Under the pieces are notes generated by a model. That model searched no databases and was not told the DNA's origin. It worked only from the letters and a program-made list of their open reading frames with translations. From contig OZ024758.1 of NCBI GenBank assembly GCA_964016885.1, positions 1,364,001 through 1,428,000 on the forward strand: a DNA stretch of 64,000 nt, written 5' to 3'. The position numbers and the translations under genes are program-made. The DNA is from Eledone cirrhosa (Eukaryota). Position 1 is the first letter of the stretch. Every line of letters begins with the position of its first letter. Positions 1-64,000 of this stretch are shown piece after piece.

Positions 1-225
1 GATCTCATCCTTTGCTCTCCAGCAATGCCTGTATGTTATGGTATGGTATATATGGTCCCCTAACTCCTAACAAAGTTGTCGGGGTGCCACATTGATATAC
101 GGAGTTTCTAGGGCATTTTAAACATAGCCGCGCACATCTCGTCTCCAGGACTGAATACAGTAGATTTATTACAGAGAAGGAGAGAAAGTGAAGGCGAAGA
201 ATTGAGAAAGATATATAGAGGACGA

Positions 226-388
226 AATCGACCCCAGTAATAGTTTGGTACTTTTTTATCGACCTCAAAAGGATGAAAGGCCAAGTTGACCTCGGCGGGA
301 TTTGAACTCAGAGAGCAGAGAGTCGTAACAAACACCGCAAAGTATTTTATCCGACATTCCAGCAACTCTGACAATTCTCCGCCTACCC
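226..388 (-). mobile_element. tRNA-derived SINE, Meta-domain-type family (diverged copy)
   Basis: Minus strand has B-box GAGTTCAAATCCC, then GCCTTTCATCCT..GGTCGATAAAAAAGTACC, matching about 25 other copies in the window. Confidence 0.75.
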
Positions 389-651
389 AATAATGTCTAC
401 TACCATTTATAATTCTTAGATTTGATAATTGTAGCTAATTCGTCTTGTTTCTCCTTGTCAAATCTTGAGATTAAAAAGATCATTAGATATAATTGACTTG
501 AGGCAAATTACAAGCAAAGATTTGAAAGTTTGGTAAGTAAAAAGAGAGTTTTATTATCAGTTTCATGTCATCTTCTTTGTGAACTTCGATTGTCATCTGA
601 TTAGTTTGACGCTTTTAGGATGTAGATTAAGATCCTCAAGATAACCATTGC

Positions 652-706
<55 letters not shown>

Positions 707-1892
707 GGTGGTGGTGGTGGTGGTGGTGGTGGTGGTGGTGGTGGTGGTGGTAGTGGTGGTGTTGGTGGTTTGAGTAGTGGTGGTCGGTTGAATGTTTCTC
801 GTCGAAATAATATAGACTTAATAATATAGACTTATTGATCATCGATCCTCAAAGGACCAAATTGGCGAGATTAACTAAAAGCTAAAGTAGCAACTGTAGG
901 GCTGAGAGAATAAGGATGCCTGTAACAACATCAGAGAAGGTTAGTGTCTGCCTCACCCTCTCCCTTTCCTTTGTTGCTTGATTCTTCTTTCTTTTTCTTC
1001 TTTTTATTTCTAGTCTATAGTTTAGTGACAAACAGTACAGCTTTTCTATAGATTTCCTGCCGTATATGAATCAATCAAAGTATTTTTTAAAGTAAAGATG
1101 TGAATCATACAAGTATAAAATAGTTTTAACAATTCGATGACCAAAACAAAAAACAATAGTTAACAAAATTTATCTTTCGAAAGTTCGGGGGCAAAAATTA
1201 AAGTTTGTTTGAAAAATATATACCTGATATATAATATCTAAGGTATTAACTCGGTCTGTGGACATTACGTGATGCTGATGATGTTGATGATGATGATGTT
1301 GATGATGCTGATGATAACGATGATGATAAGGATGACGACAACGATGATGATGAGGATGATGATGATGTATCTCAGATCATATTATAGAGTATAACTAAAG
1401 TTAGATAATATATTATGAACTAATAAAATCTACAATAAAGTGAAATAGGAGAGAGAATATATTCGAGAGGGGAAAATGAAAGAAATATCAACTTGAGGAG
1501 AGAGCATGAGTTGGCGCTTATTTGCTTAAAATCAATGTGGAACAAAAGATCTTATACAAGTTGTCAAAAACTTCTTTGTCATCAATATTCACGTTTTATA
1601 TGTTCTTTGAGAAACGGCTTCTAGTTCCACAGAAACTTGATATATGGATTATTTGGGAACTTTGGGAAGAAAGAATTAAATAGCGAAATCGGTAGTTCAT
1701 AGATTTTTGTTGTTTCAGTAGCAAATATTACATAATGAAGGAGTTTAAGAAAGTCGAAGATGAGAATTTGATATTCAAGGATAGGATGATAGCAAAATTT
1801 AGATGTCATATAAGTTATAGAAACATTATGTTAAAATTGAGCCGTGGTTGGGTTAAAGTAACAACGCCCGGTGAAGAAGAACATAAACTATA

Positions 1893-2085
1893 TATGAAGG
1901 TGGGTTGACATATTCATAGGCTGACTACGAAGGTTGATGCTAGAGCTGTGAAATCTAGTATGTATTGATTTCAACGATTTTTATTAATAATTGCATTGTT
2001 ACTTTCCAGGAGCTATGTGGAGAAATAAACCTCATTTGATCATTCCATGAGGGTATCTTGGTCAGCCTATGAACTTGGCTGCACG
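1893..2085. mobile_element. Mariner/Tc1-like MITE (diverged copy of the 9942-10139 element)
   Basis: Shares ttcataggctgac...gctagagctgtgaaat...aaataaacctcatttg...atcttggtcagcctatgaa with the intact copy. Confidence 0.65.
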
Positions 2086-3070
2086 ATCTGGAAGAAATAG
2101 TAAGCAAACCTCCTTCAATTCACGCTTAAATGTAAACATGAATAATGGATCTTGCAATCCTTAATATGAAGGACGATCTTATATATGAAGTGATCATACT
2201 GAAACATATTTGATCGTCAGGTTGTTTGATGAAGGCAACAATAATGAGATATATAACAGTTGTCTAGTTGGTTTGTTTAGCAAATATACCTTACTTCTCT
2301 TTCTTATATGCTTCTTATATGTTTACTATTATTTAATTCCATGTCACTATGACTGAACTAGGCTGTAGCCACTACATCTGTCGTCAATATATAATTTCAA
2401 GTCAGAGCATGCATGGCTATTTTTTTTTAAAGTTAGCCATTACGTAGAGACTGTCTCGAATATTCATAAATATTAGCTATATTTATTTATTTATGTAAGT
2501 AGGTTTAGAGCTGTAACTCCTGGTGGAATCGTAGGAGTACCGTTGTGACATAAACATTCCTTGGGCATTTTAAACTTGATGGAGGCCATTTTATATAGAA
2601 TACAGTAAAAAACAACACCAACAACTCCAATATCGGAACTAAAATTTGACTGTTGCTTAGGTCAGTACATAACCGATACTGTTTACAGATACAGCTTGTA
2701 AATCATTTAACATGACCTTAACAAATATATATTCCTTCAGTTGGTATAACAGTTATATGTGTGTCAAAGATCATGCTGACATTTCACCCCTTGAAACTTT
2801 GTTTAATTATGTCAAATGGTTTTCAATTCAATTTGAAACATTTAACTGAACTGAAAAGTATGACATTTCCTGCTATTAACTGCTACAAATATTAAATAAT
2901 TCGGCGTGCTTAGAGTTTATAAACTTGTGATTCGGAACAGAGTAATTACTTAATAGAAAATTGGACTGAAGCACAAGAAAAGGATAAAATGCACATATCT
3001 AAAATATAAAACTATAATTGTAAAACAACTCTGTATTATATCTCTGCGAAATAGACAGATTATAATATAA

Positions 3071-3216
3071 TTGTCTCTACTTTAGGCACAAGGCCAGCAA
3101 TTACCCAGTGCATTACTGGTACTTTATTTTATCGACCTAGTAAGGATGAAAGGCAAAGTCAACCTCGGCGGGATTTGAACTCAGATCTGAACTCAGATAC
3201 TGCCAATCCACCACCC
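3071..3216 (-). mobile_element. Meta-type SINE, internally deleted, with flanking direct repeat
   Basis: Family core present; AAATAGACAGATTATAATATAAT repeated at 3049-3071 and 3225-3247. Confidence 0.8.
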
Positions 3217-3262
3217 TTTAGATTAAATAGACAGATTATAATATAATGCACATCAATTACAA

Positions 3263-3345
<83 letters not shown>

Positions 3346-3404
3346 GGGTGTATATATATACACATATATATATATTTATACAGTTGTAATTCATGTGTAT
3401 TATA

Positions 3405-3445
3405 TTTTCATAAGAATGAAACAGTTCTAGCCCTGTAGACATCAT
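3405..3445 (+). ncRNA. Family-A HHR 3' fragment (5' core missing)
   Basis: TTC-ATAA-GAA-T-GAAA-CAG-TTCTAGCC-CTG-TA matches the complete copy at 5475-5529. Confidence 0.5.
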
Positions 3446-3730
3446 CTGTATATATAAAAAAGATGCCTATACTCTACCATTCGCGTATAATAGGGAGAGA
3501 TGAGGAGAGCAAAAGAGACTGATGCAGGGAATATAAAATGTATGGCTTTATCCTGATTGATATTATAAGTGGCTGAGTATTCCACAGTGAGGTGTACCAT
3601 ACACAGAACCACACGTGACCCCTAAGTAACTAATTCATTCAGCAGCAATTGTGAGAAGCTGGGCTTCACAAAAGCAGAATGAATGCGGTTAATTATTAAA
3701 CTAGAATCCCAAGCCATTAATAAAACAAAA

Positions 3731-5107
3731 ATACCTCGATCTGTCAACCAAACCTCGATCTGTCAACCAAACCTCGATCTGTCAACCAAACCTCGATCTG
3801 TCAAACATACCTCGATCTGTCAACCAAACCTCGATCTGTCAACCATACCTCGATCTGCCAAACCTACCTCGATCTGTCAACCAAACCTCGATCTGTCAAC
3901 CATACCTCGATCTGTCAACCAAACCTCGATCTGTCAAACATACCTCGATCTGTCAACCAAACCTCGATCTGTCAACCATACCTCGATCTGTCAAACATAC
4001 CTCGATCTGTCAACCAAACCTCGATCTGTCAACCAAACCTCGATCTGTCAACCATACCTCGATCTGTCAACCATACCTCGATCTGTCAACCAAACCTCGA
4101 TCTGTCAACCATACCTCGATCTGTCAAACATACCTCGATCTGTCAACCAAACCTCGATCTGTCACCATACCTCGATCTGTCAACCATACCTCGATCTGTC
4201 AACCAAACCTCGATCTGTCAACCATACCTCGATCTGTCAACCATACCTCGATCTGTCAACCATACCTCGATCTGTCAACATACCTCGATCTGTCAACCAA
4301 ACCTCGATCTGTCAACCAAACCTCGATCTGTCAACCATACCTCGATCTGTCAACCATACTCGATCTGTCAACCTCTGTCAACCATACCTCGATCTGTCAA
4401 ACATACCTCGATCTGTCAACCATACCTCGATCTGTCAACCATACCTCGATCTGTCAACCAAACCTCGATCTGTCAAACATACCTCGATCTGTCAACCATA
4501 CCTCGATCTGTCAACCATACCTCGATCTGTCAACCATACCTCGATCTGTCAAACATACCTCGATCTGTCAACCATACCTCGATCTGTCAATCAAACCTCG
4601 ATCTGTCAACCATACCTCGATCTGTCAAACATACCTCGATCTGTCAACCATACCTCGATCTGTCAACCATACCTCGATCTGTCAACCATACCTCGATCTG
4701 TCAAACATACCTCGATCTGTCAACCATACCTCGATCTGTCAACCAAACCTCGATCTGTCAAACATACCTCGATCTGTCAACCATACCTCGATCTGTCAAC
4801 CATACCTCGATCTGTCAACCAAACCTCGATCTGTCAAACATACCTCGATCTGTCAACCATACCTCGATCTGTCAACCATACCTCGATCTGTCAACCATAC
4901 CTCGATCTGTCAAACATACCTCGATCTGTCAACCATACCTCGATCTGTCAACCAAACCTCGATCTGTCAACCATACCTCGATCTGTCAACCATACCTCGA
5001 TCTGTCAACCATACCTCGATCTGTCAAACATACCTCGATCTGTCAACCATACCTCGATCTGTCAACCAAACCTCGATCTGTCAAACATACCTCGATCTGT
5101 CAAACAT
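3731..5107. repeat. Tandem satellite, 19-bp unit ACCTCGATCTGTCAA(C/A)CA(T/A), about 72 copies
   Basis: Period of 19 read directly; explains the 480-aa ORF. Confidence 0.97.
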
Positions 5108-5344
5108 TCCTCAACTGGCCAGTAATACGTACATATACACACGTGTATAGATACAAACATAATTACGTACATGTACACAAGTTAAAACTTACACACCCAC
5201 AAATGGCGTCCGTATTAATGATCATGCATTCGTGTGCAAATGCATAAATTGTTAGTTTGCATATATTAATTTACATAGACACTAACCCCCCCCCCCCCCC
5301 CACCGCACACACATATATGTATATATTCACATTAAGTGATTCCC

Positions 5345-5390
<46 letters not shown>

Positions 5391-5581
5391 GTAGGTCCCG
5401 GGTTGAGTCGGGGATAACCACAGTAAGTAAGGTACTCAATACATGGCAGAGTAAAATTTTTTTATTTTATAGAAGGAGCTTCTACAGGACTAGTACTGTT
5501 TCATTCAGATGAAATCTTCAGGAAGCTCCTGAAGATTTCATCTGAATGAAACAGTACTAGTCCTGTAGAAGCTCCTTCTAT

Positions 5582-5587
<6 letters not shown>
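5391..5587 (-). mobile_element. Family-A HHR-bearing short element (Penelope pLTR/retrozyme-like) with fold-back, between (TA)n tracts
   Basis: Perfect palindrome 5463-5587 (61-bp arms, 3-nt loop). Its 3' tail 5391-5447 matches 13985-14042 in the opposite orientation. Confidence 0.7.
5475..5529 (-). ncRNA. Type-I hammerhead ribozyme (family A)
   Basis: GGAGCTTC-CTGAAGA-T TTC atct GAA T-GAAA-CAG tactagtc CTG-TA-GAAGCTCC: 8-bp stem I, 4-bp stem III, GUA triplet. Confidence 0.85.
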
Positions 5588-5673
<86 letters not shown>

Positions 5674-5760
5674 CGAGTGTAAACTCGGTCGAAGAAGATA
5701 TATATATATAAATTATATACATGTAAGTATGTATGTATATATTCATATAAAGCGATTTCC

Positions 5761-5851
<91 letters not shown>

Positions 5852-5868
5852 TTCCTATAAAGATGACC

Positions 5869-6068
5869 NNNNNNNNNNNNNNNNNNNNNNNNNNNNNNNN
5901 NNNNNNNNNNNNNNNNNNNNNNNNNNNNNNNNNNNNNNNNNNNNNNNNNNNNNNNNNNNNNNNNNNNNNNNNNNNNNNNNNNNNNNNNNNNNNNNNNNNN
6001 NNNNNNNNNNNNNNNNNNNNNNNNNNNNNNNNNNNNNNNNNNNNNNNNNNNNNNNNNNNNNNNNNNNN
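5869..6068. other. Assembly gap (200 N)
   Basis: Run of N. Confidence 1.
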
Positions 6069-6359
6069 GAGCTTTGAAATCTTGCATGTATTAATTTCAA
6101 ATCTCCTTTTAATAACTGCACTGTTCCTTTCCTGGGACTATGTTGAAAAATAAACCTCATTTGGTCATTCCATGAGAGTACCTTGGTCAGCTTATGAAGG
6201 AGTGATGTTATTGCTTTGAAATCTTGTATGCATTAATTTCAACTCTTCTTAATAACTACATTGTTTCTTTTTAGGGAATTTGTTGGAAAAACAAACCTCA
6301 TTTGATTATTCCATGAGAGTATCTTGGTCAGCCTATGAAATTTTCAGATAACATTCGTA
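6069..6359. mobile_element. Two tandem partial copies of the mariner-like MITE
   Basis: Internal MITE sequence repeated at about 6069-6197 and 6193-6359, ending ...aattttcagataacattcgTA. Confidence 0.65.
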
Positions 6360-7058
6360 CTAATATTGCTTTTCTAAATTCCGAATGACTCGTGAGTTTC
6401 AGTAAAGCTGTACAAATTAAATATCGTAAAGCATCGAAGAACAGAGGATTTTCACACCTAATATGGTCTTTATTTCTTTATGAGGGCAACCCAACAGATG
6501 CTAGGGTTATTGCCGGTAACCGACACAATTACATATTTGTTTTGTATCGGTAGAGCAAATTAAATTATTGTTTACAAGAATTCTATCTTCTTATTCTAAC
6601 AAATCGCAGCGGATTGTTCCGAATTATAATGATAAGATAATTAGGTTATTTAATATCTAATTAATTAAGGAATACTTTTGTTGAGAGATAATAACATGAT
6701 TGTAATGTAGGCCATCGACATATGTCAGCAAATGATGAAACAGAATCAAAGAGGGTGGGGAATCAATCAGAAAATGTAATTAGATTAGTACATACCATAC
6801 TAATCTCTCAACAAGGATTCAAAACAGATTTCAATTTAAGTGGTTCCCTTAGATATAGACATAACTTAATTACTATAAAAATTAGTTCATTGCTAGCTTC
6901 AAGATATAGCCATGAAGATCGTCATGTGGAATTCTTATAAATATAAGAGGTCCGATGGAGAACATATGAAGACTTCTAAACTGTACCTCAATATTGGTCA
7001 TTTCTGATCTTCAATAATGTGTTTTACCCAGCTGGACAGGTCAACACGTAACGGATTG

Positions 7059-7130
<72 letters not shown>

Positions 7131-7396
7131 CATTGATTCTAGCTGTAAAAATGTCAAATTATTCTACATTGTATTGTAATAACGAATGTTGTGGAGTGAA
7201 ATCAGAATAAAAATATTGATTTATTTTATAAAAATAAATTATAGACAATAGAATTAATACAAGTATATTTATACCTTTTGTGACTATACTCCCACTGTCT
7301 CTAAAAAAACGAGATATAATACATCTAAATAATAAAATTGTCCTTGATTGTAGCTTATTGGCGGAGGGAGGGGCTAAACAACCAAACTGGCAGCTA

Positions 7397-7780
7397 GTAT
7401 AAGAGACTGATAGAATAACTTGGTTGATGTTTGTTAAATCTTGTAGATGTATCAGTCTTGGTAGAGCCGCTGTTTGTTGGAATTGAGAGGTGACGGCTGT
7501 GATATTACAGACATGTGGTTAGAATGGCTCAGGAAAGAGTCCCTGATCAGATTTTACGGGCAAAGCCAAGTGGTAGGAGCCCCAGGGCTAGACTTCAAGG
7601 ATGATGATTGAATAACATCCATGAGCTTGGCTGGTCTCGCTTGAGGAAACAACCAGATCAGTTGGAGACAGTTATTTCTGACAGTACTCATTGGAAGGAG
7701 TGTTTGAGGCGTCTGCTCCCACAACTCTCTCAAGAATAAATGGGAGGAGAAGAAAAAGAAAAGAAGAAGAAAGAGAAAAA
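7397..7780 (+). mobile_element. RTE-clade LINE 3' end (dead ORF C-terminus plus GAA-rich tail)
   Basis: Translates VEPLFVGIER*RL*YYRHVVRMAQERVPDQILRAKPSGRSPRAR...LNNIHELGWSRL, resembling the RTE/Expander C-terminal 'LRWxGHxxRM...GxRPRGRP' pattern, with stop codons. Confidence 0.75.
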
Positions 7781-8175
7781 ATTGATCACTGAGTGTTTAT
7801 CGAACGTTTATGAAGATTTACCCACTCTATTGATAACAGGAGGGTAAAAATGTTCAATCAATCCCATCACAAGTAAAAATGTTAATTCCCAATTGAATAT
7901 TAGCAAACATCTAATCCAATGGACTGCCATTGTGTATACTCGAACGACATTAACAGCTCCCAACTATTGGGATAAACACCATAACAACAGTGATGACAAT
8001 AACAAAAACAAGGCAAGACTTATGACATCTCATGTCGATAATAGAGAAAAGAATAATCTATTGTTAATCTGACATAATCACTACCACAAATAACTATTGA
8101 TATTATAATAATTAAATATTAGTGGCTATCTGTTTGTTTATGTAAATATACTAAAGATACTAATAATAGTAACTA

Positions 8176-8492
8176 ATGATGATGTTGGTGATGGTGATAG
8201 TGATGATGATGCTGTTGGTGATAGTGATGATGTTGTTGATGATGATGATGATGATGATGCTGTTGGTGATGGTGATGATGTTGGTGATGGTGATAGTGAT
8301 GATGATGTTGTTGGTGATAGTGATGATGTTGGTGATGGTTATAATGATGTTGTTGGTGATGGTGATGATGTTGTTGATGATGATGATGATGATGTTGTTG
8401 GTGATGGTGATGATGTTGTTGATGGTTATAATGATGATGTTGGTGATGGTGATAGTGATGATGTTGGTGATGGTGATAGTGATGATGATGAT
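8176..8492. repeat. Degenerate (GAT/GGT/GTT)n trinucleotide tract
   Basis: Low-complexity repeat read directly. Confidence 0.9.
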
Positions 8493-8605
8493 AATCCTGC
8501 TCATCTCTATATCACAGCCACAACTTAGATACAAAACATTGAACAACAGAAACAACGACAGAAGCTGCAGAATACCTGTAATAGGAAAACGCAGAAAATC
8601 CTACA

Positions 8606-8713
<108 letters not shown>

Positions 8714-8861
8714 GAGAGAGGGAAATGTATTTAAATACATTTATATCTGTGACGAACGATTGCGCATAATCATATATATTTAAGCACATACATAAGCAAT
8801 ACCTGTATGAGTACACACACACACACACACACGCGCGCACATATATATATATACTCTCTCA

Positions 8862-8971
<110 letters not shown>

Positions 8972-9283
8972 AAGTATCTAAAAATGTAATATGAATATCC
9001 AAATGAATATCCATAAGTTGAACAGATAAACGTTGAAATGTATTATAGTGTAGCAAAATCACAAGCAGCCTGTAATGGGAGCAGCATAACGCTTCTGAAC
9101 TCCCTAATGGGGGCAACAGAACCCTTCATATCTCCAAACAAAAGACTGCAGTTTCATCTCCTCTACGTTAACATCTTATATTTTGTAAAACTTACTTAGG
9201 CGTTCGGATTCCCTTTCATTCTACTTCAAGTGATATTATCATAACTTCATAACTTCACCTTGTGAAATGACTCAAGAAGAGTA

Positions 9284-9315
<32 letters not shown>

Positions 9316-9450
9316 AGTAAGTATGTTTTGAAACAGTGAGCGAGTTTGAAATTAGAAAATATATAGCTTTCACCGTATTTTTGACTAAAGGAATATTTTA
9401 GCTTGATAACGGGGTTTAGAACCCTCAGATAAATGGAAAAAGATGAGTAT

Positions 9451-9514
9451 TGACGTACATGGGAGTCGAACCCACATGTGTGGTTATCGCGACCACTGTG
9501 CTACCATTACACCA

Positions 9515-9521
<7 letters not shown>
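9451..9521 (-). pseudogene. tRNA-like cloverleaf (tRNA pseudogene or isolated SINE head)
   Basis: D arm GTGT/GCAC, anticodon arm GTGGT-CGCGATA-ACCAC, T arm GTGGG-TTCGACT-CCCAT, T5 run at 9441-9437. The acceptor stem is mostly G-U pairs and U33 is absent. Confidence 0.6.
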
Positions 9522-9597
<76 letters not shown>

Positions 9598-9941
9598 AAA
9601 GCCTGCAAGAGATACTTGGGTACATAAACATACATACACACATACATGCACCCACCCTTCCATATATATATATACTTACGTAGTTATCATTATAAAACTC
9701 CCCACTAACTAACATATTTATATGGGCTGTATCTGCTGTACGTATTGATGTAATGATATATTGTTAAGGTATATATGTATCTAGGAGTATTTACATGAGT
9801 ATGTTCACGGAGATAGACAGTTTTCTGAGAGTGTGTATATGTGTAGGGAAATCTTCCTGTTTATGACGGGCTCTAATGATATGAAACAAATGCGAGAGTA
9901 AAACACTCGTTTTGTTTTAATATTTCAAGCTTGTAGATCTA

Positions 9942-10139
9942 CGAGGGTCAACTGAAAAATTCATAGACTGACTATGAGGGAGTGATGCTAGAGCTGTGAA
10001 ATTTTACATACATTAATTTCAACTATTCTTATTAATAACTACATTGTTTCTTTCTAGGGACTTTGTGGAAAAATAAACTTCATTTGCTCATTCCGTGAGA
10101 GTATCTTGGTTAGCCGATGAATTTTTCAGCCGGCCCACG
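9942..10139. mobile_element. Mariner/Tc1-like MITE, 198 bp, TA target duplication
   Basis: Imperfect TIRs CGAGGGTCAACTGAAAAATTCAT / ATGAATTTTTCAGCCGGCCCACG; TA at 9940-9941 and 10140-10141. Confidence 0.85.
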
Positions 10140-10977
10140 TATATAAATTTCTAAAATAAACTTTAATATCATAGAACTCTATGCTACTTACCCTGTAGAA
10201 GAAAGGGCAGCCATAACAGCGTCCTTATCATACCCAATCCCAATGTTTACTGTACATCCGAGATTTGAGCTGCCTACTAGATACGGCATAACAGTTGTTT
10301 ATGACTGCGTCTGTTGGAGTGAAATTGTATGTTGCAACGATTCTAAATCGAGCATATCTGTGAACCTATTGTAATCGGCTTATATCAGATTTAGTTCAAT
10401 ATTTTATTAAGAAGCAAATTATGAGATTATAAACTGAGATTACCCTCGGTATAGTTATCACAATAGCTGCAAATATGAATATGATCAGATATTTTAACTG
10501 AAATAATTTATATATACAAGACTAGAAAAATGAGTATTTTGTACTCCTTACTCCTTAGAGGACAAATGTTTTCTGAGACAAGTGAGGCGAAACGATGAAG
10601 TTATACTCAAAATATATGTCTGACCTAAATGCTTGTAAAATAGTGTGTTCTGCTAAAGGCAGCAATTATCGTTAGAACATAGAACAAAATGTTCTTCGTT
10701 AAATCAAACCGACCAGAAATTGATATTATCACATAGACGTATCATTCTAAATCATGTAAGACAGAGCAACACTTGAATCCGCTAATCCTCCGATATAATA
10801 AACTTCACTGTAGATTTTATTTACTATAGATGTCGTAGGAACTTTGGTTTAGAATCATTGTACTTATATTTCATTTGTCGAAATTTAGGCATAAATCATA
10901 ACGAAATAATATCAACAGTACTAAAGAAATAGTGAATTTAATTGTCTCCTGAAAAATATTTCTCGTCGATGATTCTA

Positions 10978-11022
10978 TACCTTTATGTTATACCTTTATG
11001 TTATACCTTTATGTTATACCTT
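10978..11022. repeat. 13-bp tandem repeat ATACCTTTATGTT, about 3.5 copies
   Basis: Read directly. Confidence 0.85.
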
Positions 11023-12141
11023 TTTTAATATATATCAATTTTTAATATTTCATATAAGCAAATATTTCCTATAAGATGGAAAAGATTATAGTTATGTACT
11101 TCGCTGATAACATACTCAGATGAATATAGAAACTAGATACGCTCGTAACACCACAATTCACATCTTTCCTGTACACAAACATACACTCTACTACATAGAT
11201 ATACATGTTGTATATAGCTCTAAATATGATGTTCATAAATTTTACTTATATGTGCGTGTGTTAAAGCATAGCATGTAGGTACATATGCCTCAGTTTACTT
11301 CAGAGTGTGAGTGTCTGTATATGTGTGTGTATATGCGTACATTCCAATTATCTTTATCGAACTCAAATTAGCCAGCTTGAAATATGTCTTTTTAAGTATA
11401 ATACTTGAGTTTTGGGATGGTTTCTTCGTTTTCTAAAAATAATTGCCCAAAAGCTAAACAAAACGAGCTAACGTAAAAGGGAAAATGTCCTGTATATTTT
11501 ATATATATATATATAGTTATAGTTATCTATATATTTCTATTTATATGTCTGCCGAACTCAAATTAAATGTCTTTCGAATGTCTCATTGGCACGATTGAAA
11601 TATTTTATGCAGTTTTATATTTCTGTAGATTTAGGTTTTCTAGGTTTTCTCATTTAATCGTTCGTGAGAGAAATAAAACTCTATAGAAACAGGAATAACA
11701 TATTTGAAAACAGAAACATGAAGCTAAGATTTGTTACTATTTCCCAGATATTTGTACATTATTCTATGTACTATACATGCACCTTTGATGAGTTGTAGTC
11801 ATCTGAGCACTGTACACAATAATTTCATTATTATTATTATATAAAATGAAATTGTACAAAAATTCAGGGACGTTTCTTTTGTGTATTTTAGTTACTAAAT
11901 ATATAAACATAAATGATCTTCAAATAATTTTTAAAATTGCAATTTAAATCATGAATTTCAATGTATGATTAATTCAGCAAAAGGTTAATATTTTGACGAT
12001 AGACTAAATGTTCCTCAATACGTTTTATATTTAATGTATAAGCTAAGGCGATATAGTACTAAATACACACGTGTGTAGCTTCAGGATATATTGAGTACCA
12101 TGATATAAAGATAGAATGAGTCATGCTTTCTCTATGGAGGA

Positions 12142-12185
<44 letters not shown>

Positions 12186-12239
12186 TGGTGGGGGAGGGCG
12201 TGTAAACACTAGACACGTCTAAAATTGTTTGCATTATTA

Positions 12240-12578
12240 ACGGGTTTTAGGACGTTGTGACATAGTGTTAAGGCCCTTTACATTCTGGGTTCAAATCCTG
12301 CCGAGGTTAGCTTTGCCTTTCATCCTTACGGAGTCGATACAATAAAGTACCAGTAATGTACTGGGGTCGATTTAATCGAATTTCCTCTCCCTCCAAATTA
12401 CTGGCCTTGTGCCTATACTAGAATAATTATTAACTGGTCTTTAGGATGTTGTGGCATAGTGCGACTGCCCTTTACATTCTGGGTTCAAATCCCGCCGAGG
12501 TTTGCTTTGCCTTTCATCCTTACGGGGTCGATAAAATAAAGTACCAGTAATGTACTGGGGACGATTTAATCGACTTTC
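12240..12578 (+). mobile_element. Two head-to-tail Meta-type SINEs (long subfamily)
   Basis: Two near-identical copies of ttacattctgggttcaaatcc..gcctttcatccttacgg..aaagtaccagtaatgtactgggg. Confidence 0.85.
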
Positions 12579-12594
12579 TAACGTGAAATAAAAT

Positions 12595-12691
12595 ATTTTG
12601 CTCAAGAACAAAATTGAAAGCCCGGTCCGAGAATCGAACTCGGATTTCACGATTGTAACCCCGGCGCTCTTACCACTAAGCCACCAGCCTT
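12595..12691 (-). mobile_element. CORE-type SINE head (second family)
   Basis: Minus strand: A-box TGGCTTAGTGG, B-box GAGTTCGATTC, then ttgttcttgagcaa... Confidence 0.65.
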
Positions 12692-13504
12692 CTAATCAGC
12701 ATAATAAAGTAAGTGAGCATAATAGAGTTTGATCTTTTGACTAGGTTGTTAGTGACACTTGTCGTAAAATCCAATAATTTATACTTCATTTTAATAATAT
12801 GATTGGATTTTGATGTGGGGGTTCTGTAGGTTTTGTTTTCCTTTCTAGGTCAGTATCACTAATGAAGATCGTGTTTGAATCAATATTACTATACGGTAAC
12901 AAAGTTTTATAAGTAAACGGATATATTTATTTATGAATATCAATGACGAGAGACATATAAAGACTCGTTATATATATATATATATAAGTTATTATATATA
13001 AGTGTATGTTTGTATATGCATGTGTGTATATGTGTGTATGTGTGTGTATATATATATATATATATTTGCTTATTAGTGGATGTCTATGTATATATGTGTA
13101 TGTGTGTATATTTGCTTATTGTTGGATGTGTGTATATATATATATATATATAAGTATATGTGTATATATATATTTATTTATTCGTGAATGTGTGTGTATA
13201 TATGTGTATATGTATATATATATATATATATGTATATATATTTACTTATTGAAGAATATGTGTGTATATATGTGTGCGTGTATGTGTGTGTATATATGTG
13301 TATATGTGTATGTGTGTATGTGTATATATGTAAATGTCTCTCCAGCAGAGAGAGACATTTTTGCTAGGGGGAGGAACTGTGGTTTAGCGGAGGCTTGTTT
13401 CGAAATAACTTTAGTCAAATGGTCCATGAGGGGTACTGAGGATGTCACGGGTGTGTGATGAAAGAACTTTGATAGACTCTCTCCCTATATATATATATAT
13501 ATAT

Positions 13505-13888
13505 ATAAACATTGATTGTCAGCTAAATTAACTATAGGGATATAAAACCAAATAGTGAGAGTGTTTTATTATTTTTTCTGGCAATATTATAACAATAGGG
13601 CGGTGAATTGGCGGTGAATTGGCAGTATCAGTAGAGGGTCGGGCGCCATGCTTTGCAGCACAGTTACGTCCCTTTACGGACTGAGTTCAAATCCCGCCGA
13701 GGTTAACTTTGCCTTTCATCCTTATGGGGTCGATAAAATAACGTACCAGTAATACACTGGGGTAATTGCTGGCCTTGTGCCAAAAGTAGAAACAATATTA
13801 TAACAATATGAACCTCCCAATACAACAATATTTGTTTAAACTCACCATTTCAAATCAAAACCCTTGCAAAACAAATTCCTCACCGAAT
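13505..13888 (+). mobile_element. Family-E microsatellite-associated element, interrupted by a SINE
   Basis: Matches the uninterrupted copy at 23785-23928 and inverted or partial copies at 22888-23008 and about 54370-54450. Confidence 0.65.
13598..13792 (+). mobile_element. Full-length Meta-type SINE (short subfamily) with 16-bp TSD
   Basis: TSD CAATATTATAACAATA at 13582-13597 and 13793-13808; A/B boxes and family core present. Confidence 0.92.
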
Positions 13889-13913
13889 GTATATATATAT
13901 ATATATATATATC

Positions 13914-14042
13914 GGGCTTTGAAATGATTTCCTCCGAATGGAACAGTTAAAGTCCTGTAGAAGCCATTTCTATATTAAATGTTTGTATGCTATGTATTGA
14001 GTACCTTACTTATTGTGGTTACCTCCGATTTAACCCGGGATA
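13914..14042 (+). mobile_element. Family-A HHR element, degenerate core plus 3' tail
   Basis: GGCTTT-[GAAATGA]-TTTC ctcc GAAT-GGAA-CAG..CTG-TA-GAAGCC, followed by a tail matching 5391-5447. Confidence 0.65.
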
Positions 14043-14077
14043 CACACACACACACACACACACACTACGCACACACA

Positions 14078-14128
<51 letters not shown>

Positions 14129-14445
14129 CCACACCCACACACGCACACACGCACACACACACGCACACCACACACATATATATATATATACTCATTAGTT
14201 TAATCAAGGCAGGACCTATCACCATTTTGCTATTTGATGTATTGTTGATAATAATAACTAATTGAAGCTAAGTGAAATCTGTTTGTTTGCAGACGACGGC
14301 AGATTGGATACGCGTTTTTGAGGCAAATGGTATAGAGTTGCATAATTTCTATCGATTAGTCTCACATCGATAATACTGCTCCCAGAAACGATCAAGAAGC
14401 AATCGATTAATTACATACTTTTATTCATTTGTAGTTCAACATCAC

Positions 14446-14505
<60 letters not shown>

Positions 14506-14508
14506 GCA

Positions 14509-14563
<55 letters not shown>

Positions 14564-14579
14564 ATGTGTGTATGTGTAT

Positions 14580-14675
<96 letters not shown>

Positions 14676-14756
14676 GGTAAACAGAAATAACAACACAATC
14701 GGTACAGTATATGGAAGAGATATATTAAGTTAACGCTTGAAATAGCAGGAAGAGGG

Positions 14757-14792
14757 TTTTAACGTTTCGGACGCTAGTCCTTCATCAGAAGA
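14757..14792 (-). ncRNA. Minimal Penelope-type hammerhead motif
   Basis: CTGATGA-A-GGAC tagc GTCC-GAAA-CG-TT with palindromic AACGTT stem III; stem I is weak. Confidence 0.6.
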
Positions 14793-14984
14793 AAGACTGA
14801 CAAATAAGATAAATTGAAGGGACGGGTGGGATGGAGTTGGAAAAATATCTTTAGATAAAAATAACAGGTCTATTCATGTTGACATCTCTGGAGAATTGAA
14901 GGCACTTATCAACACTTTTTTTTAATTCTTTACAAGTTGTTTCATCTGCATAGGTGACGCTACATAGGTGACTGTATGTATGTT

Positions 14985-15026
<42 letters not shown>

Positions 15027-15518
15027 TAGGGGTGTTTCTAACTAAGAAAGTCGAATGTAATGTGTTCTTAATCCCATATATTTGATATTAAAAGCATTAG
15101 GTTTAGTAGAGAGTGGGTGAGAGAGAAGAAGACGAAGAAGAAGAAGAAGAAGAAGAAGAAGAAGAAGAAGAAGAAGAAGAAGAAGAAGAAGAAGAAACGG
15201 CGATGGTGGTAGATGTGTTGCTACAGATGGTGGTGGTGGTAGTGGTGGTGGGGTGTGAGGAGGGGGGGGGGGTGATGACGACGATGGATAACGATAAGGA
15301 TGATGAAATTGCTAATGATCATGATGGCGATGATAGTGAATGCTGCTGGTTGTAGATGTGTTATGATTATGATGATGTCAATTGTGATTGTCACAAAAAT
15401 GTGTTAGAAGAATGTAGAACAATATGAAAGACGAAGGAATACAACAGGTGGCGCCACAAGACAGAATGTGATTGAGATGCGGGGAAAATAGCAGAGAAAG
15501 AAAGAGAGAAAGAAAGAG

Positions 15519-15569
<51 letters not shown>

Positions 15570-16261
15570 AGGAAAGAAAAAAGAAAGAAAGGAAGAAAAA
15601 AGTAAGAAAGAAAGTAAAATGTAAGAAAAAATAAAGAAAGATTAAAAGAAACCAAGCAAAAAAGCAACAAAAAAAGAAAGGTAGGAACAAAAAAAAACAA
15701 CGAAAGAATTAATGCAGAATCCACAGAGAAAGGTTCAATAATAAATAGAGAGATAAAAGAATTTCCAGAAAATAGAAAAAAAAACTATTTTCAACATTAT
15801 GTAATATCAACATTACATAAGAGAACATCAAGAGGAGATATTTCCCTTTGAGCTAATATTAATATATTTATATAAAGTAATTCAAATGTAAATAATATTA
15901 TGTAAATATTCTCGTTGTAAAAGTACATGGAGCCTTCCAGCTTGACTTCTACATACAGCAATAGCTCGAATGTTTAACGTTATATTTCGCATTATTAATT
16001 CGTTATCAGGGGAAGATGTTTATGAGGATAATTTCATTTAATTATGGAAACGAATATCAACTTATTTAAAGTAAAGTGGACCAAGAATGTCCCTGCACAC
16101 ATATACACACACATTCTCACACACATTTATATATATATATTCATGTTAGTGAATGTTACCTAAATGCATTAAAATTGAAACGAACGAAGATGTTTTTAAA
16201 ATTATTTGAAGTATCATGTATCATATTTGGCTTTTCACTTGAATTAAATACATATATATAT

Positions 16262-16718
16262 ATTAAAAATTAGAATTGTAGCTCTGAAATAGCAATATAT
16301 ATATGGATGTAAATATAATGTATTTTGCAATACACTTTATGCTTAATTAAAAGCATTTTGAAGACCGTAAGCTATTGTTTTAAAGTAGTGACAAATTCAC
16401 TCACTTCGATCTCAGCAAACAGGAGGAGATAAGCCGACATGACATGTTTCGCTTTTGTTGAAGCTTATCAAGGCCAACTACCCCGCCCGTCCGCTGAGAT
16501 CAATGATGTTATATTCTTATAGAAATCTAGTAAATAATCAGGAGCTGATTATGCAGAGCGGTTGTTGGTCAGGCAGAAATTAAAAATTAGAATTGTAGCT
16601 CTGAAATAGCAATATATATATGGATGTAAATATAATGTATTTTGCAATACACTTTATGCTTAATTAAAAGCATTTTGAAGACCGTAAGCTATTGTTTTAA
16701 AGTAGTGACAAATTCACT
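16262..16718. repeat. Perfect 140-bp direct repeat (16262-16401 and 16579-16718) flanking a 177-bp insert
   Basis: The two copies appear identical base for base. Confidence 0.95.
16432..16475 (-). ncRNA. Type-I hammerhead ribozyme with U3-A8 core
   Basis: GGCC-TTGATAA-GCTT caacaa AAGC-GAAA-CAT gtc ATG-TC-GGCT, GUC triplet. A 9-bp distal helix is possible between 16408-16416 and 16493-16501. Confidence 0.75.
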
Positions 16719-16864
16719 AGATCGCTATGCATTGAAAACTGAAAAAAAAACTGGCAAACCCAGATGGCTTTGAAACATAGACAGCAACAAATATATCGGT
16801 GAAATTGGACTATTCCATTCGACTCAGCCTGTTCCATAATGGTTTCTGATTGAGTTCGAAGACA

Positions 16865-17476
16865 AGCAATGTGAAGGGAAAGGCAAAGTTGATGAAATTG
16901 ACTCCAGTGTATTACTGGTTGCTATATTCTATCGACTCCGTAAGGATGAAAAGGCAAAGCTTACCTCTGCAGTATTTGAAACCAGAACGTAAAGGGCCGA
17001 AACTATATGCTGCAAAACATGTTATCATATGGTCGACTGATGCTGAAAATCCACCGAATCAGCATGTTCAATAATTGTTTCTACTTTTGGCACAAGGCCA
17101 GCAATTACCCAGTGCATTACTGGTACTTTATTTTATCGACCCCGTAAGGATGAAGGCAAAGTCAACCTCGGCGGGATTTGAACTCAGAATGGCAAGGGCC
17201 GTAACTCTATGCGTCAAAGCATGGCGTCCGACCCTCTACCGATATTGCCAATCCACAATGTTTCTGATTTAGACACAAGGCCAACAATTTTAGAGGAGGT
17301 AAAAGTCGACTAAATATCACCCCAATACATTACTGGTACTTTATTTTATCGACCAAGTAAGGTTGAAAGGCAAAGTTAGCCGCGTCAGGATTTGAACTCA
17401 GAATGTAAAGGGCCATAACTCTATACTACAAAGCATGGTGTCTGACCCTCTACCGATACTATCAATCCAGCCTCCC
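16865..17476 (-). mobile_element. Cluster of three head-to-tail Meta-type SINEs
   Basis: Copies at about 16865-17056, 17074-17256 and 17260-17476, all on the same strand. Confidence 0.85.
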
Positions 17477-17585
17477 CTCTCAGCATATTAGATAATAACA
17501 TCAAACCAATGCTGATTCGTGAGATATAACAATAGGGAGCATGTCCCACGTCAGCAACCAGTTCATAATTCTATGTGTAACAGGT

Positions 17586-19232
17586 ATGATGACATGTAGT
17601 GATATAATAGGAAATGGGAGAAATACACCTGAATGATGACATGTAGTGATATAATAGGAAATGGGAGAAATACACCTGAATGATGACATGTAGTGATATA
17701 ATAGGAAATGTGAGAATTACACCTGAATAATGACATGTAGTGATATAATGGGAAATGGGAGAATTACACCTGAATAATGACATGTAGTGATATAATAGGA
17801 AATGGGAGAAATACACCTGAATGATGACATGTAGTGATATAATAGGAAATGGGAGAAATACACCTGAATGATGACATGTAGTGATATAATAGGAAATGGG
17901 AGAATTACACCTGAATAATGACATGTAGTGATATAATAGGAAATGGGAGAAATACACCTGAATGATGACATGTAGTGATATAATAGGAAATGGGAGAAAT
18001 ACACCTGAATGATGACATGTAGTGATATAATAGTAAATGTGAGAATTACACCTGAATGATGACATGTAGTGATATAATAGCAAATGGGAGAAATACACTT
18101 GAATGATGACATGTAGTGATATAATAGGAAATGTGAGAAATACACCTGAATGATGACATGTAGTGATATAATAGCAAATGTGAGAAATACACCTGAATGA
18201 TGACATGTAGTGATATAATAGGAAATGTGAGAAATACACCTGGATGATGACATGTAGTGATATAATAGCAAATGGGAGAAATACACCTGAATGATGACAT
18301 GTAGTGATATAATAGCAAATGTGAGAAATACACCTGAATGATGACATGTAGTGATATAATAGCAAATGGGAAAAATACACCTGAATGATGACATGTAGTG
18401 ATATAATAGGACATGGGAGAAATACACCTGGATGATGACATGTAGTGATATAATAGCAAATGGGAGAAATACACCTGAATGATGACATGTAGTGATATAA
18501 TAGGAAATGGGAGAAATACACCTGGATGATGACATGTAGTGATATAATAGCAAATGGGAGAAATACATCTGAATGATGACATGTAGTGATATAATAGGAA
18601 ATGTGAGAAATACACCTGAATGATGACATGTAGTGATATAATAGGAAATGGGAGAAATACACCTGGATGATGACATGTAGTGATATAATAGGAAATGTGA
18701 GAAATACACCTGAATGATGACATGTAGTGATATAATAGCAAATGGGAGAAATACACCTGAATGATGACATGTAGTGATATAATAGGAAATGTGAGAAATA
18801 CATCTGAATGATGACATGTAGTGATATAATAGGAAATGGGAGAAATACACCTGAATGATGACATGTAGTGATATAATAGCAAAAGGGAGAAATACACCTG
18901 GATGATGACATGTAGTGATATAATAGGAAATGGGAGAAATACACCTGAATGATGACATGTAGTGATATAATAGGAAATGTGAGAAATACACCTGAATGAT
19001 GACATGTAGTGATATAATAGGAAATGGGAGAAATACACCTGGATGATGACATGTAGTGATATAATAGGAAATGGGAGAAATACACCTGAATGATGACATG
19101 TAGTGATATAATAGGAAATGGGAGAAATACACCTGGATGATGACATGTAGTGATATAATAGCAAATGGGAGAAATACACCTGAATGATGACATGTAGTGA
19201 TATAATAGGAAATGGAAGAAATACACCTGAAT
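17586..19232. repeat. Tandem satellite, 47-bp unit ATGATGACATGTAGTGATATAATAG(G/C)AAATG(G/T)GAGAAATACACCTG(A/G), about 35 copies
   Basis: Period of 47 read directly; explains three overlapping minus-strand ORFs. Confidence 0.97.
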
Positions 19233-19388
19233 CATCAACTTTCAATGAAAAGTAATCATTCCTAATTACTTCTCACCGAACAATCAATCTAAAGAATCAG
19301 TCATTTTTTAGAAAAAGTGGATTAGACATGATTCTATATTTTTAATTATAAGTATTCTACTAGATATATATTCATATTTCAATAGGTT

Positions 19389-19446
<58 letters not shown>

Positions 19447-19737
19447 AATGTATGTATATATATATATATATATATGCATATATATATAATATATATATAT
19501 AATATATATACATATATATTATGCATAAGTAAGTTTGCTAGAATATGCTCTACATACACTATATATGTGTGTGTATATGTGTGTCTGCGCCTGTATGTGT
19601 GTGTATATGTGTGTCTGCGCCTGTATGTGCGTGTCTGTGTGTCTGTGTATGTTCACATTGTTGTAGAAGTTTTTTTATCAGCCGTTCAATTATGGAAAAT
19701 GCTAAACACTTCACTGAAAAAATTATATAATGGTGAC

Positions 19738-19858
19738 AGAAGAAGAAGAAGAAGAAGAAGAAGAAGAAGAAGAAGAAGAAGAAGAAGAAGAAGAAGAAGA
19801 AGAAGAAGAAGAAGAAGAAGAAGAAGAAGAAGAAGAAGAAGAAGAAGAAGAAGAAGAA
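19738..19858. repeat. (AGA)n microsatellite, about 40 units
   Basis: Read directly. The window also has dozens of (TA)n, (TG)n, (GA)n, (TAGA)n, (TAGG)n, (TACA)n and (TAG)n tracts not listed separately. Confidence 0.95.
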
Positions 19859-20432
19859 AGCGATAGTATCTTCAAATTTTAGCCTAAAACAAGTTTCTCA
19901 AACTATACATATGTGTGTACGTGTGTATGTGTGCGAGTGTGTGAGTATCATGTGTGTCACACTGTGTATATGTGTGTGTGTGTTAGTGTGATATGTGTGT
20001 TAGTGTGTGAGTATCATATGTGTCTGTGTGTATATGTGTATATGTGTCTGTGTGTATATCTGTATATGTGTCTGTGTCTCTGTGTGTAAGTGAGTCATGC
20101 AAAACATTTCAAAACAGCAAAATTATTTTTACTGTGGAAATTGAAATTTTCTCTGATATATGACGAAGTGGGATCTTGTAGGAAATAAAAGAAGCAATTT
20201 CATGGTTTGAGCGTATGTGTGTCTGTGTGACAGAAGTTTGGGAGTGTTTGTGTGTCTGTGTGTATTTGTGTGTGTGTGTATTTGTATGTGTGGGTGGATA
20301 GTTGTGTGTGTGTGTGTGAATGTGTAGATTTTTGTGCGTCACTGTGTGTGCGTGTTTGTGTGTGATTTTATGTGTGAGTTTTTATGTTTGTCTGCCATTG
20401 TGTATGTGCTTGTGTATATATATGTGTGTGTA

Positions 20433-20497
<65 letters not shown>

Positions 20498-21111
20498 GTG
20501 TGTGTGTGGAAATATGGAATGGATAAGATGAAATTCGGCATTAGAAACTGGGAAAGTGAAAAAGAAGAATTAGGTAGAAACATAAAAATAGCTAGACAAA
20601 CATACAGATTTCTAAATACAAAGATGTAGAGCTGGATATATATATATATATATATACAGATGTAAAGAGGTTTGTAGATAGGCAGATAGTTCTGTAGGTA
20701 AGTAGGTTGGAAGGTAAGTAGATATGTAAGTAGGGACGTAGGTTGGTAGTTAGCAAGCTTTCCTGGTAGGTAGGTAGGTAAAAAGATAGGTTGGTAGAAA
20801 TATAGATATGTATGTGGGTAGGTAGGTGTGTAAGTAGGTAGGTAGGTAAGTAGGTAGGTAGGTAGGTAGGTAGGTAGGTAGGTAGGTAAGTAGAGAGGTT
20901 GGTAGGTAGGTAGGTAGGTAGGTAGGTAGGTAGGTAGGTAAGTAGAGAGGTTGGTAGGTAGGTAGGTAGGTAGGTAGGTACGTATGTAGTTTTACGTTTT
21001 TACGATTATAAGGAAACAAAACTAAGATGCTCACCTGAAGCATAATAATTATAATTCCTGCTTCGACACGCACATATGATTTTTACTTAAGAAGCCCCTC
21101 CACGGGTCCGT

Positions 21112-21173
<62 letters not shown>

Positions 21174-21431
21174 GTATATATATAATCGTTTTTGTGCACG
21201 TTTGTGTTTGTGTGTACTTTTTATATATTTATAAATATATATACAAGTATAAATATATATATCTTTTTTTTAATATATATATACAAGTATATATATATAT
21301 TTATATATATTATATATATTTATTTATTTATATATATATTTATTTATTTATATATATGTATATATATATATATCTATATATATATACACTTATATATATA
21401 TATAAATATATACAATATATATGTATGTGTT

Positions 21432-21484
<53 letters not shown>

Positions 21485-22887
21485 GTGTGTGTGTGTGTGT
21501 ATGTATGTATATGCCAGGAGATCTTATAAACAGGCTTGAGTCTCGTCACTAGGATGTTCAACCACGTCACACATCTTTACATATAACTTCACATACCAAT
21601 CTACTTCAATTAAATGACATGAAAAAATAGCGTATAAGATAAATTGCAATTGTATATAACTTTAATTAATCTGAGAGTATACATTACAAGAAGACATGTT
21701 TTTTCAAGGCTGACTCGTCAGGTGTCAAAAGATTTTAAATTAATTTTATAGCATTTTTAAAAAAAATATTTTCACCATCATTACGATGAGAAAGATCATT
21801 ACATTGGTTGTAATGATAACATCAGTTTACTATCAATAAAATGATCATCATTGTCATAAGTAATCGAGGAAAACTATCATCGCCCACGCCACACTATCAT
21901 CGTTATCGTCATCTAAGCCATTAGCAACAATACCGTCATTATCTTCATTATTATTATTATCACCCACTTCCACCCCTACCTCCATCAACATCGTCACCAC
22001 CCCCTTAACACCATTATTATTAGCATCAGCATCACCATCATCATCATCAGCAGCAGCAGCAGCATTATCATCACCATCATCACCATCACCGCAACCAACA
22101 TCATTATCATCATCATTATCATCATCATCATCATCATAGCCATCATAATCACCATCATCATCATCACCCTCATCATCATCATCATCATAGCCATCATAAT
22201 CACCATCATCATCATCACCCTCATCATCATCATCACCATCATCACCATCACCATCATCAACATCTACATATTTACATATTCACCAGTATCATTACCACTA
22301 TCAACAAACTCGTTATCATATTATATCCACCACCACCACCATCACCCTCTTCATCTCTACTTGTGCCATTATCATCATCATCACAGCATCAACTTCACAA
22401 TAATTTTCTTAAATAGATTCTTTTTTAAATAAATCGATAGGGTTAAATAAATTCTTTGTATTTTTCTTGTTTTATTTTCTCTGTGTTTAATTTTATATTT
22501 TATTTGTTTTTGTTTTTGTTTTGTTTTTGTTTTTGTTTTTGTTTTTGTTTTGTTATATTTATTTTTACTTTCTTTCAAGTAGAGAGAAAGCATATTTAAG
22601 TTCTGATTGAATAGTTTTCTAATAAATAGAAAAGAAAAACTAAAAATATGTTACGTAGAATTGTAAAGAAATTTATAAATGTGTCCAATTAAAAATATAC
22701 ATATGTAACATAATTTTAACTGTGATCGATATATTTAGCTGCCAGTTATTTATGAATACGAGGCTGCGAATTGGTAGAGTTAGAATATTGGACAGAACGT
22801 CGGATAGGTTACTTTGCGGTCTTCGATTCGACTCTCCATATATGAACGTGTATATATATATATATATATATATATAAATACATATAT

Positions 22888-23008
22888 AGTTTTGCGAGGT
22901 TTTTGATATGAAATCGTGTGTCGAAACAAATATTGTTATACTTGGGGAGGGTCATTAGGTTATTAATTCTGGCAATATTACACAAATATGACCCTCCCCA
23001 AGTATAAC
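22888..23008 (-). mobile_element. Family-E element with fold-back
   Basis: 21-bp inverted arms GTTATACTTGGGGAGGGTCAT at 22935-22955 and 22988-23008. Confidence 0.65.
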
Positions 23009-23464
23009 CACATTTTCTAATGTTTCAATATTAGGTTTAGTTTTTGACAAGCGAAGTCTCAAGTTTCCTGTTTCATTTCTTTGTAATGTTTAGTTACTTG
23101 TGTTAAACACAGCTTGATATAAACATTTATGTCAAGCTGTGACAAAATAAAAAATGATGTCAAGCTTTTATCTTTTATTCAGTTTTAAGATACGTTCATA
23201 TTTTTTATGTCCTTCAATTGAATGATAAAAGATATTCTAAAAAATAGCATCGTTTATATAAAGAAAGGAAGGAGTGAGCAGCACTTTTAATTCTTGCCAA
23301 AGTTTAAGATGCATATTTTGCAACTTTAATCAGAATGTACATATCTACTTTGTTGAGATTTGAATAAAATATACGATGTAATGAAAAAGATTTATGTCTC
23401 GCTCGTGTATTTTCTGTTCGTATATTTCTTATGTATATCATCTATCAATTTCCGAAGATAGGAA

Positions 23465-23740
23465 CAACTAGACCATCCGCGACCCGTTGGGTCACGTTCA
23501 CTTAAAAATATCTTTTTAAAAAATCATGTTCACTTAAAAATAATTTTTAAATAATTAAAATATATAGACATGTAAATAATGTGAAATGAAATTTTCAATC
23601 TACTCTCTCACAACTATCTCTTTCCCTCTATAATTCTCTCTCTCTGTTTATGAAGGTATCCGAAAAAAACTGTATCTTGGTAACCCGTGCTCCGATTTAC
23701 GCGAAACTTGTTTATTCCATTTTTATTGCCATTTATATAT
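23465..23740 (+). mobile_element. Possible non-autonomous Helitron/HINE-like element
   Basis: Begins AACTAG followed by the hairpin GACCC-GTT-GGGTC; no further support. Confidence 0.25.
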
Positions 23741-23750
23741 ATACATATAT

Positions 23751-23922
23751 ATATTGCCAGAAATAACCGGTGGTCAATCAATGATAAACATTGATTGCCA
23801 AATAAATTAACTATGGAGATATAAAAGATACAGGAGCGAAAACCAACCCAAACAGTGAGTGTGTTCTGTTATTATTTCTGGCAATATTATAACAATATGA
23901 CCCCCCCCCCCCCCCCAAGTAT

Positions 23923-23928
<6 letters not shown>
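23751..23928 (+). mobile_element. Family-E element with short inverted 5' segment
   Basis: ATATTGCCAGAAATAA (23751-23766) is the inverse of 23872-23887; both sides are flanked by (TA)n. Confidence 0.65.
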
Positions 23929-23996
<68 letters not shown>

Positions 23997-24038
23997 ATTG
24001 ATGAAAGTTGGTTGATATATATATATATATACATATGC

Positions 24039-24098
24039 CTGATGATTTCATATGAATGAAACAGTTCCAGTCCTGTAGAACCCATTTCTATATTAAAT
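24039..24098 (+). ncRNA. Family-A HHR with intact core, stem I 5' strand lost
   Basis: CTGATGA-T TTC atat GAA T-GAAA-CAG ttccagtc CTG-TA-GAA. Confidence 0.65.
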
Positions 24099-24099
24099 A

Positions 24100-24280
24100 A
24101 CTGTTTTTAATTTGGCCACAAGGCCACCAATTATCCCAGTGCATTACTGCTACTATATTTTATCGACCCCTTAAGGATGAAAGGCAAAGTTATCCTCGGC
24201 GGCATTTGAACTCAGAAGGGCAAGGGCCGTAACTCTATGCGTCAAAGCATGGCTTCCGACCTTCTACCGATACTGTGAAT
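24100..24280 (-). mobile_element. Meta-type SINE
   Basis: Family core and boxes present. Confidence 0.8.
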
Positions 24281-25295
24281 TAAATAATTGTTCAATTAAA
24301 TAACGATATATAAATATATATATGAGTGTGTGTGTTGTATGTGTGTGTGAGTCTGTGTGTGTGTATGTGTGTGTGTATATGTGTTCATGTGTGTGTGTGT
24401 GATAAATTATAAAGTGTTCTAATAGGAATGTTCTCCTCTTATATCCGTCTTTTTCCCTTTAGAATTATTTAAAATAAAAGAACTTCCATCATGGCGGCTT
24501 CTAACTAGTTTTACATGGAATTCAAATTTTTCCTTTCGCAGTTTCTTTTATTTATTTTGTGTTGTATTTTTTCATTTGTTTCTATAATAATTTGTTGTCT
24601 TTTTTCTTTGTTTTTCTTTTTCTTGTGTGTGTGTATTGTGTCTGTGTACATATGTTTGTTTGTGTGTTTGTGTCTGTGTTTATCTCTGTGTGTGTCTGTG
24701 TGTATGTCTGTGTGTGTGCTTGTGTGAGTGTGTGTGTTTATGTGTGTGTGATTTGTGAGTGTGGGTGTGTGTGTATTGTGAATATATGTGTGTGTATGTA
24801 TGTGTGTATATATATGTGTGTGTGCTTGCGTATGTGTGTGTGTATGTGTTTGTATGTATGTGTGTGTGTGTATGTGTTAGAGTGTGTGTATATATATATG
24901 GGTATGTTTTATGTGTGTATGTGTGTGTATTTATATATATGTGTGTGTGTTGTCCTTTCTGGCTCTATATGGTGTAACCTGATATATGCCAGTGAAGCGA
25001 GCAGATAAAATTAACAACGTAAAATTACTCATTAATGAAATTTGAATATTTTGGCGTAGAATTACAAATTGAAGAATTTAGAGAAAAACGTATTTCTTTG
25101 TATCCAAATAAAAATAAATGCGCATATAATAGATTGTTTATTTGACGGAACACCGTGTAGCTAAATTTAAATTAGTGTTACCTTGTTTCAATTCCAACCT
25201 GGAAAATTTCCACCTTTTATAAAGCTGCTCTCTCCATTATAACATGTATCAGAGTGTCAGGCTTTTCTCTTAAGCATACAAGCAATATTCGATAT

Positions 25296-25718
25296 AATTG
25301 TTTCTACTTTCGGCACAAGGCCAGCAATTATCCAGTACATTACTGGTACTTCATTTTATCGATCCCGTAAGGATGAAAGGCAAAGTTAACCTCGGCAGGA
25401 TTTGAACTGAACCAATAATAATAATAATCTTGCTTGAAAATATCAACTAAATATTGCTCAAGTCACACTTTACTATCTTAAAAAAGAAAGAATACATTAA
25501 ATAATGTAGTCCTTTGTTTTGAGAGATATAAAGCTGATTTGGGGCTAAACAACAATAATTGGTTCTGTTTTTGGCACAGGGCCAGAAATTATGCCAGTGT
25601 ATTACTGGTACTTTTATTTTTATCGATCCCGTAAGGATGAAAGGCAAAGTTAACCTCGGCGGGATTTGAACTCTAAGCTGCAAAGCATAGCGTCCGACCC
25701 TCTACCGATACTGCCAAT
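25296..25718 (-). mobile_element. Two Meta-type SINE copies (25296-25410 and 25557-25718)
   Basis: Family core present in both. Confidence 0.8.
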
Positions 25719-27243
25719 GCTCTGTCACTTTCTCGTTAAGTTAATGAGCAAGCTGTTTTGTTGGCCGAATCAAGTGGAACACTCGTCGCCGTAACTGACG
25801 GAATGCCATTTAATATTGTATATAGGCAGAGAACACTTTTACAATAATAGATATTTGTGGAGATAATTTATTTGTGAAAAGGATGTACTGTATCCATAAG
25901 ATCTAAACGTAAAAGAATTCTTGACCATTTGGCAAAATAACTTTTTATCACTATGAAAAGAACATTGTAGAACTTTCAGCTAAGAAATTCTATTATACAC
26001 TTTAAATATTTATAAATATAAATTCGACTTAACTCTCATCATTTATTGTTTAATTTTTTTTTAAATCATCTTTAAAATAGAATAAAAAATTAATCCTCTC
26101 TAGATAAATGGTTAAATTTAAAAGAAAAACCTGATAGAAAACAATTCTGAAAGAATGGCTTCTGCAGAACCCGGATGCAGTAACACGAATCGAAAATTAA
26201 GTGAAACTATAGAAGCTGTGCTCAAAATGAAGGATGCTCAACGAATGTTTTTCGCAATATTTATTTACGTTCTTTTGTTTTCTTTTCTTTTTGTCTTAGG
26301 CATGAAGAGCATCGTTCAGTCTACTAAAATTGTAACTTCAAAATATCATTTGGCGAATGGAATTATGAAACCCACTAAATGAATAAAAAATAAAAACCAT
26401 CTTGACACTTGAATTTTTTCCTGTACAGGTAAATCGTTTTCTGAAAGATTACTAAAATTATCGATGTTAAAAAAACAATTTTTTGAAAAAGTTACATTCA
26501 TTCAAGTAAGCCATTTCGTAGTGACATACGATGTCTCATATTTAATTATAAAATCTACGAAACCGTACAGGATTTATCAGCTTGCGGCAGATAGAATCGC
26601 AGAAATTATTCACGGGAAGATCTTTGCAAATTAATCAAAAAAAGAATCAACTGTCAAATGATATTATGTGTTTAAAAAAATGCAGAAATTAGCAACTACC
26701 AATTTCTGTAAGTTGCTGAAAAATTAAAGGAAGTACTGATTTTGCCATTTAGTTGAATTAATCGACCGACATTAAAAATACGGTTCAAGAATTAGTATTT
26801 ATTACGCATTTGTATGAAAATTATCAGACTTGCTGTGTAGTCGATCGTTAAATGAACGTACAAAAGGAACACAGTTTTTCTTCCAGATGGACTAAAACCG
26901 ATTTTTTAAAGATGATCTTAAATCGTGTGTGTCTGGTAATTCTTCATATAATTTTATGTGAGCATGTGTGCCCACGTTCGTGTGTTTCCGTGAGTTTATG
27001 AGGTTATTAGTCTGTGTATGTGGATGTGTGTGTACGCATGTATGTATAAAAGCTTGTATGACTGTCTCTATCCGTATGTAGTATATTCCAGGCCTGGAAT
27101 CGAAGCATGTGAGAAGGACTGGTGTGTAGCAGTCAAGGGTAGATTATTGCATATATATATTATTGGAACTGCTGAGTATACATAATATTCTCAAATGTAT
27201 GCATCGTCTGATTAGCCGAAATATGTATATATGTATATGTGTG

Positions 27244-27285
<42 letters not shown>

Positions 27286-27344
27286 CAAATATATATATAT
27301 ATATATATATACATACAAATATATATATATATATATATATACAT

Positions 27345-27431
<87 letters not shown>

Positions 27432-27515
27432 TATATATATATATATATGCATGCATATATATATATATATATGCATGCATATATATATATATATATGCAT
27501 GCATACACACACACA

Positions 27516-27567
<52 letters not shown>

Positions 27568-27822
27568 AGTGCATACATGTATGTATGTATTCATGTATGC
27601 ATTTATGCATTTATGCATTGTGGCGCCGGCCACGAGATTTAATTACCTTCTAGTGAGCTGACCTCAGGATTCTCAGTATTCTATGTTATTTCCCTTCCAT
27701 AGTCTCCAGTAATCCTGTAAGTGACACATACTTCCCCACATATTATTCGTTCACACATCCCTTCTGAATATAGAACAATATTCCCCGAAACAAATATGTA
27801 CAGATGTGCATACAAAACTCAG

Positions 27823-27900
<78 letters not shown>

Positions 27901-27901
<1 letters not shown>

Positions 27902-28090
27902 ACGGAAGAAATGTGGTAAAGAACCAGGTGGACCATAACGCACCAAAGTACTCAATACTTAGGGTAGTAGAGTGGGTAATAGGAACGAGTAGGCTGAGCT
28001 CAAGCCGTTTCGACGGCTAATTCTGGACTAGTCCAGAATTAGCCGTCAAAACGGCTTGAGCTCAGCCGTCGGGGTCCTACTCGTTCCTAT
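27901..28090 (-). mobile_element. Family-C element: fold-back carrying HHR 3' halves
   Basis: Palindrome 27979-28090 centred on ACTAGT; (G)AAA-CGGCT tgagctc AGCCG-TC-GGGG. The terminus recurs at 34802-34840 and the HHR half at 61895-61945. Confidence 0.65.
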
Positions 28091-28112
28091 ATATATATAT
28101 ATCAAGTTCAAT

Positions 28113-28337
28113 ATTGAAATGGCTTCTACAGGACTAGAACTGTTTCTTTCAAAATCAATCATCATTCCTTGGTGGTTTCCTTTGAATGAAACAGTTCTAG
28201 TCTTGTAGAGTATAGGCACCTTAATATATAGAGAGAAATGACATCACCAAGACTAGAACTGTTCCATTCGCATGAAATCATCAGGAATGTTTTGAAGATT
28301 TCATACGAATGAACCGATTCTAGTCCTCCTGTAGAAT
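28113..28337. mobile_element. Two adjacent degenerate family-A fold-backs (about 28113-28212 and 28247-28337)
   Basis: Each has gactagaactgtt.. and its inverse ..gaatgaa..ttctagtc; TCATCAG at 28278-28284. Confidence 0.6.
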
Positions 28338-28361
28338 ATATATATATATATATACACTCTT

Positions 28362-28441
<80 letters not shown>

Positions 28442-28445
28442 TCTT

Positions 28446-28495
<50 letters not shown>

Positions 28496-28525
28496 AGATC
28501 AAAAGATGGTTAAAGGAGTTCCATG

Positions 28526-28596
28526 TATTTTATTATGCGCATTTCAAAAACAAACATCATCATGCAATAATATTTGTGTTTTCATCAGATAAAACA
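28526..28596 (-). ncRNA. Type-I hammerhead ribozyme (family D, left arm)
   Basis: Exact inverse copy of 28702-28772. Confidence 0.8.
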
Positions 28597-28701
28597 GGAG
28601 AACATGATATGAAGGCTAAAAAACACTTGTGGATAGTGCACTATGTTGATTTAAAACTGCACTATCCACAAGTGTTTTTTAGCCTTCATATCATGTTCTC
28701 C

Positions 28702-28772
28702 TGTTTTATCTGATGAAAACACAAATATTATTGCATGATGATGTTTGTTTTTGAAATGCGCATAATAAAATA
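28702..28772 (+). ncRNA. Type-I hammerhead ribozyme (family D, right arm)
   Basis: TGTTTTAT-CTGATGA-[36-nt stem II, 15 of 16 pairs including G-U]-GAAA-TGCGCA-TA-ATAAAATA; palindromic ATGCGCAT stem III, AUA triplet. Confidence 0.82.
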
Positions 28773-28893
28773 CATGGAACTCCTTTAACCATCTTTTGAT
28801 CTTATATTATGTATACTCCAGTCCTACAAACTGTAGAGTGCTTCTTATCCGATATCTGCATTGCTTTATTGTACTACAATAAAACTCACCTCC

Positions 28894-28940
<47 letters not shown>

Positions 28941-28944
28941 TCTT

Positions 28945-29000
<56 letters not shown>

Positions 29001-29467
29001 CTCCTTCAGGTCGAAACATTTAGAATCTCTCATTCAACATTTTCGAAGTTCTCATTATCTGTTGTAAGCAAGCTAGCCTATTTCTTATATACGCTCATCC
29101 ATGAAATCATGTTTGAGCAGTAGGAAGATATTTTAAGGAGTAAATTAAGAAATCACTGTTGGATGCAGCCATTCTTAGATAATAGTTCCTGAATTTAAAA
29201 ATCGATAGTGAAAACATAAAACTATATTTCCTCACCTCGTTTTTCTTTCTATTTTTATTATCATATTTTCCTCGGTGTATTTTTTATCATTGTTCTCTTT
29301 TCTCATAATCTTGAATACTTTTTTCATTTTCTCATATTTGAAAATTAAGTATTTTTATCGTCTTTAAATGGGATTACTTATGTATGCAATCTAAATACAT
29401 GCATTGGAACATAATAACATGAAGCCAACTAATACATGCGGCTTATACAAGATACACATTATTGTGG

Positions 29468-30031
29468 AATTGGGGATTGGCCGAGTCCGTAGAGCATCGG
29501 ATGATATGCTTTGCGGAATAGAGTTGCGGCCCTTTAACGCACAGGGTAATGCATTGGGATAATTGCTGGCCTTGTGCCCAAAGTAGAAACAATTATTATA
29601 CAGGGAGAGGATTGGCAGAATCGGTAGAACTTCAGACAACATGCTTTGCAGCATAGAGTTATGGACCTTTACATTATGAGTTCAAATCCCGCCAATGTTA
29701 GCTTTCCCTTTCATCCTTGCTGGATCGATAAAATAAAGTACCAGTAATGTACTGGGGTCGATTTCATCGACCTTTTCCCTTCCCCAAATATTGTTGATCT
29801 TGAGCCTAAATCAGAAACCATTATTTCCTTTCTAATTTAAAGGGCGGTGGATTGGCAGTATCGGTAGAGAGTTGGACACCATGCTTTGAAGCATAGAGTT
29901 ACGTCCCTTTATGATCTGAGTTCAAATCCCGCCGAGGTTAACTTTGCCTTTCATCCTTACGGGGTCGATAATATAAAGTACCAGCAAGGTACTAGGTAAT
30001 TGCTGGCCTTGTGCCTAAAATAGAAACAATT
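29468..30031 (+). mobile_element. Cluster of three head-to-tail Meta-type SINEs
   Basis: Copies at about 29468-29596, 29602-29822 and 29841-30031. The last is flanked by ATTATTTCCTTTCTA direct repeats. Confidence 0.85.
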
Positions 30032-30095
30032 ATTTCCTTTCTATTTTACAATGGTTCGTAACCCAGAAATAGCATCAAACAGTTTAAACGAGAAG

Positions 30096-30358
30096 AGGGC
30101 TGCATGAGATATGGCTCATCGTCAGGCGGGCCGCAAGCACTAATTTACATTCGTGCCCACATTAAAAAAAGTGACTTAACTCAGGTTGGTTTCATTTGTT
30201 TCTTCAGAATTCGGACACGTTGTTTTCCTCGATCGTAAAAATGATAGAAAGATAAATTACGACTGAAAAGTTTGGGTAAAAAAATCAGAAAGATTTCACT
30301 TAGGTGACTTAGGCGAGCCATTCAGAAAGCTTCGCGGGCCGCAGGTTGCCCATGACTG
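30096..30358. mobile_element. hAT-like MITE remnant
   Basis: Right end reads CAGTCATGGGCAACCTGCGGCCCGCG on the minus strand, resembling hAT/Charlie MITE termini; the left end is degenerate. Confidence 0.5.
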
Positions 30359-30499
30359 GTTAAAACCATTCTTTTTTTTTTTTTTTTTAACCTTACTCTA
30401 GTTTATACACTTCTATTTTTAATTTACATTGTAATGTTTTATTTTTCAAACAATAATCCTAGTTTGATAATAATCAGTAGTTCGATAGGAACATCATGT

Positions 30500-33400
30500 C
30501 ATTAATATTGACAAAACTTGTTAGTGATTCCCATAGCTTATTAGATGTTGGCCGCATCTCAGAAACTTTAGCCTTCGTATATACGACCTATATAACATCA
30601 CATTGCTTGTAAAGAATTATCATCACTTGGTGGTCTCCATACAACGTTTATTAATTCCTCATTAGATGGAAAGAATATTCTCTCATTTTCAGTGCAAAAT
30701 ATTCTTTTTTGTTCTGCGAACAGATCGTATTTCGTTGCTATTTATAAGAATCTGACAATACGCATCTTTATATAAAATATGTACATTGTCAGGTAGAATA
30801 TAAACTAGTCAACCAGCGTAAAATTAGCTTGTCATACACCAACACAACATAAGGGGGTGCTTCTTGTTACTTCCCTACTATAAAATACAAACGTGGATTT
30901 CGTTGGCATTCGTATGTTTTGGCGTGTATTTATTTTATAACAATGTTTAAAGTTTGATTGAATAAATTCATTCGAGGAATTTTGTTGTAATGTATAGAGT
31001 GTGTTACAATTTAGACTCATGTCCGTACGTGGTCTTCTATTTTCACTAATGTGCTGCTTGTGTATTTTAATCCAATTCGTTTAAATTGAAAATATTATGT
31101 TATAACCTCATTGTGTGGCTATGACGAAAACTAGCGCTGTAAAAAGTTTAATTTTAATATGCCGTGACAATTAATCATGAAATCAAACAAATGTAGGATA
31201 GTAAAACTAAAAAATAATATAATAAAAATAATAATAATAATGATGATAATAACTTCAATATTCACAGAGTTATTGAAGTAGTTCTATGGATTGTATATAG
31301 AGGAATTAAACTGATTTTATTTTTATTTTATTTCTCAAGAACGACTAAACTCTTCGATTCTCAAGACGTTTTATGAGAAAATTAATAAAGTTTAAAATAG
31401 GATTAAATTAAATAAAGCAATCTAAATAGCTGATCTTGCTAAAATTAATTATGTTGATTGGAAACGTGATAATAATGGATATTACACTAAATGCTGTTGA
31501 AAGGCCTTGTACAATCCCAGGGGCCCTTATGTTCCGTAATTTTTCAACAACACGGACCTTAAGGGGTCCCAGAATAGAACAGGGTTCTCAATAGGAGTTT
31601 TAACATTTCAGCTTAATAAGAACGAACAAGTAATTCCTTTTGATATTATATTTCATATAAATATATATTTATATAAAATGTAGTCGAAATATAATTATAT
31701 ACCTCTTGTATATATAATGCATGAACATGTTCCACAGATTTGGGGGAAATATTCAGTGATTGCCAAAGACAAGAACTAAATACAGTTTTAGAGCTAATCC
31801 CACTTAATGCAATTAAATACGAAGAGAGACAAAATCTAAAACAAATAGGAAATACAATGTCTGTACTTTGAATCTAATACCAAATAAAATCAATTCTTTA
31901 ATAATTTATCTTAATGGAACTTATATGAGATTTAAAATTGAAAAAGAATTCTTGGCATTCCGAGATAATTATATTAATTTAAATTTGTTACTGATGTTCT
32001 TATTAATGTTGTTTGTGTTTTTTCTTTCATTCGTTGATAAGAAACTTACATTTAATTTTTCAATTATTAATACTTTAAAAAATGAGACATTTTTTTAAAT
32101 AACAAAAAGGTACAATAATCGTTTTTTAGAAATATTTTATAAGCTAAAGTGAAACGCTTGGAGGCCAATGTGTATCTGGGAAAATAACAAGAGAGAACAT
32201 GGCTTTAAAAAGTAAATATTGTTAACATATTTAAAGAGACATCCTTGATACACATTTTTCCGCAGTAGACACAATGGCTAATCGTTGAGAGATTTGAATA
32301 ACCAATTTCACAAACATGCTCTTTCTTTCGCCTTCCTTTCTTCCTCAATATATTGAGTAATTTTGCTTTAAATGTTCAGCTCACGGATAATTTCCTCCAC
32401 CAAAGACGGTCTATGGAGAACGAAATTTGGAAAGAATTCCATCATCTTCAGCGTTTAATGGCTGATGTGTCAAGCAGATGTATTGAATAAAATCTTCCAC
32501 TTTTTCAGGTTGTCGTTTAATCTTCGTTCATAATATATATGATTAAATACTGTAAAGATGGTTTATGGCAACCTACTTATTGAAGATAGAACAGAGAGTC
32601 TGTCTTCTTCATGAGACCTAAGAATATAATTCTATGTATTAGATTGTCCCTCAGTATGCCCTATACAGTATATATATATGTCTCAGTCCACTAAGCAATG
32701 GGATAGTTATCTGTGGAAAATAGGCAAAACACGTTTGTGTGGTTGCGAATTTCAGTCCACAGTTAATGTGTTCCACCAAGTTGATTGTATTTTTGTATAG
32801 CAAGAAACCCTCATGTCTCAGTCCACTAAGCAATGAGATATATATCTGTGAAAAATATGCAAGACACGTTTGTGTGGTTGCGAATATCAGTCCATAGTTC
32901 CGTTGTTTTAGGCTTGATCATCTTGCGCTATATATTATACAATTGTATTCAACAACAGTACACAGATCAACCATTGCTTCCTCAGTGACGGTCAACACAA
33001 AGTATGTAGTAGACTTTCTCTGTCATATGTTTTATTACCACCATCAACATCTTTAATTTGATTTAAGCGAACACAACTTCATTATGAGTATGTGAGTTCG
33101 ATCTCTGGTATGAAAATATCCATTGCCTTTTCGTCAACCTACTACGGAGAGTTTGAAAAAATTCACAGGCGCTATCCTTTCTTCCTGTGATTGCACCATT
33201 TGAAAAAGAGGCATTGTCTAACTGCAAAGATCTAATTTATATAAATACCGATAAATTAGCCTAAATTTATATAAATCGAATTTATATAAATACCGATAAA
33301 TTAGTCTAAATTATCCTAATTGAAGGCAAAAATGTCAAACATTAATTTGTATACATAAATATAAAACATAACATTTCATATGCAAACATACATACAGAGA

Positions 33401-34130
33401 TGCTTCATATTATATATATATGTCCTGACGTGTGTATATATAAGTGTGTGTATGTGTGTATGTATGTATTTATGTATGTATGTGTATATATATATATGTG
33501 TATGTATATGCGTATATATGTATGTGCGTATATATGCATGTATGTGTGTATGAATGTGTGTATTTATGTATGCACATATGTATAATGTGTGTATGTATAT
33601 GTGTATGTATGTAGCTGTATTAACAGATAATGTCTTCAAAATAATAAAATAACTTACCAACTTTCAGAATTTGATTTCTGTTGATGTATTAAAATAAATT
33701 ATAGATAAATCGAATCGTATTCTGATTTCCTGATTTCGTCTGGTACTCTAATTATTGCTGGGGTTACAAGAGTACTTATTTACATAGGGTGAGATTTTGA
33801 CACAAGGTTTTCACAAGTATATCCAACACAATATTCTTTTTAAGTATTCGAATGATTTCTTAGCATTCCAGAAAATGGTTTATGTTCGATTGTTGCTGTA
33901 CAAAATGTATATATTTTGAATTATAATGTCGTATATATTTTGTCTTCTTGTCATTGCTGCGTAGATATTTTTACATCTTGTCTGCTATTATTATCAAGAA
34001 GTAACTAAAATCAATCAATTACAGGAGAAGGTGTTGTTTTGAAGTGCCAAATATTCATCAATATCTTGAAATGCAGAGGCCAAATTTCGTATTGACGAGA
34101 GTGAAAACTTTTTATCCTCTCTGCTCAAGC
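30500..34130 (-). mobile_element. Heavily decayed Helitron Rep/Pif1-helicase remnant
   Basis: Frameshifted fragments in the expected order: KYIRHYNS, SPYVNKY, LQ..MLFSNG, SACEFF..RL..R, TVFGGGNYP, EKCVS..LFKYVN, AM....FP..HWPPSV, Y..MP, then weaker Pif1-like RT.H..KL, VLVYD and KLWE. Confidence 0.5.
32678..32897. repeat. Diverged direct duplication of about 85 bp (32678-32763 and 32813-32897)
   Basis: ATGTCTCAGTCCACTAAGCAATG...CACGTTTGTGTGGTTGCGAAT.TCAGTCCA occurs twice. Confidence 0.85.
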
Positions 34131-34486
34131 TTCCAAAATTATATACAAAATAAAGCGTAGAACGATATATATATATATATATATATATGCGAACGAAAGC
34201 AATAAGATAAAGGAAGAATTTGCAGCTAATTCAGTGAAGTAGATGCTTCGAGTCACACAAAAGGTCACATACGTTTAAACAACCACTCGCCACTGAATGA
34301 GGAATACATTTAACTATAAACCATCTGTTATTTATTATCATATTATAAATATTATTTTACGACACAATTTTCCATTCCTGTGGATTTCGGTCCTAGCATT
34401 CTCTTACTATTCACGTAGTTTATACATGGGCGTGCCTGTGCACGTAGTTATTCTAACCTTGATTTATAGTACATCTATCTATCTAT

Positions 34487-34655
<169 letters not shown>

Positions 34656-34858
34656 TTGAGACAGTAAACAGAAAACAAAAAAAAACAAAAAAAACGTGGA
34701 AACGAAGAAGCAGTACGAATGTTGATATTAGTTTCACGCTTGAGAGTGGTGGGTGGTGGGTGGTGTATATATATATATATAGAGAGAGAGAGAGGGGGGG
34801 AGTTATGGTCCACCTGGTTTCTTACCACACTTTCTTTGTTATATATATATATATATTA

Positions 34859-35090
34859 ATTTATTAAAATAACAGGTTAAAGTTTAAGCAAAGAATCGCT
34901 GCTTTCACCCTTGACGGGATCTTCTGAGTTTCAGAAGATCCCGTTAAGGGTGAAAGCAGCGATTCTTTGCTTAAACTTTAACCTGTTATTTTAATAAATA
35001 TTCGCTCTAGGGTTCTTATATATTTGATATATATTTATCCTTATCGAGCCCTCTTTGGATTTTAGTCTTCACATTTATTATTATTATTAT
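34859..35090 (+). mobile_element. Family-B HHR element with fold-back and 3' tail
   Basis: Palindrome 34859-34999 (69-bp arms, one mismatch, 3-nt loop). The tail cttatcgagccctctttggattttagtcttcacatttatta recurs inverted at about 53945-53985. Confidence 0.7.
34926..34978 (+). ncRNA. Hammerhead-like fold with variant CAGAAGA core (family B)
   Basis: GAGTTT-CAGAAGA-T CCC gttaa GGG T-GAAA-GCA gcgattctt TGC-TT-AAACTT. Confidence 0.65.
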
Positions 35091-35094
35091 TATT

Positions 35095-35172
<78 letters not shown>

Positions 35173-35326
35173 AGAAAGAGAGAGGGGACAGGAGGAAGTA
35201 TAAGACGAAAGGTGTTATTAAAGGTGAGATGTCTAACAAATATACAGTTTATATTTGAAATACGTTAAGTTTAATGTATGTGGACTGATTCTCCATTGAT
35301 TTCGTCCCACTGTCCCTTAAATTAAC

Positions 35327-35365
<39 letters not shown>

Positions 35366-35520
35366 ATATATAAGTATTTTTTTCTTTGTTTCTCTAAATA
35401 TAGTTTTTAAAGCATTCCCTTTCTTTAAATCCATCAACCAATGACCTCCACCCAACCCAATCACCACCCTCTCCTACCACCAGAGAAGGGATAAATACCA
35501 CCATATTACTTGGACAGCCA

Positions 35521-35544
35521 GCTTCCTGATGATTTCTCCCGAAT
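35521..35544 (+). ncRNA. Family-A HHR 5' half
   Basis: GCTTC-CTGATGA-TTTC tccc GAAT, then diverges. Confidence 0.45.
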
Positions 35545-35797
35545 TCTCTCACCTTTTTCTGTTCTCAAAATGAATATCAAAATCTTATAGATTCAATACA
35601 ATGGGAGATAATTATGTGAGGAGAAGCCTTCACAATGAAAATATAATTGTATATAAAAGGATAAAAAAGGATAAAGATACAATAACTCCTTGTGGAGTCG
35701 TAGAGGCACAGTCATACGGTGTGTCTAGAGCACTTGTTTAATCTGTTGGAGCCCAACCCTCTCCAGGTCTGAACACAGCCAATTTTTTCTATATAGG

Positions 35798-35958
35798 AAG
35801 AATCGACCCCAATGGACTGGTACTTTTTTATCGACTTCGAAAGAATAAAAGATAAAGTTGACCCAGGCAGGATTTGAACTCAGAGCGCGCAATGCGGGGG
35901 GACGAATACCGTAAAGCACTCTATCCGACGTCTTAACGACTCTGCCAATTTGCGGCCT
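35798..35958 (-). mobile_element. Meta-type SINE (diverged)
   Basis: Family core and B-box present. Confidence 0.7.
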
Positions 35959-38415
35959 AATTGTATATATAGAGTAATGTAAATACTAAAGAGTTAATGT
36001 AACGAACTCCAAAGCTGCCAATATTGATTGACATTCATAAAAAGCAACCAGATATTTCATTAGTTATACCAATCCAGTAATATTGTAATATTATACTTTA
36101 ACATGTTAAATTGCCATGGTCTTTATCAGTGCATAACGTTTTTGTTCTAAACATTGGAACTAATAGTAACACCTTCCAAACGGTGCTGTAGACCACGGCT
36201 AATCATTGCGACAATGATGTTAACGATAATAATAATGTATTTGTTCTAATCTCTATCTGTATCATGTATCAACTGCATTACTACTTCACAAAATGTCATT
36301 CTCAGCTGACACTTACATAACATCCTCAACGTGGGAACTGTTTATGCAGAAAGCAACTTTCCCACGAATATAATAACATGTTTGAATAACGAATTTGTTT
36401 ACTTGACAGAAAGTTTGATAAGCAGCTCAAATTGATCTTTAATAGACTCTCCAGTTCTTACACCACAATATTCTAGACAATAAATTCAAGAATTTTGTGA
36501 TCTCCATATTATTTGAAATGACAAATTTATATAAACACATGTTTTAATGTTATTTTCTTAACATATTTAATTTCTTTTCTGGTAACTCCCATCCTCTCAC
36601 ATGTGCGAAAATAAACAGTTTTCAACGGAGAGATGTGACAAAGCGTTACTCGGGGATATATAAAGAGTGTAAGGCTACCAGGTTCGAAATCAGCCTTAAT
36701 TCAACATGATAGAATATAATCCGGAATCCCTAGAAAATAGGGGTTTTCGGGTTTTCTCTCCCATTGAACTAAGCAACAATAATTAGTTCAATGGGATAAA
36801 TAAATGTCTTATCATTTCCTTCCCATGAAGATGAGGGGAATTATGTTTTTTCGCAAAAGGAGATAAACGAGTGGTTTAAACCAATATTTCAGTTCAGTTG
36901 ACAAACAATTATAGACTATCGATTAGTCAACCACACTGAAGTCAACATAACCTTTTATCCCGTTAGATCGATAAATAAACTACTAGTCAAATATTGTGGT
37001 CATTTCTTCTTCCTCTCTCTCTCCCTCTCCCACTCTCTCACCCTCTCTCCCTCTCTCTTACACTCTCAACCACGCTGCTCTCATCCACGCTGAACTAAGA
37101 AAGTCGTGTATGGACACTTCCAGTGTGTGTCTCTTTCCTTCAAGAAACGGAAGACGTTTGAGATACGAGTTTTCATCTTATTCCCCTCTACTAATTTAAA
37201 ACAGCTCAAAACCTCGAAACAAAATGGCGAATATGGAGAGATTGATCCGCTGTACAAGACGGAGAGAAAACATTTAAACAAATTTGGATCAGAGTGATGT
37301 ATGTTATGAACACACAAATGCCTCAGATTTGTTTTCCTTTCCTGAAAATTGCAACATCATATGTGTCAAATGAAAGCCATCATCATCATGATTCTATGAA
37401 TAAGACCGCAATAAGGAGGCAGGAGGGCTGAACTAGAGTCAAGAAAATAACGATCTCATATCTAATGGATTAATGTCGTTACTGTAATGAGACCCAATTG
37501 ATAAGTTAGGAAGCAATGTATTATTGAAATGTTCATATATTTCTCAAAGGAATTATATGTGTAAATAAAATAGTTTCTAAAATATAAACACTTTGCTTTC
37601 TATTAAAACAAATATAACATATGTTGAGATATTTTCTGCTGGTTTATCCGCTCGACCTAGTTCCATGATATTAGTACTGTAAGGAAATATCATTCACCCG
37701 AGCAAACAACGTGGGCATTATATACATAAGTTTTATATTTTGTGATGATTTTCTCCATTTAGTTTTTTGTTTATGGAAAGGGGTGCCACTAAGTTCTAAT
37801 CCTTCTTTGCCGAAAATAAACAAACTATGTTAATTTAGATTGAAGAAGAACAGATTTATTGTTTAATTGTCTAACATATATGCTGTTGTATCATATCTAA
37901 TTTGTATAGGACATGCATATCACTCTGATCCCGTGGGAGTTAGGAATGATTATTGTTTTTGTCATTCTTTAGCTAGCTCTTGGCTTCTGTTAGTGTATTG
38001 GTGGTATTGGATCAATGCAACAACTTATAGCTTCACCAGTCTTCTATTTTCTCTCTAATCTACAATTAACACATCATTGAGAGAAGAACATTGACTGAAG
38101 ATCATTGACAGAAGATGTTGAACAGTTCGAAAATCAAAATGAAGGAGATAATAGAAAATGATATATTGAAAGAAAAACAGCAATAAGGAAAGAGTTTAGA
38201 AGTGAAATTGAAGGAAATATAAATATTGTTTTAAACTACAAAGGTGGAAGCGAACCTAAATATGGAGAAAGAGTGAGTGAATGTGAGTCAGTGGATGCTA
38301 TGGACGTTAGAAATATGTTGCCTAGGATAAGGTGTAGGCTGGCAGGTAAGCAGAAAACTAGTAAGATAGATTGAAATAGTGTGAAAAGGAGAACAACATT
38401 CGGGAGTTCGGTGCT

Positions 38416-38500
38416 TTAACCCTTTAGCATTTAAACCGGCCATATCCGGCCAGAATTCTCTCACTTCTTTCTGTTCAAACCTGCTGTAACTGGCCACTCA
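38416..38500 (+). mobile_element. piggyBac-like MITE end
   Basis: TTAA followed by CCCTTTAGCATTTAAACCGGCCATATCCGGCC; the other end was not found. Confidence 0.4.
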
Positions 38501-38862
38501 TACTAATGTTAAGGTATTGTCCTCAAAATAAATGATATCAAAATTTCATAGATTCGATATTATGTGAGATAAAGCCTTTACCATGAAAATATAATAGTAA
38601 ATATAGAGTAATGTAAATGCTACCACTACCACTACTACAACCACTACTACTACTACTATGACTACACTTGTGCTATTACTAACCAGTCTCCTCCGTGCAC
38701 CAGTGACACTGCCACTGTTCCAGCCCCCTCAAACAACCCCCAAACAATCACTCACCCCACCCTACATAGTACTTGTGACATCACAGGAAGGAAAAGATTC
38801 CTCACTTTTCACCGACTTTTCTCCATCTGTATCGCATATCTCTGTTTTCTCTCACTATGTCT

Positions 38863-38907
<45 letters not shown>

Positions 38908-38992
38908 TCATTCCCTTTCTGCCTCTCTCTATCTTATTTTTCTCCCTCTCTTTCATTTCTCTATCCCTCTCATTTACCCATTCTTTCCTTCC

Positions 38993-39023
<31 letters not shown>

Positions 39024-39452
39024 ATATATATACATATATATATATATATATGTATGTATAAATATATGTCCTCTCATTCAAGTTATATTTAATTAAAACT
39101 TCATGCTTGATATCATTTTATTCAACCTAAAATCATCTGATTACATTTCTTCTTATGTTTTTAGTTTTTATAAATCTATCGTTAGCTTTTAAACTATTTT
39201 TTCTTTTAGATTAATATTTAGTTTGGGTTTTTTTCTCAGTAATTACTTTTTTTTTCCAGTAATAATATTTCGTCGTGAACGACAATCACAGATTGTCCTT
39301 AAAATATAGATTTTATTCTCAATTTAAATATGTATAAGTAGTTTTTTTTAAATATTCCTGCAACGACAGTTAATAACAAAGGGAATTGAAAACTGATAGA
39401 AGTTATGACAAGTAAGAGTTCATTGTGTTTAATCATCATAACACCTCTGATA

Positions 39453-39690
39453 TCTTCTTCTTCTTCTTCTTCTTCGTGGGGGCAGAGTCCACAAAAAAAA
39501 CTCCTTCTAGCGGGTCCTGCCAAAAGCAACGGTCCCCGACTCAGGATCTACCCCTGAGTCTGAGGGAATCTGGAGCAACGTGAAATAAAGTGTCTTGCTC
39601 AAATATACAACGCACCAACCGGTCCGAGACGCGAACTCACAACCTTGCGATTGTAAGCCTAATGCTTTAACCACTAAGCCATGCGCCTTC
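39453..39690 (-). mobile_element. CORE-type SINE with (GAA)n tail
   Basis: A-box TGGCTTAGTGG, B-box-like GAGTTCGCGTC, ttgagcaagacactttatttcacgttgctccag core and a GAA tail. Confidence 0.75.
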
Positions 39691-39691
39691 A

Positions 39692-39822
39692 CATGCAATA
39701 ATTTCAAATTCTTATTAATAACTGCATCGTTTTCTTCCAGGGACTATGTTGAAAAATAAACCTCATTTGGTTATTCCATAAGAGTATTTTGATAATTACA
39801 TGAACTTTTCAGGTGACTCTTG
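39692..39822. mobile_element. Partial mariner-like MITE
   Basis: Matches the right half of 9942-10139. Confidence 0.6.
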
Positions 39823-40254
39823 AAATGTAATCCAAACGTTTCTCTAGCCATTATCAAGATAAGAAAAGGAACGAGGAGTAAAACGAAAGAGATAAAGGAT
39901 TTTGCTGAGTCAGTTCTTTATAATAGGCAAAATTTCTCTATAAAATGTGTGACATTTTTCTAACAGAAACAATTTATTCTAAATGAAAGAATTTTTGATT
40001 TATGTATTCTTGCAAATATGTGCTTTTGAACTTTCACTAAATTTAATACACTGTAACTCTTGCATTTAAAGTTTGTATTTGTATTATATAAATCAACAGA
40101 TACACATACACATGCATACATACATACATACATACATACATACATACATACATACATACATACATACATACATACATACACACACACACATACATACATA
40201 CATACATACATACATACATACATACATACATACATACATACATACATACAATTT

Positions 40255-40320
40255 TGATTTCCAGACTGGGCGATGTATTATCTCCTTCAGCAAGACACTT
40301 TATTTCACGTTGCTCCTTCT
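40255..40320 (+). mobile_element. CORE-type SINE fragment
   Basis: agcaagacactttatttcacgttgctcc. Confidence 0.6.
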
Positions 40321-41790
40321 GCCTGGACTTGCGTCTTGTGTCCGACACATAGTATTAGCAATTGGAACGACCAATGGAAACATTGTGTTCTCGGTCCACT
40401 TTGACGAGCTCCATCCCACGCCTTAAGCGAAATAGGCCTGGGATCTTGTCGATCGACTGTTGATATGTTTTCTATGTTGTGCAGCTAATCAACTCGGATA
40501 TCGAAGTCGGAGAAATTGGATAGCGAAATGACAAGGTTTTAATTAAATATCTCTAGAATAAAATCTGTAAACAAAGTGAAAATGGTGGAATTCGTTCGTA
40601 CAAAATTCAAACTAAATATTTACTTAAATGATTTTCGTTTTCTTTTCCCCGGTTTCCATTTTCCTACATAGTTTCTGTTTAGATTAAATGATAAGAGATT
40701 TATTTCGATTTTCTTTGATTCCCTCAATTTTAAGAAACCAGAAGGTGCCAGATGTTGTATAATTTATTCATTTTGTATGTTGACATCAATATGTCCCCAA
40801 AACAAAAGCTTAATTTGTTTTATATTGGTGACAGTCATTACACGAAAAATACGCATTAAGGTTCAACTAGCTTATTAACTTATATAATTTCATTTCTTTA
40901 AAAAGATGAAAGCTGCGTAATTTAATATATCATATCAACATATCAAATAAGGTCAAAATTATCTTTGAATTAATTTCGGGTTGTTTCCCAGTTGACATGT
41001 AAACACAATAATGTGACTTGTACACTGAATTAGATTGTGAAGATAGTAACATTGATTTGTTAAAAGCAGCGATATTTGTACAGGCTTTGTTTGAATATGT
41101 AACCGGCAATAAAATACATGCTCATTTGGTTATTTATTCATGTGGATTCTCATTTCAGTAACGAATTTATTCACATGTGCAAAAAACAACAACATAATAT
41201 AAAAGGCCGTTCAACGTTTATCTTCTTATTTTCTAACTTATTCTAAAATTTAAACTGAATATTTAATATTTAGGTGATGGAATCATCAGGGATGAATTTA
41301 ACAGAGGTTTGGTAGATTTCAAATCTTTAAACAATGAAATTGATTTAGGAGTATCTCATTCTAATTTGGTTTATGAATTGGTCAAATGTAGGATATAACC
41401 TTAAACATTCTGTTGCTCGTTCAAGATTTGTAGGAAATAGTACAGCTCATATGCTGCTTCCTACTGTAGCAGGGCATCAAGATATCGAATTATGTTTAAA
41501 CCAGTACTTGATCCAAATGATTGAAACAGAGAGAAACCCGCTAGATTAGTTCTACTCACCAAGAAGAGAATGTCATCATCTGAGTGATGTCTACATATTT
41601 ACCATCTACCAAATGTAATAATATTTTAGGTTAGTCTGTGGTTAAGCTGTTATATATTAAATAAAATCAAACATAAAAACAGTCTAAGCATGTGGAAATC
41701 GTCACAAAATTGAATTTCCTGTTTAGGAACTGTGCTTAGTAGAATTGAACAGGAATATTTTCAGTTACGTTATAGAATAAATTACGTGTT

Positions 41791-41897
<107 letters not shown>

Positions 41898-42442
41898 ATT
41901 ATTGCTATTGTTGTTCTTGTTCATCAGGTTAATTATTGTTACATATATTTCATTACTGCACTAGGGCTTGATGAACACGACCATCCCCCCCCCCCATCTC
42001 TCCGTATGGTGAGCAAATGGGGTCCCACGTGCTGGGCTCCCCACAGCCCTGGAGGACAGAATGGAGAAAGCGTTTCCCCGGAGACGTAAACTTATAAAAC
42101 GTTAAACATTCTTCTTAAATACGTCGATTTCTCTAACTTACTCCCCATCTTTTACGCTAATGGGTGTCCCGAAACTATTTTCCGCTTATATAATCTATTT
42201 TCACTCTGTTGATATAATCAATTTAATATATATAATCAATATGTAGAACTACACAAAATTGTATGTAATCAATGTTTTACTTGCCAACCTACGAAACTAA
42301 TGGCGTACAATGTTGCTTCTAATTATTCTGGGTTGTTTCAGAATAAAGAGAGATACTCGTTTTTTTTTTCCTTTTTATATATTTTATATCCGTATGAAAT
42401 CAACACGAAAGTTCTGAGCCTGGTAGAAGTCATTTCTATAAG

Positions 42443-42588
<146 letters not shown>

Positions 42589-43520
42589 GTGTGTGTTGGT
42601 GTGTCTTTGTGTCTGTGTCTTTGTGTCTGTGTCTGTGTGTGTGTTTGTAAATGTATGTACATTTATATATATGTACGTACATTTATATATACATAAATAT
42701 GTGTGTGTGTGTATACAAACACATACAAACACACACACACGTTTTTCAAATACGTTTATAAAAACTGTTTTTCAAATACGTTTATATAGCAATTATGTAA
42801 AATGTAAGAATTCAGTATCAAAGTATGTGTGAAATAATAATAACAATAATAATAATAATTGGTTCTACAGTAATTATGAATTAATTAGAAAAATTATTGA
42901 AATATTTTTTTATAAATCATAAGAAATATATGTGAGAAATAAATGTAAATAGACATTAGATGAAAGACCCGGAAAGAAGGGAAAGAAAATTAGAAAATAA
43001 GATTCCTGCTAGAAAGAAAGAAAGAAAATCTGAAAAGAAAATTACTTAAAGGAAAGAAATAAAAATTTGAAATTTAAAAACAATGAAGGATAAACTACGT
43101 TTAAAGAAGGGGAAAAAAGATAACCGGAAATGGATAATGAAAGGAAATTACGAAATAGAATCAAAGAAAGAAAAATAACGAAAGAATATTTATTGGTAAC
43201 AGATTTAATGTGATCTAAAAATAGAGAGAGTGTGGGGAGGGGGGAGAGGGGGGAGAATAAATAAATAAATATAATAGAGACAGAGAGAGCTAGAAGAAGA
43301 TAAATGTAATAGAGAGAGAGTGGTGAGAGTGAGAGAGAGAGAAAGAGAAGAAAGAAATGTAATAGAAGATAAATGTAATAGAAAAAGAGGGAGAGAGGGT
43401 TTAAATAAATGTAAAAGAGAAAAATATAGAAATAGATAGACATATACATACATACATACGTTCACACATCCATATATACATACATGCATACAACATTCAT
43501 ACACATATACATACATATTT

Positions 43521-43577
<57 letters not shown>

Positions 43578-43581
43578 CAGG

Positions 43582-43615
<34 letters not shown>

Positions 43616-43616
43616 C

Positions 43617-43708
<92 letters not shown>

Positions 43709-43799
43709 TTTGTACCTGATCCTTCTGAAACACCAAGAAACTGGTAAAGTTTCAGTAACATGTTAAAACTGTACAACTCCATAAGTTTATCATGCAAGT

Positions 43800-44070
43800 A
43801 GGAATGACTAAAAGCTTCGATTATGAGAAAAGATGACGGACATAGCTGGAAACGCTACCGGAAACACTGACAGATGCAATAACGGAAGTTACAACTTCAC
43901 ATTCTACACGTAGCAATCGGAACAATAAACTAATTTATTATATTTCAAGGTTGTTAGCAGATAAGATGTCAGAAAGGGAATATCAAGATATTACAGAAAG
44001 TTGTAGATTAACGAGAGTAAATTATTAGAACTCTAAGAAGGATATCACGTCTCTTGAAGCCATTTATTGA
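43800..44070 (+). mobile_element. Possible decayed 3' end of a restriction-like-endonuclease non-LTR element (R4/Dong-like)
   Basis: Fragments LHVAIGTI, IKILQKVV and RTLRRI resemble that C-terminus; next to microsatellites. Weak. Confidence 0.25.
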
Positions 44071-44301
44071 GAAATCCTATCAAGTGGTTGTCATTGAAGT
44101 TGGTTTTTGATATGGATTGTTAATAACAATCATGATTGTTAATGAAATTAATATTTAAAACTTTGATTGTTACGCTTCTTATTTTATCGAAATTCCTTGT
44201 GCAATACACACACACACATGTAAACATCTCCACATACAGATACACACACACACACACACACACATGCACAAATATGCACACACAGACACACATGCAGACG
44301 G

Positions 44302-44409
<108 letters not shown>

Positions 44410-44760
44410 AAGTGTGTGTGTGTCTGTGTGTGTGTAGCAGTGCATTAAATGAAGCTCGGTAAAATACGCCATCTAATTAAAATATATATACAGTGTGTGG
44501 GTATGTCTGTGTGTGTGTCTGTGTGTTTGTGAGTGTGTGTGTATGTGTGTGTATGTGTGTGTATGTGTGTGTATACACAATATTTACACGCATGTGTGTA
44601 TAAACATAGATTAAGCGACAAATTAACGAATTCATTTTCTTTATCGACTATTTTTCCTTTCATTCAGTTTTATACACATACAATAAAAATAAGCATTACA
44701 CGTGTGATTATTGAATTCAAACATTCGACATATCTTAACCGATGGTGGGACATTACCATC

Positions 44761-44843
<83 letters not shown>

Positions 44844-45465
44844 CGTATGAAACTGAGAAGTCCGTTTGTATAGAAAGCTGTGCAAGGTTAGAGTGCCAAT
44901 ATAATAAGTCAGAAGAGAGTTGAGAAAGAAAGCAAAATAAAAGAAATGATGCACGATTCAAAGTTACCTTAGCAATATATTTTCCCAAATATTTCGGATT
45001 AACCATACATTATCAATGGGGTCCGTAGAGGGAGCTTCAGAGAAGAATCTAGATTTTTCTTCTTGGTGGTCGTTTATAAACCTTTATGGAGGTAAATAGA
45101 AGGGAGCAATGGAGAATAAAGACTCCAATATTGAGAAAGCTGAGATAGCCACATCTGATGTGAATCTCTTTGGCTGGTCTGTGACTAAAGAAAAACAAAG
45201 TAACTAATAACTTCATTATAAGTTACATACGTATTTATTTAAACAGTTAAGAGAAAGAAAATATCATTCTAAGCCATTATTTGACTTGTTGAACTTCATT
45301 TGTGCTCCAAAACCATTGTTAAGGACATCTCCATTGGGTCACATGAGCTTCTCATTATTGGATTTTAATAACGAAAAGTTTCCCATCGTCATTTGCTTTA
45401 TTGTGTTAAAAGGCGAATTAGAAAAGTAATGTATATATGTATGTAATTATATATGTATATATGTG

Positions 45466-45496
<31 letters not shown>

Positions 45497-46039
45497 GAAC
45501 GTATGTATATATATATATGTGTGTATGCCTGTATGTATTATGAATGTAAGTATGAATGTATATAATTATGTATGTATATGTGTATGCATGTATGTATGTA
45601 TTTATGTATGTATGTATATAATTATGTATGTATATGTGTATGCATGTATGTATGCATGTATCTATGTAAGTACGTATGTATATATATATGATTATATGTG
45701 TGCATATATGTATGTATTTATATATGTATGTATATATGCATATATGTATTTATGTGTATATGTATGTATGTATATATATTATATATGTATGTATATATTA
45801 TATATGTATGTGTATATGTATGTATTTATGCATGTGTGTATACATGTATTTATGTATGGTATTGTATCTATCACATATACGGACACGCACGGCCACACTT
45901 ATGTATGTAGTGATATTTAGATGCGTATATAAACATATATTTATATATTTATATAAACTAGCTTTATATATGACTACTAATTATAGGTGAAAGACAAGTA
46001 AAACAAACAGGCAACAATGGGTAAGCATGTTCAGTGAGC

Positions 46040-46070
<31 letters not shown>

Positions 46071-47257
46071 AAGATATATATATATATTTGTATATGTGTG
46101 GTGTATTTTGATGGAAACTAAAAATGTCAAACAACTAATAACAAAGAGAAAGTGGGAATGACAAGCCCATATCAATTAGCATGTCGTCGATATTGTCATG
46201 AAATTTATCAGCATTGATCTTTAGACAATGTCTTTCACCACATGACATTTATATATTAAATCCCTGTACACATTATTTCAGAAACTACAAAAGATGTCCA
46301 ATAACTACAGAATGGCAAAATACTATGAAAACATAGGTTTTTGTTTCAATTGATAATGCCAACAACATTAATTTCAAAAAGACAGAAAAATAAAACTACG
46401 TCAAGTAAAATAAAGAGAAAGGATAAGTACCCGAGACATCCCAGAGTGTATAGTTTATTTCCATTTTTAATTGATACCCATGTATTTTTATATATTTCCG
46501 ACGCCATTCACAAAATGTCGACCGAATTTCTAATGCATTTTAAATAAGATACATTTAGCGTAAAAATTATTTACTTAAATCAATTATACGCTAACATGTA
46601 TGTATCAAAAGACACAAACACATATATACACTGTAATACATACATATATATACAATGATATAAATATATACTGACAAACACACATACACATACATACACA
46701 AATATACAAATATATACTGACCACACAGAGACATACACAGACATACACATACATACACAAATATACAAATATATACTCAGCACACTCACAGACAGAGTCA
46801 TACACAGACATACACATACATACACATACAAACACAAATATACAAATATACAAATATATACTGAGCACAGACAAACACACACAGACATACATATACATAT
46901 TCAAATATACAAATATATACTGACCACACACACAGACATACACACACACAAATATACAAATATACACTGAGCACACACACACACATACATACACATACAT
47001 ACACAAATATACAGATATATACTGAGCACACACACAGACATACACATACATACATAAATATACAGATATATACTGAGCACACACACACACACGCACACAT
47101 ACACATATATACATAAATATACAAAGAAAACCACACACACACTGACATACACATAATACAAACATATACAAACCACACACTCAAACACATACAAGCATAC
47201 ATATATACATGTGTGTGTGTTCTCGGACGCCTGAGAATGTATGTGTGTGTGTACCAA

Positions 47258-47288
<31 letters not shown>

Positions 47289-47644
47289 ATGAATAAATAA
47301 ATAAATAAATTGATAAATGAATCAAATTCTTTGATTTGAGTTCTACAAACTATAGCAACATTCATTGCTATCAACATTTAGTGATCTCAAGTATCATCAT
47401 AAAATACATTTTTTACAGTAGATCTGTAGTCAAACCAGTCTTATATAAAAAGCCTATATTTGCTGCACCCCACGAAACAATATAGTATTGTTTAGTTTAG
47501 AAGATTGCGACATTCAATATATAAACATCCTGAATAGAATGGAATGTTACTGAACATCTTCAACAGGAAATCTTCAGACACACTATCGACTCGTCCACAT
47601 ATTCATATAGCATATTATATATATGTGTGTGTGTTTGTGTGTAT

Positions 47645-47679
<35 letters not shown>

Positions 47680-47680
47680 A

Positions 47681-47893
<213 letters not shown>

Positions 47894-48589
47894 CATATAC
47901 ATATGTATGCTTATGTGTCTGTGCATATATATGTGTATGTGCTAGCGTGACTACATGCTTATACGTGTGAACATGAGTGTACGACGTCAACGTGTGTGCG
48001 TATGTATATGTTTGATCGTTGGATTATAAATTTACAGTGAGACATTTGAATGTTCTAAATTGTTCCTTCTTTTGTCAGTTAGTGACCTGCTAGCCGTAAT
48101 TTCTAACAATGGCCTCTTCACTACCAATACCATTATATTTAATGTATAAAAAATATGGCGTAATTCACACGCAACGTAGCTAACTTAGCCCGCGATTACA
48201 CTCCATCCATTCATCAACAATGATGTTGTTTGCGATATTTAATGGAAATATTGCGATATTTAATGGAAATATTCAATGGTGAACATACAAATGTCTCTTT
48301 CAACAGCAGAAAGACTCACTCACAACCTATAGCAAGCAAGCAATGTTTTGTACCACATACTATCTAGTCTGTGGCACAATATAACGAATAGAATAAATTT
48401 CCATTCTCGCTCGGACGACCATGAGCAGTTTGGTACTTCACTTATGACGCAAACTTTAAATTTCCTAAGCTTTCGTGTCTATCTAGATGACCCAGTTGGT
48501 GGTCCTGTGGTAAGTTACTAGTGTAACTATGCATAACAGGGGAGTCTATGCTTCGATGGCAAGGTTTGAATCCTTGCTGGAGTTGTTTA

Positions 48590-48890
48590 GGGCGGTGGAT
48601 TGGCAGTATCGGTAGAGGGTAAGGTGCCATGTTTTGACGCATAGAGTTACGGCCCTTTCCATTCTGAGTTCAAATCCCGCCGAGGTTAACTTTGCCTTTC
48701 ATCCTTACGGGGTCGATAAAATAAAGTACCAGTAATACACTGGGGTAATTGCTGGCCTTGTGCCAAAAGTAGAAACAATTATTCGAGAAAGAGGATTGGC
48801 ACTATCTGTAAAGCCTCAGACACCATGTTTCACATCATAGAGTTATGGCCCTTTATGTCCTGAGTTCAAATCCCGTCGATGTTAACTTTG
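48590..48890 (+). mobile_element. Full Meta-type SINE (48590-48782) followed by a truncated second copy
   Basis: Near-consensus copy with A/B boxes, core and AGAAACAATTATT end. Confidence 0.9.
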
Positions 48891-49525
48891 ACTAGTAGCG
48901 GTGGATGGAGTTGGTGACGGAGGGGTGGGGGAGGTGGGGGAAGGTGTTGGTGGTGGAGGTGGTGAAGAAGGGTGGAGGCGGCGGGAGGTGGTGGAGGTAA
49001 TAGTGGAGGTAGTAGTGGTGGATGGAGGTGGCGGTAGTGGGTGTAGATGGTGGTGGTGGTGGTGGCGAATGGTGGAGATGGTGGTGGATGGAGGTGGTGG
49101 TGGTGGGTGTAGATGGTGGTGGGGGTGAATGGTGAAGATGGTGGTGGATGGTGGTGGATGGTGAAGAAGGGTGGAGACGATGGTAGGTGGTGGAGGTGGA
49201 GGGTGTGGATAGTAGTGGAAGACCGTATATGTTATAAGATAGATATGGAAATTCTTCAAATATCGAGGATTCTTGCAAAATTCCTCTTTTTCTTTGGTCA
49301 TTTACATTATTGTTGTTGTTATTGTCCATGTTGTTATTACTGTAGCAGTAGTTGTTGTTGTTGTTATTATTATCTAGTTATCATCTCCACACACCTACCA
49401 GTTGTACCTGCCAGTTGTACCGGCAAAATGCCCTGAAGCTGCTGTCTTGTTAGTTACCGAAGCAGAAAGATAAAAAGGAAAATATATAAAAAGACATACA
49501 CATGGATGGATAGATAGATAGATTA

Positions 49526-49561
<36 letters not shown>

Positions 49562-49579
49562 CAAGTGAGACAAACGGAC

Positions 49580-49647
<68 letters not shown>

Positions 49648-49702
49648 TTATCTATTCAGAGAGTGAGAGATCGTTACATAGATAGATAGATAAATAGATA
49701 GG

Positions 49703-49787
<85 letters not shown>

Positions 49788-51016
49788 TGTTACATAGACA
49801 GAAACTGTCTATAGAAATAATGTAAAGGAAATAATGAGAAAGAAGAAAGATAGTGCTATACACGTGGAAGCAATTTATTTAACGACGATATATCTCAGAA
49901 GATTCCAACTATATTCTTTCTCCACCAATCTACGATTTCTTCAGGATATTCCATACACTTTGATCATATGCAAGATTGAACAAATAGATCTCCGTAAATA
50001 AAAGAACTTCTTTTAACCAATTTATCTTGGTCAAGTTCTTAAAGCGTTTCAATATAGTATAAGACATGGTACTTTGCTATCCCAAATTAAGTCGTGTATT
50101 CTGTCATTGTCATTATATAGTTTTGTCCTTTCTTCTAGACCGTTCCAGCAAAATCACGTTTTTTCTGAAATAATAACCGTGAATATTTCAATAGAATCCC
50201 TTGTAAACAACATGAGTTATAGTTAAAACTTCCTGTATATTTGTGCTTGGAATTTATGATTATCTTTATTAATTCTTCTAAGTTTATGTCTAAGTAAAAT
50301 ATATATGAAGCTATATCCATATGGATGCTGGCGTCTCTAAATAGTTAAGTAGTTTGTATCGTATTCATGACGCTCTAATTACAGATCTATTCCATAGTAT
50401 CTTGAGCAAGTCTCTTTACCTGGAGCCGGAGTCGGAGCTGGAGCCTAAATTTCCGAGTAAAGATAAATCAATATAAAACTACTTGGAGGCTAATCAGATG
50501 AATTGAAACCGCAATTGAAAGGGCGTCTTGTTATAAACGCTGTTATGTTGATCCGCCTTGAAAATGTCGCTTCCTCAAAATATATTAGCAAAGGTTTCAA
50601 GAAGAGGAAAAACCCAAAATAAAGGTAACAAACTCAACGAGTAGTCACACAGAGAAAGAAAAATAATGACTTTCTGAAAGATAACGGCCTCATTATTGAT
50701 TTGAACACTCACAGTGAGAAGTCAAACAACAGCCAACATAGGAACACATGAATTTACGAAGCGAAAATAACTTTGCATCTTTTAATTTAATCTATATAAG
50801 TGGGAAACCAGCTTGCAACCCGACTTGCAGCAGACGAACCTTTTAAATAACTAATAAGAAGTAGGGTGCTGCAGAATTACGTGACAAAAATTGGTGTTTT
50901 TTGTGTTTGTTTGTTTGCTTCTTTCTTGTTATATGTTTTATCTTGATTTCTAATACGTTCATCAGCTTTCTTAGCTTGTTTGTAAGTATATTTCTTGCTG
51001 TTGTTATTTTGTAGTA

Positions 51017-51203
51017 GGGCGGTGAATTGGCAGTATCGGTAGAGGGTCGGACGACATGCTTTGACGCATAGAGTTAGGACCCTTGCCATTCTGAGTTCAA
51101 ATCCTACCGAGGTTAACTTTGCTTTTCATCCTTACAGGGTCGATAAAATAAAGTACCAGTAATACACTGGGTATTTGCTGGCCTTGAGCCAATAGTAGAA
51201 ACA
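51017..51203 (+). mobile_element. Full Meta-type SINE with 14-bp TSD
   Basis: GTTATTTTGTAGTA at 51003-51016 and 51204-51217. Confidence 0.92.
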
Positions 51204-51517
51204 GTTATTTTGTAGTATATTTTTGTATATAGCAGAGCAGATCTCCTTGTTATTCACATACACACCTTAACTACCGTCGTCATAGCCCCCATCATCATCA
51301 TCGTCATTATCATCATCAATTTCATCACAATCATCATCATCGTTGCCACCACCAGCATCATCCTCATCACCATAATCAATAGCATGTCGCCATCATCATC
51401 ATCATCATCATCATCTTCTTCTTCTTCTTCTTCGCCACAATCATCATCATCACCATCATCAACATCGTCTTAACCAACAACATCATTGTCATCCACATCT
51501 TCACCACAACCACCATC

Positions 51518-51549
<32 letters not shown>

Positions 51550-51707
51550 CATCACCATTGTTGTTATATCAACTGAGGCCTGATGCTTCAGATGATATTC
51601 TACAACTAACACAAACGCTATCTCAACTAATTTCCACAGATATTAGATATTTATCAATATTCGACTTTATTGTGAATTACACTGTGTTAGTTTTGTCACC
51701 AATTGAT

Positions 51708-51921
51708 ATTGGTTTCTGATTTAGGCACAAGGCCAACAATTTTGGGGCAGAGGAAAGTCGATTAAATCGACCGCAGTGTATTACTGGTACTTTATTTTAT
51801 CGACCTCGTAAGGAGGAAAGGAAAACTAACCTCGGCAGGATTTGAACTGAGAACGTAAAGGGACTTAACCATATGCCATAAAGCAAGTTGTCGGGCGCGA
51901 AAGAGAGAGAGAAAACAGAGA

Positions 51922-51984
<63 letters not shown>

Positions 51985-52182
51985 AGAGAGAGAAAAAGAA
52001 ATAAGAAACAGATATAGAGGAAGAATCGGCACCAGTCTAGATTAGTATATTTTGAACAACCTCAAATGGAAGAAAGACACATTTTACATCGGCAGGATTT
52101 GAACTCAGAGAGCAGAGAGTTGGAACAAATACTAAGAAATATTCTATCCAACTTTCTAATGACTCTGCCAGTCGGCCGCCGC
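51708..52182 (-). mobile_element. Two Meta-type SINE copies separated by (GA)n
   Basis: Copies at about 51708-51897 and 52020-52182. Confidence 0.75.
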
Positions 52183-52522
52183 CATTTTCGGTAGGTTAGG
52201 AGGCGAATTTCCGGTATCTGAATAAATGCACCTTTTAACATTTCATTTCGTTTTCGACTGAATGAGCTATTGAAAATACTATAATTAGAATTGTGATTAT
52301 TGACTGCGCATAATACTTTCTATTGAATTTTATACAAGGTGCAAGTAAAGCTATCAATACGAGCTTATCCCTTTTCCCGTTAACATTAACATTAATATGT
52401 GAATATTAACATTAACATATATCTGTTTTCTTACAAACACAAATCAAAAGTTCAATCTGAAACTTGTAGTAAAATTATAAATCTTGAGCGCTTCTTTATT
52501 GCAAACATAATATATTATATAT

Positions 52523-52618
52523 AGGTGAGTGGGCTGAAAGGTTTATAGGCTGACTGTGAAGGAGGAGTGATACTAGAGCTGTGAAATCTGGCATGCATTA
52601 CGTTCAACTCTTCTTATT
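52523..52618. mobile_element. Partial mariner-like MITE (left half)
   Basis: gctgaaaggtttataggctgactgtgaagg...ctagagctgtgaaat. Confidence 0.55.
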
Positions 52619-52722
52619 GTTGACTTTGGTCTCCATATTGGCTTCTTGATGTTTCTATAGTCAATAAAAATTAACCTCAATTAAATAATTTATATAAATA
52701 TATATATGTGTGGGTGTGTGTG

Positions 52723-52942
52723 TGTAGTACAACTATAGTTAACTATAATATCTGTAGTACTACTATAGTTAACTATAATATAATAACTGTAGTACAACTA
52801 TAGTTAACTATAATATATCTGTAGTACTACTATAGTTAACTACAATATAATAACTGTAGTACTACTATAGTTAACTATAATAACTGTAGTACTAATATAG
52901 TTAACTACAATATCTGTAGTACTACTATAGTTAACCATAATA
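52723..52942. repeat. Minisatellite, 7 units of 30-35 bp built from overlapping palindromes
   Basis: Unit TGTAGTACTACTATAGTTAACTATAATA(..)C. Confidence 0.9.
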
Positions 52943-53765
52943 AAATTAAGTTCCAATTTTCCTCTATTATTTTCGATAGTCTAAATATTATATTAGCTTT
53001 GTTTACTTCCCACTGAATCCTATAGTTAGGGATTTTCAGACATTCTGAAAAACATTTCTTTTACCTGAGTCATATACTTTGTCCTGAGTCATATGCTAAA
53101 AGGTTAGTGTCTGCTTTCACATATTATTCTAAAACAGACCCACATATTTTTCAAATCTAAACCGACCTTTGTAGATTTAGATTTTTCAGTGTTTTACAAA
53201 TATATTTAATTATTCAGTGTTTTACAAATATATTTTGTCAACATCTTTGAATCTAAACTTAACTGTAAATATGTTGGATGTAACGGCAACTTATATTTCT
53301 AACTCAATGGATGTCGTAACATCTTTAACAAACCCTTTACGATGGCTGTTCACCATTCAACCTACTTTCACAACTATATTTATTCAGCTGAAGAATACTA
53401 TTTTTACTTTTAGCACAGTAAATTTCTGAAAGATATCATGCATGTCGTTATACAAAGGTATTTCTAAGTCAATCTCTTCTTCTCTCTTCATCTATTCTAA
53501 CTATTTTCTCCTTCTCGCAAAAAATGAAAAATAGTGAAAGAGAAGAGCAAGACGAACAGCGAGAGAGTGGAACCAACACATCCCTCAACATTAGTATTGT
53601 ATGAAATAGTAACAAAATATATGAAGTAATAAAAGAGAGGTTCCCGAATAACGCCAGCAGAATGACTACTTATAGACACATATATATATATATATATATC
53701 ACTAACTCATTTTTACACTATCGGTCTCTTTCATTTTCTCTGTCTCACCTCTCCCATCTCTCTCC

Positions 53766-53922
<157 letters not shown>

Positions 53923-53941
53923 TGTGTGTGTGTGTGTATAG

Positions 53942-54128
53942 TAATAATAAATGTGAAGACTAAAATCCAAAGAGGGCTCGATAAGAATTATATATATATC
54001 TATCTATATATATAATATTATATTATATTATATTTAAGTTTAAGCAAAGAATCGCTGCTTTCACCCTTAACGTTAGTATCAGAAGATACCGTTAAGGGTG
54101 AAAGCAGCGATTCTTTGTTTAAACTTTA
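53942..54128. mobile_element. Second family-B fold-back element
   Basis: Arms at 54036-54072 and 54090-54126; CAGAAGA core at 54080-54086 on the plus strand. Confidence 0.7.
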
Positions 54129-54227
54129 ATTTGTTCTTATAATATATATATATATATATGATCTGTCCTACACCATCTTGTTTTGGGTGTAGGACAGAAC
54201 AAAGGAGAGACACAAAATAAAAATCTA

Positions 54228-54270
54228 GTCACTGAGGAGGTCACAGAATGCGTGACGAAAGAGTTTTGAC
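54228..54270 (+). ncRNA. Minimal hammerhead motif
   Basis: GTCA-CTGAGGA-G-GTCAC agaatgc GTGAC-GAAA-GAGT-TT-TGAC; preceded by a 13-bp hairpin at 54162-54198. Confidence 0.6.
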
Positions 54271-54470
54271 AATATATAGACAGCCATCCGGTTATTGAAC
54301 CAAACAACCACCCGCGGAAATTTATAATAAATTGAAGTAAAAACCAACAGGTGGGTGTGTTTTTGTTGGCATGACCCTCCCAAGGTGTAACAATATACGT
54401 TTCAACTCACGTTTACAGATAAGAAATCTTGCAAAACAAATTCAAAAACGAAGTATATATATGAATGTAT

Positions 54471-54501
<31 letters not shown>

Positions 54502-54879
54502 ACAAAGAAAAACCAAGACAACGAACGATACAAAACAAAACGAAAAACAATCTTTTAATGGGAAATCTTAAGCAATTATTTTAGAAAACTAAATATATAT
54601 ATACGAAGGACAGAACTTCATGGTCATCAGCCGTTGAGGTGGACTGGGGCAGTTTCGACCCATATTTAGTAGTAATAATAGATATAAAGAAGTCTCAAGA
54701 GAAGTCTTGTTAAGAGTTGTGTTGATATAAGTATATATAAATTATATATATAAGTATATATAAACCCGTACAGCAAATATTTATTATTAGCACAGATTGA
54801 AAATTATATATATAATATAATATAAATATATATATAAATTCAAAATATTAAAAAATATAGACATTCATGTGATCAAATA

Positions 54880-54945
54880 TATTTTATTATATATATTTCA
54901 GAGGTACTGTGCTGTTTTCTCAGTACGACCTCATCAGATAAAATA
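54880..54945 (-). ncRNA. Type-I hammerhead ribozyme (family-D architecture)
   Basis: TATTTTAT-CTGATGA-[31-nt stem II including GTACTG/CAGTAC]-GAAA-TATATA-TA-ATAAAATA. Confidence 0.72.
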
Positions 54946-55009
54946 AATTGATGTGTGACAAACCCCAACTGTGCTGATGGTTCAATTCCAGTCTTATATA
55001 TATATATAT

Positions 55010-55068
<59 letters not shown>

Positions 55069-55094
55069 ATCATATTACATATATAGAGAGAGAA

Positions 55095-55155
<61 letters not shown>

Positions 55156-55404
55156 GTGAAAGACCTTCACATATATAAAGGAAAACAGTTTGTTTGTGTG
55201 TAAGAATTTGTGACGTAGAAACAGTCATGCGCGATAGATATATGTTGTATGTATGGAACAGTATGTAAACACATCAACACATGGTTTTATTGACGTACCT
55301 CAGTCGTTGTGAATATAGTTCTTATCTATGTCTTTATTGAATAACATGAATAACAAAATATTGGTGGAGTGTGTGCAAACACGATGTCAGTTAGCCGTTT
55401 CTTA

Positions 55405-55454
<50 letters not shown>

Positions 55455-55458
55455 TTAT

Positions 55459-55803
55459 GGAGGCACATGGCTTTGTGGTTAGAGCATTGGCCTTGCAATC
55501 GAAAGGTTGTGAGTTCAATTCTCAGACCGGGTGATGTGTTGTTTCCTTGCGCAAGACACTTTATTTGACATTGCTACAGTTTACTAAGCTGTAGAAATGA
55601 GATGATAGGGACTGAGGTCCCTATCATTCCACTGCAAAGTGGTCGTGGAGGTACCACAGCAAAAAATCACCCAACACTCACTGTAAATGAGGTTGGTGTT
55701 AGGAAGGGCATCCAGCTGTAGAAATCAAGCCAGAATCAGTTCCCGTCCCACCCTTGCAAGCAGGGAAAAGCGGACGTAAAATGAAATGATGATGATGATG
55801 ATG
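55459..55803 (+). mobile_element. Full-length CORE-type tRNA SINE with (TGA)n tail
   Basis: A/B boxes, ccttgcgcaagacactttattt core, aggaagggcatccagctgtagaaa segment, and ...ggacgtaaaatgaaatgatgatg end. Confidence 0.8.
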
Positions 55804-55804
55804 T

Positions 55805-55843
<39 letters not shown>

Positions 55844-56104
55844 ATCAACAAAGCGAGACGCACAAGACAATGACAGTGGAAATAACAGAAAAACAAACAG
55901 CCCCTTCTCTTCAGCGAACCTCTAGAAATCACTATAATTCCTGTGCATGTTGAGAGACAGAGTATAGGTTTATATAGCGCCCGGCGGTGCTATGAAGTTA
56001 GACATGGCCTCGGCCAATACTGACCGAAAACTATCAAAGTTGATCAAAGTTTTATATATATATATATATGGGTGTGTGTATGTATTTAAGTATATATGTT
56101 AGCC

Positions 56105-56142
<38 letters not shown>

Positions 56143-56496
56143 GTCGAAAAAAGTGTAATGCTGGCCTTTTTTCATTGCGCATGTGTAACCGGAAGCCTCG
56201 AGGCTTTTCAACAGAAAGTAGCACTGATTAAAATCAATAGGATATATATTTCCATATTACATTATCTTTTATATATACATATGTATGTTATTTATTTAAA
56301 CATCTACATAAGTGCATGTATAAATATATATATATATATATATATATTTATTTATATATATATATTTATTTATATATATATATATATTTATTTATATATA
56401 TATATTTATATATATATATATATATATTTATTTATATATATATATTTATTTATATATATATATATATATATTTATTTATATGTATATATATTTATT

Positions 56497-56560
<64 letters not shown>

Positions 56561-56626
56561 TATTTATATATATATATATATTTATTTATATATATATTTA
56601 TTTATATATATATTTATTTATATATA

Positions 56627-56695
<69 letters not shown>

Positions 56696-56729
56696 TTATT
56701 TATATATATATATATCATTTATATATATA

Positions 56730-56762
<33 letters not shown>

Positions 56763-57624
56763 GTATATGTGTGTGTGTTTGTGTATATATATGTGTGTGT
56801 TTGTTTATGAATATGTGTGCGTATTTGTGAATCTGTGTGTATGTATGTATGTATGTGTTTTTCTTATATTATAAACATATTTTTCTTACAATAACTATTA
56901 TAGTATATGCAGACATGTCTGCCCATTCATGTCTAACTTTATGTCGTTGAGTGTACACGCATGGATGTGTGTGTGTGTATGTGTGTGTGTGTGTGGGTCC
57001 ACTCCTATATATGCGCGCGCATGTACATGGCCTGACGCCGGACACAAACACAAATCAAATATATTAGCCAATATTAGCCAATATATTTATATGTACATAT
57101 ATATATGTGTGTGTGTGTGTATGGCGTAAGTAGTGTGGTGTCTCTGTGAGTATATGTGTGTATTTGTGTGTATTTGTGTGTGTGCGCGCACGTGTGTGTC
57201 TATGTATGTATATGTGCTTGTGTGTATATGTGTATGTGTGTATGTGTGTATGTGTGTATGTGTGCTTGTGTATGTGTGTATGTGTGTATGTGTGTATGTG
57301 TGTGCTTGTGTGCGTGTGTGTATGTGTGTGTGTATGCTTGTGTGTGTGTATGTGTGTATGTGTGTATGTGTGCTTGTGTATCTGTGTTTGTGTATATGTG
57401 TATGTGTGTGTGTGTGTGCGTCTGTGTGTGTGTGCGTATGTGTGTGTGTGTCCTCCAATGTTTAATTAAAGGAAACATCGTTGGTTTTCAACTTTGAATA
57501 CAAAATATTTTTATTATTGTTTCATTATTGCCATAGATTTTATATAGTTTTATTTTGATTTTAAAGATATTTTTGAAGAAGAACAAGGACCCATATATTT
57601 ATTTAAACATGTGGAGAGGTATAA

Positions 57625-58215
57625 TCGATAAGATCAACTCCACTACATGATAGGTACTTTATATTATCGATCAGGAGGAAAATCAAAGTCAATCTTAATG
57701 GGACGTTAAATCGGTTTGGGAAAAAGTTGTGTTTATTACTGGGTATGTCTTTCGGTTCTCTCTACTGGCCGTCTCGATCTATAAACCTCTTAATAAGTGT
57801 TTCTACTTTTGGCAGGCACAAGGCCAGCAATTACCCCTAGTGTATTACTGGTACATTATTTTATAAACCGCGTATGGATGAAAGGCAAAGTTAAAGTGCA
57901 TAGTTTAATTAATATTAGTTTCTGATTTAGACATAAGACCAACAATTTTGGAGGAGGGGAAAGTTGATTAAATCGACCTCAGTGCATGACATTTTAAGGA
58001 TGAAAGGCAAAATTAACCTCGGCGGAATTTGAACGCACAACGTAAAGGGCCATAATTCTATGCTGCAAAGCATGGTGTCTGACGCTCTAATTATTTTTAC
58101 TTCAGGACCAATAACAAAGTGAAGTTAAGAGATTTGAACTCAGAACATAAAGAGCGAAAACAAAGTGTTAAACTTTTGCCCCTCGTTATAATGACTTTAC
58201 CCATCCACAGCCCTT
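57625..58215 (-). mobile_element. Cluster of 3-4 Meta-type SINE copies or fragments
   Basis: Repeated family motifs on the same strand. Confidence 0.7.
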
Positions 58216-58711
58216 AACATATTAGCAATATCAATAGAGATAATATGATTGATATCTGAAGGCCATATAGTTCTAGGACTTGGTTATTGTTGAGAGGACG
58301 AGAAGTATATTTCAGTATTATTTTTCTCTGGATCCCTGAGATATTCAAGGTATATTTATATCTCATTATAGTAAGCTACCAGTAATATAACCTGAGATTC
58401 CATTTGACTAATCTACTCTTCAGATTTACAAACGTTATAAATATATTGATGACAGTATCCCTATTATCATCATCATTATCATAATTATTGTCATGTTATC
58501 ACTATTAATAGTCTATTACCTTTTAACCTATCATAACTTTGACTTATAACTTGTATTAAATAAACTATCAACTATTAGTGGTGATATTATTCTCAGTTGC
58601 CCCTAACCCTACTTTTCTGGTTAATATAAGGTATTTTTTCAGAATCATGAAGGCCCCAGACAAAATACCTCAAATATTTGTTCTGGATGATCACGGTCAT
58701 AAGGATATACT

Positions 58712-58767
58712 ATGGCAGCGCCCCAGCATGGCCTCAGCCTGTCGGCTGAATCAGGTAAAAGTGTAAA
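58712..58767 (+). mobile_element. Orphan retroposon 3' tail
   Basis: gcgcccccagcatggcctcagcc..ggctgaa.cag.taaaag; also inverted at 63476-63535. Confidence 0.55.
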
Positions 58768-58939
58768 CGACAGATCGAATCACTTCGCTATAGTTACAGT
58801 CTAGTACTGACGCCGATTTAATCGAATAATATTTCACCTTAAAAAATAGATATTGTGTATTTATAACTATGTTAGAAATTATTATACCGGGAATAATTAT
58901 TATTAAACTTTAAAATTATATGAATGCATAATAATAATA

Positions 58940-59760
58940 ATTGTTTCTTATTTAGGCACAAAACCAACAATATTTTTTGGGGGGGGGGAGGGGGAGTAAA
59001 ATTCATTAAAATCTACACCAGTGCATTACCGGTACTTTATTTTATCGACCTTGTAGGACAAAAAGCAAAACTAACCGGCAGGATTTGAACTCAGAACATA
59101 AAGGGCCGTAGCTCTATGCTGTAAAACCTGTTGCCCGACGCTTTACCGAAATAAAAATAATGATGGTCTGTGATTTAGGAAAAAAAGCCAACAAATTTAG
59201 GGGAGGGGAAAGTCGATTAAATCTCCCCCATTGTATTACTGGTACTTTATTTTATCAACCCTGTAGATTAAAAAGCAAAGCTAATCGGCGGGATTTGAAC
59301 TCAGGTCATAAAGGGTCGTAGCTCTACGCTGTAAAGGATGGTGTCCGACGTTCTACTGAAATAATAATAATGATGGTTTCTGATTTAGACACAATGTCAA
59401 CAATTTGGTGTGAGGGGAAAGTTGATGTCTGGTACTTTATTTTATCGGCTCCGTGTCCGACGCCCCATTGAAATAATAATAATAATAATTGTTTCTACTT
59501 TTGGCACAAGGCCAGCAATTACTCAGTACATTACTGGTACTTTATTTTATCGACCCCGTAAGGATGAAAGGCAAAGTTAACCTCGGCGGGATTTGAACTG
59601 AGAATAATGATTTCTTGTATAGGCACAATGTCAGTAATTTTTTTTTGGGGGGGGGGGGGAGTCAATTAAATCGACACCAGTATATTACTGGTACTTTATT
59701 TTATCAAGCCGGTAAGGATGAAAAGCAAAGTTTACCTCGGCGTGATTTGAACACAGAACT
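58940..59760 (-). mobile_element. Array of five head-to-tail Meta-type SINE copies with (AAT)n-rich spacers
   Basis: Copies at about 58940-59148, 59162-59358, 59372-59465, 59488-59602 and 59608-59760. Confidence 0.85.
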
Positions 59761-60284
59761 TAATAATAAAAACTGATAACTTTAAGAATAAAAAGTAAGA
59801 AAAATAACTGATGATAAGAAAAAGAAAATCATTAAATAAAATTATTTTTTTTGAAAAAATATTTTTTGTACAGAACCAAAACAATAAAAAAAAACAACTG
59901 AAAATGAAATATAAATCTTTGATAAAAGATATAAATAATATTGGAAGAGACTTGATAAAATATAAACTTAACACAGACAGAATAATGAAAGCAAGTTAGA
60001 AACAAATCAACATTTTCTTACCTAGTGCAGATAATATTATGAACAAGATTAAATAGAAATTTGCCAGTTTAGTGCTAGTTTCCATTCCGAACTCACGTCT
60101 TTTAATTGACAAACGTGCATCTTATCTGAACGACAAAATCCGTTTTCGCAAATTCGTATAAATATACAAATACATGTGCATATAAATACTTTCACACACG
60201 CATATATATGTGTGTGTGTATAAGTGTATATGTATATGTGTATATATATGTGTGCGTGTTTGTGTATATATATGTATGTATGTG

Positions 60285-60359
<75 letters not shown>

Positions 60360-60411
60360 ATATATATATATGTATGTCTGTATGTATTATTTACATGTAT
60401 TTATATGTATG

Positions 60412-60458
<47 letters not shown>

Positions 60459-60582
60459 ATATTATTTTTTTAGTGCTCTTTTCATATGGTACACTTTTTT
60501 TCTTTTTTCTTCTTTTAATTCTTCTCATATATAAATATAAATATATATATACATATTTATAAATATAAATATATATATATAA

Positions 60583-60643
<61 letters not shown>

Positions 60644-60692
60644 AATATATATATAAATATATATATAAATATATATATAAATATATATATAA

Positions 60693-60731
<39 letters not shown>

Positions 60732-60991
60732 CTGTATGTCTTTCTTATACAATATTTATTATATTTTTATCTTTTTAATCATAATGCCAGCAGAAGACAA
60801 TGATATTCTTAATGTTTACTGCAAGATAATATAATTCTCATCTTCTTTCTCGACATGCTATATATGCAAATATATATAAACATCGTATATAAAGATAGGA
60901 AGGTATTTTTAAATAGCGCCATTTGGATAGGTTCCTAGAAAATATGGCTGAAACATTATTAGAACCATCTTTGTGTTGATTATCATTACCT

Positions 60992-61049
<58 letters not shown>

Positions 61050-61060
61050 GAGAAGGAGGG

Positions 61061-61120
<60 letters not shown>

Positions 61121-61147
61121 CAGCAGCAGCAGTAGTAGTAGTAGTAA

Positions 61148-61186
<39 letters not shown>

Positions 61187-61562
61187 GTAATTATGGCGGA
61201 GTCTGTAATAGTGATGGTGATGGTGATGGTGTTTGGTTGTGGTAGGAGGGTGAAATGGTAACAGTTTTTAGTGTGGTGAATTTAGTGTTGAATGTGATTG
61301 GTAGAGTAGAGGAGGCGGTGTTGTCGGCAGTATTTTGATGATGTTAATGATGATGATAGTAGTAGGAGGAGGGGAGACAAGGGTGGTGGTGGTGTTGGTT
61401 GTAGTAGTGCTGTTGAAATGGTGGCGCGAATTTCGTTTACATTCTATTTAGCTGAATTATTGCCTGGTCTCTCGTGTAACTCACAACATTACTATAGAGA
61501 TGCTGCCATATCATGTGTGTGTGTAGATGCATGTATCTATCTATCTATATATATATGTGTAT

Positions 61563-61680
<118 letters not shown>

Positions 61681-61754
61681 AAGGAAAAAGCTAAACAGTG
61701 CTCGATCGGGAAGAGAGATGATATATTATATTATTTATATAAGAATATATATAT

Positions 61755-62002
<248 letters not shown>

Positions 62003-62108
62003 TTTTTAAGAATGTTTACATATATATATGTTTATATATGCTCTTATATATATGTTTATGTGTTTGTTTTATATGTGCCTTTATGTATATGCCTATGATT
62101 ACGTGTGC

Positions 62109-62145
<37 letters not shown>

Positions 62146-62160
62146 CGTGTGTGCGTGTGT

Positions 62161-62222
<62 letters not shown>

Positions 62223-62560
62223 GTATTGATATACAATCGCACACATGTGTGTCATTCAAAGTGAATCTGCAAGTTTGTGTGAGCGAGGCCTATGTTTACA
62301 TGCGTCCAGTCACAGTACTTTAAATGATGTGATGTGATGTGATGCGTATCTGTCTGATTGTGTGTGTGTGCGTCTGTGAGTGTGTGTGCGTCTGTGAGTG
62401 TGTGTGTGTTGAAGGGGGAGGCGTCGCTGCTTTTGTTACTACAATGAACCTGTTGTGAACTCTGTGTGTGTAAAAGGATAACTACAATAGGAGAGATATA
62501 TAAATATTTATTTATGCTTATCACTATAGGCATATATATATATATATATACATATATATA

Positions 62561-62623
<63 letters not shown>

Positions 62624-62805
62624 CTGTGTATATATATATATGTGTGTGTATGTGTATATATATATGTGTGTGTGTACACGTTACTAAGTTACTAAGCCTG
62701 GCTTCTATTTTACCATTTGCTACTAAATTTTTCTATAGATTCGTCTCCAATGGCAACTAACACTAACTCACTCATTTCTTTATGCATTTAATCTAATTTT
62801 TTCAC

Positions 62806-62806
62806 T

Positions 62807-62865
<59 letters not shown>

Positions 62866-63205
62866 CTCTTTCTCTTCCCCTCTCTCCTTCCCCTCTCTCT
62901 CTCTTCTTCTCTCTCTTTCTATCTTTCTCTCTCCTTTCCTCTCATCTACTCACACTCTCTCTCTTCATCTCTTTCTTTCACCTTTTCTCTCTCTCTTCCC
63001 CTCTCTCACTCCCTCTCTCACTCCCTCTCTCTCTCTTCTTCTCTCTTTTCCTCTCTCTCTCTCTCTCTTCCTCTCTTTCTCTCGCCTTTTCTATCTCTCT
63101 CTCTCTCTTCCCCTCTCTCACTCCATCTCTCTCTTCCTCTCTTTCTTCCTCTCTTCCTCTCTCATCTACTCTCTCTCTCTCTCTCTCTCAATTCTTCTCT
63201 TTCTT
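62806..63205. repeat. Polypyrimidine (CT-rich) low-complexity tract, about 400 bp
   Basis: Read directly. Confidence 0.9.
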
Positions 63206-63412
63206 TCTACTTTAGGCACAAGGCCAGCAATTTGAAGGGGAGAGGAAAGTTGAGTAAATCAACTCCCAGTACATTACTGGTACTTTATTTTATTGTCCCC
63301 GTAAGGAAGGAAGGCAAAGCTAACCTCGGCAAGATTTGATTTCAGAAAGTAAAGGGCTGTCATTCTTCCACAAAGCATTGTGTCCGACGCTCTACTGATT
63401 CTGACTATCCAC
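63203..63412 (-). mobile_element. Meta-type SINE (long subfamily)
   Basis: Family core and boxes present. Confidence 0.8.
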
Positions 63413-63475
63413 GAGCCTAGCTACCATTCATAATAAAAGATATATAGGTTTCGTATATATAAAGATTTCGTTAAA

Positions 63476-63535
63476 CTCTTTTACTCTTTTATCTGTTCCA
63501 GCCATTCGGCTGAGGCCATGCTGGGGCACCGCCCT
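63476..63535 (-). mobile_element. Orphan retroposon 3' tail
   Basis: Inverse match to 58712-58767. Confidence 0.55.
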
Positions 63536-63569
<34 letters not shown>

Positions 63570-64000
63570 AATCTACATTATAAAAAAGAATAACACAACA
63601 TTAACAATAATTCAACTGAAAACATATATATATATATTCATGATATTTAGAATCAAATAAAACGTATTAAATCAATATTAAATCAATATAAAACAATATT
63701 TATCAAACTTTATCGAAACTTGCAGAGTAACAGAAAAGTTCAAAAATGTTTCGAGGTAAAATTATATTGAGTGATCAAGTATGAAATTTGTAGTAAAAAA
63801 CTAAGTTTGTTAATGTTTTTACAAATTTCATAATTGACGAACCAATAAATCTTGCATCATACATCGTAAATAAATAACATCAATGACCTGTATACACATA
63901 AGATACACATTAGTACGTACATACATTCATATACACACACACACAGATATATGTATATATATACACACACATATATAAAGAGAGAGAGAGAGAGAGAGTA

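Follow-up and report, generated by a model that had tools for sequence, protein, structure and literature searches.

In the window, the 64,000-nt stretch of Eledone cirrhosa DNA analysed here, positions 16262-16718 are occupied by 1.44 head-to-tail units of a 317-bp monomer that carry a single hammerhead ribozyme. Sequence comparison within the window shows an exact match of 16262-16401 to 16579-16718 at a period of 317, and the identical 140-bp direct repeat described in an earlier note is thus confirmed. The outer insertion end coincides with an (AT)5 tract (16252..16261) that extends 2 nt into the element and would be the target that primed cDNA synthesis. It is followed by a partial unit, m178-317 of the monomer (16262..16401, minus strand), which forms the first copy of the 140-bp repeat and corresponds to the 3' region of the RNA with both start sites. 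The distal start site, m178-m186, lies at 16262..16270 (minus strand), where 16269 is m185, the commonest distal arm start; the start at m178 found in the window copy was seen again at the loci L164 and L165. The proximal start site, m211 (16295..16304, minus strand), is an internal (AT)5, able to pair with TA targets, and the 26-nt "tail" between the two sites (16269..16294, minus strand) is among the best conserved stretches in the subfamily alignment. The remainder of the monomer, m1-177 (16402..16578, minus strand), which had been described as an insert, contains the hammerhead and its upstream region; GC content is 44% in this 177-bp part and 24% in the 140-bp part. A type I hammerhead with an extended helix I was located at 16406..16503 (minus strand) by profile match, subfamily alignment and folding, and its palindromic helix III occupies 16437-16447 of the same strand. 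Upstream of it, 16514..16552 (minus strand) holds a TATA-like motif (16514-16522) and a small hairpin (16534-16552), both kept in the alignment of subfamilies A, A2 and B and partly in C, which could possibly constitute an internal promoter. The second copy of m178-317 (16579..16718, minus strand) completes the arm, which ends at m317 and abuts single-copy DNA.

The right flank of the window copy is single copy, the left flank belongs to an old repeat with copies 74-85% alike at other places, and the copy has neither an inverted arm nor a target duplication. There is no ATG frame of at least 30 aa inside the window element and no RT or GIY-YIG frame either, and the arrays of this monomer consist of monomers only; the element is therefore not an autonomous PLE. 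Elsewhere in the window, an assembly gap of 200 N lies at 5869-6068 and long minisatellites are present at about 17445-19400 (47-bp units) and from 3593 to about 4900 (19-bp units). The window also contains, at 54186-54480 and 22852-22955, pieces of a different hammerhead element (73-81% alike), flanked by TA and with C3-G8 in its core, of which the former looks like a fold-back; this element occurs also at L070, L093, L101 and L225.

When the 3.0-Gb assembly was searched with the 177-bp and the 140-bp parts separately, as the earlier note had advised, both proved to be multicopy and contiguous, and no single-locus repeat was found. The 177-bp part, supposed to be unique, gave 1330 candidates, the best 40 of which are all full length at 99-100%; the 140-bp part gave 516, the best 40 being full length at 100%, and is always joined to the 177-bp part in the same order. 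An unusually long target duplication is thereby refuted, and the suggested LTR-like repeats dissolve as well, the 140-bp repeat being part of the 317-bp unit and the overhang of a tandem. Likewise, an LTR retrozyme or an element with a target-site duplication was rejected: there is no unique internal part, the hammerhead is of type I and outside the 140-bp repeat, and no host DNA is duplicated. Mapping of the joined 317-bp unit on the 60 best loci revealed head-to-tail arrays, and arms reach 13 units or 4132 bp. Private substitutions among family units amount to 176 in 56,631 bp (0.31%), so the family is very young, which agrees with the proposed recent insertion, and identical 140-bp copies are often to be expected. 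Indeed, by our own arithmetic such identity of two copies would occur about 4 times in 10 at 0.31% divergence and is unremarkable.

Four subfamilies, A, A2, B and C, are 60-82% alike, with a unit of 310-321 bp in A, A2 and C, the three in which the period is readable. In a tree of 11 units, the split between A/A2 and B/C has a support of 95 (93 without the two core columns); the tree is unrooted, and with the root on the long branch leading to C, U3-A8 would be the derived state. Rare variants 293C, 294A and 265C did not identify a donor: 293C occurs in seven units of L142 and in one unit elsewhere, 294A marks a small sub-lineage, and 265C is present in other subfamilies too.

The minus-strand hammerhead with a U3-A8 core and a GUC triplet was recognised as described earlier, with U3 at 16471, A8 at 16466, G12 at 16450 and C17 at 16436, and its predicted cut site falls between 16436 and 16435. 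The Rfam model Hammerhead_HH9 matches at 16413-16490 with an E-value of 1.7e-5 and 31.1 bits, under the gathering score of 52, and at gathering level Rfam gives no match in the whole 64,000-nt window. The structural features of a type I hammerhead are all present, namely the 3-8 pair (in its U3-A8 variant), GAAA, NUH, three helices and an open helix I. Helix II has 4 bp, and helix III, of 4 bp with a loop of 3 nt, is almost perfectly palindromic, a palindrome being present here in all four subfamilies. A distal helix exists as had been proposed, but with 11 pairs scored across subfamilies instead of 9.

Genome-wide, the exact 30-base core pattern was found 562 times with U3-A8; any other base at position 3 gave a single match, C3-A8, a different base at position 8 beside U3 gave none, and neither U3-G8 nor C3-G8 occurred. 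UUGAUAA is present in all 83 full hammerheads of the first 60 loci. Among related subfamilies detected next to these loci, A2 has the U3-A8 core in 50 of 56 copies (a few of these rows are A-type), subfamily B has CUGAUGA in 33 of 38, two others being U3-G8, and subfamily C has C3-G8 in 7/7. Among 16 hand-picked hammerheads, which are related and represent four lineages, not 16 events, 97.9% of 382 cells are paired, as compared with 34-45% in slid controls; two-sided changes occur at 14 of 24 pairs, and at positions 3 and 8, 10 have a UA pair and 6 a CG pair. Judged from these sequences, the U3-A8 swap is compensatory, because C3-G8 is retained in sister subfamilies and the fold shows covariation. 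The double change had already been interpreted in this way, and its fixation in the family, with single mismatches almost absent, bears this out.

A compensatory U3-A8 core has already been published and is hence a known variant. Natural U3-A8 covariation is reported in PMC3088659 (Perreault et al. 2011), with in vitro activity cited, and about 1,300 U3-A8 hammerhead matches are given for Schistosoma PLEs in PMC4209133 (Cervera and de la Pena 2014). Three PLE families of the present genome also have U3 and A8; in this setting the earlier label of a rare variant thus does not apply. In one PLE family (L071, L084, L087 and L097), U3-A8 is accompanied by GCAA in place of GAAA in the copies viewed, and activity there is doubtful or unusual. 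The hammerheads of PMC3088659 and PMC4209133 show the same core covariation and are stated to be active in vitro, and those of PMC4209133 also have a palindromic helix III for dimer folding. In contrast to these published cases, U3-A8 is here fixed in a retrozyme clade, sister subfamilies have C3-G8 and helix I is long. Our search of the literature on U3-A8 and octopus Penelope hammerheads found nothing beyond the papers mentioned here. The C3-G8 and U3-A8 sister ribozymes offer a natural pair for comparison.

According to folding predictions, a monomer is 5.3 kcal/mol less stable in the hammerhead fold than in a fold with the core buried. In the tandem, a double hammerhead (-127.2 kcal/mol) is predicted to be more stable than two single ones (-116.8 kcal/mol), with an MFE of -129.3. 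These predicted energies fit the dimer model of PMC4209133, by which multimers would cleave and the monomer would be spared; with its one hammerhead, the window copy could not release a monomer alone. For the circle, the predicted fold has -77.3 as compared with -53.8 +/- 4.5 for 100 crude shuffles. A look through the sequencing runs listed found none of RNA.

Across the genome, arms of the family start beside TA tracts at two fixed sites 26 nt apart, m177-187 (mostly m185) and m211. The first sample comprised, in genome order, the 39 loci holding the first 100 matches listed of the core pattern, of which 37 were kept (L154, a duplicate of L153, and the long, incomplete array L175-176 were left out). 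It contains 27 fold-backs that combine a distal with a proximal arm, 6 proximal-only and 2 distal-only loci, 2 loci with one unclassifiable end and no pairing of like with like. Twenty further best-match loci, including the window, comprise 13 distal+proximal, 1 proximal+proximal and 6 one-armed copies. Two-armed loci with both ends classifiable therefore have one arm per site in 40/41 cases, and a TA tract adjoins 91 of the 98 classified outer ends (59/64 and 32/34). The inner arm ends are spread evenly over the unit, with 4 of 101 at m30-40 where 3.5 are expected, and the predicted cut site is passed by 88 of 101 arms (two of the 101 being pieces of less than 30 bp). Arms of one locus agree in 281 of 284 diagnostic-site comparisons, of which many concern the common allele and carry little weight. 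A search for target duplications at the window copy and 21 other loci gave just TA runs or chance words.

One arm from each start site is the "tail" signature of PLEs. According to PMC8557442 (Craig et al. 2021), PLEs form partial tandems, carry an inverted truncated copy and a 30-40-bp tail and are biased to microsatellites; a PLE protein studied in vitro in PMC11167929 (Frangieh et al. 2024) is reported to cut and extend both strands and to start at two sites within the RNA, between which the tail lies. The 317-bp family shows the traits of a PLE-mobilised element, i.e. two start sites with a tail, an inverted truncated arm and a microsatellite target. It shares with Neptune-type PLEs, as described in these sources, partial tandems, the inverted truncated arm, a tail at one end and microsatellite targets, as well as two internal RT starts with the hammerhead upstream of them. 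It differs from them in being a 317-bp element without coding frame, in its tail of 26 nt versus 30-40, and in the absence of sequence homology to the PLE ends tested. Furthermore, its start sites have short homology to the TA target, whereas PAc is described in PMC11167929 as starting without homology.

The family also has the organization of a non-LTR retrozyme, tandem units within 150-450 bp that each carry a type I hammerhead, the window copy holding one hammerhead; the 317-bp element is non-coding, has a GC content below 50% and lacks LTR organisation. Metazoan non-LTR retrozymes, as portrayed in PMC7229834 (Cervera and de la Pena 2020) and bioRxiv 10.64898/2026.07.22.740005 (Li, Clavereau and Pollet), are alike in their non-coding, low-GC tandem unit of 150-450 bp, in a type I hammerhead per unit and in coexisting PLEs; by comparison, the present family has a U3-A8 core. 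In the retrozyme literature that our search reached, partly as excerpts, we found no description of (TA)n targeting, two fixed starts or fold-back arrays. We consider the family a new, very young animal non-LTR retrozyme with a clear PLE-type insertion anatomy, which the supplements of the cited papers may list. The features flagged at first, a long target duplication and a rare core, are explained by known biology, and the value of the locus resides in the family.

Among 10,597 GIY-YIG candidates in this genome, the L091 family has a 938-codon open frame with RT and GIY-YIG matches and copies 97.8-98.7% alike, a U3-A8 hammerhead, and two fixed ends in (TA)n at a distance of 68 nt; the two ends of a locus are of different kinds in 4/4 fold-backs seen (L096, L100, L104 and L105). 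Moreover, the last seven bases of its distal end are those at the retrozyme distal start. This family is a candidate partner only. A CX4CxxC linker and cysteines inside GIY-YIG, reported for Neptune and Nematis but not for Hydra in PMC8557442, are present in 5 of 6 aligned PLE proteins, and a Hydra-type helper is disfavoured, just one of the six being without the Neptune-type linker. None of the PLE ends compared shows homology to the monomer: the scores of five PLE 3' ends resemble those of shuffles, and monomer matches beside 67 GIY-YIG loci (of the 10,597 candidates) are nested copies without terminal homology. A weak score against another hammerhead element (43 versus 26.4 +/- 3.8), due in part to TA runs, was set aside.

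The window locus is best explained, with a probability of roughly 0.8, as a one-armed, truncated insertion of a young, non-coding U3-A8 tandem element, likely a non-LTR retrozyme moved by a Neptune-type PLE. The minus strand would be transcribed and tandem units would cleave, probably as double hammerheads. A PLE reverse transcriptase-endonuclease would then nick both (TA)n strands and prime cDNA at two internal sites; from either site an arm would be extended round or along the RNA, and the arms would finally meet and join. At the window locus, only the distal arm would have survived, and since it copied 457 nt, the first 140 nt are present twice.

As to the template, a circular RNA is plausible, and a monomer circle is somewhat favoured; an uncleaved multimer is a tentative second candidate. 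A monomer circle predicts uniform arrays. For instance, three rare variants are found at L142 in all units that include their positions, and 7 of the 8 genome-wide matches of one of these lie in that arm; rare variants common to both arms occur at L023 (4/4), L181 (9/9) and L170 (3/3). On the other hand, arrays are heterogeneous at L162 (2/5), L174 (3/5), L150 (2/3) and L238 (one unit), variants recur with period three at L109, and units of 316 and 304 bp alternate at L175-176; such mixed and periodic arrays are not accounted for by a pure monomer circle. Read-through of the cut site fits an uncleaved or inactive ribozyme equally well as a circle. PMC11167929 reports that ribozyme cleavage is unnecessary for PLE insertion in vitro and that uncleaved RNA is the main substrate of PAc, and bioRxiv 10.64898/2026.07.22.740005 reports 8/9 Xenopus retrozyme dimers without cleavage in vitro. 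Probably both template routes and later local amplification contribute. The fully specified scheme, rolling-circle reverse transcription of circular retrozyme RNA by a Neptune-type PLE dimer on both TA strands with one arm per start site, falls just short of an even chance. If it is true, the arrays would be a direct genomic record of PLEs mobilising retrozymes in trans, with tandems made at insertion, and the dimer-favoured U3-A8 hammerhead would keep the monomer circle uncut.

The same ends, tail and fold-back geometry are seen in PLE stubs, and Xenopus retrozymes match PLE pLTRs according to bioRxiv 10.64898/2026.07.22.740005; the unit could thus be a detached terminal repeat (pseudo-LTR) of an unsampled autonomous PLE and the arrays truncated PLE ends. 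This is unlikely: none of the arms at 57 loci was seen to enter coding sequence, up to 13 repeats of the monomer are found in an arm, the PLE ends tested lack homology to it, and the divergent subfamilies hold a unit of 310-321 bp wherever the period is readable. Rather improbable too is that the PLE machinery inserts single units or stubs, the arrays arising later by unequal crossing over or slippage with a dispensable or dead ribozyme. This route is proposed in the same preprint and would account for the periodic variants of L109, the alternating unit lengths of L175-176 and the three rare variants in all units of L142, as if an aged unit had been amplified; however, each of the two fold-back arms runs through several units from a fixed start, rare variants are common to both (L023, L181, L170), inner ends are evenly spread, and compensatory changes accompany the conservation of the hammerhead.

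Next to no credence is due to the earlier reading as a unique 177-bp element flanked by LTRs or by a 140-bp target-site duplication, or to an assembly artefact: the two 140-bp copies are identical and no independent contig from eight sequencing runs spans the locus, but both parts are contiguous elsewhere in many copies, the right flank is single copy, and run X1 has a 347-bp contig that matches 16265-16611 apart from 2 differences, so that the repeat-insert-repeat order exists outside the assembly. A contig of run X2 covers 16408-16718, and since the X1 and X2 contigs both carry the unit order, it is not an artefact of this assembly. A contig of run X3 equals 15850-16278 without differences, with merely 17 letters in the element, too few for bridging. 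The joint of an empty allele was not found in the eight runs, whose cover of the right flank is nil except for less than one read depth in one run.

PLEs have been named a strong candidate for moving animal retrozymes (PMC7229834), and their role has been inferred from pLTR similarity (bioRxiv 10.64898/2026.07.22.740005); compared with what these papers state, the present family displays the PLE insertion signature itself. It offers a 317-nt template, two mapped starts, a simple target and a candidate open-frame helper, and with these in hand the question of PLEs and retrozymes could be tested in vitro.

Some arrays deserve mention in their own right. At eight loci (L030, L052, L054, L062, L115, L148, L159 and L177), retrozyme subfamilies and PLE ends lie one inside the TA flank of another, and the nesting shows TA tracts to be repeated landing sites. 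L153 and L154, 470 kb apart on C1, have the same junctions and represent a segmental duplication or a haplotype duplicate. Finally, at G000:C2:207686300-207701700 (L175, L176) units of 316 and 304 bp are mixed in an array of at least 15 kb, which appears as a retrozyme becoming a higher-order satellite.

Follow-up and report, generated by a model that had tools for sequence, protein, structure and literature searches.

What kind of event leaves a perfect 153-bp hairpin, with a hammerhead ribozyme motif on each strand, in the middle of a run of TA dinucleotides? We addressed this question for one locus of Eledone cirrhosa within a window of 64,000 nt, the whole stretch of DNA that was analyzed (assembly GCA_964016885.1, contig OZ024758.1, positions 1,364,001 to 1,428,000 of the forward strand); the window is DNA of animal type, rich in AT and in microsatellites, and all coordinates below refer to it. 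The answer that we favor, as probable rather than secure, is that the hairpin is a copy of a 256-nt high-copy repeat fused head-to-head with a shortened, inverted copy of itself in (TA)n. It is likely a Penelope-like insertion consisting only of a pseudo-LTR (pLTR), with a mirror arm that likely arose by fold-back self-priming.

Anatomy of the hairpin

The left arm (28488-28640, minus strand) and the right arm (28658-28810, plus strand, defined by self-complementarity) pair at 153/153 bp (100%) around a 17-nt loop at 28641-28657, so the perfect hairpin with identical arms described by the first-pass annotation is confirmed. The arms lengthen to 158 bp, with one mismatch, if the TA flank is included. 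The direct copy of the repeat unit is pLTR-like and spans 28642-28897 on the plus strand (256 nt), comprising the family 5′ end, a hammerhead, and a tail; its 5′ limit is that of loose ends in public sequence runs X1, X4, and X7, and its 3′ limit that of loose ends in X1. The left arm, identical at 153/153 positions, is an inverted and shortened copy of unit positions 28658-28810, joined head-to-head with the direct copy. Since the 5′ end of the family lies at 28642, the loop is the unit's own 5′ start: it consists of one extra base and the unit's first 16 nt, which are not duplicated.

The junction contains a palindrome, as annotated, but this is 12 nt long and located at 28633-28644, rather than 10 nt at 28634-28643; its first 8 nt lie within the left arm and its last 4 nt outside it. 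Within the palindrome, 28637-28644 forms an 8-nt direct repeat of the arm start at 28658-28665. Both flanks are (TA)n (left, 28455-28487; right, 28898-28937), in keeping with the AT-rich or (TA)n targets of EN+ Penelope-like elements. We note that a 16-nt motif is present in triplicate near the insertion, set between stretches of (TA)n (28355-28370, 28439-28454, and 28938-28953). It represents either a target duplication, which would be a long one, or a compound minisatellite of older date.

The unit belongs to an abundant repeat family

Words of the stretch were present in 20/24 listed public runs, labelled with 16 organisms, and four of the 24 (X1, X4, X7, and X22) were aligned to 28596-28906. 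Run X1 held 4,122 contigs with the unit among 16.3 million records, and similarity reached 95% or more in 2,940 of these contigs, which identifies an abundant and fairly young repeat. Far fewer contigs with the unit came from X4 (5) and X7 (29), and the raw-read run X22 (1.9 billion letters, from a study of organism C) contained 0 reads with the unit. With depths of 2 to 19 in X4 and X7, and 0 raw reads for organism C, the X4 and X7 matches may be trace DNA, and the same two observations leave horizontal transfer of the unit across the labelled organisms unsupported. Pattern scans gave 0 matches to the ribozyme motif in metagenomes, 0 matches in viral contigs, and 0 in prokaryote genomes; two metagenome loci found with another motif have only 22 nt in common with the unit and were set aside as chance. 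There is no second copy of the unit within the 64-kb window.

The ends of the family were read from 13/84 loose ends and 21/4267 pieces, those being the ones listed. Among them, the 5′ end at 28642 recurs in X1 (21 contigs), X4 (1 contig), and X7 (2 contigs), and is thus common to 3/3 runs with records. At the other side, the X1 loose ends listed stop at 28797 (39 contigs), at 28815 (33 contigs, followed by TA), and at 28898 (9 contigs, followed by TA). From these ends it follows that the left arm is an inverted copy without the unit's first 16 nt and without the tail, and that its outer end coincides with the family end at ∼28810-28815.

Summed X1 depth was ∼1,470 at 28641, compared to ∼0.9 to 1.2 million just inside the unit (∼0.15%; depth is not copy number), so the palindrome is not the family's usual or mobile form. 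The exact junction of the present locus was spanned by no record among those listed. One X7 contig (depth 4.1) joins the unit's first 12 nt to 28658; it shares both breakpoints of the present locus, lacks the extra base, and continues after these 12 nt into unrelated sequence. Two X1 indels at 28641, possibly opposite-strand copies that were misaligned, were left out of the junction variants.

The hammerhead motifs and their predicted folds

A predicted type I hammerhead was recognized at 28702-28772 on the plus strand by descriptor, folding, and family variants, and its mirror copy at 28526-28596 on the opposite strand by descriptor and arm identity. The motif begins with an 8-bp stem I containing one G-U pair, followed by CUGAUGA, stem II (3 bp, a C.U mismatch, and 12 bp, capped by a 4-nt loop), GAAA, and an 8-nt palindromic stem III at 28756-28763; the predicted cleavage site, after 28764, is AUA. 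Both motifs have the type I core (CUGANGA, GAAA..UH, three helices) and end in stem I. A strict descriptor found 2 matches in 64 kb, both in this hairpin, compared to 0.015 matches per window in 200 block-shuffled windows, none of which had an 8-bp stem I. The divergent pair of hammerheads that had been annotated, with 8-bp stem I, long stem II, and palindromic stem III, is therefore present, one motif on each strand. As in EN+ Penelope-like elements, a hammerhead with a palindromic helix III lies inside the terminal repeat.

Rfam returned no hammerhead at the gathering score or among 43 matches up to E = 10; its miRNA matches were generic hairpin matches below the gathering score and were discarded. 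Position 10.1-11.1 is A-U in the motif at 28702-28772, not the G10.1-C11.1 pair that PMC4209133 calls highly conserved in metazoan Penelope-like element (PLE) hammerheads. Many PLE hammerheads listed in the PMC8557442 supplement likewise have no such pair.

Folding predictions point to a ribozyme that would form between two strands. In the monomer 28702-28772 the pair probability of stem III was 0, and the two-strand minimum free energy (MFE) was -33.7 versus -21.2 kcal/mol, with an 8-bp intermolecular stem III in the predicted structure. The anatomy thus agrees with the annotated Penelope-type hammerhead with a dimer-type stem III. In RNA of a lone unit, stem I was predicted to be mostly misfolded (mean probability, 0.04).

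All four listed family variants above 5% frequency within 28702-28772 keep the fold: one changes a G-U pair to A-U in stem I, one changes A-U to G-U in stem II, and two fall in loop II. With ∼23% of all substitutions in the motif neutral, chance would give this result for three transitions and one transversion with p ∼0.012, although the four variants are possibly linked and hence not four independent events. A loose end before 28734 in run X1 marks a subfamily with an altered 5′ strand of stem II and a G after the core; by eye, its stem II changes still pair with the 3′ strand of the present copy.

For RNA read across the hairpin, folding gave an MFE of -265 kcal/mol and probabilities of 0 for the hammerhead stems. 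Both ribozymes would be masked, as the first-pass annotation had proposed, since the predicted fold replaces all hammerhead stems by the 153-bp duplex. Because the two motifs lie on opposite strands, they cannot dimerize within one transcript and are never both in sense on one RNA. Taken together, these predictions suggest that the ribozyme likely matters in the RNA of the parent element, as a dimer, rather than at the present locus. If such hairpins are transcribed, editing or small-RNA pathways would gain long double-stranded RNA from them, which the first-pass annotation named as a possible ADAR or Dicer substrate.

The one-sided tail

The direct copy continues beyond the right arm into an 87-nt tail (28811-28897, plus strand), longer than the 30 to 40 bp usual for the one-sided tails of EN+ Penelope-like elements. 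Both the tail and its AATAAA (28878-28883) are as annotated, but the AATAAA sits on the 3′ side of a small hairpin (28865-28883), and what follows is (TA)n rather than poly(A). The final 20 nt, beside this hairpin, are 80% A/C. An ATG at 28809, on the border of arm and tail, weakly opens a frame of 30 codons (P = 0.21 by shuffle). Such a position would be expected if the tail were the start of an ORF, a reading that is unproven. Three protein searches found no relatives of the tail peptide, including two in which the query contained 10 microsatellite codons and gave no match; a phmmer match, P0001, was rejected as a repetitive protein matched over 14 residues. We also considered the tail as a retained intron, given its GT start and the branch-like and pyrimidine stretches at its end, but with a weak donor and no final G this is remote.

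No Pfam match above the cut-off, and no reverse transcriptase (RT) or GIY-YIG ORF, was obtained from the 136 of 252 candidate window ORFs scanned. With neither such an ORF nor a relative of the tail peptide found, the link to Penelope rests on architecture. Judged from the sequence, the locus likely behaves like a PLE pseudo-LTR insertion, and its formal membership hinges on a linked RT-endonuclease ORF.

Origin of the hairpin

The hairpin, the hammerhead motif, the abundance and ends of the family, and the (TA)n flanks are observations, from which we infer an insertion in three steps. A Penelope-like RT-endonuclease would nick (TA)n and reverse-transcribe unit RNA from the tail end at 28897 to the 5′ end at 28642. 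The 3′ end of the new strand would then fold back 16 nt inside, pairing through 2 to 4 nt of microhomology at TGCA (28658-28661), and copy itself. Copying would halt in a TA-like patch at 28802-28810 that could anneal to the target's other end. The second hammerhead would accordingly be a by-product of inverted copying and not part of a designed ribozyme pair.

Several observations bear on this scheme. The inverted, shortened 5′ copy placed head-to-head and the palindrome at the junction are features of EN+ Penelope-like elements. All four listed 5′ loose-end rows (4/4) resemble the reverse complement of the unit's first bases, as judged by eye and with two of them weak: the X1 majority line matches at 10/12 positions (agreement only 0.52), X4 at 8/9 (weak), and X7 at 7/7 adjacent positions, and the fourth is the X7 contig whose first 12 nt lead to 28658. 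The arms carry the same allele at 11/11 polymorphic sites tested, an outcome expected in 0.045 to 0.47 of random template pairs. In other copies, the bases just upstream of 28642 mismatch the junction, so that the primer for fold-back is an assumption. The snap-back priming proposed in the first-pass annotation is plausible and agrees with the published reading, and fold-back traces recur at the family 5′ end. The palindrome named there, however, owes most of its length to the inversion itself, and a competing account has both target strands acting as primers. The identical arms are also consistent with a young insertion.

The main rival, much less probable, is that the arms are two cDNAs of a Penelope-like element, primed from both cut strands of the target at two preferred start sites, ∼28810 and ∼28897, whose 3′ ends were then linked through a few bases of microhomology. 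Such joining resembles twin priming by L1. The outer end of our left arm is one shared across the family, a point against fold-back copying in that priming from both strands would suit it too; indeed, both outer ends of the hairpin match family-wide ends. The 28810 end is also TA-like, however, and so is predicted by fold-back as well. A 4-nt fold-back of the left cDNA with 3 nt of pairing would reproduce the 12-nt palindrome, but other copies have short fold-backs at their 28642 terminus, which represent self-priming at that very end, and the shared alleles of the two arms favor, weakly, a single template. In PMC11167929, both strands are cut and extended by a purified PLE protein from anole, and the tail is what lies between one RT start site and the other. 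One of these sites is in an AC-rich stem-loop, to which the A/C-rich end of our tail beside its hairpin may be compared. The corresponding account of the family, to which we give the same limited credence, is a very abundant miniature Penelope-like family with fixed ends, whose hairpins record insertion from two primers with cDNAs preferentially joined where 28658 meets 28642. Were it true, thousands of young polymorphic copies could settle the origin of pLTR inversion and of the tail from genome data alone. On balance, we regard fold-back self-priming as the likeliest origin.

We think it improbable that the unit represents the monomer of a non-LTR retrozyme or a SINE-like element bearing a hammerhead, or that the palindrome is itself a mobile unit of the MITE or fold-back type. 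Retrozyme monomers, themselves pLTR-derived according to the retrozyme papers, would match the unit in size (170 to 256 nt), in its fixed 5′ end, and in its type I hammerhead, and no parent ORF was found among the 136 window ORFs. Against this, the head-to-tail joint of end to start is absent among the joints listed (contigs show presence, not absence), and the ends enter (TA)n; a mobile palindrome is at odds with the ∼0.15% depth in X1.

That the hairpin is an assembly or library artefact, a fold-back chimera, is very unlikely: its arms are 100% identical and its exact junction is in no record among those listed, but one X7 contig (depth 4.1) breaks at the same two positions, the flanks beyond the two arms differ, and the arms of 5/7 other hairpins in the window carry a mismatch, which a chimera would not produce. 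Least probable of all is that a template switch during replication or repair, acting through the TGCA microhomology, produced the inversion once the element had inserted. The instability of (TA)n flanks and the triplication of the flanking 16-nt motif would favor such an event, but the inverted part lies wholly within the element and reaches no further than the family end, and the 7 other hairpins are likewise confined to repeat fragments.

Other hairpins and repeats in the window

Counting every non-microsatellite hairpin whose arms are at least 20 bp long gave 8 in 64 kb, compared to 0.075 per shuffle in 40 shuffles. Besides the present hairpin there are 7 others, two of which (5463-5587 and 34859-34999) have hammerhead-like cores on both strands and one (54036-54126) on one strand. 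The present hairpin is the longest and cleanest example of a common local pattern.

The hairpin at 5463-5587, beside (TA)n, is perfect, with 61-bp arms and a 3-nt loop; its core layout resembles that of the listed Hydra-clade hammerheads, and decayed relatives lie at 24039 and 28125-28335. Those at 34859-34999 and 54036-54126 belong to one family with a longer stem III and, in both, CAGAAGA in place of CTGANGA, a possible core variant. A related motif at 54850-54990 (minus strand) has stem I and 3′ context in common with 28702-28772, with a different stem II and a palindromic stem III of TA only. The hairpins at 27992-28067 and 22935-23008 (41-bp and 21-bp arms) are repeat fragments in which no intact hammerhead core was found. 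Single hammerhead-like cores at 13436 (+), 14788 (-), and 54232 (+), which failed the strict descriptor, come from two or more further families. At 3683-5247 and 17571-19272 there are long minisatellite arrays, apparently noncoding, whose open frames span 400 to 550 codons, and three partial, tandem SINE-like copies ∼240 bp apart lie at 29474-30048. The SINE-like repeats near the hairpin are presumably like ones in octopus genomes.

A single locus of this kind carries little weight, since it is likely the scar already known from Penelope-like insertions and has seven other hairpins beside it in the same 64 kb. The family is of more use: young, abundant, and polymorphic, with fixed ends, it makes possible a direct count of fold-back versus two-primer events.

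Comparison with known systems

We found no published description of the 256-nt unit family in the open literature and its supplements. The locus fails the tests made for a retrozyme (tandem arrangement), a MITE, and a Hydra-type element. Non-LTR retrozymes (PMC7229834; bioRxiv 10.64898/2026.07.22.740005) are also short noncoding units with a type I hammerhead and related to pLTRs, but they form head-to-tail tandems and circular RNA, whereas the present copies are head-to-head, with no tandem joint among those listed.

Hydra-clade PLEs, including Penelope-13_HM and Hydra-1_Obim (PMC8557442), share insertion in (TA)n, a hammerhead ∼100 nt from the end, and an inverted 5′ copy that places a hammerhead on each strand; Penelope-13_HM is listed there with the same hammerhead on both strands. 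Stem III starts with AU here, in contrast to AC in 26/26 listed hammerheads, and 0/6 short motifs of our unit occur in the supplement of that paper. The same paper describes inverted 5′ copies, one-sided tails, and a (TA)n bias in PLEs, and still calls the formation of inverted ends undefined. Poseidon PAc of Anolis (PMC11167929) likewise has a tail between two preferred ends, an AC-rich end near a stem-loop, and an AT-rich target. Its ORF starts inside the hammerhead, whereas the frame opened by the core ATG of our unit ends after 13 codons, and none of our frames was confirmed as an ORF; hammerhead cleavage is dispensable for its insertion in vitro.

The hammerheads of metazoan PLEs (PMC4209133) agree with ours in being of type I, with a long helix II, a palindromic helix III, dimer dependence (here predicted), and opposite-strand pairs, which lie 100 to 700 bp apart; their cleavage is weak and dimer-dependent. 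Helix I is 8 bp here and 4 to 5 bp there, helix II 15 bp and 7 to 8 bp, and 10.1-11.1 is A-U as opposed to a conserved G-C. Pen2a_Av and Pen3a_Av of Adineta vaga (PMC3846280) have a ∼200-bp pLTR joined head-to-head with a shorter inverted 5′ copy, a palindrome at the junction, a tail on one arm, and an ORF start near the border of pLTR and tail; solo pLTRs exist, antisense small RNAs are also described, and the arrangement is read as self-priming. The present locus differs in having no ORF body or second direct pLTR, in a tail of 87 rather than 31 nt, and in a target duplication hidden in (TA)n. The hairpin architecture is thus already in print, as well as common in this window, and is ordinary in kind.
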